From Escherichia coli (GTDB lineage: Bacteria > Pseudomonadota > Gammaproteobacteria > Enterobacterales > Enterobacteriaceae): a DNA stretch of 64,000 nucleotides. The stretch is from the NCBI RefSeq assembly GCF_030013205.1, contig NZ_CP122648.1; one strand, 5' to 3'. The notes under the pieces were generated by a model. It was not told the origin of the DNA and ran no database searches. It saw only the letters and a program-made list of their open reading frames with translations. This document shows positions 1-64,000 of this stretch, one piece after another. Numbering within the stretch: the stretch's first letter is position 1; each line of letters opens with the position of its first letter. The position numbers were made by a program, and so were the translations under genes.

Positions 1-906
1 CGATTCAAAAAGCGGGGACAGAATGATGCATTCCGCTACCCGCAGGGCGTTAAGCTCGATCAGGAAAACAGCCGTATTTTTCTGCCGAAACTGGGCTGGA
101 TGCGCTACCGGAATAGCCGTCAGGTCACGGGTGTTGTGAAAAATGTCACGGTCAGCCAGTCCTGCGGTAAGTGGCACATCAGTATTCAGACAGAAAGTGA
201 AGTATCAACTCCGGTTCACCCTTCAGCATCAATGGTCGGGCTGGATGCTGGCGTGGCTAAACTCGCCACGCTGTCAGATGGCACAGTCTTTGAGCCTGTA
301 AACAGTTTTCAGAAAAAACAGAAGAAGCTGGCGAGACTTCAGCGACAGTTAAGCCGCAAGGTCAAATTCAGCAATAACTGGCAGAAGCAGAAACGCAAAA
401 TACAGCGACTGCATTCCCGTATCGCAAATATCCGCAGGGACTACCTTCATAAAGTCACAACGACCGTCAGCAAAAACCACGCAATGATAGTCATTGAGGA
501 TTTGAAGGTCAGTAACATGTCAAAGTCAGCAGCGGGTACGGTCAGCCAGCCGGGGCGCAATGTCCGGGCAAAATCAGGTTTAAACCGTTCGATACTGGAT
601 CAGGGCTGGTATGAAATGCGCCGCCAGCTTGAGTACAAGCAGCTCTGGCGTGGCGGTCAGGTGCTTGCTGTTCCGCCAGCGTACACAAGCCAGCGTTGCG
701 CGTGCTGTGGTCATACAGCGAAAGAAAATCGCCTGTCACAAAGTAAATTCAGATGCCAGGTATGTGGATATACAGCGAACGCCGATGTAAACGGCGCTCG
801 TAACATTTTAGCGGCGGGGCACGCCGTTCTTGCCTGTGGAGAGATGGTGCAGTCAGGCCGCCCGTTGAAGCAGGAACCCACCGAAATGATTCAGGCGACA
901 GCCTGA
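1..906 (+). CDS. tnpB: IS200/IS605-family TnpB (OrfB) RuvC-like nuclease, 5'-truncated by window edge
   Basis: Frame is open from base 1 to stop at 906; translation shows TnpB hallmarks (IEDLKVSNM RuvC-II segment, C-terminal CxxC...CxxC zinc ribbon followed by DVNGARNI). Recognised by eye, no search run. Confidence 0.85.
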
Positions 907-945
907 ACGTAGCAGGGAGCCTCGTCATTCAGGGCGTGGAGGATG

Positions 946-1338
946 TCAAGCTGATTCATCTATGTCGAGACGAGCAAGGAAATGACGAATTCCTTCGCGT
1001 GACAAAAATTGCGCAACTTTTTCCTGCTCACTGTGAGTCATGTTGTCTATTGCGCTGATGATTTGCCGATAAGCAGGAGTGCGAATCCCCGGTGCGTATT
1101 CGGCAAGGGGTTCTTCGGCTTCCAGAAGCATCGGCGTGTTATGGAAGGCTGGCGTGTTCTGAATAAACTCGCAAACTTGCGTATCGACCAGAATAAGTCT
1201 GGCACGACCGCCTTTCACGCCGGGAAATTTTTCCGTTTTCCAGCCTTTTTCTCTGATCCAACGGTTAACAGTTTGTTTAGCCACACCGAGGCATTCAGCC
1301 AGTTCTTCGGTGGTCATTTTATTGCGTAATCTTTTCAT
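946..1338 (-). CDS. yfeD: YfeD-like small DNA-binding protein (paralog of YfeC)
   Basis: 130 aa ORF; N-terminal HTH-like segment (TTEELAECLGVAKQTVNRWIREKGW) paralogous to the adjacent ORF; matches remembered K-12 yfeD. Confidence 0.8.
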   Translation of the reverse strand: MKRLRNKMTTEELAECLGVAKQTVNRWIREKGWKTEKFPGVKGGRARLILVDTQVCEFIQNTPAFHNTPMLLEAEEPLAEYAPGIRTPAYRQIISAIDNMTHSEQEKVAQFLSREGIRHFLARLDIDESA

Positions 1339-1339
1339 A

Positions 1340-1699
1340 TTATTTGCTATCGCGAATCCCTAAGCGTTGTAACAATCCGATAATCCCTTCCCGCAGAAGC
1401 AAGGATGTAAACTGTTTTTGTTCAACTGGCGTCATCTCTTTCGCCAGTGTCACCAGCAATACTTCAAGCGGCGCATCACCAGAAAGGGCAGGCGCTTCTC
1501 CCTGACCTTCTGGACGTTCAGCATTGCGAATATATTCACGAACCTGTTCATTGACGTGAACCAGTCGGGCTTTGCCACCCTGGACGCCAGGTTTTGGTGA
1601 CGTTGTCCAGCCTTCCTTGCGTACCCATTTATTAATGGTCTGGCGGCTATAGCCGGTCAGTCTGGCAAGTTCATCTGGCGTCATCCTCTCCTTGAACAT
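1340..1699 (-). CDS. yfeC: YfeC-like small DNA-binding protein
   Basis: 119 aa ORF, HTH-like N-terminus (TPDELARLTGYSRQTINKWVRKEGW); tandem with yfeD; start codon may be internal. Confidence 0.8.
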   Translation of the reverse strand: MFKERMTPDELARLTGYSRQTINKWVRKEGWTTSPKPGVQGGKARLVHVNEQVREYIRNAERPEGQGEAPALSGDAPLEVLLVTLAKEMTPVEQKQFTSLLLREGIIGLLQRLGIRDSK

Positions 1700-1860
1700 A
1701 ACAATTCCCTGAATGTATGTGGGTCTATTAGTAGTTCATTTTATAACACCACTTTACAGGAAACCGTGACATGAATAACTACTGAATGCGAGCGGTTTTC
1801 CAAAATTGTTCATTTGCCTGATTTTTCAGCGATTGAAACTACACGTTGCAATTTGCCGTT

Positions 1861-1889
1861 GACACATTCGGGCGGAATTCATATGATGC
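1861..1889 (+). promoter_or_regulatory. Sigma70-type promoter for the tRNA-Ala gene (TTGACA, 17 bp spacer, TATGAT, GC-rich discriminator)
   Basis: ttgaca at 1861-1866 and tatgat at 1884-1889, followed by gccgcccg, about 30 bp upstream of the tRNA 5' end. Confidence 0.5.
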
Positions 1890-1919
1890 CGCCCGTCAAC
1901 TCGACAAGCTTTACGTGAC

Positions 1920-1995
<76 letters not shown>

Positions 1996-2004
1996 AATTT
2001 CCAA

Positions 2005-2031
2005 CCCTCGCTGCAAAGCGGGGGTTTTTTG
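2005..2031 (+). terminator. Rho-independent terminator after tRNA-Ala
   Basis: GC-rich hairpin ccctcgctgcaaagcggggg followed by tttttt. Confidence 0.6.
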
Positions 2032-2202
2032 TCTCTGCTTTTTGCCGCTTTTGTAATACAGTCTACGTCCGGGTTAGCGCCGCCTGGTGAAAGCATCATT
2101 GGATGAAAAATCGGCAACAGGCTGGCCCCTGTTTGCTTCGCGATGCGAATAAACTTATTATTTGTGTGCCTGAAAACCCCGATCAGTGAGAGTAGTGTAC
2201 TC

Positions 2203-4392
2203 ATGTTTGTGGAGCATAACCTGATAAAAAATATCAAGATATTCACACTAGCGTTTACGCTCACCGTGGTACTTATTCAGCTATCCCGTTTTATTTCGCC
2301 ACTTGCCATTATCCATTCCAGTTATATCTTTCTGGCGTGGATGCCACTGTGCGTAATGCTGTCAATCTTGTTTATCTTTGGCTGGCGCGGTGTCGTTCCC
2401 GTTTTATGCGGGATGTTTTGCACCAATCTGTGGAACTTTCATCTCTCTTTTTTACAGACCGCGGTCATGCTCGGCAGCCAGACGTTTGTTGTGTTGTGTG
2501 CCTGCGCAATATTACGCTGGCAGCTGGGGACGCGTTGGCGTTATGGATTGACCAGCCGATATGTCTGGCAACGTCTTTTCTGGCTTGGTTTGGTGACGCC
2601 GATCGGCATCAAATGCAGCATGTATCTTGTGGGGAGCTTTTTTGATTTCCCGCTAAAGATATCCACCTTTTTCGGCGATGCGGATGCCATTTTCACAGTC
2701 GTTGATTTACTAAGCCTTTTCACCGCTGTGCTGATTTACAACATGCTTTTCTACTATCTCACTCGCATGATTGTAAGTCCCCACTTTGCGCAGATATTGT
2801 GGCGCAGGGATATCGCTCCGTCGTTGAGCAAAGAGAAACGCGCATTTACCTTAAGCTGGCTGGCAGCTCTTAGCGTGCTGCTACTTCTGATGTGCACACC
2901 GTATGAGAATGACTTTATTGCCGGTTACCTGGTACCTGTTTTCTTTATCATCTTTACCCTCGGTGTCGGTAAGCTTCGCTATCCGTTTTTAAATCTCACC
3001 TGGGCTGTTTCAACGCTTTGCCTGCTGAACTACAACCAGAACTTTTTGCAAGGGGTACTAACCGAATATTCGCTGGCATTTATTCTCGCGGTGCTGATTT
3101 CCTTTAGTGTTTGCCTGCTCTATATGGTGCGCATTTATCATCGCAGTGAATGGCTTAATCGCCGCTGGCATTTGCAGGCGCTGACCGATCCGTTAACGCT
3201 CCTACCCAACTTTCGTGCGTTAGAACAAGCGCCGGAGCAAGAGGCGGGCAAGAGTTTTTGCTGCCTGCGCATTGATAATCTTGAGTTTATGAGTCGTCAT
3301 TACGGCTTAATGATGCGCGTTCACTGTATCCGATCAATTTACCGTACGCTGCTGCCGTTGATGCAGGAAAACGAAAAGTTGTATCAATTGCCGGGTAGTG
3401 AACTGCTGTTAGTGCTGAGTGGACCGGAAACGGAAGGGCGACTCCAGCATATGGTTAACATCCTGAATAGTCGGCAAATTCACTGGAACAATACCGGGCT
3501 GGATATGGGCTATGGTGCTGCCTGGGGGCGTTTTGATGGAAATCAGGAAACCCTGCAACCCTTGTTGGGGCAGTTAAGCTGGCTGGCGGAGCAATCCTGC
3601 GCACATCACCATGTGCTGGCGCTGGATAGCAGAGAGGAGATGGTTTCCGGGCAGACCACTAAACAGGTGCTATTGCTGAATACCATTCGTACGGCGTTAG
3701 ATCAGGGTGATTTGCTGCTCTACGCCCAGCCAATTCGCAACAAAGAGGGTGAAGGTTATGATGAGATCCTCGCGCGACTGAAATATGACGGCGGCATTAT
3801 GACCCCGGATAAGTTTCTGCCCCTTATTGCTCAGTTTAACCTTAGCGCGCGTTTTGATTTGCAAGTGCTGGAATCCTTGTTGAAGTGGCTGGCAACACAC
3901 CCTTGCGACAAAAAAGGTCCGCGCTTTTCAGTCAATTTAATGCCGCTCACGCTGCTGCAAAAGAATATTGCCGGGCGGATTATTCGTCTGTTTAAGCGTT
4001 ATCACATCTCCCCGCAGGCGGTCATTCTTGAGATCACCGAGGAGCAGGCGTTTTCTAACGCAGAAAGCAGCATGTACAACATCGAGCAACTGCATAAGTT
4101 TGGCTTCCGGATTGCGATTGATGACTTTGGCACCGGCTATGCCAACTACGAACGGTTAAAGCGTTTGCAGGCTGATATCATCAAAATTGATGGTGTCTTT
4201 GTGAAAGATATCGTCACGAATACGCTGGATGCGATGATTGTGAGATCAATTACCGATCTGGCGAAAGCGAAGTCATTGAGTGTGGTCGCGGAGTTTGTCG
4301 AGACGCAACAGCAGCAGGCGCTATTGCATAAGCTCGGGGTGCAATATCTGCAAGGGTATTTGATTGGTCGCCCGCAGCCATTAGCTGATTAA
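2203..4392 (+). CDS. yfeA: Membrane c-di-GMP phosphodiesterase (MASE1 - degenerate GGDEF - EAL), YfeA/PdeA
   Basis: ORF 2143-4392; start placed at internal Met (MFVEHNL) giving 729 aa as remembered for K-12; multi-TM N-terminus, EAL-type C-terminus. Confidence 0.85.
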   Translation: MFVEHNLIKNIKIFTLAFTLTVVLIQLSRFISPLAIIHSSYIFLAWMPLCVMLSILFIFGWRGVVPVLCGMFCTNLWNFHLSFLQTAVMLGSQTFVVLCACAILRWQLGTRWRYGLTSRYVWQRLFWLGLVTPIGIKCSMYLVGSFFDFPLKISTFFGDADAIFTVVDLLSLFTAVLIYNMLFYYLTRMIVSPHFAQILWRRDIAPSLSKEKRAFTLSWLAALSVLLLLMCTPYENDFIAGYLVPVFFIIFTLGVGKLRYPFLNLTWAVSTLCLLNYNQNFLQGVLTEYSLAFILAVLISFSVCLLYMVRIYHRSEWLNRRWHLQALTDPLTLLPNFRALEQAPEQEAGKSFCCLRIDNLEFMSRHYGLMMRVHCIRSIYRTLLPLMQENEKLYQLPGSELLLVLSGPETEGRLQHMVNILNSRQIHWNNTGLDMGYGAAWGRFDGNQETLQPLLGQLSWLAEQSCAHHHVLALDSREEMVSGQTTKQVLLLNTIRTALDQGDLLLYAQPIRNKEGEGYDEILARLKYDGGIMTPDKFLPLIAQFNLSARFDLQVLESLLKWLATHPCDKKGPRFSVNLMPLTLLQKNIAGRIIRLFKRYHISPQAVILEITEEQAFSNAESSMYNIEQLHKFGFRIAIDDFGTGYANYERLKRLQADIIKIDGVFVKDIVTNTLDAMIVRSITDLAKAKSLSVVAEFVETQQQQALLHKLGVQYLQGYLIGRPQPLAD

Positions 4393-4406
4393 CAGGCGTA
4401 AAAAAA

Positions 4407-4430
4407 CCGGGGAATTATCCCCGGCTTTTT
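4407..4430 (+). terminator. Rho-independent terminator of yfeA, immediately abutting the IS200 left end
   Basis: ccgggga-atta-tccccgg hairpin followed by cttttt. Confidence 0.6.
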
Positions 4431-5142
4431 GTGCACAGAAAACCCCCAGCTAGGCTGGGGGTTCCGGAAAGCTTTCAGCTTTGAGCCAGTTATTAAAACC
4501 CCTTTTGATTTGTTAAAACACCTTGCGGTCTGGCAACTGCAAGTGTCAAACAAGAAATCAAAAGGGGGTCCCAATGGGGAACGAAAAGAGCTTAGCGCAC
4601 ACCCGATGGAACTGTAAATATCACATAGTTTTTGCGCCAAAATACCGAAGACAGGTGTTCTACAGAGAGAAGCGTAGAGCAATAGGCAGTATTTTGAGAA
4701 AGCTGTGTGAGTGGAAAAGCGTACGGATTCTGGAAGCTGAATGCTGTGCAGATCATATCCATATGCTTGTGGAGATCCCGCCCAAAATGAGCGTATCCGG
4801 GTTTATGGGATATCTGAAAGGGAAAAGCAGTCTGATGCTTTACGAGCAGTTTGGTGATTTGAAATTCAAATACAGGAACAGGGAGTTCTGGTGCAGAGGG
4901 TACTACGTCGATACAGTGGGTAAGAACACGGCGAAGATACAGGATTACATAAAGCACCAGCTTGAAGAGGATAAAATGGGAGAGCAGTTATCGATTCCCT
5001 ATCCGGGCAGCCCGTTTACGGGCCGTAAGTAACGAAGTTGGATGCAAATGTCAGATCGTGTGCGCCTGTTAGGGCGCGGCTGGTAAGAGAGCCTTATAGG
5101 CGCATTTGAAAAACCTCCGGCTATGCCGGAGGATATTTATTT
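4431..5142 (+). mobile_element. IS200 copy 1 (IS200/IS605 family, tnpA only, ~712 bp)
   Basis: Near-identical (about 5 mismatches) to a second copy at 30213-30923; encodes a 152 aa HuH Y1 transposase; ends with hairpin cctccggctatgccggagg; boundaries +/- 5 bp. Confidence 0.85.
4574..5032 (+). CDS. tnpA: IS200 transposase TnpA (HuH Y1 transposase)
   Basis: MGNEKSLAHTRWNCKYHIVFAPKYRRQ... 152 aa with the conserved HxH motif (ADHIHML); start placed at the internal Met of the listed ORF. Confidence 0.9.
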   Translation: MGNEKSLAHTRWNCKYHIVFAPKYRRQVFYREKRRAIGSILRKLCEWKSVRILEAECCADHIHMLVEIPPKMSVSGFMGYLKGKSSLMLYEQFGDLKFKYRNREFWCRGYYVDTVGKNTAKIQDYIKHQLEEDKMGEQLSIPYPGSPFTGRK

Positions 5143-5152
5143 ATGTATGGTC

Positions 5153-6355
5153 TTACAGCACCAGTGCTGCGATTGACGCAGACAGCACACTCACCAGGGT
5201 AGAGCCGTAAACCAGTTTCAGACCGAAGCGAGAAACCACGTTACCTTGCTCTTCATTCAGGCCTTTAACTGCACCTGCGATAATCCCGATTGAAGAGAAG
5301 TTAGCGAAGGAAACCAGGAACACAGAGATGATGCCTTCAGCACGCGGAGAGAGCGTGGAAGCAATTTTCTGCAGATCCATCATCGCAACGAACTCGTTGG
5401 AAACCAGTTTGGTCGCCATGATACTGCCCACTTGCAGTGCTTCACTGGAAGGAACACCCATCACCCATGCAATCGGATAGAAGATGTAGCCCAGGATGCC
5501 CTGGAAGGAGATGCTGTAGCCAAACCAGCCAGTAACGGTGGCAAACAGTGCGTTCAGCGCGGCGATCAGGGCGATAAAGCCGATCAGCATCGCGGCAACG
5601 ATAATGGCAACTTTGAAACCTGCCAGAATGTATTCACCCAGCATTTCGAAGAAGCTCTGACCTTCGTGCAGGTTGGACATCTGAATGTTTTCTTCACTGG
5701 CATCAACACGGTAAGGGTTGATCAGCGACAGCACGATAAAGGTGCTGAACATGTTCAGTACCAGCGCCGCAACGACATATTTCGGCTCCAGCATGGTCAT
5801 GTATGCACCAACGATGGACATCGACACGGTGGACATCGCCGTTGCTGCCATGGTGTACATACGATTGCGGGAGATTTTGCCGAGGATGTCTTTATAGGCA
5901 ATAAAGTTTTCAGACTGACCCAGAATCAGGGAGCTGACGGCGTTAAAGGATTCCAGTTTGCCCATGCCGTTGACTTTGGAGAGCAGGAAACCAATTGCGC
6001 GGATAATCACCGGCAACACGCGAATGTGCTGGAGAATACCGATCAGTGCAGAGATAAAGACGATTGGGCACAGCACTTTCAGGAAGAAGAATGCCAGGCC
6101 TTGATCATTCATGCTACCAAAGACGAAGTTAGTCCCTTCGTTGGCAAATCCGAGCAGTTTTTCGAACATTTCGGAGAAGCCTTTCACGAAGCCTAAACCA
6201 ACGTCGGAGTTCAGGAAGAACCACGCCAGTAACACTTCGATAACAAGCAGTTGAATAACATAACGGATACGAATTTTTTTGCGGTCGCTGCTTACCAGCA
6301 GTGCGAGAATCGCAACAACGGCAAGTGCCAGTACAAAATGAAGGACGCGGTCCAT
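5153..6355 (-). CDS. nupC: Nucleoside:H+ symporter NupC
   Basis: ORF 5153-6394; start placed at [13 protein letters not shown]... to give 400 aa as remembered for NupC; polytopic membrane protein. Confidence 0.9.
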
Positions 6356-6623
6356 ATTTGCTCCAAATATGAGGCAGGTTAAATTTCCGTGCACATTCTA
6401 TGTAACATGGTTAAGGAAAACGAGATCTGACACACACTATAATGACGTCCTGTGACCAGCTTCAAAAATAGTGAGCTGTCATACATTTCTGCTATGTTGT
6501 GTATGGAAGCTGAAAGTTATGTAAATGTGCTAACATTAAACATAACCATAACATTCAAGTCATCAATCTTTTCGTAGTCATAATCCTGGTCTATCAGAGA
6601 AATCACCACAACCCATTTAAATG

Positions 6624-6678
6624 AATTTGATAATCATTCTCGTTTGGTATAGCATGAAACATAGCAAAGGCTATGTTT
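6624..6678 (+). promoter_or_regulatory. mntH control region: Fur-box-like site (aatttgataatcattctcg) and MntR palindrome (aaacatagcaaaggctatgttt)
   Basis: Fur-like site at 6624-6642; inverted repeat AAACATAGC-N-GCTATGTTT at 6657-6678, 13 bp upstream of the mntH ATG. Confidence 0.6.
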
Positions 6679-6681
6679 TAG

Positions 6682-7929
<1,248 letters not shown>

Positions 7930-8052
7930 TTGAATGAGCGTCGCATCTGGCACTATTGGCGGATGCGGCGTAAAACGCCTTATCCGCCCTACGCGTTAAA
8001 GAGACGGTTTGTAGGCCTGACAAGACGCGCTAGCGTCGCATCAGGCATTGTG
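7930..8052. repeat. REP/BIME-type extragenic palindromic repeats
   Basis: gatgcggcgtaaaacgccttatccgcc and gcctgacaagacgcg...gcgtcgcatcaggc palindromic units between mntH and ypeC. Confidence 0.6.
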
Positions 8053-8070
8053 CTCCATTGGCGAATGTGT

Positions 8071-8397
8071 TTAATGGCGGTGTCCATGTCCGCGGCCTTT
8101 TCCGCGATGATCGTCACGATCGCGCCAGCCTTCACGATAGCCACGCTCATACGCTTTACGCTTATCCCAGCCACGGTGGTAGCCATTATCATGACGCCAC
8201 CAGCGGTTCTTACGCCATTCATAATTGCGATGCCAGTAGTCACGGTCGCGCCAGTGACCACCGTCCCAGTAATTGCCGTAATGATCGCGATCGCCAATTT
8301 GTAATTTGATTGATGGCAGTAGGGTGATTTCACCTGCGTTTGCCGCAAGCGGGGTAAATGCCATCAGGGCGGCCGCCAGAAACAGTGACCTGAACAT
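8071..8397 (-). CDS. ypeC: Secreted low-complexity protein YpeC (R/D/W/H/Y-rich repeats)
   Basis: 108 aa with signal peptide [21 protein letters not shown], then a repetitive charged/aromatic region. Confidence 0.8.
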
Positions 8398-8511
8398 TGT
8401 TATTCTCCTTCACGATCGAAGCCGTCAGCGGCCTGTTAACGCAATATTACGGGGAGGTAAAGCCCCGTATCATCGCCATAACTCTTAAATCATAAAGGAG
8501 AGCATTTTTTG

Positions 8512-9768
8512 CTAAACGTTATCGTGGGGTGGCTGTTGCTTCGGACGATTGACCATCATCATCGGCTTACCTGCTAATAACAGCCATGCCGGAAGCATGA
8601 CGATACAGAGCAGCGGTAGCAATGTGGTATTGGGTACAACGACTGCCGCCATAAAAAGACTTAACCAGCCATCGCGTGTTACCACCAGCACGATGCCGAG
8701 AATAGCGCAGGAAACGGTTATTGCCGCTGGAACGGCGGGAACGTGCTCATGCAGCATCAACCCTAATGCCACGCCGACAAACACTGCCGGGAAGATTCGT
8801 CCACCGCGAAAGCCACTGGCGGCAGCAACGACCAGGGCGGCAAGTTTAATCACCGCCAGCAAAAAGTAATCGCTGGTGCTGAAGGCCTGATTTGCCACCA
8901 TCTGCTGCATCTCATCCAGCCCTTTAAACAGCGAAACTGGTCCACCCATAACCCCCAGAATACCGAGAATAAATCCGCCAATACCCAGCACGAGCACCGG
9001 ATTTTTCATTTGATGCATCATCGCGTGCAACCGTGGTAAGCACCATACGGCGACCATCCCTGCTGCGATGGCAATCGCCGCGACAATTGCACCGCTGAGA
9101 ATATCGGTCATTTCCATTTGTCCGTAATGCGCAATGGGCAGTGAAAAATGGGGATGGAAAAATAATCCGGTAGTAAGTGCACCAGCTGCTGCCGCCATTA
9201 ACGGCGCAAAAAGACGATCCCATAGCGGAACTTCACTACTACCATTTAAGGTTTGCGAAAATATCAACGCCGCCGCAACAGGTGTGCCAAACAGCGCGCC
9301 GATGGTTCCGGCAGAGGCTAAAATAGTCCACTCCATTCGGTTGACGCGCGGTAACAGACGAGCGCCAATGGCAACCGCAAGGGCGATATTGACGGTCATG
9401 ATCGGATGTTCTGGCCCCAGGCTGACGCCACCAGCAAGACCAAGAATTAATGCTACGATAAGTCCTGGTAGCGCAGAGGGCGGAACTGGTGCGCCGATCA
9501 GCGGTTCACAGGCGGGGTCTGGTCCGGCATGACCCTGGCTGAAACGGATAACCAACCCCACTGCAATACCCGTTAGCGTTAATACACCGATGATCCAGAG
9601 AGGTGAATCCTGGGCTATCCCCAGAGTTCCCGGCAGTCGTTGCCAGAGCAAATTCTGTAATACCGAGGCGATTTTCATCACCACAATCAGAATAAGACTG
9701 GACGCAATCCCAATTGCCACGGCGGGGAGCGATAATAACAACATGGTTCTGGCTCGCGGATGGAGCAT
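8512..9768 (-). CDS. yfeO: Putative ion-channel/transport membrane protein YfeO
   Basis: 418 aa highly hydrophobic ORF; matches remembered yfeO between ypeC and glk. Confidence 0.85.
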
Positions 9769-9971
9769 GTTCTATTCCTTATGCGGGGTCAGATACTTAG
9801 TTTGCCCAGCTTGCAAAAAGGCATCGCTGCAATTGGTGCTGAAACGATAAAGTAATTGTGTGACCCAGATCGATATTTACAGGGAGCCTGCCTTTCCGGC
9901 GTTGTTGTTATGCCCCCAGGTATTTACAGTGTGAGAAAGAATTATTTTGACTTTAGCGGAGCAGTTGAAGA

Positions 9972-10937
9972 ATGACAAAGTATGCATTAGTCGGTGATGT
10001 GGGCGGCACCAACGCACGTCTTGCTCTGTGTGATATTGCCAGTGGTGAAATCTCGCAGGCTAAGACCTATTCAGGGCTTGATTACCCCAGCCTCGAAGCG
10101 GTCATTCGCGTTTATCTTGAAGAACATAAGGTCGAGGTGAAAGACGGCTGTATTGCCATCGCTTGCCCAATTACCGGTGACTGGGTGGCAATGACCAACC
10201 ATACCTGGGCGTTCTCAATTGCCGAAATGAAAAAGAATCTCGGTTTTAGCCATCTGGAAATTATTAACGATTTTACCGCTGTATCGATGGCGATCCCGAT
10301 GCTGAAAAAAGAGCATCTGATTCAGTTTGGTGGCGCAGAACCGGTCGAAGGTAAGCCTATTGCGGTTTACGGTGCCGGAACGGGGCTTGGGGTTGCGCAT
10401 CTGGTCCATGTAGATAAGCGTTGGGTAAGCTTGCCAGGCGAAGGCGGTCACGTTGATTTTGCGCCGAATAGTGAAGAAGAGGGCATTATCCTCGAAATAC
10501 TGCGTGCAGAAATTGGTCATGTTTCGGCAGAGCGCGTGCTTTCTGGTCCTGGGCTGGTGAATTTGTATCGCGCGATTGTGAAAGCCGACAACCGCCTGCC
10601 AGAAAATCTCAAGCCAAAAGATATTACCGAACGTGCGCTGGCTGACAGCTGCACCGATTGCCGCCGCGCGTTGTCGCTGTTTTGCGTCATTATGGGCCGT
10701 TTTGGCGGCAATCTGGCGCTCAATCTCGGGACATTTGGCGGCGTGTTTATTGCGGGTGGTATCGTGCCGCGCTTCCTTGAGTTCTTCAAAGCCTCCGGTT
10801 TCCGTGCCGCATTTGAAGATAAAGGGCGCTTTAAAGAATATGTCCATGATATTCCGGTGTATCTCATCGTCCATGACAATCCGGGTCTTCTCGGTTCCGG
10901 TGCACATTTACGCCAGACCTTAGGTCACATTCTGTAA
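9972..10937 (+). CDS. glk: Glucokinase
   Basis: 321 aa, [21 protein letters not shown]... ROK/glucokinase ATP-binding motif. Confidence 0.95.
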
Positions 10938-11155
10938 ATCCTTCCTGTTATATCGGGAGGTAACTCTCCCGATAATCTTTTAAATCATACAGTTAATTCA
11001 ATTTTCCTTTGTGTCCCCTCACAAGGCCGACCTGCGTCACACTTCCGTGCAGCGGGATTAATTCTCCAGTAAATGCATTATTTGTCTGGTAACGGCGATT
11101 TGTTTTGCACGTTCATAATTTCACTCGTCAACTATCACTGAACGAGGAATTAACG

Positions 11156-11482
11156 ATGAGTAAGAAACTGATTGCTTTATGTGCCTGCCCGATGGGTCTG
11201 GCTCACACCTTTATGGCAGCCCAGGCGCTGGAAGAAGCGGCGGTGGAAGCAGGCTATGAAGTGAAAATTGAAACTCAGGGCGCGGACGGCATCCAGAATC
11301 GCCTGACCGCGCAGGATATCGCCGAAGCGACCATCATCATCCACTCCGTGGCGGTTACCCCGGAAGATAACGAACGTTTCGAATCACGCGACGTTTATGA
11401 AATCACTTTGCAGGACGCAATTAAAAACGCTGCGGGCATCATCAAAGAAATCGAAGAGATGATTGCCTCTGAACAACAGTAA
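11156..11482 (+). CDS. fryB: PTS fructose-like EIIB component FryB
   Basis: MSKKLIALCACPMGLAHTFMAAQALE... (Cys phosphorylation site CACPMG); start at the internal Met of ORF 11105-11482. Confidence 0.85.
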   Translation: MSKKLIALCACPMGLAHTFMAAQALEEAAVEAGYEVKIETQGADGIQNRLTAQDIAEATIIIHSVAVTPEDNERFESRDVYEITLQDAIKNAAGIIKEIEEMIASEQQ

Positions 11483-11503
11483 TATTCGACAGGGATAATT
11501 GTT

Positions 11504-12751
11504 ATGGCCATTAAAAAACGCAGTGCAACCGTTGTGCCTGGCGCATCCGGTGCGGCAGCGGCAGTTAAGAATCCGCAGGCCTCTAAAAGCAGCTTCTGGG
11601 GTGAACTCCCGCAGCATGTGATGTCAGGGATTTCACGCATGGTGCCGACCTTAATTATGGGCGGTGTGATCCTCGCTTTCAGCCAGCTGATTGCTTATAG
11701 CTGGCTTAAAATTCCTGCTGATATCGGCATCATGGATGCTCTTAATAGCGGGAAATTCTCCGGTTTCGACCTTTCCTTACTGAAATTTGCCTGGCTGTCG
11801 CAGTCCTTCGGCGGCGTGTTGTTTGGTTTCGCCATTCCGATGTTTGCCGCTTTTGTGGCGAACTCTATCGGCGGCAAACTGGCGTTCCCGGCTGGTTTTA
11901 TTGGCGGCTTGATGTCTACCCAGCCGACGCAACTGCTGAACTTCGATCCCAGCACTATGCAATGGGCGACCTCTTCGCCGGTGCCGTCCACCTTCATTGG
12001 TGCGCTGATTATTTCTATCGTTGCCGGTTACCTTGTGAAATGGATGAACCAGAAAATCCAGTTACCGGATTTCCTGTTAGCGTTCAAAACCACTTTTTTG
12101 CTACCGATTCTTTCCGCCATTTTTGTCATGCTGGCGATGTACTACGTCATCACCCCCTTTGGCGGCTGGATCAACGGCGGTATCCGTACCGTGCTGACTG
12201 CCGCAGGTGAGAAGGGCGCGCTAATGTATGCGATGGGGATCGCCGCGGCGACAGCAATCGACCTTGGTGGCCCGATCAACAAAGCCGCAGGTTTCGTTGC
12301 CTTCAGCTTTACCACGGACCACGTATTACCGGTCACCGCACGTTCTATCGCTATCGTTATTCCGCCGATTGGTCTGGGTCTGGCGACCATTATTGACCGT
12401 CGTTTAACCGGCAAACGCCTGTTCAACGCTCAACTTTATCCGCAGGGTAAGACCGCGATGTTCCTGGCCTTTATGGGGATTAGTGAGGGTGCGATTCCGT
12501 TTGCGCTGGAAAGCCCCATCACCGCCATCCCGTCGTATATGGTCGGCGCGATTGTCGGCTCAACTGCAGCTGTCTGGCTGGGCGCAGTGCAATGGTTCCC
12601 GGAATCCGCTATCTGGGCATGGCCGCTGGTCACTAACCTGGGCGTCTATATGGCGGGGATCGCGCTGGGGGCAGTCATTACTGCGCTGATGGTGGTGTTC
12701 CTGCGTCTGATGATGTTCCGTAAAGGCAAATTGTTAATCGATAGCCTGTAA
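11504..12751 (+). CDS. fryC: PTS fructose-like EIIC component FryC
   Basis: 415 aa polytopic membrane protein directly downstream of fryB. Confidence 0.88.
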
Positions 12752-12765
12752 GAAGGAAAATCCAG

Positions 12766-13851
12766 ATGACATTACTCGCTTCGCTGCGTGACTGGCTTAA
12801 GGCGCAACAACTGGATGCGGTGCTTCTCTCCTCACGGCAGAACAAACAGCCGCATCTGGGGATCTCCACCGGATCAGGCTATGTGGTGATTAGCCGTGAA
12901 AGTGCGCACATTCTGGTGGATTCGCGCTATTACGCGGATGTAGAAGCCCGCACGCAAGGCTACCAGCTGCATTTGCTCGACGCGATGAACACGCTTACCA
13001 CTATCGTCAATCAAATCATTGCCGATGAGCAGTTGCAAACGCTCGGTTTTGAGGGCCAGCAGGTGAGTTGGGGAACCGCGCACCGCTGGCAGTCTGAACT
13101 CAATGCGAAACTGGTTAGCGCCACGCCGGATGTGCTGCGGCAAATCAAAACGCCAGAGGAGGTGGAGAAAATCCGCCTCGCCTGTGGGATTGCCGATCGC
13201 GGTGCTGAGCATATTCGCCGCTTTATTCAGGCGGGGATGAGCGAGCGCGAGATAGCTGCTGAACTGGAGTGGTTTATGCGCCAGCAGGGCGCAGAAAAAG
13301 CCTCTTTCGATACCATTGTCGCCAGTGGCTGGCGTGGGGCGCTGCCGCACGGCAAAGCCAGCGACAAGATTGTTGCAGCGGGCGAGTTTGTCACTCTCGA
13401 TTTCGGTGCGCTGTATCAGGGTTACTGCTCTGATATGACGCGTACCTTGCTTGTGAATGGCGAAGGGGTGAGCGCCGAATTTCACCCGCTGTTTGACGTC
13501 TATCAGATTGTTTTGCAGGCACAGCTCGCAGCAATCTCCTCGATTCGCCCCGGCGTGCGCTGCCAGCAGGTTGACGACGCCGCGCGCCGGGTGATTACCG
13601 AGGCTGGATTTGGCGACTATTTCGGTCATAACACCGGTCATGCCATCGGTATTGAAGTCCATGAAGATCCGCGTTTTTCACCGCGGGACACCACGACGCT
13701 ACAGCCAGGCATGTTACTGACCGTGGAGCCGGGGATTTATTTGCCAGGGCAAGGGGGCGTGCGCATCGAAGATATTGTGCTGGTCACCCCGCAAGGCGCA
13801 GAAGTGCTCTACGCCATGCCGAAAACAGTGTTGCTCACGGGAGAGGCATAA
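12766..13851 (+). CDS. ypdF: Xaa-Pro aminopeptidase YpdF (M24 family)
   Basis: 361 aa, creatinase/prolidase-type fold motifs ([13 protein letters not shown]). Confidence 0.85.
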
Positions 13852-14888
13852 TGGATTTATCGTTATTAAAAGCGTTGAGCGAGGCAGATGCGATCGCCTC
13901 CTCGGAACAGGAAGTGCGGCAGATCCTGCTGGAAGAAGCGGATCGCCTGCAAAAAGAAGTGCGATTTGACGGCCTGGGATCGGTGCTGATCCGCCTCAAT
14001 GAATCGACAGGTCCGAAGGTGATGATCTGTGCGCATATGGATGAAGTGGGATTTATGGTGCGCAGCATCTCCCGCGAAGGGGCGATCGATGTGTTGCCGG
14101 TTGGCAATGTACGCATGGCTGCCCGCCAGCTTCAGTCGGTGCGTATCACTACCCGTGAAGAGTGCAAAATTCCAGGCCTGCTTGACGGCGACCGGCAGGG
14201 GAATGACGTCAGCGCCATGCGCGTGGACATTGGTGCGCGCTCGTATGACGAAGTGATGCAGGCGGGAATTCGTCCAGGCGATCGCGTCACCTTTGATACA
14301 ACTTTTCAGGTTCTCCCTCACCAGCGGGTGATGGGGAAAGCCTTTGATGATCGCCTCGGTTGCTATCTGCTGGTGACGTTACTACGTGAGCTGCACGACG
14401 CCGAACTGCCTGCGGAAGTGTGGCTGGTGGCCAGCTCCAGCGAAGAGGTGGGATTACGCGGCGGGCAAACCGCTACCCGTGCGGTTTCACCGGACGTTGC
14501 GATTGTGCTGGATACCGCCTGCTGGGCGAAAAACTTTGATTATGGCGCGGCTAACCATCGCCAGATTGGTTACGGGCCGATGCTGGTATTAAGCGACAAG
14601 TCGCTGATTGCGCCGCCAAAACTTACCGCGTGGATTGAAACCGTGGCGGCAGAAATTGGCGTGCCGTTACAGGCAGATATGTTCAGCAACGGCGGCACGG
14701 ACGGTGGAGCGGTGCATTTAACAGGCACTGGCGTACCCACAGTGGTGATGGGGCCTGCCACCCGCCACGGACATTGCGCCGCATCGATTGCCGATTGCCG
14801 TGACATTTTGCAGATGCAGCAGCTTTTATCTGCCCTTATTCAACGTCTTACGCGTGAGACGGTTGTTCAACTGACGGATTTCAGATGA
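13851..14888 (+). CDS. ypdE: Aminopeptidase YpdE (M42 family)
   Basis: 345 aa; start overlaps the ypdF stop (ATAATG); M42 peptidase-like. Confidence 0.85.
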
Positions 14889-14912
14889 TCTCCTGATTAA
14901 CCCGGAGCGGTT

Positions 14913-17408
14913 ATGCTAACGATTCAATTTCTCTGTCCTTTGCCTAACGGTATTCATGCTCGTCCGGCGTGGGAACTTAAAGAACAGTGCAGCCAGTGGC
15001 AAAGCGAAATCACTTTTATTAACCATCGCCAGAATGCAAAGGCAGATGCGAAAAGCTCGCTGGCGCTGATTGGCACCGGCACCCTATTTAATGACAGTTG
15101 CAGCCTGAACATTAGCGGCAGCGATGAAGAGCAGGCGCGGCGCGTGCTGGAAGAGTACATCCAGGTGCGCTTTATCGACAGCGACAGCGTCCAGCCAACG
15201 CAGGCAGAACTGACGGCGCATCCGCTGCCGCGTTCATTAAGCCGTCTGAATCCTGATTTACTGTACGGCAATGTGCTGGCAAGCGGCGTCGGCGTGGGTA
15301 CGCTGACCCTGTTACAGAGCGACAGCCTCGACAGTTATCGGGCAATCCCGGCCAGTGCGCAAGATTCCACCCGGCTGGAGCACAGCCTGGCAACGCTTGC
15401 CGAGCAACTGAACCAGCAGCTGCGTGAGCGTGACGGCGAAAGCAAAACTATCCTCAGCGCCCATTTGTCGCTGATTCAGGATGATGAATTTGCAGGCAAT
15501 ATCCGTCGCCTTATGGCAGAACAGCATCAGGGACTGGGGGCGGCGATCATCAGCAATATGGAGCAGGTTTGCGCCAAACTATCTGCTTCTGCCAGCGATT
15601 ATCTGCGCGAGCGGGTCAGCGACATTCGCGATATCAGCGAACAGTTGCTGCATATCACCTGGCCGGAACTGAAGCCGCGCAACAATCTGGTGCTGGAAAA
15701 ACCGACTATTCTGGTGGCCGAGGATTTAACCCCAAGCCAGTTTTTGAGCCTCGATTTAAAAAATCTTGCGGGCATGATTCTGGAGAAAACCGGGCGCACC
15801 TCGCATACCCTGATTCTGGCCCGTGCCTCGGCGATCCCGGTACTGAGTGGCTTGCCGCTGGATGCGATCGCGCGCTATGCCGGGCAACCGGCAGTGCTTG
15901 ACGCCCAGTGCGGCGTGCTGGCGATTAACCCGAATGACGCGGTGAGCGGTTATTATCAGGTTGCGCAGACGCTGGCGGATAAACGTCAGCAGCAGCAGGC
16001 GCAGGCCGCCGCGCAGCTGGCCTATTCCCGTGATAACAAGCGTATTGATATTGCGGCGAATATCGGCACCGCTCTGGAAGCGCCTGGCGCGTTTGCCAAC
16101 GGCGCGGAAGGTGTTGGGCTGTTCCGTACTGAAATGCTCTATATGGATCGCGACAGCGCGCCGGACGAGCAGGAGCAATTTGAAGCCTACCAGCAGGTGC
16201 TACTGGCGGCGGGCGACAAGCCGATTATCTTCCGCACGATGGACATCGGCGGCGATAAAAGCATTCCTTATCTGAATATTCCCCAGGAAGAGAACCCGTT
16301 CCTCGGCTATCGCGCGGTACGTATTTACCCGGAATTTGCGGGCCTGTTCCGCACTCAACTGCGGGCCATTTTGCGCGCCGCCAGTTTCGGCAACGCCCAG
16401 TTGATGATCCCAATGGTTCACAGCCTCGATCAGATCTTATGGGTGAAGGGCGAGATCCAAAAAACGATCGTTGAGCTTAAGCGCGATGGCCTGCGTCATG
16501 CAGAGACGATTACGCTGGGTATCATGGTGGAAGTGCCGTCGGTGTGCTACATCATCGACCACTTCTGCGATGAGGTCGATTTCTTCAGTATCGGTTCTAA
16601 CGATATGACCCAGTATCTGTATGCGGTCGATCGTAATAACCCGCGCGTATCGCCGCTGTATAACCCGATTACGCCATCGTTCCTGCGCATGTTGCAGCAG
16701 ATTATTACCACTGCGCATCAGCGCGGAAAATGGGTAGGTATTTGCGGTGAACTGGGCGGTGAAAGTCGTTATCTGCCGCTACTGCTTGGGCTGGGCCTGG
16801 ACGAGCTGAGTATGAGTAGCCCGCGCATTCCGGCGGTGAAAAGCCAGCTTCGTCAACTGGATAGCGAGGCGTGTCGGGAACTGGCGCGTCAGGCGTGTGA
16901 ATGTCGCAGCGCGCAGGAGATTGAAGCGTTACTCACCGCCTTTACGCCGGAAGAAGACGTTCGCCCGCTGCTGGCGCTGGAGAATATCTTCGTTGATCAG
17001 GCCTTTAGCAATAAAGAGCAGGCGATCCAGTTCCTGTGCGGTAACCTCGGCGTTAACGGGCGCACTGAACATCCGTTCGAGCTGGAAGAGGATGTCTGGC
17101 AACGGGAAGAGATTGTTACCACCGGCGTTGGTTTTGGCGTAGCGATCCCGCACACCAAATCTCAGTGGATCCGTCATTCCAGTATCAGCATTGCCCGGCT
17201 GGTGAAACCGGTTGACTGGCAGTCAGAAATGGGCGAAGTCGAACTGGTGATCATGCTGACGTTGGGTGCTAACGAAGGGATGAACCATGTGAAAGTCTTC
17301 TCGCAGCTGGCGCGCAAACTGGTGAATAAAAACTTCCGCCAGTCCCTGTTCGCCGCGCAAGATGCGCAAAGTATTCTGACGCTGCTGGAAACGGAATTAA
17401 CCTTCTGA
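14913..17408 (+). CDS. fryA: Multiphosphoryl transfer protein FryA (HPr-EI-EIIA fusion)
   Basis: 831 aa; N-terminal HPr-like domain, PEP-utilising enzyme I core, C-terminal EIIA(Fru)-like domain. Confidence 0.9.
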   Translation: MLTIQFLCPLPNGIHARPAWELKEQCSQWQSEITFINHRQNAKADAKSSLALIGTGTLFNDSCSLNISGSDEEQARRVLEEYIQVRFIDSDSVQPTQAELTAHPLPRSLSRLNPDLLYGNVLASGVGVGTLTLLQSDSLDSYRAIPASAQDSTRLEHSLATLAEQLNQQLRERDGESKTILSAHLSLIQDDEFAGNIRRLMAEQHQGLGAAIISNMEQVCAKLSASASDYLRERVSDIRDISEQLLHITWPELKPRNNLVLEKPTILVAEDLTPSQFLSLDLKNLAGMILEKTGRTSHTLILARASAIPVLSGLPLDAIARYAGQPAVLDAQCGVLAINPNDAVSGYYQVAQTLADKRQQQQAQAAAQLAYSRDNKRIDIAANIGTALEAPGAFANGAEGVGLFRTEMLYMDRDSAPDEQEQFEAYQQVLLAAGDKPIIFRTMDIGGDKSIPYLNIPQEENPFLGYRAVRIYPEFAGLFRTQLRAILRAASFGNAQLMIPMVHSLDQILWVKGEIQKTIVELKRDGLRHAETITLGIMVEVPSVCYIIDHFCDEVDFFSIGSNDMTQYLYAVDRNNPRVSPLYNPITPSFLRMLQQIITTAHQRGKWVGICGELGGESRYLPLLLGLGLDELSMSSPRIPAVKSQLRQLDSEACRELARQACECRSAQEIEALLTAFTPEEDVRPLLALENIFVDQAFSNKEQAIQFLCGNLGVNGRTEHPFELEEDVWQREEIVTTGVGFGVAIPHTKSQWIRHSSISIARLVKPVDWQSEMGEVELVIMLTLGANEGMNHVKVFSQLARKLVNKNFRQSLFAAQDAQSILTLLETELTF

Positions 17409-17410
17409 CG

Positions 17411-18268
17411 TTAGCCCTGAAAACGGGCGCTGTGCTCTCCCGGCGTCAGGCCAAACTGACGCCGGAAGACGCGACAAAAATAGTCGCTGTCCGGAAAGCC
17501 GCAACGCTGCGCCACTTCATGAATCGACAGATGATATTTCTGCAAAATCATCCTCGCCTTCGCCATTCGCACCCAACGCACATATTCGATAAAACGCATT
17601 GTTCCATGCTGCGCAAACAGTTTTGACAGATGATTGGGCGTGATATTAAAAAACTGCGCCACGCTCTCGCGGGTGAGCGGCTGGGCATAATTATCCTGAA
17701 CCCAGTTACAAATGCTGTGATAGAGAAAATCGCCGCGCGGCTGCGAATTGCCCGGTGGCATATTCACCACGTTGCGGCAAAGATGCAGCAAACTTAACAC
17801 CAGTGGCTGAATGATATTCTGCTCCAGCGGCGAACGGCTAAGATGGGTGAGGGCGGTAAGCATCGCTTCACCTTCACCGCGTTGCAGGCTGGGAAGCTGG
17901 ATCTGGCGGGCAGGATGCAACAACGACGTGGTACGGCTATCGTAAAACGATAACCCAAGCCAGGTCGGTGCGAACACCAGGCTTAACAGCATCACCGGTT
18001 TGTTGTTGATCGGTAAATTAGCCGCGCGCGCTGGAATAAACAGCATTTCTCCTTCAACCATACGTTGCTGCTTTGCTTCCAGCAGATTGCCGTATTCGCC
18101 GCGCAGCACGATATCCAGACGGGGAAAATCAATACATAAACTGCCCACCGGTAACGAGGCAGGCTGGCTGGCAAACCAGACGCGCCCCAGTAGTTGCGGG
18201 TTAAGCACCGGGCCGCTGAACAGATCGGCGAAAAATTGTTGATCGGCGGGCAAGCCTGGTGCTTTCAT
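17411..18268 (-). CDS. ypdC: AraC-family transcriptional regulator YpdC
   Basis: 285 aa with C-terminal AraC HTH (…ESVAQFFNITPNHLSKLFAQHGTMRFIEYVRWVRMAKARMILQ…). Confidence 0.85.
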   Translation of the reverse strand: MKAPGLPADQQFFADLFSGPVLNPQLLGRVWFASQPASLPVGSLCIDFPRLDIVLRGEYGNLLEAKQQRMVEGEMLFIPARAANLPINNKPVMLLSLVFAPTWLGLSFYDSRTTSLLHPARQIQLPSLQRGEGEAMLTALTHLSRSPLEQNIIQPLVLSLLHLCRNVVNMPPGNSQPRGDFLYHSICNWVQDNYAQPLTRESVAQFFNITPNHLSKLFAQHGTMRFIEYVRWVRMAKARMILQKYHLSIHEVAQRCGFPDSDYFCRVFRRQFGLTPGEHSARFQG

Positions 18269-18280
18269 GAAAGTTCCCGA

Positions 18281-19015
18281 TTAAAGATGCATTAACTGGC
18301 GGAATTCTTTAACTTTGCTGCGGCTGACTGGCACTTCAAAATCCAGATCTTTCAGCCGCAGAATATAGGTGTTATTAAACCACGGTTCGATCTCGCGGAT
18401 TTTGTTCAGATTGACACAAAATGAGCGATGGCAGCGGAAAAAATGCGATGGCGGCAGCTTGCTGCAAAACTCGGTAATGTTCATCGGCATTACGTAGGAT
18501 TCACGCCGCGTATAGACAAAGGTCATTTTCTCGTGCGCTTCGGCGTAATAGATATCGTTAATTGGCGTGACAATGATTCGCTCATCTTTCACCAGATTAA
18601 TGGTGTCATTCTCACGCGTTACCGTCGTGGCAGGCGTACTGCTGGTCTGCTGTTGTTGCCAGGCCGCTTCCAGTTTTTGCAGCATCCCGGTAATGCGTGA
18701 CTCCTGATACGGTTTGAGAATGTAGTCAAACGCTTCCAGTTCAAATGCTTCTACCGCATGTTCTTTCCACGCGGTGATGAACACAATAAACGGTTTATGG
18801 GCGAACTGGCTGATGTTTTGCGCCAGCAACACGCCATCCAGCGACGGAATATTGATATCCAGAAAAATGGCGTCGACGCGGTTATGCTGCAAAAACTTCA
18901 ACACGTCCAGACCGTCGTCAAAGGTGCCGACAATCTCCATCTGGCTGTGCTCTTTAATTAGCCAGCTCAGTTCCTGTTGTGCCAGGAATTCGTCTTCAAC
19001 AATGATGACTTTCAC
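18281..19015 (-). CDS. ypdB: LytTR-family response regulator YpdB
   Basis: Receiver domain plus LytTR domain; ORF extends to 19033, start placed at an internal GTG (MKVIIVEDEF) from memory of K-12. Confidence 0.8.
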   Translation of the reverse strand: MKVIIVEDEFLAQQELSWLIKEHSQMEIVGTFDDGLDVLKFLQHNRVDAIFLDINIPSLDGVLLAQNISQFAHKPFIVFITAWKEHAVEAFELEAFDYILKPYQESRITGMLQKLEAAWQQQQTSSTPATTVTRENDTINLVKDERIIVTPINDIYYAEAHEKMTFVYTRRESYVMPMNITEFCSKLPPSHFFRCHRSFCVNLNKIREIEPWFNNTYILRLKDLDFEVPVSRSKVKEFRQLMHL

Positions 19016-19029
19016 AATATCACTCCGGC

Positions 19030-20727
19030 TCAAAGCAATAACGTAGCCTGTGAGGCGACTGGGGTGCGTTGGTTAGGAATGTAAAACGCAATTTCCGTCC
19101 CCGGTTCCAGGCGGCGGATATGCAGCCCCTCGCCATACAATAACTTCACGCGATGATGGACATTCAGCAGGCCAATTTTATTGCCCGGCATTTCGTTCGC
19201 TTCGACCCGCTCAATCACCTTTGGATCGATGCCGTGCCCGGTATCTCGCACCGCAATACGTACCCGATTACCGCACTCTGCAACGCTGATGGTGACAACG
19301 CCTTTACCTTTGCAAGGCTGGATACCGTGGACAATGGCGTTTTCCACCAACGGCTGGATCAGCAGGCTGGGAATGCAGCAATTCACCTCTTCATCAATAT
19401 CATAGATAACCGTCAGCTTGTCGCCAAAGCGGGCCTGCTCAATGGCAATATAGTCTTTAATTTGATACAGCTCTTTTTTGATATCGATTTGCTCATCGTC
19501 TTTTAATTCAATGTTATAGCGCAGATAACGCGACAGATTAAAGATCAGCTGGCGAGCGGTATCCGGATTCAGACGGATTGACGATGAAATAGCGTTCAAA
19601 GCGTTAAACAGGAAATGGGGATTAATTTTGCTTTGCAGGGCGCGAAGCTCTGCCTTATTTGCCATTTCACGTAGCTGCTCGGCGCGTGAAACCTCCAGTT
19701 GCGTGGAGATGATTTGCGACAGACCGACCGCCATTTCCTGTAATGATGACGTAATCTGATGCGCGTGGCAGTAGTAAATTTTCAGTGTTCCGGTCACAAC
19801 GCCTTTCTCCCACAATGGGATCACCAGCATGGAATGAATCTCTGGTGTGCGGTGGGCTTCATCATTGTTTTTAATGATGATTTTTCCGTAATTCATCGCC
19901 TGTCGGGTAGTCGGGCTAATGAAGTCATCGCCATTCTGATAGTTGTGTTCACCCACGCCAACATAGGCCAGCACATGATCGGTATTGGTAATCGCCACCG
20001 CATCGGCATGAATATCATCGCGGATAATTTCACAAACTTTGCGTAATGACTCGCTATTGACATGGCGAAACAGCGGCAGCGTTTTGTTGGCGATATCCAG
20101 CGCCAGCTTGGCCTGCCGCGCGGCGCTGGCCTCTTTTTCGCCCTCAACGCTTTGCACCAGCAGCACAATAAAGCCGATACAGACGCTACCGAGGATCATC
20201 GGAATCCCGATTTTAGAGACGATATCGATCCCCAACGCGGTAGTTGGTGCCCAGACAATCACCAGAATCATGGTCAACGTTTCACATAACATGCCGCCGA
20301 GAATACCGACGCGCCAGCGCTGTGCTTTGGGGATTTTCAGGTTGATCCAGCCCGATATACAACCCGCCAGAATGCTGGTGATAAAGCAGGGGATCGCCGT
20401 CACGCCGCCGATATCAATTAAATACCGGTGAATACCCGCAATCACGCCGGTAATGATGCCTACCCACGGGCCAAACAGAATCCCGCCTGACATCACCGCG
20501 ATAATACGAACGTTCACCAGCGAGCCTTCTACGGGAACGCCGGACCAGGTGCTGAACAGGGCGAACAGCGAGAAAATGGCGGTAACAGCGAGCAGCTCTT
20601 TTGGGGAGTGCGCCGACTTGTGCAACAGTTCGCGAAACAGGCGGATACGGATGAGAAAGAACAGGCAGATAAGCATTAACGCTGCCCGATCGAAGACCGC
20701 CAGCAGCATGTTGAATATTTCGTGCAC
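19030..20727 (-). CDS. ypdA: Sensor histidine kinase YpdA (5TMR-LYT/GAF/HisKA_3)
   Basis: 565 aa; membrane N-terminus, His kinase motifs ([16 protein letters not shown]). Confidence 0.9.
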
Positions 20728-21103
20728 GGGTGACTCTGAATAAGGATTAAACCTCTATGATAGGTAACCTGAAGGCTGATGACCAGCAGGCCGTTTTTGA
20801 GGAAAAACCACAATTTTAAAAGGGGATTGAAAGATAAATGGTGTATTAGCAATGCATCTCTTGATAATGCACATCTGCTTGGTAAATTTATTGAAATTAT
20901 AATGTTAATAAAATGAGTGGTAATTTTCTTGTTAGCGCAGATAAATTTCCTGTTTTTGAAGTGGCGTTCCTCATTTAAAGCCATTGATAAAAATGTTCTA
21001 AAACGCTGGACAGACAGAAATTAATCAGGCTATTTTCAAAACAGCCACCATCGTGGCAGCGTCGCTCGGACGGTCCGGGCGCTAACGTTAATCTGAGGAA
21101 ATT

Positions 21104-22342
21104 ATGGCTGACACTCGCCCTGAACGTCGCTTTACGCGCATTGATCGTCTCCCGCCCTACGTTTTTAATATTACCGCTGAACTGAAAATGGCTGCGCGTC
21201 GGCGCGGCGAAGATATTATCGATTTCAGTATGGGTAACCCGGACGGTGCGACTCCGCCGCACATCGTCGAAAAATTATGTACGGTGGCCCAGCGCCCGGA
21301 CACGCATGGTTACTCCACTTCACGCGGCATTCCGCGGCTACGTCGCGCCATTTCACACTGGTATCAGGATCGCTACGACGTCGAGATCGACCCGGAATCA
21401 GAAGCCATCGTCACCATTGGTTCGAAAGAGGGACTGGCGCATCTGATGCTGGCGACGCTGGATCATGGTGACACTGTACTGGTGCCTAATCCAAGCTACC
21501 CGATTCATATTTACGGCGCGGTGATTGCCGGGGCGCAGGTACGCTCAGTGCCGCTGGTGGAAGGTGTCGATTTCTTCAACGAACTGGAACGCGCCATTCG
21601 CGAAAGTTATCCGAAACCGAAGATGATGATCCTCGGCTTCCCGTCGAACCCAACCGCGCAATGCGTGGAACTGGAATTCTTTGAGAAGGTTGTGGCGCTG
21701 GCGAAACGATACGATGTGCTGGTGGTCCATGACCTGGCCTATGCCGATATCGTCTACGATGGCTGGAAAGCGCCGTCAATCATGCAGGTGCCGGGTGCAC
21801 GCGATGTGGCGGTCGAGTTCTTTACGCTGTCGAAAAGCTACAACATGGCGGGCTGGCGTATCGGCTTTATGGTTGGCAACAAAACGCTGGTCAGCGCGCT
21901 GGCACGTATTAAAAGCTATCACGATTACGGCACCTTTACGCCGTTGCAGGTGGCAGCGATTGCGGCGCTGGAGGGCGATCAACAGTGCGTGCGCGATATT
22001 GCCGAACAGTACAAACGCCGCCGTGATGTACTGGTTAAAGGGCTGCATGAAGCGGGCTGGATGGTCGAAATGCCGAAGGCTTCGATGTATGTCTGGGCGA
22101 AAATCCCGGAACCGTATGCTGCCATGGGCTCGCTGGAATTTGCCAAGAAGCTGCTGAACGAAGCGAAGGTCTGTGTCTCTCCGGGGATTGGCTTTGGCGA
22201 CTACGGCGACACGCATGTTCGCTTTGCACTGATTGAAAACCGCGACCGTATTCGTCAGGCGATTCGTGGAATTAAAGCGATGTTCCGTGCCGACGGTTTA
22301 CTACCCGCCAGCAGCAAACATATTCACGAAAACGCGGAATAA
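21104..22342 (+). CDS. alaC: Glutamate-pyruvate aminotransferase AlaC (YfdZ)
   Basis: 412 aa, class I PLP aminotransferase motifs (…[16 protein letters not shown]…). Confidence 0.9.
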
Positions 22343-22406
22343 ACACCGTCGTCAGAAATGCAAACAGGAGCCTGATGGCTCCTGTTTTTCGTTTCGCAGT
22401 TTACTT

Positions 22407-22478
22407 TTAGATCATCAGGGCAAAAGTACCGGCCCAAACGATGACCATAAAAGAAATGCCCATAAAGAAATATTTCAC
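22407..22478 (-). CDS. ypdK: Small membrane protein YpdK (23 aa, GTG start)
   Basis: Minus-strand translation gives VKYFFMGISFMVIVWAGTFALMI followed by stop; matches the remembered ypdK small protein. Confidence 0.6.
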   Translation of the reverse strand: MKYFFMGISFMVIVWAGTFALMI

Positions 22479-22833
22479 TTTACATCTCTCCGCGTAATTA
22501 CTGTTACGCCTGAATGACTTCATTACACCTGATACAGTGAGTTGACACCGGGCAAAACGACCTTAAAAGTCCTGTATTTTACCGTGGGCATCACCCCAGA
22601 ATTCTGAGCTAAACTGCTCCAGACGGCGCTAATGTACGCCTAAAACTGAAACGAGACAAGAGGCATTTTCTTATTTACTTTTAGTAACTTACAGGTGTCT
22701 CATATCGGCGACAGTTTAATTTCTGACGGTAATAATTAGAGATTCAGCGAAGGAAAAAACCTTAAGAAAAAAGCCATAAAAACCATGAGGTTATTATGGC
22801 TGATTTGAGGAGGGAAAGAGTAAGAGCAGTTTG

Positions 22834-23754
22834 TTAAATGTATAGCGACGATTCTCCCACCGGGCGCGTTTTAAAGCGACGGTGGATCCAGAGGTACTGC
22901 TCCGGTGCGCGCATGATCTCTTTTTCGATAATCTTGTTCATATAGGCAGCGGCTTGATTTTCATCTGCCGGGTAGCCTTCCATCTCTGGGGTGATGTACA
23001 AACGATATCCGCTGTAATCCGCTTTTCTTACCATCGTTACGGTTAACATGGCTGCGCCAGAGAGACGTGAAAGGACATACGTACCATTGGTTGTGGCGAC
23101 ATTTTCCACCGCAAAGAATGGCGCGAAGGAGCTGCCTTTACGACCATAGTCCTGATCGGGAGCAAACCATACCGCTTCACCTTTCTTCAGTGCACCGACA
23201 ATGCCGCGCAGATTATTTCTGCCGATCATCGCTTTGTTAGAGCGCATGCGCCCACGGGTCTGCACCCATTCCATCAGCTGATTATTATGTGGACGATAGG
23301 TAGCCATCATTGGTTGGCACAGTCCCATCACGCGGCCGCCCAGTTCCAGCGACATAAAATGGACGCCGACAACCATTACGCCGCGATTTTGCATTTGTGC
23401 GCGTTTAAGGTTATCCAACCCTTCAACATCAAACCATTTACGTACGCGACTGTCGGGCCAGAACCACGCCATGCCGGTTTCTACCAGCGCCATGCCGAGT
23501 GAACGAAAGTTTTCGGCAATCATCTTCTCGCGTTCTTCCGCAGAATGCTGTGGGAAACAAAGTTCCAGGTTTTTACGGGCGATAGATTCACGCCGTTTCA
23601 GGAATGGTCGCGCCATTGCGCCAATACGCGTGCCGAGAAAGCAGAGAACAGGATAAGGAAGCTGTACCCAAAGCCAGAGTACACCAAGCCCAAACCACGT
23701 GAGCCAGTAGCGAGGATGCAGAAACTCGCGGGAAAATTTGCATTTTGGAAACAT
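22834..23754 (-). CDS. lpxP: Lipid A palmitoleoyl-ACP acyltransferase LpxP
   Basis: ORF 22834-23820; start placed at MFPKCKFSREFLHPRYWLTWFGLG... (306 aa); LpxL/LpxP acyltransferase family. Confidence 0.88.
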   Translation of the reverse strand: MFPKCKFSREFLHPRYWLTWFGLGVLWLWVQLPYPVLCFLGTRIGAMARPFLKRRESIARKNLELCFPQHSAEEREKMIAENFRSLGMALVETGMAWFWPDSRVRKWFDVEGLDNLKRAQMQNRGVMVVGVHFMSLELGGRVMGLCQPMMATYRPHNNQLMEWVQTRGRMRSNKAMIGRNNLRGIVGALKKGEAVWFAPDQDYGRKGSSFAPFFAVENVATTNGTYVLSRLSGAAMLTVTMVRKADYSGYRLYITPEMEGYPADENQAAAYMNKIIEKEIMRAPEQYLWIHRRFKTRPVGESSLYI

Positions 23755-24106
23755 AGTTACCTTCTGTAGATACGAATTGTTGTATCGCAGAAGATTCCAT
23801 GTCGACAGCGGTACACTCAATTGATTAGGCCATCATGTACGACAATGGTTCCTGTAAAGAGTGTAAAGACTAGTCAGGACATAACCACGAGGAGCATGAA
23901 TGCGGTATCTGTACTTTATCACTCGCTGACTGCTTTCAGCTACTGATTATTAATCGTGCAAAGTAAATATTTTTCCGTACGCAACAGTCTTGCATTTAAC
24001 ATGCTGTTTTCATTGATGCTTAGCAAAAATTGCCAGAGGTTAAGGATTGTCTTACTATTAAAGTGACTGAAGTTACAGGTTTTTTAGCGCGGCAGGAGGT
24101 TGAGCT

Positions 24107-24349
24107 ATGATTTATTTATGGATGTTTCTCGCCCTGTGTATTGTCTGCGTAAGCGGATACATCGGTCAGGTACTGAACGTGGTATCGGCGGTCTCTTCTT
24201 TCTTCGGCATGGTGATCCTCGCTGCACTCATTTATTACTTCACCATGTGGTTAACTGGCGGTAATGAACTGGTGACGGGGATATTTATGTTTCTTGCCCC
24301 GGCTTGTGGCTTGATGATTCGCTTTATGGTGGGATATGGCAGGCGGTAG
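24107..24349 (+). CDS. yfdY: Small inner-membrane protein YfdY
   Basis: 80 aa hydrophobic ORF with RBS ggaggt upstream. Confidence 0.7.
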   Translation: MIYLWMFLALCIVCVSGYIGQVLNVVSAVSSFFGMVILAALIYYFTMWLTGGNELVTGIFMFLAPACGLMIRFMVGYGRR

Positions 24350-24425
24350 TGGGTCAGGATGGCTCATTTGGGCAGGTGTTCACATCAGCATCAGACATGA
24401 TTGTTCACCTGCCGTGTGACAGACG

Positions 24426-24701
24426 CTATCGCACAGGATGGATAAGATAATTCGCCTTTGTCGGAAAAGGGGGCGGAATTTCTTCTGTGAGGTTTAATGG
24501 TGGCGCATCTTCTCTCATTTTTAACAAAATCGCCTGTGATGGCTGAAATTTTGTAGAGTGAGTTGTCGTCATCGCTGACGTTTTTTCCGTCTCTTTATAG
24601 CTCGCCTCACTACCACCACCAGAAATAGAAAATGCAAAAACATTGCATGCCATAATAGAGACCAATAAAAATAAGCTAAAAAGCATTAAGTTTACTTTCA
24701 T
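24426..24701 (-). CDS. ypdI: Putative lipoprotein YpdI
   Basis: 91 aa with signal peptide and lipobox-like …MAC; position matches remembered ypdI. Confidence 0.65.
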   Translation of the reverse strand: MKVNLMLFSLFLLVSIMACNVFAFSISGGGSEASYKETEKTSAMTTTHSTKFQPSQAILLKMREDAPPLNLTEEIPPPFPTKANYLIHPVR

Positions 24702-24996
24702 AGAAAGTTATCCTGAAAATGGTTCACTGAAAACCTACGACGTTATTGCTGTATTTACATATAATTAATCAGTATTTACATCGATATAATAAATGACATC
24801 TCTTTTTGGTATATAAGAATAGTTCTCTGTGACAGGAAGCATATTCCTACAATTGTAAGACTAAAATACTTCTTGCGATAATAACTACAACTGTAAGATA
24901 ACCCTTTCAAAATGACCGTTGCTCTCTGATTTCTCATTTCATGCTCACCCAATATGATGGCGGCGTTTTCTAAAACTGTTAAAGAATGAGGTAAGT

Positions 24997-25629
24997 ATGA
25001 AACGTTTAATTATGGCTACGATGGTCACAGCAATTCTGGCATCTTCAACTGTATGGGCGGCTGATAATGCACCGGTAGCGGCACAACAGCAAACTCAGCA
25101 AGTTCAGCAAACCCAGAAAACGGCAGCAGCAGAGCGTATCTCTGAACAAGGTTTATATGCGATGCGTGACGTGCAGGTAGCGCGCTTGGCTCTGTTTCAT
25201 GGCGATCCGGAAAAGGCAAAAGAACTGACCAATGAAGCTTCAGCTTTGTTGTCAGATGACAGTACCGAATGGGCAAAGTTCGCTAAGCCAGGTAAAAAGA
25301 CCAATGTCAATGATGACCAATATATTGTCATTAATGCATCTGTCGGAATTTCTGAGAGTTATGTAGCGACACCCGAAAAAGAAGCCGCGATAAAAATTGC
25401 CAACGAAAAAATGGCGAAAGGGGATAAAAAGGGCGCAATGGAAGAGCTGCGCCTGGCCGGTGTTGGCGTAATGGAAAACCAATATCTGATGCCGCTCAAA
25501 CAGACTCGTAATGCACTTGCTGATGCGCAGAAACTGCTTGATAAAAAGCAATACTACGAGGCAAACCTGGCGCTTAAAGGTGCGGAAGATGGAATCATCG
25601 TCGATAGCGAAGCACTGTTTGTGAACTAA
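24997..25629 (+). CDS. yfdX: Periplasmic protein YfdX
   Basis: 210 aa with signal peptide [21 protein letters not shown]; EvgA-regulon gene in K-12. Confidence 0.85.
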
Positions 25630-26141
25630 CGCTGACAGGCAGTATATTGAGGTAAAGGATTTAACTCCCTCCAGCCGACAATTTTTTATGACCACAATAC
25701 GACAGGTTGTGGTCATAAAATTATTTGGCGCTCGCGGTTCTATAAACTCGCATTTTATCTTCCTCAAAGTAAACCGCAATAATCCCGTGTCATCACAAAT
25801 CATTTATTATGTTATGTTTTATGGTACGCTTTAAAAGGCGTAATCATACCCTTACTTGTAAATCACCGGCGCTTCTTACAGTTGTAAGAATAACATCACA
25901 AATGTCGCGGCTCTCTCTGATTACCGCGAACCAATATTTATCATATTCTTCTTTTCGTCCTCACTACTTACCATGCAGAAAGGAATTGGAAGTGGCGATG
26001 AAATGATTTTCAGCACTTGATACAGGAATTTAAAAATATCGAGTGCAGCTACGACGATATTTTGCGGATTATTTATAGAGGGCGTTATGCCTTAAATAAA
26101 CGCTAAATTAACATATATTTAATTAACTAATAGGTATTGCT

Positions 26142-27392
26142 ATGTCAACTCCACTTCAAGGAATTAAAGTTCTCGATTTCACCGGTGTGCAATCTGGCCC
26201 ATCTTGTACTCAAATGCTGGCCTGGTTTGGCGCTGACGTCATTAAAATTGAACGTCCCGGCGTTGGTGACGTAACGCGTCACCAGCTGCGAGATATTCCT
26301 GATATCGATGCGCTTTACTTCACCATGCTTAACAGTAACAAACGTTCTATTGAATTAAATACCAAAACAGCGGAAGGCAAAGAGGTAATGGAAAAGCTGA
26401 TCCGCGAAGCTGATATCTTAGTCGAGAACTTTCATCCAGGGGCCATTGATCACATGGGCTTCACCTGGGAGCATATTCAAGAAATCAATCCACGTCTGAT
26501 TTTTGGTTCGATCAAAGGGTTTGATGAGTGTTCGCCTTATGTGAATGTAAAAGCCTATGAAAACGTTGCTCAGGCAGCGGGTGGTGCGGCATCCACTACG
26601 GGTTTTTGGGACGGTCCGCCGCTGGTAAGCGCTGCAGCGTTGGGTGACAGCAACACCGGAATGCATTTACTGATCGGTTTACTTGCTGCTTTGCTGCATC
26701 GCGAAAAAACGGGGCGTGGGCAACGAGTCACCATGTCAATGCAGGATGCCGTATTGAACCTTTGCCGCGTGAAATTACGCGACCAGCAGCGTCTCGATAA
26801 ATTGGGTTATCTGGAAGAATACCCGCAGTATCCGAATGGCACATTTGGTGATGCAGTTCCCCGCGGAGGTAATGCGGGTGGTGGCGGTCAGCCTGGCTGG
26901 ATCCTGAAATGTAAAGGTTGGGAAACCGATCCTAACGCCTATATTTATTTCACTATTCAGGAGCAAAACTGGGAAAACACCTGTAAAGCCATCGGCAAAC
27001 CAGATTGGATTACCGATCCGGCATACAGTACAGCCCATGCCCGACAGCCACATATTTTCGATATTTTTGCTGAAATCGAAAAATACACTGTCACTATTGA
27101 TAAACATGAAGCGGTGGCCTATTTGACTCAGTTTGATATTCCTTGTGCACCGGTTTTAAGTATGAAAGAAATTTCACTTGATCCCTCTTTGCGCCAAAGT
27201 GGCAGTGTTGTTGAAGTGGAACAACCATTGCGTGGAAAATATCTGACAGTTGGTTGTCCAATGAAATTCTCTGCCTTTACGCCGGATATTAAAGCTGCGC
27301 CGCTATTAGGTGAACATACCGCTGCTGTATTGCAGGAGCTGGGTTATAGCGACGATGAAATTGCTGCAATGAAGCAAAACCACGCCATCTGA
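26142..27392 (+). CDS. frc: Formyl-CoA:oxalate CoA-transferase (family III CoA transferase)
   Basis: 416 aa, [40 protein letters not shown]... Confidence 0.92.
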
Positions 27393-27445
27393 TATTAACG
27401 GGGGCTTCTGGCTCCCAATTTATAAAAATTTCGAGGTTATTAATC

Positions 27446-29140
27446 ATGTCAGATCAACTTCAAATGACAGATGGTATGCATATCATCGTTGAAGCATTAA
27501 AACAGAATAATATTGACACTATTTATGGTGTTGTAGGTATTCCTGTGACGGATATGGCACGCCATGCCCAGGCGGAAGGCATTCGTTATATTGGTTTTCG
27601 TCATGAGCAGTCGGCAGGCTATGCCGCTGCGGCAAGCGGTTTTCTTACCCAAAAACCAGGGATCTGCCTGACAGTGTCTGCGCCAGGATTCCTCAATGGT
27701 TTGACCGCATTGGCCAACGCAACGGTAAATGGTTTTCCGATGATCATGATTAGCGGCTCCAGCGACCGCGCGATCGTCGACCTACAGCAAGGTGATTATG
27801 AAGAGCTGGACCAAATGAATGCGGCAAAACCGTATGCCAAAGCAGCATTTCGCGTTAATCAGCCGCAGGATCTTGGCATTGCATTGGCACGCGCTATCCG
27901 GGTCTCAGTATCGGGTCGCCCTGGCGGAGTTTATCTTGATTTGCCTGCAAATGTCCTGGCCGCGACGATGGAAAAAGACGAAGCGTTAACCACGATTGTA
28001 AAAGTTGAAAATCCGTCGCCAGCATTATTGCCATGCCCGAAGTCAGTCGCTAGCGCAATTTCGCTTTTAGCAAAAGCTGAACGACCATTAGTTATCCTTG
28101 GCAAAGGCGCGGCGTATTCACAAGCGGATGAACAGCTTCGTGAATTTATTGAAAGTGCCCAGATTCCATTCCTGCCAATGTCTATGGCGAAAGGGATCCT
28201 CGAAGATACACATCCACTTTCTGCGGCAACTGCGCGTTCGTTTGCCCTGGCAAATGCTGACGTTGTCATGCTTGTTGGTGCACGACTGAATTGGTTACTG
28301 GCACACGGTAAAAAAGGATGGGCGGCAGATACACAGTTTATTCAACTGGATATTGAACCGCAGGAAATTGACAGCAACCGCCCCATTGCTGTGCCAGTCG
28401 TTGGCGATATTGCATCCAGTATGCAAGGTATGCTGGCAGAACTGAAACAAAACACATTTACGACTCCACTGGTATGGCGCGATATTTTAAATATCCACAA
28501 GCAGCAAAATGCACAAAAAATGCATGAAAAATTAAGTACAGATACTCAACCATTAAATTACTTTAATGCATTAAGTGCTGTGCGCGATGTATTGCGCGAG
28601 AACCAGGATATTTATTTAGTTAATGAAGGTGCAAATACCCTGGATAATGCACGAAATATTATTGATATGTATAAACCACGTCGCCGTCTGGATTGTGGAA
28701 CCTGGGGTGTCATGGGCATCGGTATGGGCTATGCCATCGGTGCTAGCGTGACCTCTGGTTCTCCGGTTGTCGCCATTGAAGGTGATAGTGCTTTTGGTTT
28801 CAGTGGGATGGAGATTGAAACGATTTGTCGATATAACCTGCCGGTGACGATCGTTATTTTTAATAATGGCGGCATCTACAGAGGAGACGGTGTTGATCTC
28901 AGTGGCGCTGGTGCACCATCACCAACAGATCTATTGCACCATGCAAGGTATGACAAATTAATGGATGCGTTTCGTGGCGTTGGCTATAACGTCACTACGA
29001 CAGATGAACTTCGTCATGCTTTAACCACCGGTATTCAGTCGCGCAAACCGACCATTATTAATGTGGTCATCGACCCTGCAGCAGGAACTGAAAGTGGCCA
29101 TATTACCAAACTTAACCCAAAACAAGTCGCTGGTAATTAA
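27446..29140 (+). CDS. oxc: Oxalyl-CoA decarboxylase (ThDP-dependent)
   Basis: 564 aa, ThDP-binding motif [31 protein letters not shown]. Confidence 0.92.
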
Positions 29141-29208
29141 ATACTGACATCGTCTCCTCTTGCCAACTCATTATCGATGGTGAGGGGACCCTTATCGGAA
29201 ATACTATT

Positions 29209-30153
29209 ATGCTAACATTTTTTATTGGCGATTTATTGCCTATTATCGTAATCATGCTGTTGGGTTATTTTAGCGGCAGACGAGAAACTTTTTCAGAAGA
29301 TCAAGCCCGGGCATTTAATAAACTGGTATTAAACTACGCTCTTCCTGCGGCCCTATTTGTTTCTATTACCCGGGCAAACAGGGAAATGATTTTTGCGGAC
29401 ACTCGCCTGACCCTTGTATCACTTGTGGTTATTGTCGGATGTTTCTTTTTCTCCTGGTTTGGTTGCTACAAATTTTTTAAACGTACTCATGCAGAAGCAG
29501 CAGTATGTGCATTAATTGCAGGTTCACCTACCATCGGATTCCTGGGATTTGCAGTTCTCGATCCTATTTATGGTGATTCCGTATCAACAGGTTTAGTTGT
29601 AGCAATTATTTCTATTATTGTTAACGCAATTACTATTCCTATTGGTCTGTATTTGCTGAATCCCTCCTCAGGAGCGGATGGTAAGAAGAATAGTAATCTG
29701 AGCGCATTAATTTCTGCGGCAAAGGAGCCAGTAGTATGGGCACCTGTTCTGGCAACGATCCTGGTGTTGGTTGGGGTAAAAATTCCGGCAGCATGGGACC
29801 CAACCTTTAATCTGATTGCGAAGGCTAACTCAGGGGTAGCGGTATTCGCTGCGGGGTTGACTCTGGCTGCACATAAATTCGAGTTCAGTGCCGAAATTGC
29901 TTATAACACCTTCCTGAAGCTAATTCTGATGCCACTGGCGCTGCTTCTCGTTGGTATGGCATGTCATTTGAACAGCGAACATTTGCAGATGATGGTACTG
30001 GCAGGCGCCTTACCGCCGGCATTCTCCGGAATCATTATTGCCAGCCGGTTTAATGTCTACACCCGCACTGGTACAGCGTCACTGGCTGTGAGCGTACTGG
30101 GCTTTGTCGTCACGGCTCCTTTGTGGATTTATGTCAGTCGACTGGTTTCATAA
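29209..30153 (+). CDS. yfdV: AEC-family transporter YfdV
   Basis: 314 aa polytopic membrane protein downstream of oxc. Confidence 0.85.
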
Positions 30154-30181
30154 TTAATCATGTTATTGATTTTACATAAAT

Positions 30182-30212
30182 GCCGAAGTGTCTTTTCACC
30201 TTCGGCTTTTTT
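30182..30212 (+). terminator. Rho-independent terminator of yfdV, immediately abutting the IS200 left end
   Basis: gccgaagtg-tctttt-caccttcggc hairpin followed by tttttt. Confidence 0.6.
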
Positions 30213-30923
30213 GTGCACAGAAAACCCCCAGCTAGGCTGGGGGTTCCGGAAAGCTTTCAGCTTTGAGCCAGTTATTAAAACCCCTTTTGATTTGTTAAAA
30301 CACCTTGCGGTCTGGCAACTGCAAGTGTCAAACAAGAAATCAAAAGGGGGTCCCAATGGGGAACGAAAAGAGCTTAGCGCACACCCGATGGAACTGTAAA
30401 TATCACATAGTTTTTGCGCCAAAATACCGAAGACAAGTGTTCTACAGAGAGAAGCGTAGAGCAATAGGCAGTATTTTGAGAAAGCTGTGTGAGTGGAAAA
30501 GCGTACGGATTCTTGAAGCTGAATGCTGTGCAGATCATATCCATATGCTTGTGGAGATCCCGCCCAAAATGAGCGTATCCGGCTTTATGGGATATCTGAA
30601 AGGGAAAAGCAGTCTGATGCTTTACGAGCAGTTTGGTGATTTGAAATTCAAATACAGGAACAGAGAGTTCTGGTGCAGAGGGTACTACGTCGATACGGTG
30701 GGTAAGAACACGGCGAAGATACAGGATTACATAAAGCACCAGCTTGAAGAGGATAAAATGGGAGAGCAGTTATCGATTCCCTATCCGGGCAGCCCGTTTA
30801 CGGGCCGTAAGTAACGAAGTTGGATGCAAATGTCAGATCGTGTGCGCCTGTTAGGGCGCGGCTGGTAAGAGAGCCTTATAGGCGCATTTGAAAAACCTCC
30901 GGCTATGCCGGAGGATATTTATT
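30213..30923 (+). mobile_element. IS200 copy 2 (same orientation as copy 1)
   Basis: About 99% identical to 4431-5142; same start (gtgcacagaaaaccccc) and end (ggaggatatttatt); flanks differ on both sides. Confidence 0.85.
30356..30814 (+). CDS. tnpA: IS200 transposase TnpA
   Basis: Protein identical to the copy at 4574-5032. Confidence 0.9.
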   Translation: MGNEKSLAHTRWNCKYHIVFAPKYRRQVFYREKRRAIGSILRKLCEWKSVRILEAECCADHIHMLVEIPPKMSVSGFMGYLKGKSSLMLYEQFGDLKFKYRNREFWCRGYYVDTVGKNTAKIQDYIKHQLEEDKMGEQLSIPYPGSPFTGRK

Positions 30924-30937
30924 CAAGGCATAAGCAA

Positions 30938-32083
30938 ATGACAAATAATGAATGCAAAGGGCCGTTTGAAGGCTTATTAGTTATCGATATGACACATGTC
31001 CTTAATGGACCTTTCGGAACTCAACTTCTTTGTAATATGGGCGCAAGGGTAATTAAAGTTGAGCCGCCGGGTCATGGTGATGATACCCGCACATTTGGTC
31101 CCTATGTGGATGGACAGTCACTCTATTACAGTTTTATTAATCATGGCAAAGAGAGTGTGGTTCTTGATTTAAAGAATGATCACGATAAAAGTATATTTAT
31201 AAATATGCTTAAACAAGCTGATGTATTAGCTGAGAATTTTCGCCCAGGTACAATGGAAAAACTGGGGTTTTCATGGGAAACGCTACAAGAAATCAACCCG
31301 CGTCTCATATATGCTTCATCGTCAGGTTTTGGGCATACCGGCCCGCTAAAAGATGCTCCTGCCTACGATACCATCATTCAGGCAATGAGCGGGATAATGA
31401 TGGAAACAGGGTACCCTGATGCTCCGCCAGTGCGCGTGGGTACCTCTCTTGCGGATTTATGTGGCGGTGTCTATTTATTCAGCGGAATAGTGAGTGCACT
31501 TTATGGCCGCGAAAAGAGCCAGAGAGGGGCGCATGTCGATATAGCGATGTTTGATGCCACGCTGAGTTTTCTGGAGCATGGTCTGATGGCATATATTGCG
31601 ACAGGGAAGTCACCACAACGCCTGGGAAATCGCCATCCCTACATGGCACCTTTTGATGTTTTTGATACTCAGGATAAGCCGATTACTATTTGTTGTGGTA
31701 ATGACAAGCTTTTTTCTGCGTTATGCCAGGCACTGGAGCTTACGGAACTGGTTAATGATCCCCGATTTAGCAGCAATATTTTACGCGTACAAAACCAGGC
31801 TATTCTTAAACAATATATTGAGCGAACGTTAAAAACGCAGGCAGCTGAAGTTTGGTTAGCCAAAATACATGAAGTTGGTGTGCCCGTCGCGCCGTTATTA
31901 AGTGTGGCTGAGGCCATTAATTTGCCACAAACTCAGGCGAGAAATATGTTGATTGAAGCCGGGGGAATAATGATGCCAGGTAATCCGATAAAAATCAGCG
32001 GCTGCGCGGACCCGCATGTTATGCCGGGAGCGGCAACGCTCGACCAGCATGGGGAACAAATTCGCCAGGAGTTCTCATCATAA
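30938..32083 (+). CDS. yfdE: Acetyl-CoA:oxalate CoA-transferase YfdE (family III CoA transferase)
   Basis: ORF 30905-32083 runs into the IS end; start placed at MTNNECKGPFEGLLVIDMTHVLNGPFG... (381 aa). Confidence 0.85.
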   Translation: MTNNECKGPFEGLLVIDMTHVLNGPFGTQLLCNMGARVIKVEPPGHGDDTRTFGPYVDGQSLYYSFINHGKESVVLDLKNDHDKSIFINMLKQADVLAENFRPGTMEKLGFSWETLQEINPRLIYASSSGFGHTGPLKDAPAYDTIIQAMSGIMMETGYPDAPPVRVGTSLADLCGGVYLFSGIVSALYGREKSQRGAHVDIAMFDATLSFLEHGLMAYIATGKSPQRLGNRHPYMAPFDVFDTQDKPITICCGNDKLFSALCQALELTELVNDPRFSSNILRVQNQAILKQYIERTLKTQAAEVWLAKIHEVGVPVAPLLSVAEAINLPQTQARNMLIEAGGIMMPGNPIKISGCADPHVMPGAATLDQHGEQIRQEFSS

Positions 32084-32138
32084 ATGTAAGATGTGCTGGT
32101 AAATAGCTCCCACATTTGAATATTGTGGGAGCCGCTAT

Positions 32139-35100
32139 TTAGTCATTTTGTTGACAGAAAACAGCTATCTCCTGGTCCAGCTCTGCAATGTGTTCTTTAA
32201 CAGAGTTCAGCAACTTAAGAATTTCAGGCTTGCTGTCATCTGAAACGGGCGTTATTTCTAACTGATGGCTAAGATTAATCAACTTTTGCAAATTCAGGAT
32301 GTTAGCCGCACCGTGGATGCGATGAATACACTGATGGAAAGTTCTGTTATCGCCAGCTTCTAACGCATGAAACGCAGCGGGTAGATCTTTATGCGTTTCA
32401 TGCTGGAAAGTCATGAGAATCTCCTGCATCAGTTGTAGATCGTTCGCCGTATTATTTTTCAGGGCCTCGATATCAAGGTGGCGATACTGAGGTGCAATAG
32501 GCGCAACCTGGTGTAACTGACTTAAATGTGTTTTCATTACATCCAGGGTCAACGGTTTGAACAAACATAAGTTCATGCCGCAATTTAACCCTTTTTCACG
32601 TTCGTTAGCCTGTGCGTTGGCTGTAAGCCCCCAGATGGGTAAGGAAGAATTTTGCTCACGGAGTTTCCGAGTCAACTCAAAACCATCCATATTCGGCATA
32701 TTAACGTCAGTAATAAGCAGATCATAATGTTGCATACTGACTTTGTGTAGCGCTTGCACACCATCAGTGGCTTCATCAACATCATATCCTAATAGGTTTA
32801 GCTGGCGTTTGAGTAATAGCCTGTTGGTCGGATGATCATCCGCGATTAATATGCTCAACTTTTCAGGGAGTGTCATGGGTTGTTCTGCTTTTGCCTCGAC
32901 AGTCGCCACTTGTTGGGTAATTTCTACCGGGATTGTGATCGTAAATGTCGTTCCTATGCCTGGATGACTTTCTAATGACAAATCGCCCTGCATGTTTTTA
33001 ATTAATTCTTTGCAGATTATTAAGCCTAAACCAGAACCTGTTTGCTGACGACCTGCACTTGTTTGGCTATAACGTTTAAACAGTTGTTGTTGTTCTTCCT
33101 GTGATAATCCACTTCCAGAATCCATAATCGTCATTTTGATTACAGCGTGGTTGTCATCAATGTTAACCAGGGAGGTCGTAATTTTTACTGCACCCTCGGT
33201 GGTAAATTTGAGAGCATTGCTCAGTAAATTAGATAAGACCTGCTTAAACGCCTGAGGGTCGATCTTAACCAGGTAATGTTCAGGAAACGTACTGCTGCAA
33301 CTTAATGCGATCGATTTGCTTGCAGCAATCGCACCGAAAGAGTGACAAGTGTTCTGGACTAAAGTAGGGATGTCGACCCATTGTGGTTGAAGTTGATAGT
33401 TACCCGACTCAATTTTGTCGACATCAAGGATTTCACCAATTAAGCCGAGGAGTGATTGTCCGGTGGCGTAGGCAAGTGAAATCGCCTCCACCCGTTGCTC
33501 CTTGCTAAGACCAGAACCCGACAGAAGTTCCAGGAAGCCCATAATGGAGCTTATTGGTGTTCTTATTTCGTGACTCATTGTTGCCAGAAACTGACTTTTT
33601 GCGACAGTTGCATTGATCGCTTTATTTCTCTCTACTTCGAGAGCGTGAATTAAATCACGCGTCTCGGTAATATCTTGCCAACCACAAATATAAACAGCAT
33701 GATCGCTGGCTGGCAGATTGCATAATGTATGCCAGTGATTAATGCATCTTTTCTCGATGCCATTATCAATTTCAAATACCTGTGTGTATATTGTTCGATT
33801 TTCTTTCGTTTCTGCTGTGACTTCATGCGCATTAGAAAAAACATCTTTAAAGGGTGAGTCACTGTTTTCTAATGGTAACATTGCATTTTTGTAGTAATCC
33901 GCAGTGAAATAATGTTCAAAAGCACTATTATGACTAATGACATTACCTTGCCAGTTTACAACATAAGTTGGATTCGGTAAGGAATCCGAGAGTGCTTTTC
34001 GGAATGATATTTGGTTTTCTAAATCACCCTGAATGACTTTACGACGACGAACTGAGCGTAACAGGTAGAATCCCCATAAAAGGCTACTGCCAACTAATAA
34101 AACGGATAATGTCGTGACAATATAAAATTGCTCGCTATAGAGGTCCCATGTGTCAATGGTCACATTGGGCATTTTAATCCATTTTTCCGTCAGGCGCAGA
34201 ACTTCGCTTGGGGGAATTGCATTCAGTGCTTTATTAATAATATCCTTAAGTTCCGGTTCTCCGCGAGGAAAAGCGAACGAAAGCGATGCATTCGGAACGC
34301 CGGGAATAAGAAAATGATAAAGTTCATTAGGATAGTAATGGTCGATCATGTAACGTGAATTTAACTGTGTCGCGACCAGAGCATCAAGTTCGCCTTCTTT
34401 AACCTTGTGAAATGCAGCGCTTGCGTTATCGACTTTTATCCACTCTACCTCCGGATACATCTCTTTTAATTGCGAATGAAGCTCATAATAATAGGGAATG
34501 GCAACTTTCATTCCTTTTTTTAATGTTTGTTCACTGTCAGGCGCTTTTTGCATGACAAAAACGTAAGGCGTTGTTATGAAGGCTTCAGCAAATAAAACAT
34601 TATTTTCTCTATCTTCACTATAAATAGCGGCGGGCAATATATCCCATCCACCGGGGTTAAGCTGTGTCCCCGCATGAATATTGTGTGAAACGGTGATCGG
34701 AGAAAAATTTAAACCTGTTTGCAAGGTAATAATATTAAGAATATCACCCATCACGCCCCGAACTGAGCCAGTTTCATCTGTCATAGAATAGGGTGGCGAG
34801 TAAGGATTTTCCAGCACCTTTAAATCGGGATGCTGCTTAATCCACTGTTTTTCATGTTCAGTGAGTTCTAATGGTTTGTTCAGAAAGGCCAGGTTTCCTG
34901 TATCAAGCCAATTTTGTGATACTTCATAGCGAACTTCATTTGTTAAAGCATCAACAAATCGATTGAGTACTTCATTAAGAACGACTGAATCTTTTCTGGT
35001 TAAGAAAAAGTTATATTGACGCGGCGAGTTATAATATTTCACTACATTTAAGGAGTGAGTGAAATAGCGGGAAATCATACTGCTGGTAATAATGTTACTA

Positions 35101-35732
35101 CCAATAAAGTAATCATTCTGTCCGGCTGAGACGGATGCTAATGCCTGATATAAATTTGTAAAAGAGATAATTGTTGCTTTTGGAAATGATTGATGAATTA
35201 CCTCATCTGGAGGGTAATTTGCTACCCGAGCAATATTTACTGGTTTTGATGAGGTAAGCGGTCTCATTGAATCGTGAAGGGTGGTGACCAGCGCCGGAAA
35301 GGTAATTATCAGCGGTTTGGTTGCAGCAATGTCATCATTAAGAGGCGGCGAAGCAACTAAATGTGATAACACTATATCGACTTCCCCTTCTGTAAGCGCG
35401 TCCATTGCTTTTTGATGATCTGCGTATTCCCGGAGTGTTAATTTGATATTTAACGCTCTTTTTAAAAGATTTAAATAATCAGCATTAATACCACGAACCC
35501 GTTGCTGCGAATCGGTATGCAACAAAGTAGCCGTTTGGGACTTGTGTACTGCAATCACAAGATTTTTTTTGCTCGCTAACCAACGTAATTCCTTGTTGCT
35601 CAGACGTAGTGGATCAAGCGTGACACGGTTGTTACTACTGATGCCACGATATTCGATGTAATCTTCGTCTGCGAAACTTATGGTCGACCAAAGACCACAA
35701 CAGAGAAGAATAATATAGGGTAAAAACTTCAT
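32139..35732 (-). CDS. evgS: Hybrid sensor histidine kinase EvgS
   Basis: 1197 aa: two periplasmic solute-binding-like domains, HisKA/HATPase, receiver and HPt domains. Confidence 0.93.
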   Translation of the reverse strand: MKFLPYIILLCCGLWSTISFADEDYIEYRGISSNNRVTLDPLRLSNKELRWLASKKNLVIAVHKSQTATLLHTDSQQRVRGINADYLNLLKRALNIKLTLREYADHQKAMDALTEGEVDIVLSHLVASPPLNDDIAATKPLIITFPALVTTLHDSMRPLTSSKPVNIARVANYPPDEVIHQSFPKATIISFTNLYQALASVSAGQNDYFIGSNIITSSMISRYFTHSLNVVKYYNSPRQYNFFLTRKDSVVLNEVLNRFVDALTNEVRYEVSQNWLDTGNLAFLNKPLELTEHEKQWIKQHPDLKVLENPYSPPYSMTDETGSVRGVMGDILNIITLQTGLNFSPITVSHNIHAGTQLNPGGWDILPAAIYSEDRENNVLFAEAFITTPYVFVMQKAPDSEQTLKKGMKVAIPYYYELHSQLKEMYPEVEWIKVDNASAAFHKVKEGELDALVATQLNSRYMIDHYYPNELYHFLIPGVPNASLSFAFPRGEPELKDIINKALNAIPPSEVLRLTEKWIKMPNVTIDTWDLYSEQFYIVTTLSVLLVGSSLLWGFYLLRSVRRRKVIQGDLENQISFRKALSDSLPNPTYVVNWQGNVISHNSAFEHYFTADYYKNAMLPLENSDSPFKDVFSNAHEVTAETKENRTIYTQVFEIDNGIEKRCINHWHTLCNLPASDHAVYICGWQDITETRDLIHALEVERNKAINATVAKSQFLATMSHEIRTPISSIMGFLELLSGSGLSKEQRVEAISLAYATGQSLLGLIGEILDVDKIESGNYQLQPQWVDIPTLVQNTCHSFGAIAASKSIALSCSSTFPEHYLVKIDPQAFKQVLSNLLSNALKFTTEGAVKITTSLVNIDDNHAVIKMTIMDSGSGLSQEEQQQLFKRYSQTSAGRQQTGSGLGLIICKELIKNMQGDLSLESHPGIGTTFTITIPVEITQQVATVEAKAEQPMTLPEKLSILIADDHPTNRLLLKRQLNLLGYDVDEATDGVQALHKVSMQHYDLLITDVNMPNMDGFELTRKLREQNSSLPIWGLTANAQANEREKGLNCGMNLCLFKPLTLDVMKTHLSQLHQVAPIAPQYRHLDIEALKNNTANDLQLMQEILMTFQHETHKDLPAAFHALEAGDNRTFHQCIHRIHGAANILNLQKLINLSHQLEITPVSDDSKPEILKLLNSVKEHIAELDQEIAVFCQQND

Positions 35733-35736
35733 GTGG

Positions 35737-36351
35737 TTAGCCGATTTTGTTACGTTGTGCGAATGTGTAAAGATCCATCAGTGATTTACATTCTAATTTT
35801 TCCATCAGGCGACTTTTATAAGTGCTGACAGTTTTGTTGCTGATGAACATTTTTTCCGCAATGTCATTATTATCCTTGCCATCAAGAATATATCGCATGA
35901 CACTAATTTCTTGTTTCGATAAGGAGTCGAGTTTTTGCTGGTCGGACGTTAAACTTCCAACAAACCGGTTGAGAGAGAAGGGGAAATAGCAGTAGCCATT
36001 TTTTGCAGCTTCAATAGCCGCAATGATATTGTTCATGCCTTCTTTTTTACTCACGAATCCATTAGCGCCAGCATCAGCACAATGTTTCCCGTAAAAATGG
36101 TCATTTTTAGCGGAGACGATAATAATAATTCCGCTATATTGGCGCTTCCTCAGCGTTTCTAACACCTGGATACCGTTAACTCCGGGGATATCGACATCAA
36201 TGATGACGATATCAGGTTTAAGTGTTTCCACCCGCTGAACGGCACTTCCCCCTTCAGTCAACTCCGCTAAGATTTCAATATCGTTTTTGATCAATAAATT
36301 ACGAATTGCTGCGATAGCAAGAGGATGGTCATCAATAATTATTGCGTTCAT
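35737..36351 (-). CDS. evgA: Response regulator EvgA (LuxR/NarL family)
   Basis: 204 aa, MNAIIIDDHPLAIAAIRNLL...; receiver plus LuxR HTH. Confidence 0.93.
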   Translation of the reverse strand: MNAIIIDDHPLAIAAIRNLLIKNDIEILAELTEGGSAVQRVETLKPDIVIIDVDIPGVNGIQVLETLRKRQYSGIIIIVSAKNDHFYGKHCADAGANGFVSKKEGMNNIIAAIEAAKNGYCYFPFSLNRFVGSLTSDQQKLDSLSKQEISVMRYILDGKDNNDIAEKMFISNKTVSTYKSRLMEKLECKSLMDLYTFAQRNKIG

Positions 36352-36766
36352 AGATTATTCCCTTTGCAATGAAGCATCTCCCTTCTCCCTGTAGTAATAC
36401 AGACATAAGGCATCATCTCATTTTCTCAATAAAAATAAGAAAATTTGAGCTTCCTTTAAGATAATTCGACAAGTATACCATATAAATAGTCGGCATGAAT
36501 GAAATGTCAACAATAAAATCAGGGATTGTACCGATGATTTATAGTTTCACATTAGCACTATAAGTCTTCTCACTAATCCTACATGCGTAAGAATTGTATT
36601 GCAAAAGCCACGGTTTAGTCCTCTGTTGTTTTTTTTGCACCTCATTTAAATTAGGCCTCCAACGTTCCTGGGACAATGTGCAACACATGCACTGTGTTTG
36701 ATATGAAGAATGAATACTCTTTTCATTCAATTCATAAATTTCATCTATGCGAAATGAGAGATAATA

Positions 36767-37930
36767 GTGGAACAGATTAATTCAAATAAAAAACATTCTA
36801 ACAGAAGAAAATACTTTTCTTTATTGGCGGTAGTTTTATTTATTGCGTTTTCAGGTGCCTATGCCTATTGGTCAATGGAATTAGAAGACATGATTAGTAC
36901 AGATGATGCCTATGTCACGGGGAATGCAGATCCAATTTCTGCACAAGTTTCAGGCAGCGTCACTGTCGTTAATCATAAAGATACGAACTACGTTCGACAG
37001 GGTGACATTTTAGTCTCACTGGATAAGACTGATGCCACTATCGCACTCAATAAAGCTAAAAATAATCTGGCCAATATTGTTCGGCAAACGAATAAACTGT
37101 ACTTACAGGATAAACAATACAGTGCCGAAGTCGCTTCAGCACGTATTCAGTATCAACAATCTTTAGAAGATTATAACCGTCGTGTACCTTTAGCGAAGCA
37201 GGGGGTTATTTCAAAAGAAACGCTGGAGCATACCAAAGATACGTTAATAAGTAGCAAAGCGGCATTGAATGCCGCTATCCAGGCTTATAAAGCGAATAAA
37301 GCTTTAGTAATGAACACACCATTAAACCGTCAGCCACAAGTCGTTGAAGCGGCGGATGCAACCAAAGAAGCCTGGTTAGCGCTTAAACGTACGGATATTA
37401 AGAGTCCTGTTACCGGCTATATTGCCCAGCGAAGTGTTCAGGTTGGCGAAACAGTGAGTCCCGGACAATCGTTAATGGCTGTTGTACCGGCACGTCAAAT
37501 GTGGGTTAATGCCAACTTTAAAGAAACACAACTCACGGATGTACGGATTGGTCAATCGGTCAATATTATCAGCGATCTTTATGGTGAAAATGTTGTGTTT
37601 CATGGTCGGGTGACAGGGATCAATATGGGAACCGGCAATGCATTCTCCTTATTACCTGCACAAAATGCGACAGGGAACTGGATCAAAATCGTTCAGCGTG
37701 TACCGGTTGAAGTTTCTCTTGATCCAAAAGAACTCATGGAACATCCCTTACGTATTGGTTTATCGATGACAGCAACTATTGATACGAAGAACGAAGACAT
37801 TGCCGAGATGCCTGAGCTGGCTTCAACCGTGACGTCCATGCCTGCTTATACCAGTAAGGCTTTAGTTATCGATACCAGTCCGATAGAAAAAGAAATTAGC
37901 AACATTATTTCGCATAATGGACAACTTTAA
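36767..37930 (+). CDS. emrK: Multidrug efflux membrane-fusion protein EmrK (EmrA paralog)
   Basis: 387 aa HlyD-family periplasmic adaptor, divergent from evgA. Confidence 0.88.
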   Translation: MEQINSNKKHSNRRKYFSLLAVVLFIAFSGAYAYWSMELEDMISTDDAYVTGNADPISAQVSGSVTVVNHKDTNYVRQGDILVSLDKTDATIALNKAKNNLANIVRQTNKLYLQDKQYSAEVASARIQYQQSLEDYNRRVPLAKQGVISKETLEHTKDTLISSKAALNAAIQAYKANKALVMNTPLNRQPQVVEAADATKEAWLALKRTDIKSPVTGYIAQRSVQVGETVSPGQSLMAVVPARQMWVNANFKETQLTDVRIGQSVNIISDLYGENVVFHGRVTGINMGTGNAFSLLPAQNATGNWIKIVQRVPVEVSLDPKELMEHPLRIGLSMTATIDTKNEDIAEMPELASTVTSMPAYTSKALVIDTSPIEKEISNIISHNGQL

Positions 37931-39468
37931 TGGCAATCACTAAATCAACTCCGGCACCATTAACCGGTGGGACGTTATGGTGCGTCACTATTGCATTGTC
38001 ATTAGCGACGTTTATGCAAATGTTGGATTCCACTATTTCTAACGTCGCAATACCGACAATATCTGGCTTTCTGGGAGCATCAACAGACGAAGGCACCTGG
38101 GTTATCACTTCGTTTGGCGTAGCAAATGCCATTGCGATCCCTGTTACCGGCAGGCTGGCACAAAGAATAGGCGAATTAAGATTATTTTTACTTTCAGTAA
38201 CCTTTTTTTCGCTATCTTCATTAATGTGTAGCCTATCGACCAATCTTGATGTGCTGATATTTTTTAGAGTCGTTCAGGGGTTAATGGCGGGGCCGTTAAT
38301 TCCACTGTCACAGAGTTTATTATTAAGGAATTATCCGCCAGAAAAAAGAACATTTGCTCTGGCATTATGGTCAATGACCGTAATTATCGCGCCGATATGT
38401 GGGCCGATATTGGGTGGCTACATTTGCGATAACTTTAGCTGGGGTTGGATATTTTTAATCAATGTCCCAATGGGGATTATCGTCCTGACATTATGCTTAA
38501 CCTTACTTAAAGGAAGAGAAACTGAGACTTCACCGGTCAAAATGAATCTACCAGGACTGACCCTGTTAGTGCTCGGTGTTGGTGGCTTGCAAATTATGCT
38601 CGATAAAGGGCGCGATCTGGATTGGTTCAACTCGAGTACAATAATAATACTAACAGTAGTGTCAGTTATTTCTCTGATCTCTTTAGTCATTTGGGAGTCG
38701 ACCTCAGAGAACTCGATTCTTGACCTCAGTTTGTTTAAGTCCCGTAATTTCACCATTGGTATTGTGAGTATCACATGCGCGTATTTATTTTACTCTGGGG
38801 CAATAGTCCTTATGCCGCAATTACTCCAGGAAACGATGGGGTATAATGCGATATGGGCCGGACTTGCCTATGCGCCCATCGGCATCATGCCGCTATTAAT
38901 ATCGCCTTTGATAGGACGTTATGGCAACAAAATTGATATGCGGTTGTTGGTGACATTTAGTTTTTTAATGTATGCGGTTTGCTATTACTGGCGTTCTGTG
39001 ACATTTATGCCAACGATTGATTTTACAGGCATCATTTTGCCACAGTTTTTCCAGGGATTCGCCGTCGCCTGTTTCTTTTTACCCTTAACAACGATTTCGT
39101 TTTCAGGTTTGCCAGATAATAAATTTGCCAATGCCTCGAGTATGAGTAATTTTTTTCGTACCTTGTCAGGATCAGTTGGTACGTCGTTGACAATGACGCT
39201 GTGGGGACGACGCGAATCGTTACACCATAGTCAGTTGACAGCAACCATCGATCAATTAAACCCCGTGTTTAATTCATCGTCACAAATTATGGATAAATAC
39301 TATGGTTCGCTTTCAGGGGTTCTTAATGAAATTAATAATGAAATAACTCAGCAGTCACTTTCAATTTCTGCAAATGAGATTTTCCGTATGGCGGCTATTG
39401 CTTTTATCTTACTTACAGTTTTGGTTTGGTTTGCGAAACCGCCGTTTACAGCGAAAGGCGTTGGGTGA
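37930..39468 (+). CDS. emrY: MFS multidrug efflux pump EmrY (EmrB paralog)
   Basis: 512 aa 14-TM MFS transporter; start overlaps the emrK stop. Confidence 0.9.
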   Translation: MAITKSTPAPLTGGTLWCVTIALSLATFMQMLDSTISNVAIPTISGFLGASTDEGTWVITSFGVANAIAIPVTGRLAQRIGELRLFLLSVTFFSLSSLMCSLSTNLDVLIFFRVVQGLMAGPLIPLSQSLLLRNYPPEKRTFALALWSMTVIIAPICGPILGGYICDNFSWGWIFLINVPMGIIVLTLCLTLLKGRETETSPVKMNLPGLTLLVLGVGGLQIMLDKGRDLDWFNSSTIIILTVVSVISLISLVIWESTSENSILDLSLFKSRNFTIGIVSITCAYLFYSGAIVLMPQLLQETMGYNAIWAGLAYAPIGIMPLLISPLIGRYGNKIDMRLLVTFSFLMYAVCYYWRSVTFMPTIDFTGIILPQFFQGFAVACFFLPLTTISFSGLPDNKFANASSMSNFFRTLSGSVGTSLTMTLWGRRESLHHSQLTATIDQLNPVFNSSSQIMDKYYGSLSGVLNEINNEITQQSLSISANEIFRMAAIAFILLTVLVWFAKPPFTAKGVG

Positions 39469-39575
39469 TGATAAAAGGAGGGGGTTATAGCAGGTAAGAC
39501 CAGGGACCTTAAGTCTGCGCCATCGGCAGCATCGCTCACCCAGGGAAAGGATGGCGATGCTGAATTGAAAATTAA

Positions 39576-40904
39576 TTAGCGGCCTTTTGCCAGATATTGC
39601 TCCATCTCTTCTTCCGGCACCATTCCACCTCCCGTCGCCCACACCAGATGAGTGGCATTACGCAGTTGTTCTGCGCTGAAACCGTGCATCTGTTGGTAAC
39701 TTACTGATGCGCACACGCGCTGAGGCCCGGCCATACCCGCCAGTGCCGAAGGTTCAAGACGAATGCCTTCTTCCTGCGCCAGCCAGCCAAGCATGTCATA
39801 CATGGTTTGATCGCTAAGGGTATAGAAGCCATCCAGTAGACGCTCCATTGCCCGCCCGACAAAGCCTGATGCGCGACTAACTGCAAGGCCATCCGCTGCG
39901 GTAAGGTTGTCGATACCAATATCCTGAACAGAAATCTGATCGTGTAATCCAGTATGGACGCCTAACAACATACAAGGGGAGTGCGTTGGTTCGGCAAAAA
40001 AGCAGTGAACATGATCGCCAAACGCCAGTTTAAGTCCGAATGCGACGCCACCAGGACCACCGCCAACACCACACGGCAGATAGACAAACAGAGGGTTATC
40101 AGCATCGACGATACGACCTTGCTCGGCAAATTGCGCTTTAAGACGCTGGCCTGCGACGGAGTACCCAAGGAACAACGTGCGGGAATTCTCGTCATCAATA
40201 AAGAAACAGTTCGGGTCAGACTGCGCTGCTTTACGTCCTTCCTCGACGGCAACACCATAATCTTGCTCATATTCCACGACCGTAACGCCATGGCTGCGCA
40301 GTTTCGCTTTTTTCCACGCCCGGGCATCAGCAGACATATGCACTGTCACCTTAAAGCCAATGCGGGCGCTCATAATGCCGATTGATAACCCCAGATTTCC
40401 GGTTGAGCCCACAGCAATGCTGTATTGACTAAAGAACTGTTTAAACTCCGGAGACAGTAGTTTGCTGTAGTCATCTTCAGGCGTCAGCAACCCCGCTTCC
40501 AGAGCCAGTTTTTCTGCGTGTGCCAGGACTTCATAAATCCCGCCGCGTGCTTTTATGGAGCCGGAAATGGGTAAATGGCTATCTTTTTTCAGTAGCAGTT
40601 GCCCGCTGATCGGTTGTTGATATTCCTTTTCCAGCCGTTTTTGCATAGCCGGAATGGCAACCAGTTCTGATTCAATAATCCCCCCAGTGGCAGCAGTTTC
40701 AGGAAATGCTTTTGCCAGATAGGGTGCAAAACGAGATAAGCGCGCATGGGCGTCCTGAACATCCTGTTCGGTCAGGCCAACATAAGGTAAACCTTCAGCC
40801 AATGAGGTCGTGCCAGGATTAAACCAGGTGGTTTCTTGAAGAGCAACCAGATCCTTTACCAACGGATACTGGGCGATGAGCGAATTCATTTTAGCGTTTT
40901 CCAT
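39576..40904 (-). CDS. dsdA: D-serine dehydratase (PLP-dependent)
   Basis: 442 aa, [31 protein letters not shown]... Confidence 0.93.
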
Positions 40905-40921
40905 AGTACGTCTCTTTGCGC

Positions 40922-41140
40922 TTAGATGATAAATGACAGCAGGAATGTGCCCGCCAGAGCGACGACTGAAGCGATAAATGTCGCTGTCGTATAGTATTTA
41001 AATGTTTCATTGAGCGTAGCGCCGCAATATTGCTTCACCAGCCAGAAAAGCGAGTCCGTAACGATCGTGCAGCCAATTGCACTTGAACCGATATCAATCG
41101 TAAAAATTTCCGGGCTGATGTCGGGATACAGCGCCAGCAC
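40922..41140 (-). pseudogene. dsdX: dsdX 3' fragment (D-serine permease, GntP family), truncated by the csc insertion
   Basis: Only about 72 C-terminal codons (…[60 protein letters not shown]) remain; sequence upstream switches abruptly to the cscR region. Confidence 0.75.
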
Positions 41141-41382
41141 AATGATCCATATTTATATTTTCTTCTCCAGATTGGCGATGCCAGTTGGCATGTTTTACCT
41201 ACTTGCCTACATGGTTACTCGTTGGCAAGAACAGAGGCGGAATTGGGTACAATTGTCCGGGAATTATTGTTATTTTTTATTGTATTGCCGTGTCGGGTGA
41301 TAGGGCGTCGAGAATATCGTTGGATCTCGCCAGTGACGTCTGTTTCTGCTACAGTGCCCGTTTTACGGCAAACGGCTTGGGT

Positions 41383-42378
41383 ATGGCTTCATTAAAGGAT
41401 GTCGCACGCCTGGCGGGAGTGTCGATGATGACAGTCTCCCGGGTGATGCATAATGCAGAATCTGTGCGTCCTGCAACGCGTAACCGCGTATTGCAGGCAA
41501 TCCAGACCCTGAATTATGTTCCTGATCTTTCCGCCCGTAAGATGCGCGCTCAAGGACGTAAGCCGTCGACTCTCGCCGTGCTGGCGCAGGACACGGCCAC
41601 CACTCCTTTCTCTGTTGATATTCTGCTTGCCATTGAGCAAACCGCCAGCGAGTTTGGCTGGAATAGTTTTTTAATCAATATTTTTTCTGAAGATGACGCT
41701 GCCCGCGCGGCACGTCAGCTGCTTGCCCACCGTCCGGATGGCATTATCTATACTACAATGGGGCTGCGACATATCACGCTGCCTGAGTCTCTGTATGGTG
41801 AAAATATTGTATTGGCGAACTGTGTGGCGGATGACCCAGCGTTACCCAGTTATATCCCTGATGATTACACTGCACAATATGAATCAACACAGCATTTGCT
41901 CGCGGCGGGCTATCGTCAACCGTTATGCTTCTGGCTACCGGAAAGTGCGTTGGCAACAGGGTATCGTCGGCAGGGATTTGAGCAGGCCTGGCGTGATGCT
42001 GGACGAGATCTGGCTGAGGTGAAACAATTTCACATGGCAACAGGTGATGATCACTACACCGATCTCGCAAGTTTACTCAATGCCCACTTCAAATCGGGCA
42101 AACCAGATTTTGATGTTCTGATATGTGGTAACGATCGCGCAGCCTTTGTGGCTTATCAGGTTCTTTTGGCGAAGGGGGTACGTATCCCGCAGGATGTCGC
42201 CGTAATGGGCTTTGATAATCTGGTTGGCGTCGGGCATCTGTTTTTACCGCCGCTGACCACAATTCAGCTTCCACATGACATTATCGGGCGGGAAGCTGCA
42301 TTGCATATTATTGAAGATCGTGAAGGGGGAAGAGTGACGCGGATCCCTTGCCCGCTGTTGATCCGTTGTTCCACCTGA
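41383..42378 (+). CDS. cscR: Sucrose operon repressor CscR (LacI family)
   Basis: MASLKDVARLAGVSMMTVSRVMHNAESVRPATRNRVLQAIQTLNYVPDLSARKMRA... HTH plus periplasmic-binding-like domain; start placed at the internal Met (331 aa). Confidence 0.85.
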   Translation: MASLKDVARLAGVSMMTVSRVMHNAESVRPATRNRVLQAIQTLNYVPDLSARKMRAQGRKPSTLAVLAQDTATTPFSVDILLAIEQTASEFGWNSFLINIFSEDDAARAARQLLAHRPDGIIYTTMGLRHITLPESLYGENIVLANCVADDPALPSYIPDDYTAQYESTQHLLAAGYRQPLCFWLPESALATGYRRQGFEQAWRDAGRDLAEVKQFHMATGDDHYTDLASLLNAHFKSGKPDFDVLICGNDRAAFVAYQVLLAKGVRIPQDVAVMGFDNLVGVGHLFLPPLTTIQLPHDIIGREAALHIIEDREGGRVTRIPCPLLIRCST

Positions 42379-42385
42379 TATTATG

Positions 42386-43819
42386 TTAACCCAGTTGCCA
42401 GAGTGCTCCATGTTGCAGCACAGCCACTCCGTGGGAGGCATAGAGCGACAGTTCCCGTTCTTCTGGCTGCGGATATATTCGGCTACTCATCACCGCCTCC
42501 CCGTCGTTAATAAATACTTCCACGGATGATGTATCGATAAATATCCTTAGGGCGAGCATGTCACCCTGCGGGAGGGGAATACTACGGTAGCCATCTAAAT
42601 TCTCGTGTGGGTAATACCGCCACAAAACAAGTCGCTCAGATTGGTTATCAATATACAGCCGCATTCCAGTGCCGAGCTGTAATCCGTAATGTTCGGCATC
42701 ACTGTTCTTCAGCGCCCACTGCAACTGAATCTCAACTGCTTGCGCGTTTTCCTGCAAAACATATTTATTGCTGATTGTGCGGGGAGAGATAGATTGATGC
42801 TGCTGGCGTAACGACTCAGCTTCGTGTACCGGGCGTTGTAGAAGTTTGCCATTGCTCTCTGATAGCTCGCGCGCCAGCGTCATGCAGCCTGCCCAGCCTT
42901 CACGTTTTGAGGGCATTGGCGATTCCCACATATCCATCCAGCCGATAACAATACGCCGACCATCCTTCGCTAAAAAGCTTTGTGGTGCATAAAAGTCATG
43001 CCCGTTATCAAGTTCAGTAAAATGCCCGGATTGTGCAAAAAGTCGTCCTGGCGACCACATTCCGGGTATTACGCCACTTTGAAAGCGATTTCGGTAACTG
43101 TATCCCTCGGCATTCATTCCCTGCGGGGAAAACATCAGATAATGCTGATCGCCAAGGCTGAAAAAGTCCGGACATTCCCACATATAGCTTTCACCCGCAT
43201 CAGCGTGGGCCAGTACGCGATCGAAGGTCCATTCACGCAATGAACTGCCGCGATAAAGCAGGATCTGCCCCGTGTTGCCTGGATCTTTCGCCCCGACAAC
43301 CATCCACCATGTGTCGGCTTCACGCCACACTTTAGGATCGCGGAAGTGCATGATTCCTTCTGGTGGAGTGAGGATCACACCCTGTTTCTCGAAATGAATA
43401 CCATCCCGACTGGTAGCCAGACATTGTACTTCGCGAATTGCATCGTCATTACCTGCACCATCGAGCCAGACGTGTCCGGTGTAGATAAGTGAGAGGACAC
43501 CATTGTCATCGACAGCACTACCTGAAAAACACCCGTCTTTGTCATTCTCGTCTCCTGGCGCTAGCGCAATAGGCTCATGCTGCCAGTGGATCATATCGTC
43601 GCTGGTGGCATGTCCCCAGTGCATTGGCCCCCAGTGTTCGCTCATCGGGTGATGTTGATAAAACGCGTGATAACGATCGTTAAACCAGATCAGGCCGTTT
43701 GGATCGTTCATCCACCCGGCAGGAGGCGCGAGGTGAAAATGGGGATAGAAAGTGTTACCTCGGCGCTCGTGAAGTTTTGCTAGTGCGTTTTGCGCCGCAT
43801 GTAATCGAGATTGCGTCAT
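42386..43819 (-). CDS. cscA: Sucrose-6-phosphate hydrolase / invertase CscA (GH32)
   Basis: GH32 motifs (HLAPPAGWMNDPNG; FRDP; WECPD). Confidence 0.88.
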   Translation of the reverse strand: MTQSRLHAAQNALAKLHERRGNTFYPHFHLAPPAGWMNDPNGLIWFNDRYHAFYQHHPMSEHWGPMHWGHATSDDMIHWQHEPIALAPGDENDKDGCFSGSAVDDNGVLSLIYTGHVWLDGAGNDDAIREVQCLATSRDGIHFEKQGVILTPPEGIMHFRDPKVWREADTWWMVVGAKDPGNTGQILLYRGSSLREWTFDRVLAHADAGESYMWECPDFFSLGDQHYLMFSPQGMNAEGYSYRNRFQSGVIPGMWSPGRLFAQSGHFTELDNGHDFYAPQSFLAKDGRRIVIGWMDMWESPMPSKREGWAGCMTLARELSESNGKLLQRPVHEAESLRQQHQSISPRTISNKYVLQENAQAVEIQLQWALKNSDAEHYGLQLGTGMRLYIDNQSERLVLWRYYPHENLDGYRSIPLPQGDMLALRIFIDTSSVEVFINDGEAVMSSRIYPQPEERELSLYASHGVAVLQHGALWQLG

Positions 43820-44034
43820 TTTTATCATCCTGGTTAAGCAAATTTGGTGAATTGTTAACGTTAACTTTTATAAAAATAAAGTCCCTTACTTTCATAAATG
43901 CGATGAATATCACAAATGTTAACGTTAACTATGACGTTTTGTGATCGAATATGCATGTTTTAGTAAATCCATGACGATTTTGCGAAAAAGAGGTTTATCA
44001 CTATGCGTAAGTCAGATGAATTTAAGGGAAAAAA

Positions 44035-44958
44035 ATGTCAGCCAAAGTATGGGTTTTAGGGGATGCGGTCGTAGATCTCTTGCCAGAATCAGACGGGCGG
44101 CTACTGCCTTGTCCTGGCGGCGCGCCAGCTAACGTTGCGGTGGGAATCGCCAGATTAGGCGGAACAAGTGGGTTTATAGGTCGGGTCGGTGATGATCCTT
44201 TTGGTGCGTTAATGCAAAGAACGCTGCTAACTGAGGGTGTCGATATCACGTATCTGAAGCAAGATGAATGGCACCGGACATCCACGGTGCTTGTCGATCT
44301 GAACGATCAAGGAGAACGTTCATTTACGTTTATGGTCCGCCCCAGTGCCGATCTTTTTTTAGAGACGACAGACTTGCCCTGCTGGCGACATGGCGAATGG
44401 TTACATCTCTGTTCAATTGCGTTGTCTGCCGAGCCTTCGCGTACCAGCGCATTTACTGCGATGACGGCGATCCGGCATGCCGGAGGTTTTGTCAGCTTCG
44501 ATCCCAATATTCGTGAAGATCTATGGCAAGACGAGCATTTGTTCCGCTTGTGTTTGCGGCAGGCGCTACAACTGGCGGATGTCGTCAAGCTCTCGGAAGA
44601 AGAATGGCGACTTATCAGTGGAAAAACACAGAACGATCGGGATATATGCGCGCTGGCAAAAGAGTATGAGATCGCCATGCTGTTGGTGACTAAAGGTGCA
44701 GAAGGGGTGGTGGTCTGTTATCGAGGACAAGTTCACCATTTTGCTGGAATGTCTGTGAATTGTGTCGATAGCACTGGGGCGGGAGATGCGTTCGTTGCCG
44801 GGTTACTCACAGGTCTGTCCTCTACGGGATTATCTACAGATGAGAGAGAAATGCGACGAATTATCAATCTCGCTCAACGTTGCGGAGCGCTTGCAGTAAC
44901 AGCGAAAGGGGCAATGACAGCGCTGCCATGTCGACAAGAACTGGAAGGTGAGAAGTAA
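44035..44958 (+). CDS. cscK: Fructokinase CscK (PfkB/ribokinase family)
   Basis: 307 aa, MSAKVWVLGDAVVDLLPE...; DTTGAGDAF-type motif (DSTGAGDAFVAG). Confidence 0.88.
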   Translation: MSAKVWVLGDAVVDLLPESDGRLLPCPGGAPANVAVGIARLGGTSGFIGRVGDDPFGALMQRTLLTEGVDITYLKQDEWHRTSTVLVDLNDQGERSFTFMVRPSADLFLETTDLPCWRHGEWLHLCSIALSAEPSRTSAFTAMTAIRHAGGFVSFDPNIREDLWQDEHLFRLCLRQALQLADVVKLSEEEWRLISGKTQNDRDICALAKEYEIAMLLVTKGAEGVVVCYRGQVHHFAGMSVNCVDSTGAGDAFVAGLLTGLSSTGLSTDEREMRRIINLAQRCGALAVTAKGAMTALPCRQELEGEK

Positions 44959-45019
44959 ACGGCGAGGCCGCTCTTATCTCTAAATAGGACATGAATTTTT
45001 TAACGACAGGCAGGTAATT

Positions 45020-46267
45020 ATGGCACTGAATATTCCATTCAGAAATGCGTACTATCGTTTTGCATCCAGTTACTCATTTCTCTTTTTTATTTCCTGGTCG
45101 CTGTGGTGGTCGTTATACGCTATTTGGCTGAAAGGACATCTAGGATTAACAGGGACGGAATTAGGTACACTTTATTCGGTCAACCAGTTTACCAGCATTC
45201 TATTTATGATGTTCTACGGCATCGTTCAGGATAAACTCGGTCTGAAGAAACCGCTCATCTGGTGTATGAGTTTCATTCTGGTCTTGACCGGACCGTTTAT
45301 GATTTACGTTTATGAACCGTTACTGCAAAGCAATTTTTCTGTAGGTCTAATTCTGGGGGCGCTCTTTTTTGGCCTGGGGTATCTGGCGGGATGCGGTTTG
45401 CTTGACAGCTTCACCGAAAAAATGGCGCGAAATTTTCATTTCGAATATGGAACAGCGCGCGCCTGGGGATCTTTTGGCTATGCTATTGGCGCGTTCTTTG
45501 CCGGTATATTTTTTAGTATCAGTCCCCATATCAACTTCTGGTTGGTCTCGCTATTTGGCGCTGTATTTATGATGATCAACATGCGTTTTAAAGATAAGGA
45601 TCACCAGTGCATAGCGGCGGATGCGGGAGGGGTAAAAAAAGAGGATTTTATCGCAGTTTTCAAGGATCGAAACTTCTGGGTTTTTGTCATATTTATTGTG
45701 GGGACGTGGTCTTTCTATAACATTTTTGATCAACAACTCTTTCCTGTCTTTTATGCAGGTTTATTCGAATCACACGATGTAGGAACGCGCCTGTATGGTT
45801 ATCTCAACTCATTCCAGGTGGTACTCGAAGCGCTGTGCATGGCGATTATTCCTTTCTTTGTGAATCGGGTAGGGCCAAAAAATGCATTACTTATCGGTGT
45901 TGTGATTATGGCGTTGCGTATCCTTTCCTGCGCGTTGTTCGTTAACCCCTGGATTATTTCATTAGTGAAGCTGTTACATGCCATTGAGGTTCCACTTTGT
46001 GTCATATCCGTCTTCAAATACAGCGTGGCAAACTTTGATAAGCGCCTGTCGTCGACGATCTTTCTGATTGGTTTTCAAATTGCCAGTTCGCTTGGGATTG
46101 TGCTGCTTTCAACGCCGACTGGGATACTCTTTGACCACGCAGGCTACCAGACAGTTTTCTTCGCAATTTCGGGTATTGTCTGCCTGATGTTGCTATTTGG
46201 CATTTTCTTCCTGAGTAAAAAACGCGAGCAAATAGTTATGGAAACGCCTGTACCTTCAGCAATATAG
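45020..46267 (+). CDS. cscB: Sucrose:H+ symporter CscB (oligosaccharide:H+ symporter MFS)
   Basis: 415 aa 12-TM MFS, LacY-like. Confidence 0.88.
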   Translation: MALNIPFRNAYYRFASSYSFLFFISWSLWWSLYAIWLKGHLGLTGTELGTLYSVNQFTSILFMMFYGIVQDKLGLKKPLIWCMSFILVLTGPFMIYVYEPLLQSNFSVGLILGALFFGLGYLAGCGLLDSFTEKMARNFHFEYGTARAWGSFGYAIGAFFAGIFFSISPHINFWLVSLFGAVFMMINMRFKDKDHQCIAADAGGVKKEDFIAVFKDRNFWVFVIFIVGTWSFYNIFDQQLFPVFYAGLFESHDVGTRLYGYLNSFQVVLEALCMAIIPFFVNRVGPKNALLIGVVIMALRILSCALFVNPWIISLVKLLHAIEVPLCVISVFKYSVANFDKRLSSTIFLIGFQIASSLGIVLLSTPTGILFDHAGYQTVFFAISGIVCLMLLFGIFFLSKKREQIVMETPVPSAI

Positions 46268-46708
46268 ACGTAAACTTTTTCCGGTTGTTGTCGATATTTC
46301 CATATCCCTCAACCGGAAAATAATAATACAAAAATGCTTAGCCCAACTAATAATCACCTAATCCAAACGCCTCATTCATGTTCTGGTACAGTCGCTCAAA
46401 TGTACTCCGGATACGCGGTTCGCTGATTTCCAGGACATTGTCGTCATTCAGCGACCTGTCCCGAGTATCACGGGCCTGCGAATTCATCAAGGAATGCATT
46501 GCAGAGTGAAGTATCGAGTCACGCCATATTTCGCTATCAGGATTCTGTATGATGGTTACATCGCCCGGCCCAGGGCTGTTTAGTCATCAGCGCTTTCTGA
46601 CAGTGCTGAGATTTCAACCTGTTGCAGTAAAAATGAGTAGATATAGGGCAAGTGTGCTGCCAAACCCATCTTTTACGGGGTGAAGGTAGATATTGTTAGA
46701 AGGGTATC

Positions 46709-46723
46709 TGGTGTCCCCTGCAG
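46709..46723 (-). repeat. att-core repeat: copy of the argW tRNA 3' end (reverse complement of CTGCAGGGGACACCA)
   Basis: tggtgtcccctgcag with no tRNA body attached; a second degenerate copy lies at 59970-59988. Confidence 0.6.
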
Positions 46724-46796
46724 ACATCTACTTGAAGCGGCAGGGGATTGATTGGAATGGTGTTTTTTAGGTGTGAGAAATATTTTACCCGCTATT

Positions 46797-46997
46797 TTAC
46801 CCATTGGCGCGGCTTAAGAGCTTATTTTTGAATTCACAATGGTCACGATATAACCATCTTGCTCGCCCGTGGATAACTTTGGCTTTTGGCAGGTCGCCGG
46901 ACTTAATCCGGTCGTAGATGAAGGTTTTACCAAAGCCAGTATCAGCCATGATGAATTTCAAATCAACCAGGGAATCAGGCTGTAGTTCGTGTTGCAT
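46797..46997 (-). CDS. AlpA/Vis-family phage transcriptional regulator / excisionase-like protein
   Basis: 66 aa with the AlpA-type motif …TGFGKTFIYDRIKSGDLPKAKVIHGRARWLYRDHCEF…. Confidence 0.65.
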   Translation of the reverse strand: MQHELQPDSLVDLKFIMADTGFGKTFIYDRIKSGDLPKAKVIHGRARWLYRDHCEFKNKLLSRANG

Positions 46998-47344
46998 GAG
47001 TGCTATCTCCGAATAGGGAATCGAACCTGCAAATCAGGCAAGAAAAAACCGCCATCAGGCGGTTTGGTGTTCTTTCAGTTCTTCAATTCGAATATTGGTT
47101 ACGTCTGCATGCGCTATCTGCGCCCATATCATCCAGTGGTTATAGCAGTCGTTGATGTCCTCTGCTTCGATAAGGAGAAGAAATTCCCAATTACTCAAGA
47201 GCTATACGAGCGACTGGAAAGCGTCATCCATGATTACGATGGTGAAATCAGTTTATGCGAGGCGATTGGCACACTTGAATTGCTGAAGCAGTCATTGATT
47301 GAAGGCGCGAAAGAGTCCTTAGCCTGAAATAACAACTAAGTGAG

Positions 47345-47818
47345 ATGAATATGGCAGCACCAAAGGGCAACCGATTTTGGGAGGCCCGCAGTAGTCATGG
47401 GCGAAATCCTAAATTCGAATCGCCTGAGGCGCTGTGGGCTGCTTGTTGTGAATACTTCGAGTGGGTAGAAGCTAACCCGCTATGGGAGATGAAGGCATTC
47501 TCGTATCAGGGTGAAGTGATACAAGAGCCTATCGCCAAGATGCGAGCGATGACCATTATCCAAACCGTATGCCTGTTGGTAGCGGTAATCAGTTGGCGAA
47601 GTGGAACGGTTGGAGTTACTTCCAGCGAAAGGAACCTTGCGATAACGGGAGCGAATAATGCCGATTCAGCAACTTCCGCTCATGAAAGGTGTCGGAAAAG
47701 ACTTCCGAAACGCCGACTATATCGACTATCTGCCAGTGAATATGTTGGCTACACCCAAAGAAATCCTGAACAGCAGCGGATATCTTCGCTCATTCCCGGG
47801 CATTGCCAAACGTTCTGA
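47345..47818 (+). pseudogene. P22 gene 3-like small terminase, N-terminal ~70 codons only, fused to unrelated out-of-frame sequence
   Basis: [69 protein letters not shown] then diverges; overlaps the start of the gp10-like gene. Confidence 0.6.
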
Positions 47819-58650: not shown

Positions 58651-59808
58651 TCACTCCACCTTTTCATCAATCCAGTCCGCCCACCACTGCATCATCTCCC
58701 GGCGCTTATCGAGATACTGAGCATGGTTGTAAATCCCGCGCACAGATCCGCCGTTGGCATGTGCCAGTTGCACTTCAATAGCATCAGCAGGCCATTCGTG
58801 CTCGTTCATAATCGTGCTGAATTCATGCCTGAATCCGTGACCGCTTTCCAGACCTTCATAGCCGATTTGTTTGATCACAAGCAGTACAGCGTTCTCGCAG
58901 ATTGGCTTCTTCTTATCGTTGCGCCCGGCAAAAACAAACTCTGATACTGGTTTAGTGATTGAGCTTAGTGTAGTGAGAAGTTCAACCACCTGGTCTGACA
59001 TCGGGACAACATGAATTTTGCGTCCCTTCATCACACTGGCGTCGATGGTGATAATCCTGTTTTCAAAATCGACGTTCTTCCATAGCATGGAACGAAGCTC
59101 TTTTGTTCTTAGGGCTGTGTAGCGTAAAACTTTGGTCGCAATGAGCGATACGATACTTCCTGAAAATGTTGCAAGTGCTTTGTTGAATGCCGGGATCTGG
59201 TCGGCAGGTAAAAACGGGAAGTTCTTCTTGCGGTATCCCTTCATGGCGTCAGCAAGGTCAGGTGCCGGGTTATATTTAGCCCTACCAGTAACAATAGCGT
59301 AACGGAAAACCTCGCCGCATCTTCTGCGTGCTTTGTTGGCTCGCTCCATTGCACCGCGATCTTCAAATCTGCGGATTACTTCCAGAAGTTGCATCGGCTC
59401 AATATCCTGAATTTCAAGGCCGCCGATGATAGGTAAAATGTCGTCATCAAACATTTTTGCAAGTTCATTTGCATAGCCTACTGACCAGACTTGCTTCTTG
59501 TGCTCGTACCATTCCTTGTAAATGGCGCTAAAGGAATTGTTGTTAGACGAAGCCTTTTTCGCCTTTACCGGATCGATGCCAACCGAGATGTCTTTCCTCG
59601 CAGTCCATGCTTTATCCCTTGCCTCTTGCAAAGTCATAAGCGGATATTTTCCGACGGTCAGGATTTTCTCCTTACCGTCAATCTTGTAGCGAAGCTGCCA
59701 TACCTTTTTCCCTGATACAGGGACATAAAGATACAGGCCATTACCATCGAGTAGGCGGTATGGTTTTTCTTTCGGCTTTGCTGCTTCAATCTGCTTAACG
59801 GTGAGCAT
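58651..59808 (-). CDS. intS: P4-type tyrosine integrase (IntS-like, N-terminal DUF4102 arm-binding domain)
   Basis: MLTVKQIEAAKPKEKPYRLLDGNGLYLYVPVSGKKVWQLRYKIDGKEKILTVGKYP…; catalytic R…HxxR…Y region near the C-terminus; start at internal Met of ORF 58651-59844. Confidence 0.88.
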   Translation of the reverse strand: MLTVKQIEAAKPKEKPYRLLDGNGLYLYVPVSGKKVWQLRYKIDGKEKILTVGKYPLMTLQEARDKAWTARKDISVGIDPVKAKKASSNNNSFSAIYKEWYEHKKQVWSVGYANELAKMFDDDILPIIGGLEIQDIEPMQLLEVIRRFEDRGAMERANKARRRCGEVFRYAIVTGRAKYNPAPDLADAMKGYRKKNFPFLPADQIPAFNKALATFSGSIVSLIATKVLRYTALRTKELRSMLWKNVDFENRIITIDASVMKGRKIHVVPMSDQVVELLTTLSSITKPVSEFVFAGRNDKKKPICENAVLLVIKQIGYEGLESGHGFRHEFSTIMNEHEWPADAIEVQLAHANGGSVRGIYNHAQYLDKRREMMQWWADWIDEKVE

Positions 59809-59969
59809 GGGTAAAAATCCGGTGGGTAAAATTATTTTATCCACTTTTTACCCGTCATGGAGTGCGGCTGTCAACGATCTGACGCGAACCATGACGAACC
59901 GTGAATATACGGAAGGCTTGATATTCAGGGTATTTTGCGGACTGGTACGGATGGGAGCGAACTGATAAA

Positions 59970-59988
59970 TGGTGTCCCTGCAGAAATC
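59970..59988 (-). repeat. Degenerate att-core repeat derived from the argW 3' end
   Basis: tggtgtccctgcagaaatc versus the reverse complement of the argW 3' end tggtgtcccctgcaggaatc (one deletion, one mismatch); no tRNA body. Confidence 0.5.
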
Positions 59989-60205
59989 ATCTTAATTATT
60001 ATCATATTGATTTATATGTTATTTATTTTAGCCATCTTGTTTTTGTACCCGTTTTGTACCCGTTTTATTCTATTCCCAATTTAAACTTCGATTCTGGAAA
60101 GGTGAGTAGGGGAGGTTATCATTTTATGTATCATTGTTGTAGACACAGAATAATTACTCGCCTATCCTCACTGTATACACACCATAGATACAGGAGTTAA
60201 CCCAC

Positions 60206-60454
60206 ATGCGCACACAGGTTGTATTGCAAAAATGGGGTAACAGCATTGCCCTTCGACTAACGGGAAACCTTAAAACCGTTCCGGGTTTTTCAGTGGGTGA
60301 TATCGTCAACGTTGAAATTAGTGAAAAAGGGCTTTTTGTAGAAAAGCCTGCACGCCGTCGCCTGAGTGAAGCCGAACTACTCGCCGGGATAACGCCAGTT
60401 ACAGCGCACGCTGACGAAATTGCCACCCCATTCAATGAGGAGGTTGATTACTGA
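60206..60454 (+). CDS. MazE/PemI-like antitoxin (AbrB/SpoVT-type swapped-hairpin)
   Basis: 82 aa, MRTQVVLQKWGNSIALRLTGNLKTVPGFSVGDIVNVEISEKGLFVEKP…; RBS aggag; stop overlaps the toxin start (TGATG). Confidence 0.75.
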   Translation: MRTQVVLQKWGNSIALRLTGNLKTVPGFSVGDIVNVEISEKGLFVEKPARRRLSEAELLAGITPVTAHADEIATPFNEEVDY

Positions 60455-60798
60455 TGTTTGTACCTAAGCGTGGTGATATTTGCTGGCTGGATTTTGAGCC
60501 GCAGAAAGGAAAAGAGATCGGAAAGTATCGCCCGGCACTCATACTATCCCATGAGCAATATAACCGACTCACCGGGCTTGTCATATGCTGCCCCATAAGT
60601 ACGAGCATACGAAATGCTCCCACAGAAGTTCCGGTAACAAATCTGGACGCCCCCAGCGTGGTAGCAACCACACTCATTCAAACCCTTGACTGGCGTCAGC
60701 GGAAAGCGCGCTTAATCACAGAGGCAGAAGATGGGGTATTTAATGATGTGCTTGAAAGAGTCATTACTCTGATTGGTGGAGAGCATCTGCTTAAGTAA
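60454..60798 (+). CDS. MazF/PemK-family endoribonuclease toxin
   Basis: 114 aa, MFVPKRGDICWLDFEPQKGKEIGKYRPALILSHEQYNRLTGLVICCPISTS…; translationally coupled to the upstream antitoxin. Confidence 0.75.
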   Translation: MFVPKRGDICWLDFEPQKGKEIGKYRPALILSHEQYNRLTGLVICCPISTSIRNAPTEVPVTNLDAPSVVATTLIQTLDWRQRKARLITEAEDGVFNDVLERVITLIGGEHLLK

Positions 60799-60841
60799 AA
60801 GGAGGGCTGAGAAGCCCTCAACGTTACCGGAAATTTCCTTG

Positions 60842-62113
60842 CTATTCTTTCCAGTCAATCCCATCCAGTAAGCACCCTGCCTCATATTGCCCCACCACCC
60901 AGTCAAGGTTACAGGACTCATAGAACGCGAGGCGATTATACTGAGGCTCGTTTTTTACCAGGCCACGAACGGAACCACGCTGCCAGTACAGACACAGATT
61001 GGCAAGAGGTGTGATCAATACAGCATTGTCCGGGAAAAATGGAACGGTCACAGCCGGGAGATTCCCCAGAACGGGATTTTTAATGATTTCCTCGTTAAGC
61101 AAAATTTCCTGATTCATCTGCGATGGATCAAGACGGTTTATCAAAGGCCATTGTTTACGGACCAGCGTATTGTGACTGCATACGGCCACAATGCCTTCCT
61201 GCCACTGTTCATCAATCATGGATTGCCAGGCATCCAGAACGAGCGCATCTATCGTATGGTGTGTACCGCGTATATTACTTTTCGGTGATGAGACAGAAAG
61301 GCCGCTGATAACCCTTCCCGCCGCTTCATTTCGAAACTTCTGCAACCAGCCCACGCCGCAATCGTCACGCCCCGGATATGTTCCGGGATCTGATACATCG
61401 GCATAGTGCGTACCGTTAAAACCAATCTGAATCAAATCCAGCCATTTCTGGCGTTCAAAAGCAGCCCGGGCGCTTCCTTCAAGACCGTTTGCGGATGCGT
61501 GAGCATCAACATTGTCGTAGTTCAGCGCAAAATCAAAATTAACCTGCTCGCAGCGGTAGCCCCTTGAAACCAGTGAATGCGCCTGTAGTGGCGAGCGGCG
61601 CTCGTGAGGTGGCGATGTACGTGCTAACGGCCCCGAAGCGTCTACCAGCACAACCTGACCTGATATATCCGTAACAGGCACGGGAGTTATTTCAGCAAGG
61701 AAATTTGCCTGCCATCCACTGGCAAGCGTTGCACTCTGGCGGGGGACGGGTTCAACTTCTGACGAATAGCGCGCAGTGTCACCGGAAAAGTGCAAATCCT
61801 TCGGATGCTTTCCGGTTATCGACTCGATAGCGCAATTGAAAACCATCTGAGACTGTTGATTTCGTTGTGATACAACAGAATCAGCAGTGCAATTATAACG
61901 CTCAATGCCGTCGTTATTACCCCCACCGCTTGCAGTATGCAGGGTGTGAAGCTCAAGCTCACGCTCCAGTTTTTGATATTCATTGTCCAGCGCGCGACGC
62001 GTCTCATCGCTTATGCTTGCTGTGTTTGCTTTCAGGCGATTCCGGGACATTAATCCCCTGAGTCGGCTCACTATATCAGCGCCGTGCAAATGTGGAGTAT
62101 TCAGACCGCCCAT
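60842..62113 (-). CDS. P2-family major capsid protein-like (GpN-like), tentative
   Basis: Segments (…CEQVNFDF…, …IGFNG…GVGWLQKFRNEA…, …LGNLPAVTVPFFPDNAVLITPLANL…YESCNLDWVVGQYEAGCL…) resemble remembered P2 GpN; start placed at the Met whose ATG overlaps the upstream gene's stop; listed ORF extends to 62254. Confidence 0.5.
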   Translation of the reverse strand: MGGLNTPHLHGADIVSRLRGLMSRNRLKANTASISDETRRALDNEYQKLERELELHTLHTASGGGNNDGIERYNCTADSVVSQRNQQSQMVFNCAIESITGKHPKDLHFSGDTARYSSEVEPVPRQSATLASGWQANFLAEITPVPVTDISGQVVLVDASGPLARTSPPHERRSPLQAHSLVSRGYRCEQVNFDFALNYDNVDAHASANGLEGSARAAFERQKWLDLIQIGFNGTHYADVSDPGTYPGRDDCGVGWLQKFRNEAAGRVISGLSVSSPKSNIRGTHHTIDALVLDAWQSMIDEQWQEGIVAVCSHNTLVRKQWPLINRLDPSQMNQEILLNEEIIKNPVLGNLPAVTVPFFPDNAVLITPLANLCLYWQRGSVRGLVKNEPQYNRLAFYESCNLDWVVGQYEAGCLLDGIDWKE

Positions 62114-62823
62114 TACTGCCACCCCCGGCAGAGTTCTCTGCCCTCCGCAAGGTCGCGCATTTTTTCTGGATTCTGTCGCGCCGCGCTCCATTGTACAGGT
62201 GAAGGGGCGCTCCTGATTGCGCAGCTTACTGAATCCGGGAGTTTCTCCGGGCAATAACGCAGCGGGCTGGAGGTGTCGCTTTCGGTATCGTTAATCCGGC
62301 CGCGAATCATCCCGACACTTTCAGCAGTATCTGCCGCTTTCAGTGTTTCGCATATTTTCTTTTCTGCGTTATACAGCGGCTGGCCAAGTAGCTCACATAA
62401 ACCACGAATCAATAACAGAACAGGGGTCAGCTCGTTAATCAGTTCGGGAAGTGCTTTTGCAAATATCTCTGCCCGCAACTTATTATCAATGCTTTCGTAA
62501 GCACAACCAGCCTCTGCCGCGTTATAACGACACTCCAGTAGCCTGATGCGCGCTTCATCATGCAATACCCGCAGACGCTCAAGATTTTCTCGCGCCACAC
62601 CCGCCTGAATGGATAATTTCGCGGAGGCTTCCGTTTTTACGCCCAGCGCAGACAGGATTGAGTTCTGCCAGTCACGATCGAGAGATTCCAGCTCCCCTTT
62701 CGTCTGTTCGATAGTCGCTTCCAGATTGGTGATTAATGATTCCTGTTCACTGAGTTTTGCCATGGCTGTATCAAACTGTGCTTTACATACCTGATGTTCG
62801 GCGCTTGCCTGAGTTATATCCAT
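62113..62823 (-). CDS. Coiled-coil phage morphogenesis protein (scaffold/Sid-like), tentative
   Basis: 236 aa, helical N-terminus; immediately upstream of and translationally coupled (ATGA) to the capsid-like gene. Confidence 0.35.
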   Translation of the reverse strand: MDITQASAEHQVCKAQFDTAMAKLSEQESLITNLEATIEQTKGELESLDRDWQNSILSALGVKTEASAKLSIQAGVARENLERLRVLHDEARIRLLECRYNAAEAGCAYESIDNKLRAEIFAKALPELINELTPVLLLIRGLCELLGQPLYNAEKKICETLKAADTAESVGMIRGRINDTESDTSSPLRYCPEKLPDSVSCAIRSAPSPVQWSAARQNPEKMRDLAEGRELCRGWQ

Positions 62824-62949
62824 TATTTGCTCCTGTAATACATTTTTTTACTTACGCCGATTTTTTCCATATTGCGTAATACATTCCAGCCGATTTTGTT
62901 CTCGTAATACGCTCACAATACTGTTGTATTACGCTTTCTTATATCGCGG
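62824..62949. promoter_or_regulatory. Divergent intergenic control region with repeated GTAATACATT / CGTAATAC motifs
   Basis: gtaatacatt at 62835-62844 and 62876-62885; cgtaatac at 62903-62910; gtattacg at 62926-62933; gccgatttt repeated twice. Confidence 0.5.
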
Positions 62950-63222
62950 GTGTTAAATCCCGGCATAAACAATCAGGGAGGCAACACGATGAAAAAACAA
63001 AAGAAAATGCGATGCGTATTACGCTGTATTCGTATCCCGCACGAAATCGACCATAAAATAAATCAGATATGTGAGGACAGAGAGATGAACTACTCCCAGT
63101 GCGTCAGAATGTTTATCAGTCAGGGAATTAAGGCCGGGGAAAAGCAGGAAGAAGACCACAACGGGCGCAATGTAGCGGGGGATGTGTGGGCCTGGGCAAA
63201 TGACCAGAACCACACGACGTAA
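62950..63222 (+). CDS. Small ribbon-helix-helix-like DNA-binding protein, tentative
   Basis: …MRCVLRCIRIPHEIDHKINQICEDREMNYSQCVRMFISQGIKAG… fits a beta-strand then helix-helix RHH pattern; true start may be the Met at 62989. Confidence 0.4.
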   Translation: MLNPGINNQGGNTMKKQKKMRCVLRCIRIPHEIDHKINQICEDREMNYSQCVRMFISQGIKAGEKQEEDHNGRNVAGDVWAWANDQNHTT

Positions 63223-63272
63223 TACAGAAATAACGCAGCCGGTCACACTCGCTGGCTGTGTTATACAAATCA

Positions 63273-63455
63273 CTATGAAGTTTTCGACTTCCTGCGCTTA
63301 GTAATGCGTACAAACGACTCAAGCGTACAAAAACAAGCCCCACACTCAATATTGTTGCACTGGTAATACGTTCTGTAGATGTTTTGTTCGTGTTCTTCCA
63401 ACGAACGACCACGGGTGCGAGCTGAAGCGCCACAGGCCGGGCAAGGGAAAGACAT
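63273..63455 (-). CDS. ogr: Ogr/Delta-family zinc-finger late-gene activator
   Basis: 60 aa, CPACG…YYQCNNIECGACFCTLESFVR matches the Ogr C2C2 pattern. Confidence 0.7.
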   Translation of the reverse strand: MSFPCPACGASARTRGRSLEEHEQNIYRTYYQCNNIECGACFCTLESFVRITKRRKSKTS

Positions 63456-63745
63456 ATCGCGCTCCTCTTACTGGCGTGAAATTTAACCTATTATATCTTC
63501 CGTTGCCTCCTCTGGCTGTATCAAATAAATCCGCGATGGTCGCTGCGTATTACGCGCAGACACACCGTTCCCATGCTCACTCCTCACATTCCCCGTATCA
63601 ATTCTCTCTTGCCGTAAGAACGGCTCTGGCTGGCGATAAAACTAACCCGGTCAGGCATTCCCGCAGTCTTTAGCGAAAGATGTAATTTACCCCCTGAAAC
63701 GCGGGCTGTTCCCCCGTCACCTGCGCGCGAAAAACTCACCGTTTT

Positions 63746-63844
63746 TTGTGCACGCACGAAATCGCCCTCCGGGCGCGCCAGTACCGGGCCGGATGGGCAA
63801 AAAGTTACTCTAAAAAATTGTGCAAATTTGTGCACTTTTGTGCA
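63746..63844. repeat. Phased TTGTGCA direct repeats (4 copies, last 3 spaced 10 bp)
   Basis: ttgtgca at 63746-63752, 63818-63824, 63828-63834 and 63838-63844. Confidence 0.5.
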
Positions 63845-64000
63845 GATGAACAACAGCGTCAAAAAGAGTGCTTTTGAGAGATTTTTTATGGCAACTGCGC
63901 CGCGTGTATTACGTTTTTACCATCCCCGCCGCGCATGTACATACTTCATTTTTCTGCCAAACAACAGGGCAACTCCCCGTGACTGACAGCCCCAAAAAAT

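Follow-up and report, generated by a model that had tools for sequence, protein, structure and literature searches.

What does a short palindromic word control when it recurs within little more than a kilobase of an Escherichia coli mobile element, and which protein is likely to read it? The window analysed here is a 64-kb stretch of E. coli DNA in which the 8-mer CGTAATAC/GTATTACG occurs eight times against a shuffle expectation of 1.16 (0 of 100 shuffles reach eight), and seven of these eight copies fall within positions 62875-63913, the sole other copy in the window being at 43066. The first-pass annotation of this DNA had listed six of the clustered copies, every one of which is present where it had been placed; the seventh, missing from that list, lies at 63218-63225, across the stop codon of a ribbon-helix-helix (RHH) gene. 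The enrichment of the 8-mer thus stands, but the 8-mer is not the repeating unit. What recurs, eight to nine times, is YGTAWTACR, a palindrome of 9 bp whose central base is free and whose core the 8-mer forms. Copies of this palindrome start at 62834, 62875, 62903, 62925, 63015, 63218, 63546 and 63905, and make up eight of the ten in the window, while GGTAATACG at 63362 is a half-match. The extended form, GTAATACATT, had been reported as a repeat at 62835 and 62876, and both occurrences are present, with no others in the window.

The 7-bp core GTAWTAC occurs nine times in the 1.09 kb between 62824 and 63913 as against eight times in the other 62.9 kb (17 in the window), so that the motif is rare outside the cluster, as the earlier claim of local enrichment would have it. 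Within the region, nine copies are observed where 0.14 are expected (Poisson P 4.6e-14), and dinucleotide shuffles of the same region average 0.15 copies and never exceed 2. Composition does not account for the enrichment, G+C being the same in the region (47.2%) as in the window as a whole (47.4%). The copies share merely 9-13 bases of context and their flanks differ, and they are therefore not pieces of a longer repeat. An RNA element was likewise ruled out, as no Rfam match was found in the motif region and a 9-bp palindrome with a 1-nt centre makes a hairpin impossible.

The motif region is the late-gene control module of a P4-like satellite of about 12 kb at argW. The window ends within this mobile element, which is complete and 100% identical in E. 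coli ETEC1748 (locus L001). Read from tRNA-Arg, the element carries a tyrosine integrase, an AlpA-like HTH protein, an Icd-like ORF that contains the C4 antisense RNA and isrK, four small ORFs, an 889-aa toprim primase, a second P2-type tyrosine recombinase, GGTTACA iterons and a cos-like stretch, followed by ogr/delta-like (minus strand), RHH (plus strand), sid-like (minus strand) and capsid (minus strand) genes and mazEF. The features of this end of the element that lie in the window and are needed below are:

60206-60798: mazEF, separate from the RHH gene
60842-62113, minus strand: major capsid gene of the P2 family, 423 aa, N-terminally extended; second in the operon
62113-62823, minus strand: sid-like gene, 236 aa, at the head of the controlled operon
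62989-63222, plus strand: RHH-like gene, 77 aa, a RefSeq CDS; the proposed binder
63273-63455, minus strand: ogr/delta-like zinc-finger gene, 60 aa, CX2C...CX4C
63685-63845: cos-like packaging region, with 78-82% identity to non-coding DNA of P88-like Peduoviridae

The core set of P4-like satellites is present (Int, AlpA-like HTH, Icd-like ORF with C4 RNA, primase, ogr/delta-like gene, Sid homologue and a cos-like match, the last corresponding in P88-like Peduoviridae to genome ends or to sequence beside the portal gene). A psu gene was not found, the profile of the sid-like family giving no alignment with Psu, and in its place there is a gpN-like capsid gene. Among 5426 complete E. coli genomes, 56 (about 1%) contain the element, many of them from pig and cattle ETEC/STEC strains, and it carries toxin-antitoxin cargo.

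The 236-aa product of the sid-like gene, previously called scaffold-like, could be specified further. It has no family in PHROG, NCBIfam or Pfam. However, a profile of 12 members of the sid-like family aligns with P4 Sid (hhalign probability 67%, E 5e-5), and the best match of its AlphaFold (AF2) model (pLDDT 92.8) among 350,542 PDB chains is P4 Sid itself (7jw1_E), over the full length. The protein is thus homologous to Sid, which in P4 is the external size-determining scaffold. The promoter ahead of its gene accordingly corresponds to P4 Psid, and the array is followed by an operon of sid-like and capsid genes. The ogr/delta-like protein is the likely activator of the sid-like promoter. As first noticed, the motif copies are found where this morphogenetic operon and the RHH gene diverge, and also ahead of the ogr-like gene; the palindrome marks the control region of the satellite's capsid genes. 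An immunity (lysis-lysogeny) role for the array is probably not correct, given the P4-type C4 antisense RNA some 6 kb away, outside the window; by homology, the C4 RNA system of the left operon would be the immunity switch of the element. Of the reading as an operator array for a lysis-lysogeny or satellite-helper switch, the array behaviour is thus retained, while the immunity-switch role is not, the array belonging to the late module.

The individual sites and the promoter elements around them are:

62829-62834, minus strand: sid-like Shine-Dalgarno, AGGAGC
62834-62842: site S0, TGTAATACA, a perfect palindrome that abuts the sid-like Shine-Dalgarno
62875-62883: site A, CGTAATACA, in the core of the sid-like late promoter
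62894-62921, minus strand: Ogr/delta-box-like dyad of the sid-like promoter, TGT-N12-AGA then ACAAAA (or TGT-N15-ACA)
62903-62911: site B, CGTAATACG, a perfect palindrome inside the Ogr/delta-box spacer
62925-62933: site C, TGTATTACG, abutting the distal arm of the Ogr box
63015-63023: site D, CGTATTACG, a perfect palindrome in the RHH codons Cys-Val-Leu-Arg (GTA TTA CGC)
63218-63226: site E, CGTAATACA, across the RHH stop codon
63546-63554: site F, CGTATTACG, a perfect palindrome upstream of ogr
63905-63913: site G, TGTATTACG, beyond cos

Before ogr there is a perfect TATAAT (63487-63501 region), and site F is placed 50 nt upstream of it. Sites A, B and C are spaced by 28 and 22 bp, which is no simple helical repeat and counts against the operator-array reading.

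Are these positions a property of one element or of a family? To a word-based search the RHH and Sid-like families appeared very narrow, and divergent relatives were found through capsid homologues (42-52% identity; source names Salmonella, Klebsiella, E. coli, Erwinia and Pectobacterium) together with an exhaustive search that started from the Sid-like protein. An alignment search with the RHH protein gave three useful loci in genome contigs and one new type in viral contigs; one further locus, L002, was rejected as a noisy assembly of the same element. In all fetched loci that reach far enough upstream, the gene order is ogr, RHH on the opposite strand, sid-like and capsid, with a positional RHH homologue in every relative and a Pfam Ogr_Delta match in the relatives' ogr genes. 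Identity to the proteins of the window element is 24-34% for Sid and 32-36% for the full-length RHH protein, and in L005, L015, L014 and L018 the capsids are about 50% and the full-length RHH proteins 32-33% identical to those of the window element. TGTAWTACA is over-represented in the same 1.1-1.4 kb of these four elements, each of which has five to eight perfect palindromic copies. One of the four divergent GTAWTAC-type relatives has a Salmonella-type capsid, and all four come from other samples.

The positions of the sites are conserved in L005, L015, L014 and L018, conservation in homologous islands being the check that had first been proposed. Sites are shared at about -20, -60 to -77, -110 to -127, about -200, about -365 to -400, about -750 and about -1100 relative to the sid start, the shared positions being the sid leader and Shine-Dalgarno, the sid promoter core, the flank of the Ogr box, the RHH codons V-L-R, the region upstream of ogr and the region beyond cos. 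The A-to-C spacing is 49-50 bp in all five GTAWTAC-type elements (window, L005, L015, L014 and L018), and the spacing from site C to the intragenic site D is 86-90 bp; mean column identity in the intergenic alignment is 55%, and the sites stand out as conserved blocks. Equivalents of S0 are found 19-25 nt ahead of the sid start in L005, L014, L016 and L006, the position of site A is occupied by TGTATTACA in L005, L015 and L014, by TGTCTTACA in L018 and by TGTCTGACA in L007, the relatives have a site 80-120 nt upstream of ogr, and site G has its equivalents in L005, L015 and L014 some 1100 nt ahead of sid. Among eight close E. coli copies, 2 of 81 columns vary within the sites versus 114 of 662 in other non-coding sequence (Fisher P 1e-4), a comparison driven by the ogr-cos part, the sid-RHH spacer itself being almost invariant, and one in which some of the variable non-coding columns may reflect hypervariable stretches and alignment ends. 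The sites appear to be under purifying selection in these E. coli copies. Site E is the least constrained, since it is degraded to CATAATACA in two of the eight.

The sid-like promoter itself suggests what a protein bound at these sites would do. The dyad in the window resembles the GTTGTTGT-N12-ACAA ahead of P4 sid and aligns with TTTTGTTGT-N12-ACAACAAAA in L005, L015, L014 and L018, where it lies between the equivalents of A and C. The published consensus of Ogr-dependent P2 late promoters is TGT-N12-ACA (PMC3931495). This consensus occurs in exact form in L005, L015, L014, L018 and L016, and no exact instance is found in the island of the window. In P2, the Ogr box is centred at -55, and promoters of this Ogr/delta-dependent kind have a weak -35. 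If the box were centred likewise here, site A would lie at about -30 to -22, site C at about -80 to -72, and a conserved GAAAGATA block would occupy the -10 position. In the window element, the spacer of the Ogr box has become a perfect palindrome, site B, which is restricted to the lineage of this element, the spacer sequence of the relatives being unrelated at this point; a protein bound at site B would compete directly with the activator. On the other side of the divergent region, a consensus scan places a sigma-70-like RHH promoter in L005 and L015, with its -35 hexamer, ATTACA, inside the equivalent of site C, so that the RHH promoter probably has its -35 region in site C. In the window region, the same scan yields no sigma-70-like promoter; for this reason, transcription-start positions are taken from the geometry of P2/P4 late promoters by homology, and the placement of the RHH -35 in site C likewise comes here from homology.

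Further relatives carry other palindromes at the equivalent positions, namely three perfect TGTCTGACA in L007 (E. coli), three TGTTATACA in L016, and TGTTATACA and TGTATGACA in L006/L031 (Klebsiella). The strand segment of the RHH protein differs with the palindrome: VLR[C/T/S]xRIP accompanies GTAWTAC, IRRTIRIP accompanies GTCTGAC and [V/T]LRAxRIP accompanies GTTATAC. R12, R15 and P17 of the RHH protein are invariant, as is the outer GT...AC of every palindrome, and the two would fit one another. However, the RHH, Ogr, Sid and capsid genes are inherited as one module, of which about four independent lineages were sampled; because RHH and Ogr travel together, covariation of the palindrome with RHH is confounded with its covariation with Ogr, and pairwise identity matrices of RHH versus Ogr did not separate the two. 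Codon choice at site D also follows the palindrome. Val-Leu is encoded by GTA-TTA, two rare codons, in four of four elements with an intact site there (window, L005, L015 and L014), by GTA-TTG in L018, and by GTT-TTG in L006, which has the same amino acids and another palindrome type; GTA-TTA is used for Val-Leu only where the palindrome is of the GTAWTAC type.

The RHH gene had been given a start at GTG 62950, in place of which ATG 62989 is more likely, being preceded by a GGGAGG Shine-Dalgarno and called by RefSeq. Searches with the 77-aa protein gave sub-threshold Pfam matches (CopG_antitoxin, E 0.094; RelB, E 0.25) and NCBIfam matches to RelB/DinJ, VapB and ORF56 that fall well short of the cut-offs (E 0.004-0.008), and a PDB sequence search with the RHH profile returned no meaningful match. 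An AF2 model built from 11 homologues (pLDDT 71) has helices at residues 18-31 and 35-53 after a conserved xVLRxxRIPH segment, the expected strand being drawn as a short helix in the monomer model, and an extra C-terminal helix with a conserved Trp. Almost all Foldseek matches of this model are RHH proteins (CopA-SO, Arc, VapB, CdbA, ORF56, CopG, NikA and AmrZ), with TM up to 0.79 on the target and E of about 1. The protein likely has the RHH fold. In all relatives, its gene stands alone between the divergent sid-like gene and the convergent ogr, and since no toxin gene adjoins it, we do not regard its product as the antitoxin of a type II toxin-antitoxin system. RHH proteins read short symmetric or tandem operators as dimers, through a two-stranded sheet placed in the major groove, and palindromes of 9 bp with an odd centre would fit the two-fold axis of such a dimer.

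Which protein, then, reads the palindromes? Where the binder had been left unassigned, we propose the adjacent RHH protein, because its gene is always adjacent, its probable promoter and its first codons each contain a candidate site, and a change of palindrome goes with a change in its strand; family, position and strand would thus all track the palindrome type. From these comparisons of sequence, the RHH protein is the probable binder of the palindromes. We further favour, with somewhat better than even confidence, the reading that the copies are operators for a dimeric protein of the satellite, most likely the 77-aa RHH protein, which would repress the sid-capsid late promoter and regulate its own synthesis. 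Repression is favoured because of the positions of A, B, S0 and D, and we infer both repression rather than activation, and the trigger. RHH dimers would occupy A, B, C, S0 and D, excluding RNA polymerase from the sid-capsid promoter and the Ogr-type activator from the Ogr box, and would block the RHH promoter, so limiting their own synthesis. Further repression, of ogr, or cooperative looping may come from sites F, G and E, and ogr would probably be silenced. The sid-capsid operon would fire when an Ogr-type activator of the helper or of the satellite outcompetes the RHH protein, or when the latter is inactivated; we know of no helper anti-repressor here.

It seems improbable to us that the binder is some other protein, whether the satellite's AlpA/Vis-like regulator, a regulator from a helper phage by which the satellite is sensed or commandeered, or a host factor. 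P4 Vis, a member of the AlpA family, acts on late promoters, which would speak for the first of these, but between the window element and L005 the AlpA-like proteins share only 24% identity over 70% of the length although the palindrome does not differ, and the gene is about 7 kb away with no sites nearby. For a helper regulator it may be said that the helper check covered one P88-like genome; in that genome, however, the GTAWTAC core occurs twice in 35.8 kb, neither time at a promoter. Mimicry of helper sites was also considered and rejected, the YGTAWTACR palindrome being absent from the P88 genome. A host factor is difficult to reconcile with the window-type and L007 elements, which are both from E. 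coli and share the insertion site beside hpt, yet have different palindromes. The second recombinase (int2) fits worse as a binder, being absent from L005, L015 and L018, which keep the sites.

There is a similarly small chance that the RHH protein does bind but does not repress, serving the late promoter, and packaging through the sites near cos, as co-activator or architectural factor. AmrZ and TraY are RHH proteins that activate or bend DNA, and three of the sites, C, F and G, are found either ahead of promoters or in the neighbourhood of cos (about -76 and -67 by the above geometry). However, A, B, S0 and D lie in the promoter core, the activator box, the leader with its Shine-Dalgarno and a coding region, all of them positions typical of repression, and most RHH regulators are autorepressors.

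Still less likely is that the satellite's own Ogr/delta-like zinc-finger protein (63273-63455) binds the palindromes as a second class of activator site, in the manner of the additional delta sites at P4 promoters. The ends of the palindrome, TGT...ACA or CGT...ACG, do resemble half-sites of the Ogr box, the gene is in the module of every relative, and P4 Psid has a second TGT-N12-ACA-like element. Yet the relatives have a separate, canonical TGT-N12-ACA box between the palindromes, and the palindromes of the window are mostly CGT...ACG while its box keeps TGT. The inner three bases, which would be the spacer of such a site, are the most strictly kept within an element, yet they change between elements; a 3-bp as against a 12-bp spacing would demand a different dimer geometry, and promoter core, leader and coding region are not activator positions. 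A functionless cluster arising by chance or from composition, for which nothing more than the shortness of the motif can be said, is extremely improbable given a Poisson P of about 5e-14, shuffles of which none reaches even three copies, positions conserved among elements with diverged flanks, and different perfect palindromes at the same positions in other relatives.

Returning to the RHH protein as repressor, a wider picture may be drawn, which we offer as speculation and consider rather unlikely as a whole. An undescribed branch of P4-like satellites would build its heads from its own gpN-type capsid protein and Sid homologue, gated by a dedicated RHH repressor, and its operators (GTAWTAC, GTCTGAC and GTTATAC) would have diversified like immunity types, sparing co-resident satellites and helpers cross-regulation; the helper would perhaps be sensed through the C-terminal helix with the conserved Trp. 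In the textbook satellite, P4, Ogr/delta-type activators are regarded as the sole control of the late genes, RNA-based immunity acting elsewhere. A protein-operator layer on the sid promoter would, if true, alter this picture of late control, as would a sub-family with its own capsid, and from both together it would become apparent how capsid production is timed and cross-talk avoided in satellites. The system lends itself to direct testing: its protein has 77 aa, its control region spans 200 bp, and variants of specificity occur naturally.

As for precedents, the searchable literature gave us no account of P4-like satellites with an RHH regulator or a capsid gene, and a capsid-carrying P4-like family seems to be undescribed there. 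The known parts are RHH autorepressors with short symmetric operators (Arc, Mnt and CopG) and the Ogr/delta-dependent late promoters of P2 and P4. What would be new is a protein-operator layer on a Psid-type promoter, together with its specificity variants, in P4-like satellites with their own capsid, a combination that we did not find in that literature.

The closest counterpart of the promoter is Psid of P4, with which it shares its place before a sid homologue and a dyad of the TTGTTGT-N12-ACAA type; the element resembles P4 further in having an ogr/delta-like gene in the module, an integrase, AlpA, primase, C4 RNA and cos. P4, however, has neither a protein operator array nor an RHH gene at Psid, whereas here the box is flanked and, in the window element, invaded by 9-bp palindromes, the operon has a capsid gene in place of delta-psu, and the box of the window has one mismatch (AGA) or a 15-bp spacer. 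The proposed regulator is reminiscent of Arc and Mnt of phage P22 (immI) and of CopG-type repressors, being a small RHH-like protein beside a divergent promoter region with short symmetric candidate operators over promoter elements, one of them on its own promoter, and the nearest structural matches of its model are CopA(SO), Arc, CopG and ORF56. It differs from them in the absence of significant sequence similarity, in having eight to nine single palindromes dispersed over 1.1 kb rather than one or two composite operators, in its extra C-terminal helix with a conserved Trp and in its target, a satellite late operon. The protein families and operators are also unrelated to those of SaPI Stl and PICI AlpA regulation, and P4-type RNA immunity is found here in the left (replication) operon, but the logic would be alike, in that a satellite regulator placed between divergent units would silence the helper-exploiting genes until the helper is active.

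The P4-like satellite in the window encodes its own major capsid protein, of the P2 family (gpN-like), beside a homologue of Sid. The pair is laid out as follows:

60842-62823 (-), capsid gene (60842-62113) and sid-like gene (62113-62823) of the window, with counterparts in loci L005-L007 and L014-L020

The satellite capsid protein carries about 118 additional N-terminal residues, which have no match to phage capsid profiles. Its homologues at 42-52% identity form a group apart from the capsids of true P2-like phages, which are at most 41% identical to the window capsid over a shorter coverage; going by the names of their sources, these homologues come from E. coli, Salmonella, Klebsiella, Erwinia and Pectobacterium. 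We found no description of capsid-encoding P4-like satellites in the literature searched.

Non-coding DNA at 63685-63845 of the window shares 78-82% identity with the cos region found in P88-like Peduoviridae (Xuanwuvirus). In these phages the matching stretch lies at the record ends or directly upstream of the portal gene. This resemblance points to a P88/P2-type phage as the helper of the satellite. Within the cos-like stretch the motif TGTGCA(A/C)(A/T)TT is repeated in tandem, and GTGCAAATTTGTGCAC forms a small palindrome. In the divergent relative L014, the ogr-like gene (about 3370-3549) has an in-frame stop following six codons; it is a pseudogene unless the stop is a sequencing error. 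All eight perfect palindromes of L014 are intact.

Past the capsid gene, where the element ends, each relative carries a different toxin-antitoxin pair, the pairs found across elements being MazEF, RelB/ParE, Gp49/HTH and HicAB. This post-capsid slot, which looks like a cargo hotspot, is located at:

60206-60798, toxin-antitoxin slot of the window
10450-11033, toxin-antitoxin slot of L005
6099-6654, toxin-antitoxin slot of L014
6137-6974, toxin-antitoxin slot of L015
6474-7066, toxin-antitoxin slot of L018

A second recombinase gene follows the primase gene in L006, L007, L014, L016 and L001, the last being the E. coli ETEC1748 locus that holds the complete satellite, identical to the window element:

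17832-18833 of L001, second tyrosine recombinase, P2-type, about 330 aa, with Int_N and Phage_integrase domains

This gene is absent from L005, L015 and L018, and L016 additionally carries Cox-like and C-repressor-like genes. Several relatives adjoin hpt instead of a tRNA gene, a hint at alternative integration modules. In the window, a prophage remnant (56802-59844) with IntS, GtrA, a DUF2142 protein and a glycosyltransferase, an O-antigen modification module, lies in tandem with the satellite, and both use the argW region; P22-like genes broken by IS1 are found further left.

RNA immunity of the P4/P1 type is encoded at L001 22725-22932, where an annotated 'Icd-like' ORF contains the C4 antisense RNA (79.7 bits) as well as isrK and a weak c4-a1b1 target. 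A single isolated CGTAATAC copy is present at L001 22825, 13 nt upstream of C4. Just past the window end, the interval that separates cos from the second recombinase gene in L001 is densely filled with GGTTACA/TGTAACC iterons (17250-17570), which occur in either orientation, and L007 has AGGTGTAACA iterons at the equivalent position. The L001 iterons resemble the ori/crr repeats of P4, to which the alpha primase binds. P0137 (40% identity), the nearest relative of the window Sid-like protein, is encoded within the region 1291-2806 of L013, a 3.2-kb contig within which a capsid gene is absent. Two Ogr_Delta ORFs lie immediately upstream of the gene for P0137, and this arrangement is nearer than that of the window to the classical sid-delta-psu order of P4.

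Follow-up and report, generated by a model that had tools for sequence, protein, structure and literature searches.

A probable P2-family cos site with phased TTGTGCA repeats in a P4-like satellite island of Escherichia coli

Introduction

Four copies of the heptamer TTGTGCA lie close to the end of a stretch of 64,000 nucleotides of Escherichia coli DNA (contig NZ_CP122648.1, hereafter the window), and three of them follow each other in phase. The question raised by this locus is what such repeats are for. A sequence-only reading had taken them for a protein-recognition array, i.e., iterons or activator sites, and had doubted the small open reading frame (ORF) that overlaps them. In this study, the repeats were compared with the homologous DNA of other E. 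coli genomes and of P2-family phages.

Results

Phased TTGTGCA repeats

The four copies were found on the plus strand at 63746-63752, 63818-63824, 63828-63834, and 63838-63844, and the spacing of the last three (63818, 63828, and 63838) is exactly 10 bp, both as the sequence-only reading had claimed. The spacers of this distal array are 3 nt each and A/T-rich. The copy at 63746 precedes the first copy of the array by 72 bp and is a conserved element itself. The heptamer was not over-represented in the window overall, i.e., 17 copies were counted and 14.9 were expected. Only one run of three identical 7-mers spaced by a constant 9-12 bp was found in the real 64 kb, at 63818. In first-order Markov resamples, the mean was 0.005 such triples per resample, and only 1 of 200 resamples had any. 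The clustering of TTGTGCA is far beyond chance.

The features discussed below are as follows, with signed positions relative to the predicted core.

63273-63455, minus strand: Ogr/Delta zinc-finger late-gene activator of the satellite (PF04606 Ogr_Delta, E = 3.3e-11; the RefSeq annotation agrees)
63584-63862, minus strand: mechanical ORF of 92 aa with a TTG start over the putative cos, judged not to be a gene
63688-63844, no strand assigned: whole putative cos module of the satellite, approximately 157 bp (-15 to +142 relative to the core)
63703-63721, minus strand: predicted cohesive-end (cosN-like) core, by homology to the P2, P4, 186, and PSP3 ends
63746-63752, plus strand: proximal TTGTGCA unit (+44 from the core start)
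63812-63817, plus strand: A-tract AAAAAA directly before the array (+109 to +115, 1.8-2.0 bits in 89 in-register P88-type blocks)
63818-63844, plus strand: distal array of three TTGTGCA units at 63818, 63828, and 63838 (+116, +126, and +136)

An Rfam scan of 58000-64000 at E <= 1 returned zero matches, i.e., no known RNA family. Two terminator-like matches in 63200-64000 were rejected, because they are the palindromic GTGCA/TGCAC cores of neighbouring repeats with a 5-bp stem.

The satellite island

The last approximately 4 kb of the window are part of a P4-like satellite island, and the whole element lies on the minus strand. An identical copy of the island was found in E. coli ETEC1748 (locus L001), in which the window coordinate equals the L001 coordinate plus 51249. 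The island is integrated at tRNA-Arg and is approximately 12.5 kb, a size that is approximate with the far boundary unmapped. In the search for an att repeat at the far end, the sole repeat of at least 15 nt falls inside the two integrase genes.

The island starts with tRNA-Arg, a tyrosine integrase, AlpA (PF05930), an Icd-like protein, and four small ORFs. These are followed by an 889-aa alpha-type primase (phrog_1139), a second integrase (333 aa), and an intergenic region of 1.17 kb. The last part is comprised of Ogr/Delta (PF04606), a small divergent ORF, a 236-aa protein, a 423-aa major capsid protein (PF05125), and mazEF. A prophage remnant with intS and gtrABC is placed after the island. 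No terminase gene was found in the island by annotation, Pfam, or PHROG. The TTGTGCA repeats are within the 1.17-kb intergenic region, approximately 360 bp upstream of the ogr start codon, and ogr is the first gene downstream of the putative cos on the minus strand.

Several genes of the island and its surroundings were also recorded. The capsid gene (60842-62113, minus strand) encodes a P2-family protein of 423 aa, in which the Pfam match begins at residue 132 after an N-terminal extension of approximately 120 aa. This protein is just 35-38% identical to the helper gpN. The gene preceding it (62113-62823, minus strand) encodes the 236-aa protein, which had no family match. Homologs of sid, psu, and epsilon were not seen in the island, and a P4-like satellite that encodes a capsid protein may be unusual. 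The small divergent ORF that separates the 236-aa gene from ogr (62989-63222, plus strand, 77 aa in RefSeq) had been taken for a ribbon-helix-helix (RHH) protein, an assignment that found no match in Pfam or PHROG. At the far end of the island, a pair of MazE/AbrB antitoxin and PemK/MazF toxin is encoded at 60206-60798 on the plus strand, at the site that in P4-like satellites holds variable defence cargo.

The second tyrosine-integrase-family gene (L001 13382-14383, 333 aa, Int_N and Phage_integrase) is directly downstream of the primase gene and beside the putative origin described below. This integrase is additional to the tRNA-proximal one and might serve in dimer resolution. Beyond the window, a non-coding gap of approximately 550 bp separates the AlpA and Icd-like genes (L001 18578-19130). 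The comparable position in P1 and P4 holds the antisense or immunity RNA.

The region at 56802-59844 holds an intS-type integrase and an O-antigen modification cassette, i.e., GtrA, DUF2142, and glycosyltransferase, in tandem with the satellite. Further upstream (L001 1-8559), an Arc-family gene, a truncated tailspike gene, and IS1 were observed. Two or more elements are thus stacked at tRNA-Arg. No att repeat of at least 15 nt was detected between the stacked elements.

Homology of the repeat region to P2-family phages

The region 63456-64000 was searched by sensitive BLAST against 5,426 complete E. coli genomes. The complete region was present in just 52 of them. More than 1,100 genomes had a piece of approximately 165 bp, i.e., window positions ~63679-63845, with approximately 80% identity; it is unannotated there and ends at the third repeat. 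The same piece was recognized in the P2-family phages P88, 500465-2, Klebsiella 3LV2017, and others. By BLAST, it is the sole stretch that is common to the satellite and the P88-type P2-family phages, and in the alignments the flanks of satellite and phages are unrelated on either side of the module.

In the phages and prophages, the homologous block is in the non-coding gap that follows the portal gene, i.e., 290-560 bp past the portal stop codon in five loci (L003, L004, L007, L008, and L214). In P2, 186, and PSP3, the cohesive end is 187-198 bp from the portal gene (gpQ). P88-type portal-plus-cos modules were found in 1,097 of the 5,426 complete E. coli genomes, about a fifth.

The joined right and left ends of P2 and of P4 were aligned with the window and four phage blocks. 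The plus strand at 63703-63721, GGGCTGTTCCCCCGTCACC, aligned to GTGCTTTCCCCGCCTCGCC, the reverse complement of the 19-nt P2/P4 cohesive end GGCGAGGCGGGGAAAGCAC, with 13 of 19 positions identical. The reverse complement of the 186/PSP3 end also aligns here, and the flanks of the core are GCGC-rich. From this 13/19 identity to the P2 core, the cut positions can be placed by homology, and the predicted 19-nt 5' overhang would be GGTGACGGGGGAACAGCCC on the minus strand. The unit at 63746 aligned to TTTTAATGCA in P2 and P4, at the right edge of a stretch that is near-identical between the two. The three phased TTGTGCA units aligned to three ATGCA units in P2 and P4.

The cos sites of phage P2 and satellite P4 were reportedly studied by Ziermann and Calendar in 1990 (Gene 96:9), a paper cited in PMC9122126 and PMC3931495. 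In the literature searched, the core and array sequences were found in no paper, no published experiment on a P88-type cos was found, and the repeats of the P2 cos were not described in the terminase reviews.

Conservation of the geometry

Two sets of phage loci were used. For the P2-type set, 80 loci were gathered via the portal protein with no selection on repeats, and 72 distinct cos regions were obtained. The portal-based search gave mostly P2-type loci; therefore, the P88-type set was gathered by a 17-nt core anchor, which gave 120 loci and 102 distinct blocks. The anchor fixes 17 nt of the core, not the repeats. The anchored loci comprise approximately 95 phages and three satellites of the present type (L118, L129, and L186), and two chance matches to the anchor (L092 and L098) had no repeats.

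In the P2-type set (n = 72), positions -8 to +55 are near-invariant, +56 to +112 carry approximately 0 bits, and conservation then returns in a small island. ATGCA was present at +44 in 69 of the 72 blocks, at +116 in 51 (shifted by one in 8 more), at +126 in 38 (9 more), and also at +136/+139. In P2, P4, 186, and PSP3, for which the annotated cohesive ends come from experiment, ATGCA is at +44, +116, +126, and +135-139.

In the 102 distinct P88-type blocks, information per column is high from about -15 to +142 and falls to approximately 0 right after +142. TTGTGCA was present at +44 in 90 blocks, at +116 in 88, at +126 in 81, and at +136 in 64, and GTGCA was present at +138 in 80. Conservation is thus lowest for the third unit (exact in 64/102), which may be dispensable. 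Among the in-register P88-type blocks, array units 2 and 3 average 1.86 bits, the spacers 1.46 bits, and the 7 nt past the array 0.3 bits. The A-tract before the array is visible in nearly all aligned P88-type rows. As a side observation, the phage DNA past the array is hypervariable.

The layout of the right arm derived in this analysis, i.e., a single unit at ~+44 followed by phased units at ~+116, +126, and ~+136, is common to both cos types. The repeats are retained in phages whose identity to the reference ranges over 68-100% for the portal and 55-99% for gpM. The density of TTGTGCA is 22/kb inside the putative cos vs 0.07/kb in the remaining 1.1 Mb of the loci, a difference of approximately 300-fold.

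Other members of the family were also inspected. The right arm of phiCTX (L212, NC_003278) has CTGCR-type units, and its record annotates repeats R4-R6 across cos; the phased-repeat detector made no call on these repeats. In HP1 (L213), the right arm of cos has TTTCCGTG three times. These sequences suggest that lineage-specific repeat motifs may be a family-wide feature of the P2-family cos right arm.

Satellite and helper-type prophage in one strain

Strain E94 harbours the satellite together with a P88-type prophage. Their cos regions were compared in a gapped alignment, in which a 1-nt indel is present, as follows.

Left flank (-40 to -16): 16/25 identical
-15 to -1: 15/15 identical
Core: 18/19 identical
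Proximal unit: 7/7 identical
+51 to +108: 40/58 identical
A-tract: 6/7 identical
Array: 26/27 identical
Right flank (+143 to +185): 24/43 identical

A segment common to satellite and helper between unrelated flanks fits the description in PMC9122126. At least one further copy of the cos block was found in 20 of 25 listed satellite-carrying genomes vs approximately 21% of genomes overall; the satellite genomes are clonally related, and this excess of second copies is only suggestive. For ETEC1748, a second copy was not among the matches listed.

In the satellite L186, the identity to the window stops exactly after the third repeat (63844), and unrelated DNA comes next. It has been proposed that the edge of cos is a boundary of a recombination or defence hotspot (PMC9122126), and the break in L186 fits this idea.

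The 92-aa ORF

The 92-aa minus-strand ORF at 63584-63862 exists as a mechanical ORF that overlaps the array, and the suspicion of the sequence-only reading that it is spurious was borne out by its variation. Both its start and its stop differ among five satellite copies that are 95-100% identical. The stop is displaced by a 1-bp indel near 63675, and the start region by a substitution of CAACAG to CAATAG, which creates a stop codon a short way upstream of the array. In L186, unrelated DNA begins directly behind the third repeat and takes the place of the upstream part of the ORF. The 92-aa product had no match among the Pfam and PHROG families.

If the repeats encoded the N-terminal part of a genuine small protein, either this one or the 90-aa hypothetical protein WP_000281924.1, an ORF should be kept along with them. 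Each of the five satellite copies does have an ORF of 83-92 aa over the array region, and the 90-aa protein is annotated by PGAP in 97%-identical genomes. That protein is a different ORF, annotated across the putative cos at L002 8421-8693 and L215 522-794, whereas PGAP annotated nothing there in six 100%-identical genomes. The conserved DNA block is also shared with phages whose spacer has indels and in which other small ORFs are annotated. The outcome that would have refuted the sequence-only reading, i.e., a conserved ORF in homologs that are devoid of the repeats, was the reverse of what was found: the repeats are conserved and the ORF is not. A coding role of the repeats is therefore extremely improbable. 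The 92-aa ORF is very probably spurious, and WP_000281924.1 probably reflects repeated miscalling of a gene over cos.

Iterons, activator sites, and the likely origin

The sequence-only reading was supported in that the repeats look like a recognition array under selective conservation, whereas its assignment of an iteron or activator function was not supported. The idea that the repeats are iterons of a replication origin, or sites for an Ogr-like or RHH activator or repressor of the island, draws on the three direct repeats phased at 10 bp and on their intergenic position between the primase operon and ogr. P4 itself has three contiguous 10-bp "type 2" repeats in its ori. Origin iterons of the P4 ori/crr type, bound by the alpha primase-helicase, are expected only together with their cognate initiator and grouped about an AT-rich unwinding region. 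However, the same array is placed at the same distance from the cohesive-end homolog in approximately 95 P2-family phage loci without an alpha-type primase or RHH gene. In these phage loci TTGTGCA is virtually absent elsewhere, late-promoter regions included (0.07/kb).

Late promoters activated by Ogr/Delta in P2 and P4 have a partial dyad, TGT-N12-ACA, approximately 55 bp upstream of the start site and a -10 element. In 63400-64000, zero TGT-N12-ACA were found on either strand, and a promoter/terminator scan of 63200-64000 found no sigma-70-like promoter. When P4 9080-9440 was read directly, the type 1 (TGTTCACC) and type 2 (CACTTAAAGN) repeats of the P4 ori were unrelated in sequence to TTGTGCA. 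The P4 type 2 repeats were rejected as a homolog of the array on this ground.

A far better fit to an origin is a separate, dense array of GGTTACA around an AT-rich centre. Within L001 12837-13108 (272 bp), 13 of the 17 GGTTACA copies of L001 were found, with 2.3 copies expected in the whole locus. The GGTTACA/TGTAACC copies are in both orientations around the AT-rich centre, and the array is bracketed by a perfect inverted repeat of 31 nt (L001 12822-12852 and 13093-13123) with G/C runs. The region, L001 12820-13125, is approximately 70-375 bp past the end of the window, its copies start approximately 90 bp past that end, and it is found a short distance downstream of the genes for the primase and the second integrase. 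By its sequence organization, the GGTTACA array is a strong candidate for the replication origin of the satellite, i.e., the real iterons. An iteron or activator role of TTGTGCA itself is very unlikely.

Discussion

The TTGTGCA module as a probable cos site

The stretch 63688-63844 is probably the cos site of the island, copied from P88-type phages of the P2 family, with the repeats as its outer part and their units as contacts of the helper terminase. The identity as cos is favoured because of the homology, the portal-adjacent position, the geometry shared with P2, P4, 186, and PSP3, the conservation of the units, the near-absence of the motif outside cos, and the agreement of the satellite with the co-resident prophage. 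The site would be the sequence that the terminase of a helper phage must recognize and cut to package the satellite DNA, and its type would come from P88-like, i.e., Xuanwuvirus/Gemsvirus-type, P2-family phages.

The module is comprised of a core homologous to the 19-nt end, one TTGTGCA at +44, a poorly conserved spacer, and the A-tract with three TTGTGCA 10 bp apart. By analogy with other cos phages, the four units may be sequence-specific contacts for the helper terminase, most likely for the small subunit gpM. The units would lie on roughly one face of the DNA, and the A/T-rich spacers and the A-tract may help to bend the segment. The 10-bp phasing, the A/T spacers, and the A-tract suggest a DNA segment bent or wrapped in a way that would present successive units to a single protein assembly. 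The bent segment could position the large subunit for a staggered cut at the core.

The gpM protein belongs to Pfam Phage_term_smal (PF05944). It is the most diverged packaging protein between the cos types, i.e., 35-37% identity vs 42-47% for gpP and 45-48% for the portal protein, in a covariation of motif and gpM that comprises essentially two well-sampled lineages. The gpM subunit is favoured as the reader because of this divergence between the ATGCA and TTGTGCA lineages and because small subunits give site recognition in other cos phages. A reader encoded by the phage is preferred to a host factor, because the motif differs between phages of the same host.

Another way to read the module accepts the cos but gives the repeats a role other than small-subunit binding, i.e., a cosQ-like signal for termination or cut orientation, contacts of gpP, or a bend-forming element. 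The repeats indeed occupy the right arm, with the core between them and the portal and terminase genes, which is unlike lambda cosB, and an A-tract with A/T-rich spacers at a 10-bp period favours intrinsic curvature. However, conservation is stronger in the GC-rich unit cores than in the A/T-rich spacers (1.86 vs 1.46 bits), and the motif changes between lineages of the same host, i.e., ATGCA and TTGTGCA in E. coli phages. These two points argue for sequence-specific reading by a phage protein and against pure curvature or a host factor. A motif search found no IHF consensus. Such a role of the repeats is considered unlikely, and binding by gpM is retained as the preferred reading.

The switch of motif, i.e., ATGCA in the P2/186 type and TTGTGCA in the P88 type, together with the divergence of gpM, may make up a packaging-specificity code that ties a satellite to a helper lineage. 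More generally, the layout at +44 and +116 to +142 could be a lineage-specific address code read by the small terminase subunit. Changes of the unit (ATGCA, TTGTGCA, possibly CTGCR or TTTCCGTG) would then make specificity groups, to which satellites would be tied by copying. The present island would define a P88-type group, with a predicted new cohesive end GGTGACGGGGGAACAGCCC that P2 could not package. This broader generalization is put forward tentatively, at slightly under an even chance.

Comparison with known systems

The cos of P2 and P4 is the closest known system. The likenesses are the homologous core (13/19), the portal-adjacent position in phages, the status as the sole segment shared by satellite and helper, and the same offsets of the units. 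By such testable criteria, the TTGTGCA cos, as predicted from sequence, is a P2-family cos site. The differences are also clear. Here, the core is GGTGACGGGGGAACAGCCC (predicted, with cleavage placed by homology), whereas P2 and P4 have GGCGAGGCGGGGAAAGCAC. The unit is TTGTGCA instead of ATGCA, and all distal spacings are exactly 10 bp. The helper lineage is of the P88/Xuanwuvirus type, whose gpM shares only the above 35-37% identity with the P2-type gpM. In P4, cos is between psu and a defence hotspot, whereas the putative cos of the island is between the putative origin and ogr. What is new here is the core sequence, the TTGTGCA unit with strict 10-bp spacing, the P88-type helper lineage, and the position in the satellite genome.

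In phage lambda, the small terminase subunit gpNu1 recognizes cosB. The likeness of lambda cosB (R3-I1-R2-R1, bound by gpNu1 and IHF) to the present repeats concerns the proposed function only, i.e., short repeats beside a nicking site that would anchor the terminase complex and lend it sequence specificity. The lambda-type layout of cosQ, cosN, and cosB was described in PMC4669245 and PMC7617512. There is no sequence homology to lambda cosB, the terminase family is different (PF05944 here), and no IHF consensus was found by motif search. The units here are 7 nt, strictly phased at 10 bp, and approximately 100 bp from the predicted cut.

Phage phiCTX is a P2-family phage whose depositors marked short repeats flanking the cohesive end (R4-R6, NC_003278), with CTGCR-type units on the same arm. 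Its motif is different and its spacing is less regular. The type 2 repeats of the P4 ori (NC_001609 9176-9205) are superficially identical in having three units at a 10-bp period, and they were the model behind the iteron idea. The type 1 iterons of P4 are bound by the alpha protein. The type 2 sequence CACTTAAAGN is unrelated and sits in the ori, whereas the TTGTGCA array is also found in phages without the alpha protein.

Conclusions

Satellites spread only when a helper terminase recognizes their DNA; therefore, the cos type would set which phages mobilize the island and its cargo, i.e., MazEF and the capsid gene. The 157-bp module and its four units are testable determinants of helper-satellite specificity. 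As a marker, the module could be used to annotate cos in P2-family prophages and satellites, which would remove false calls like WP_000281924.1. The module is also a candidate minimal packaging signal for P88-type transducing particles.
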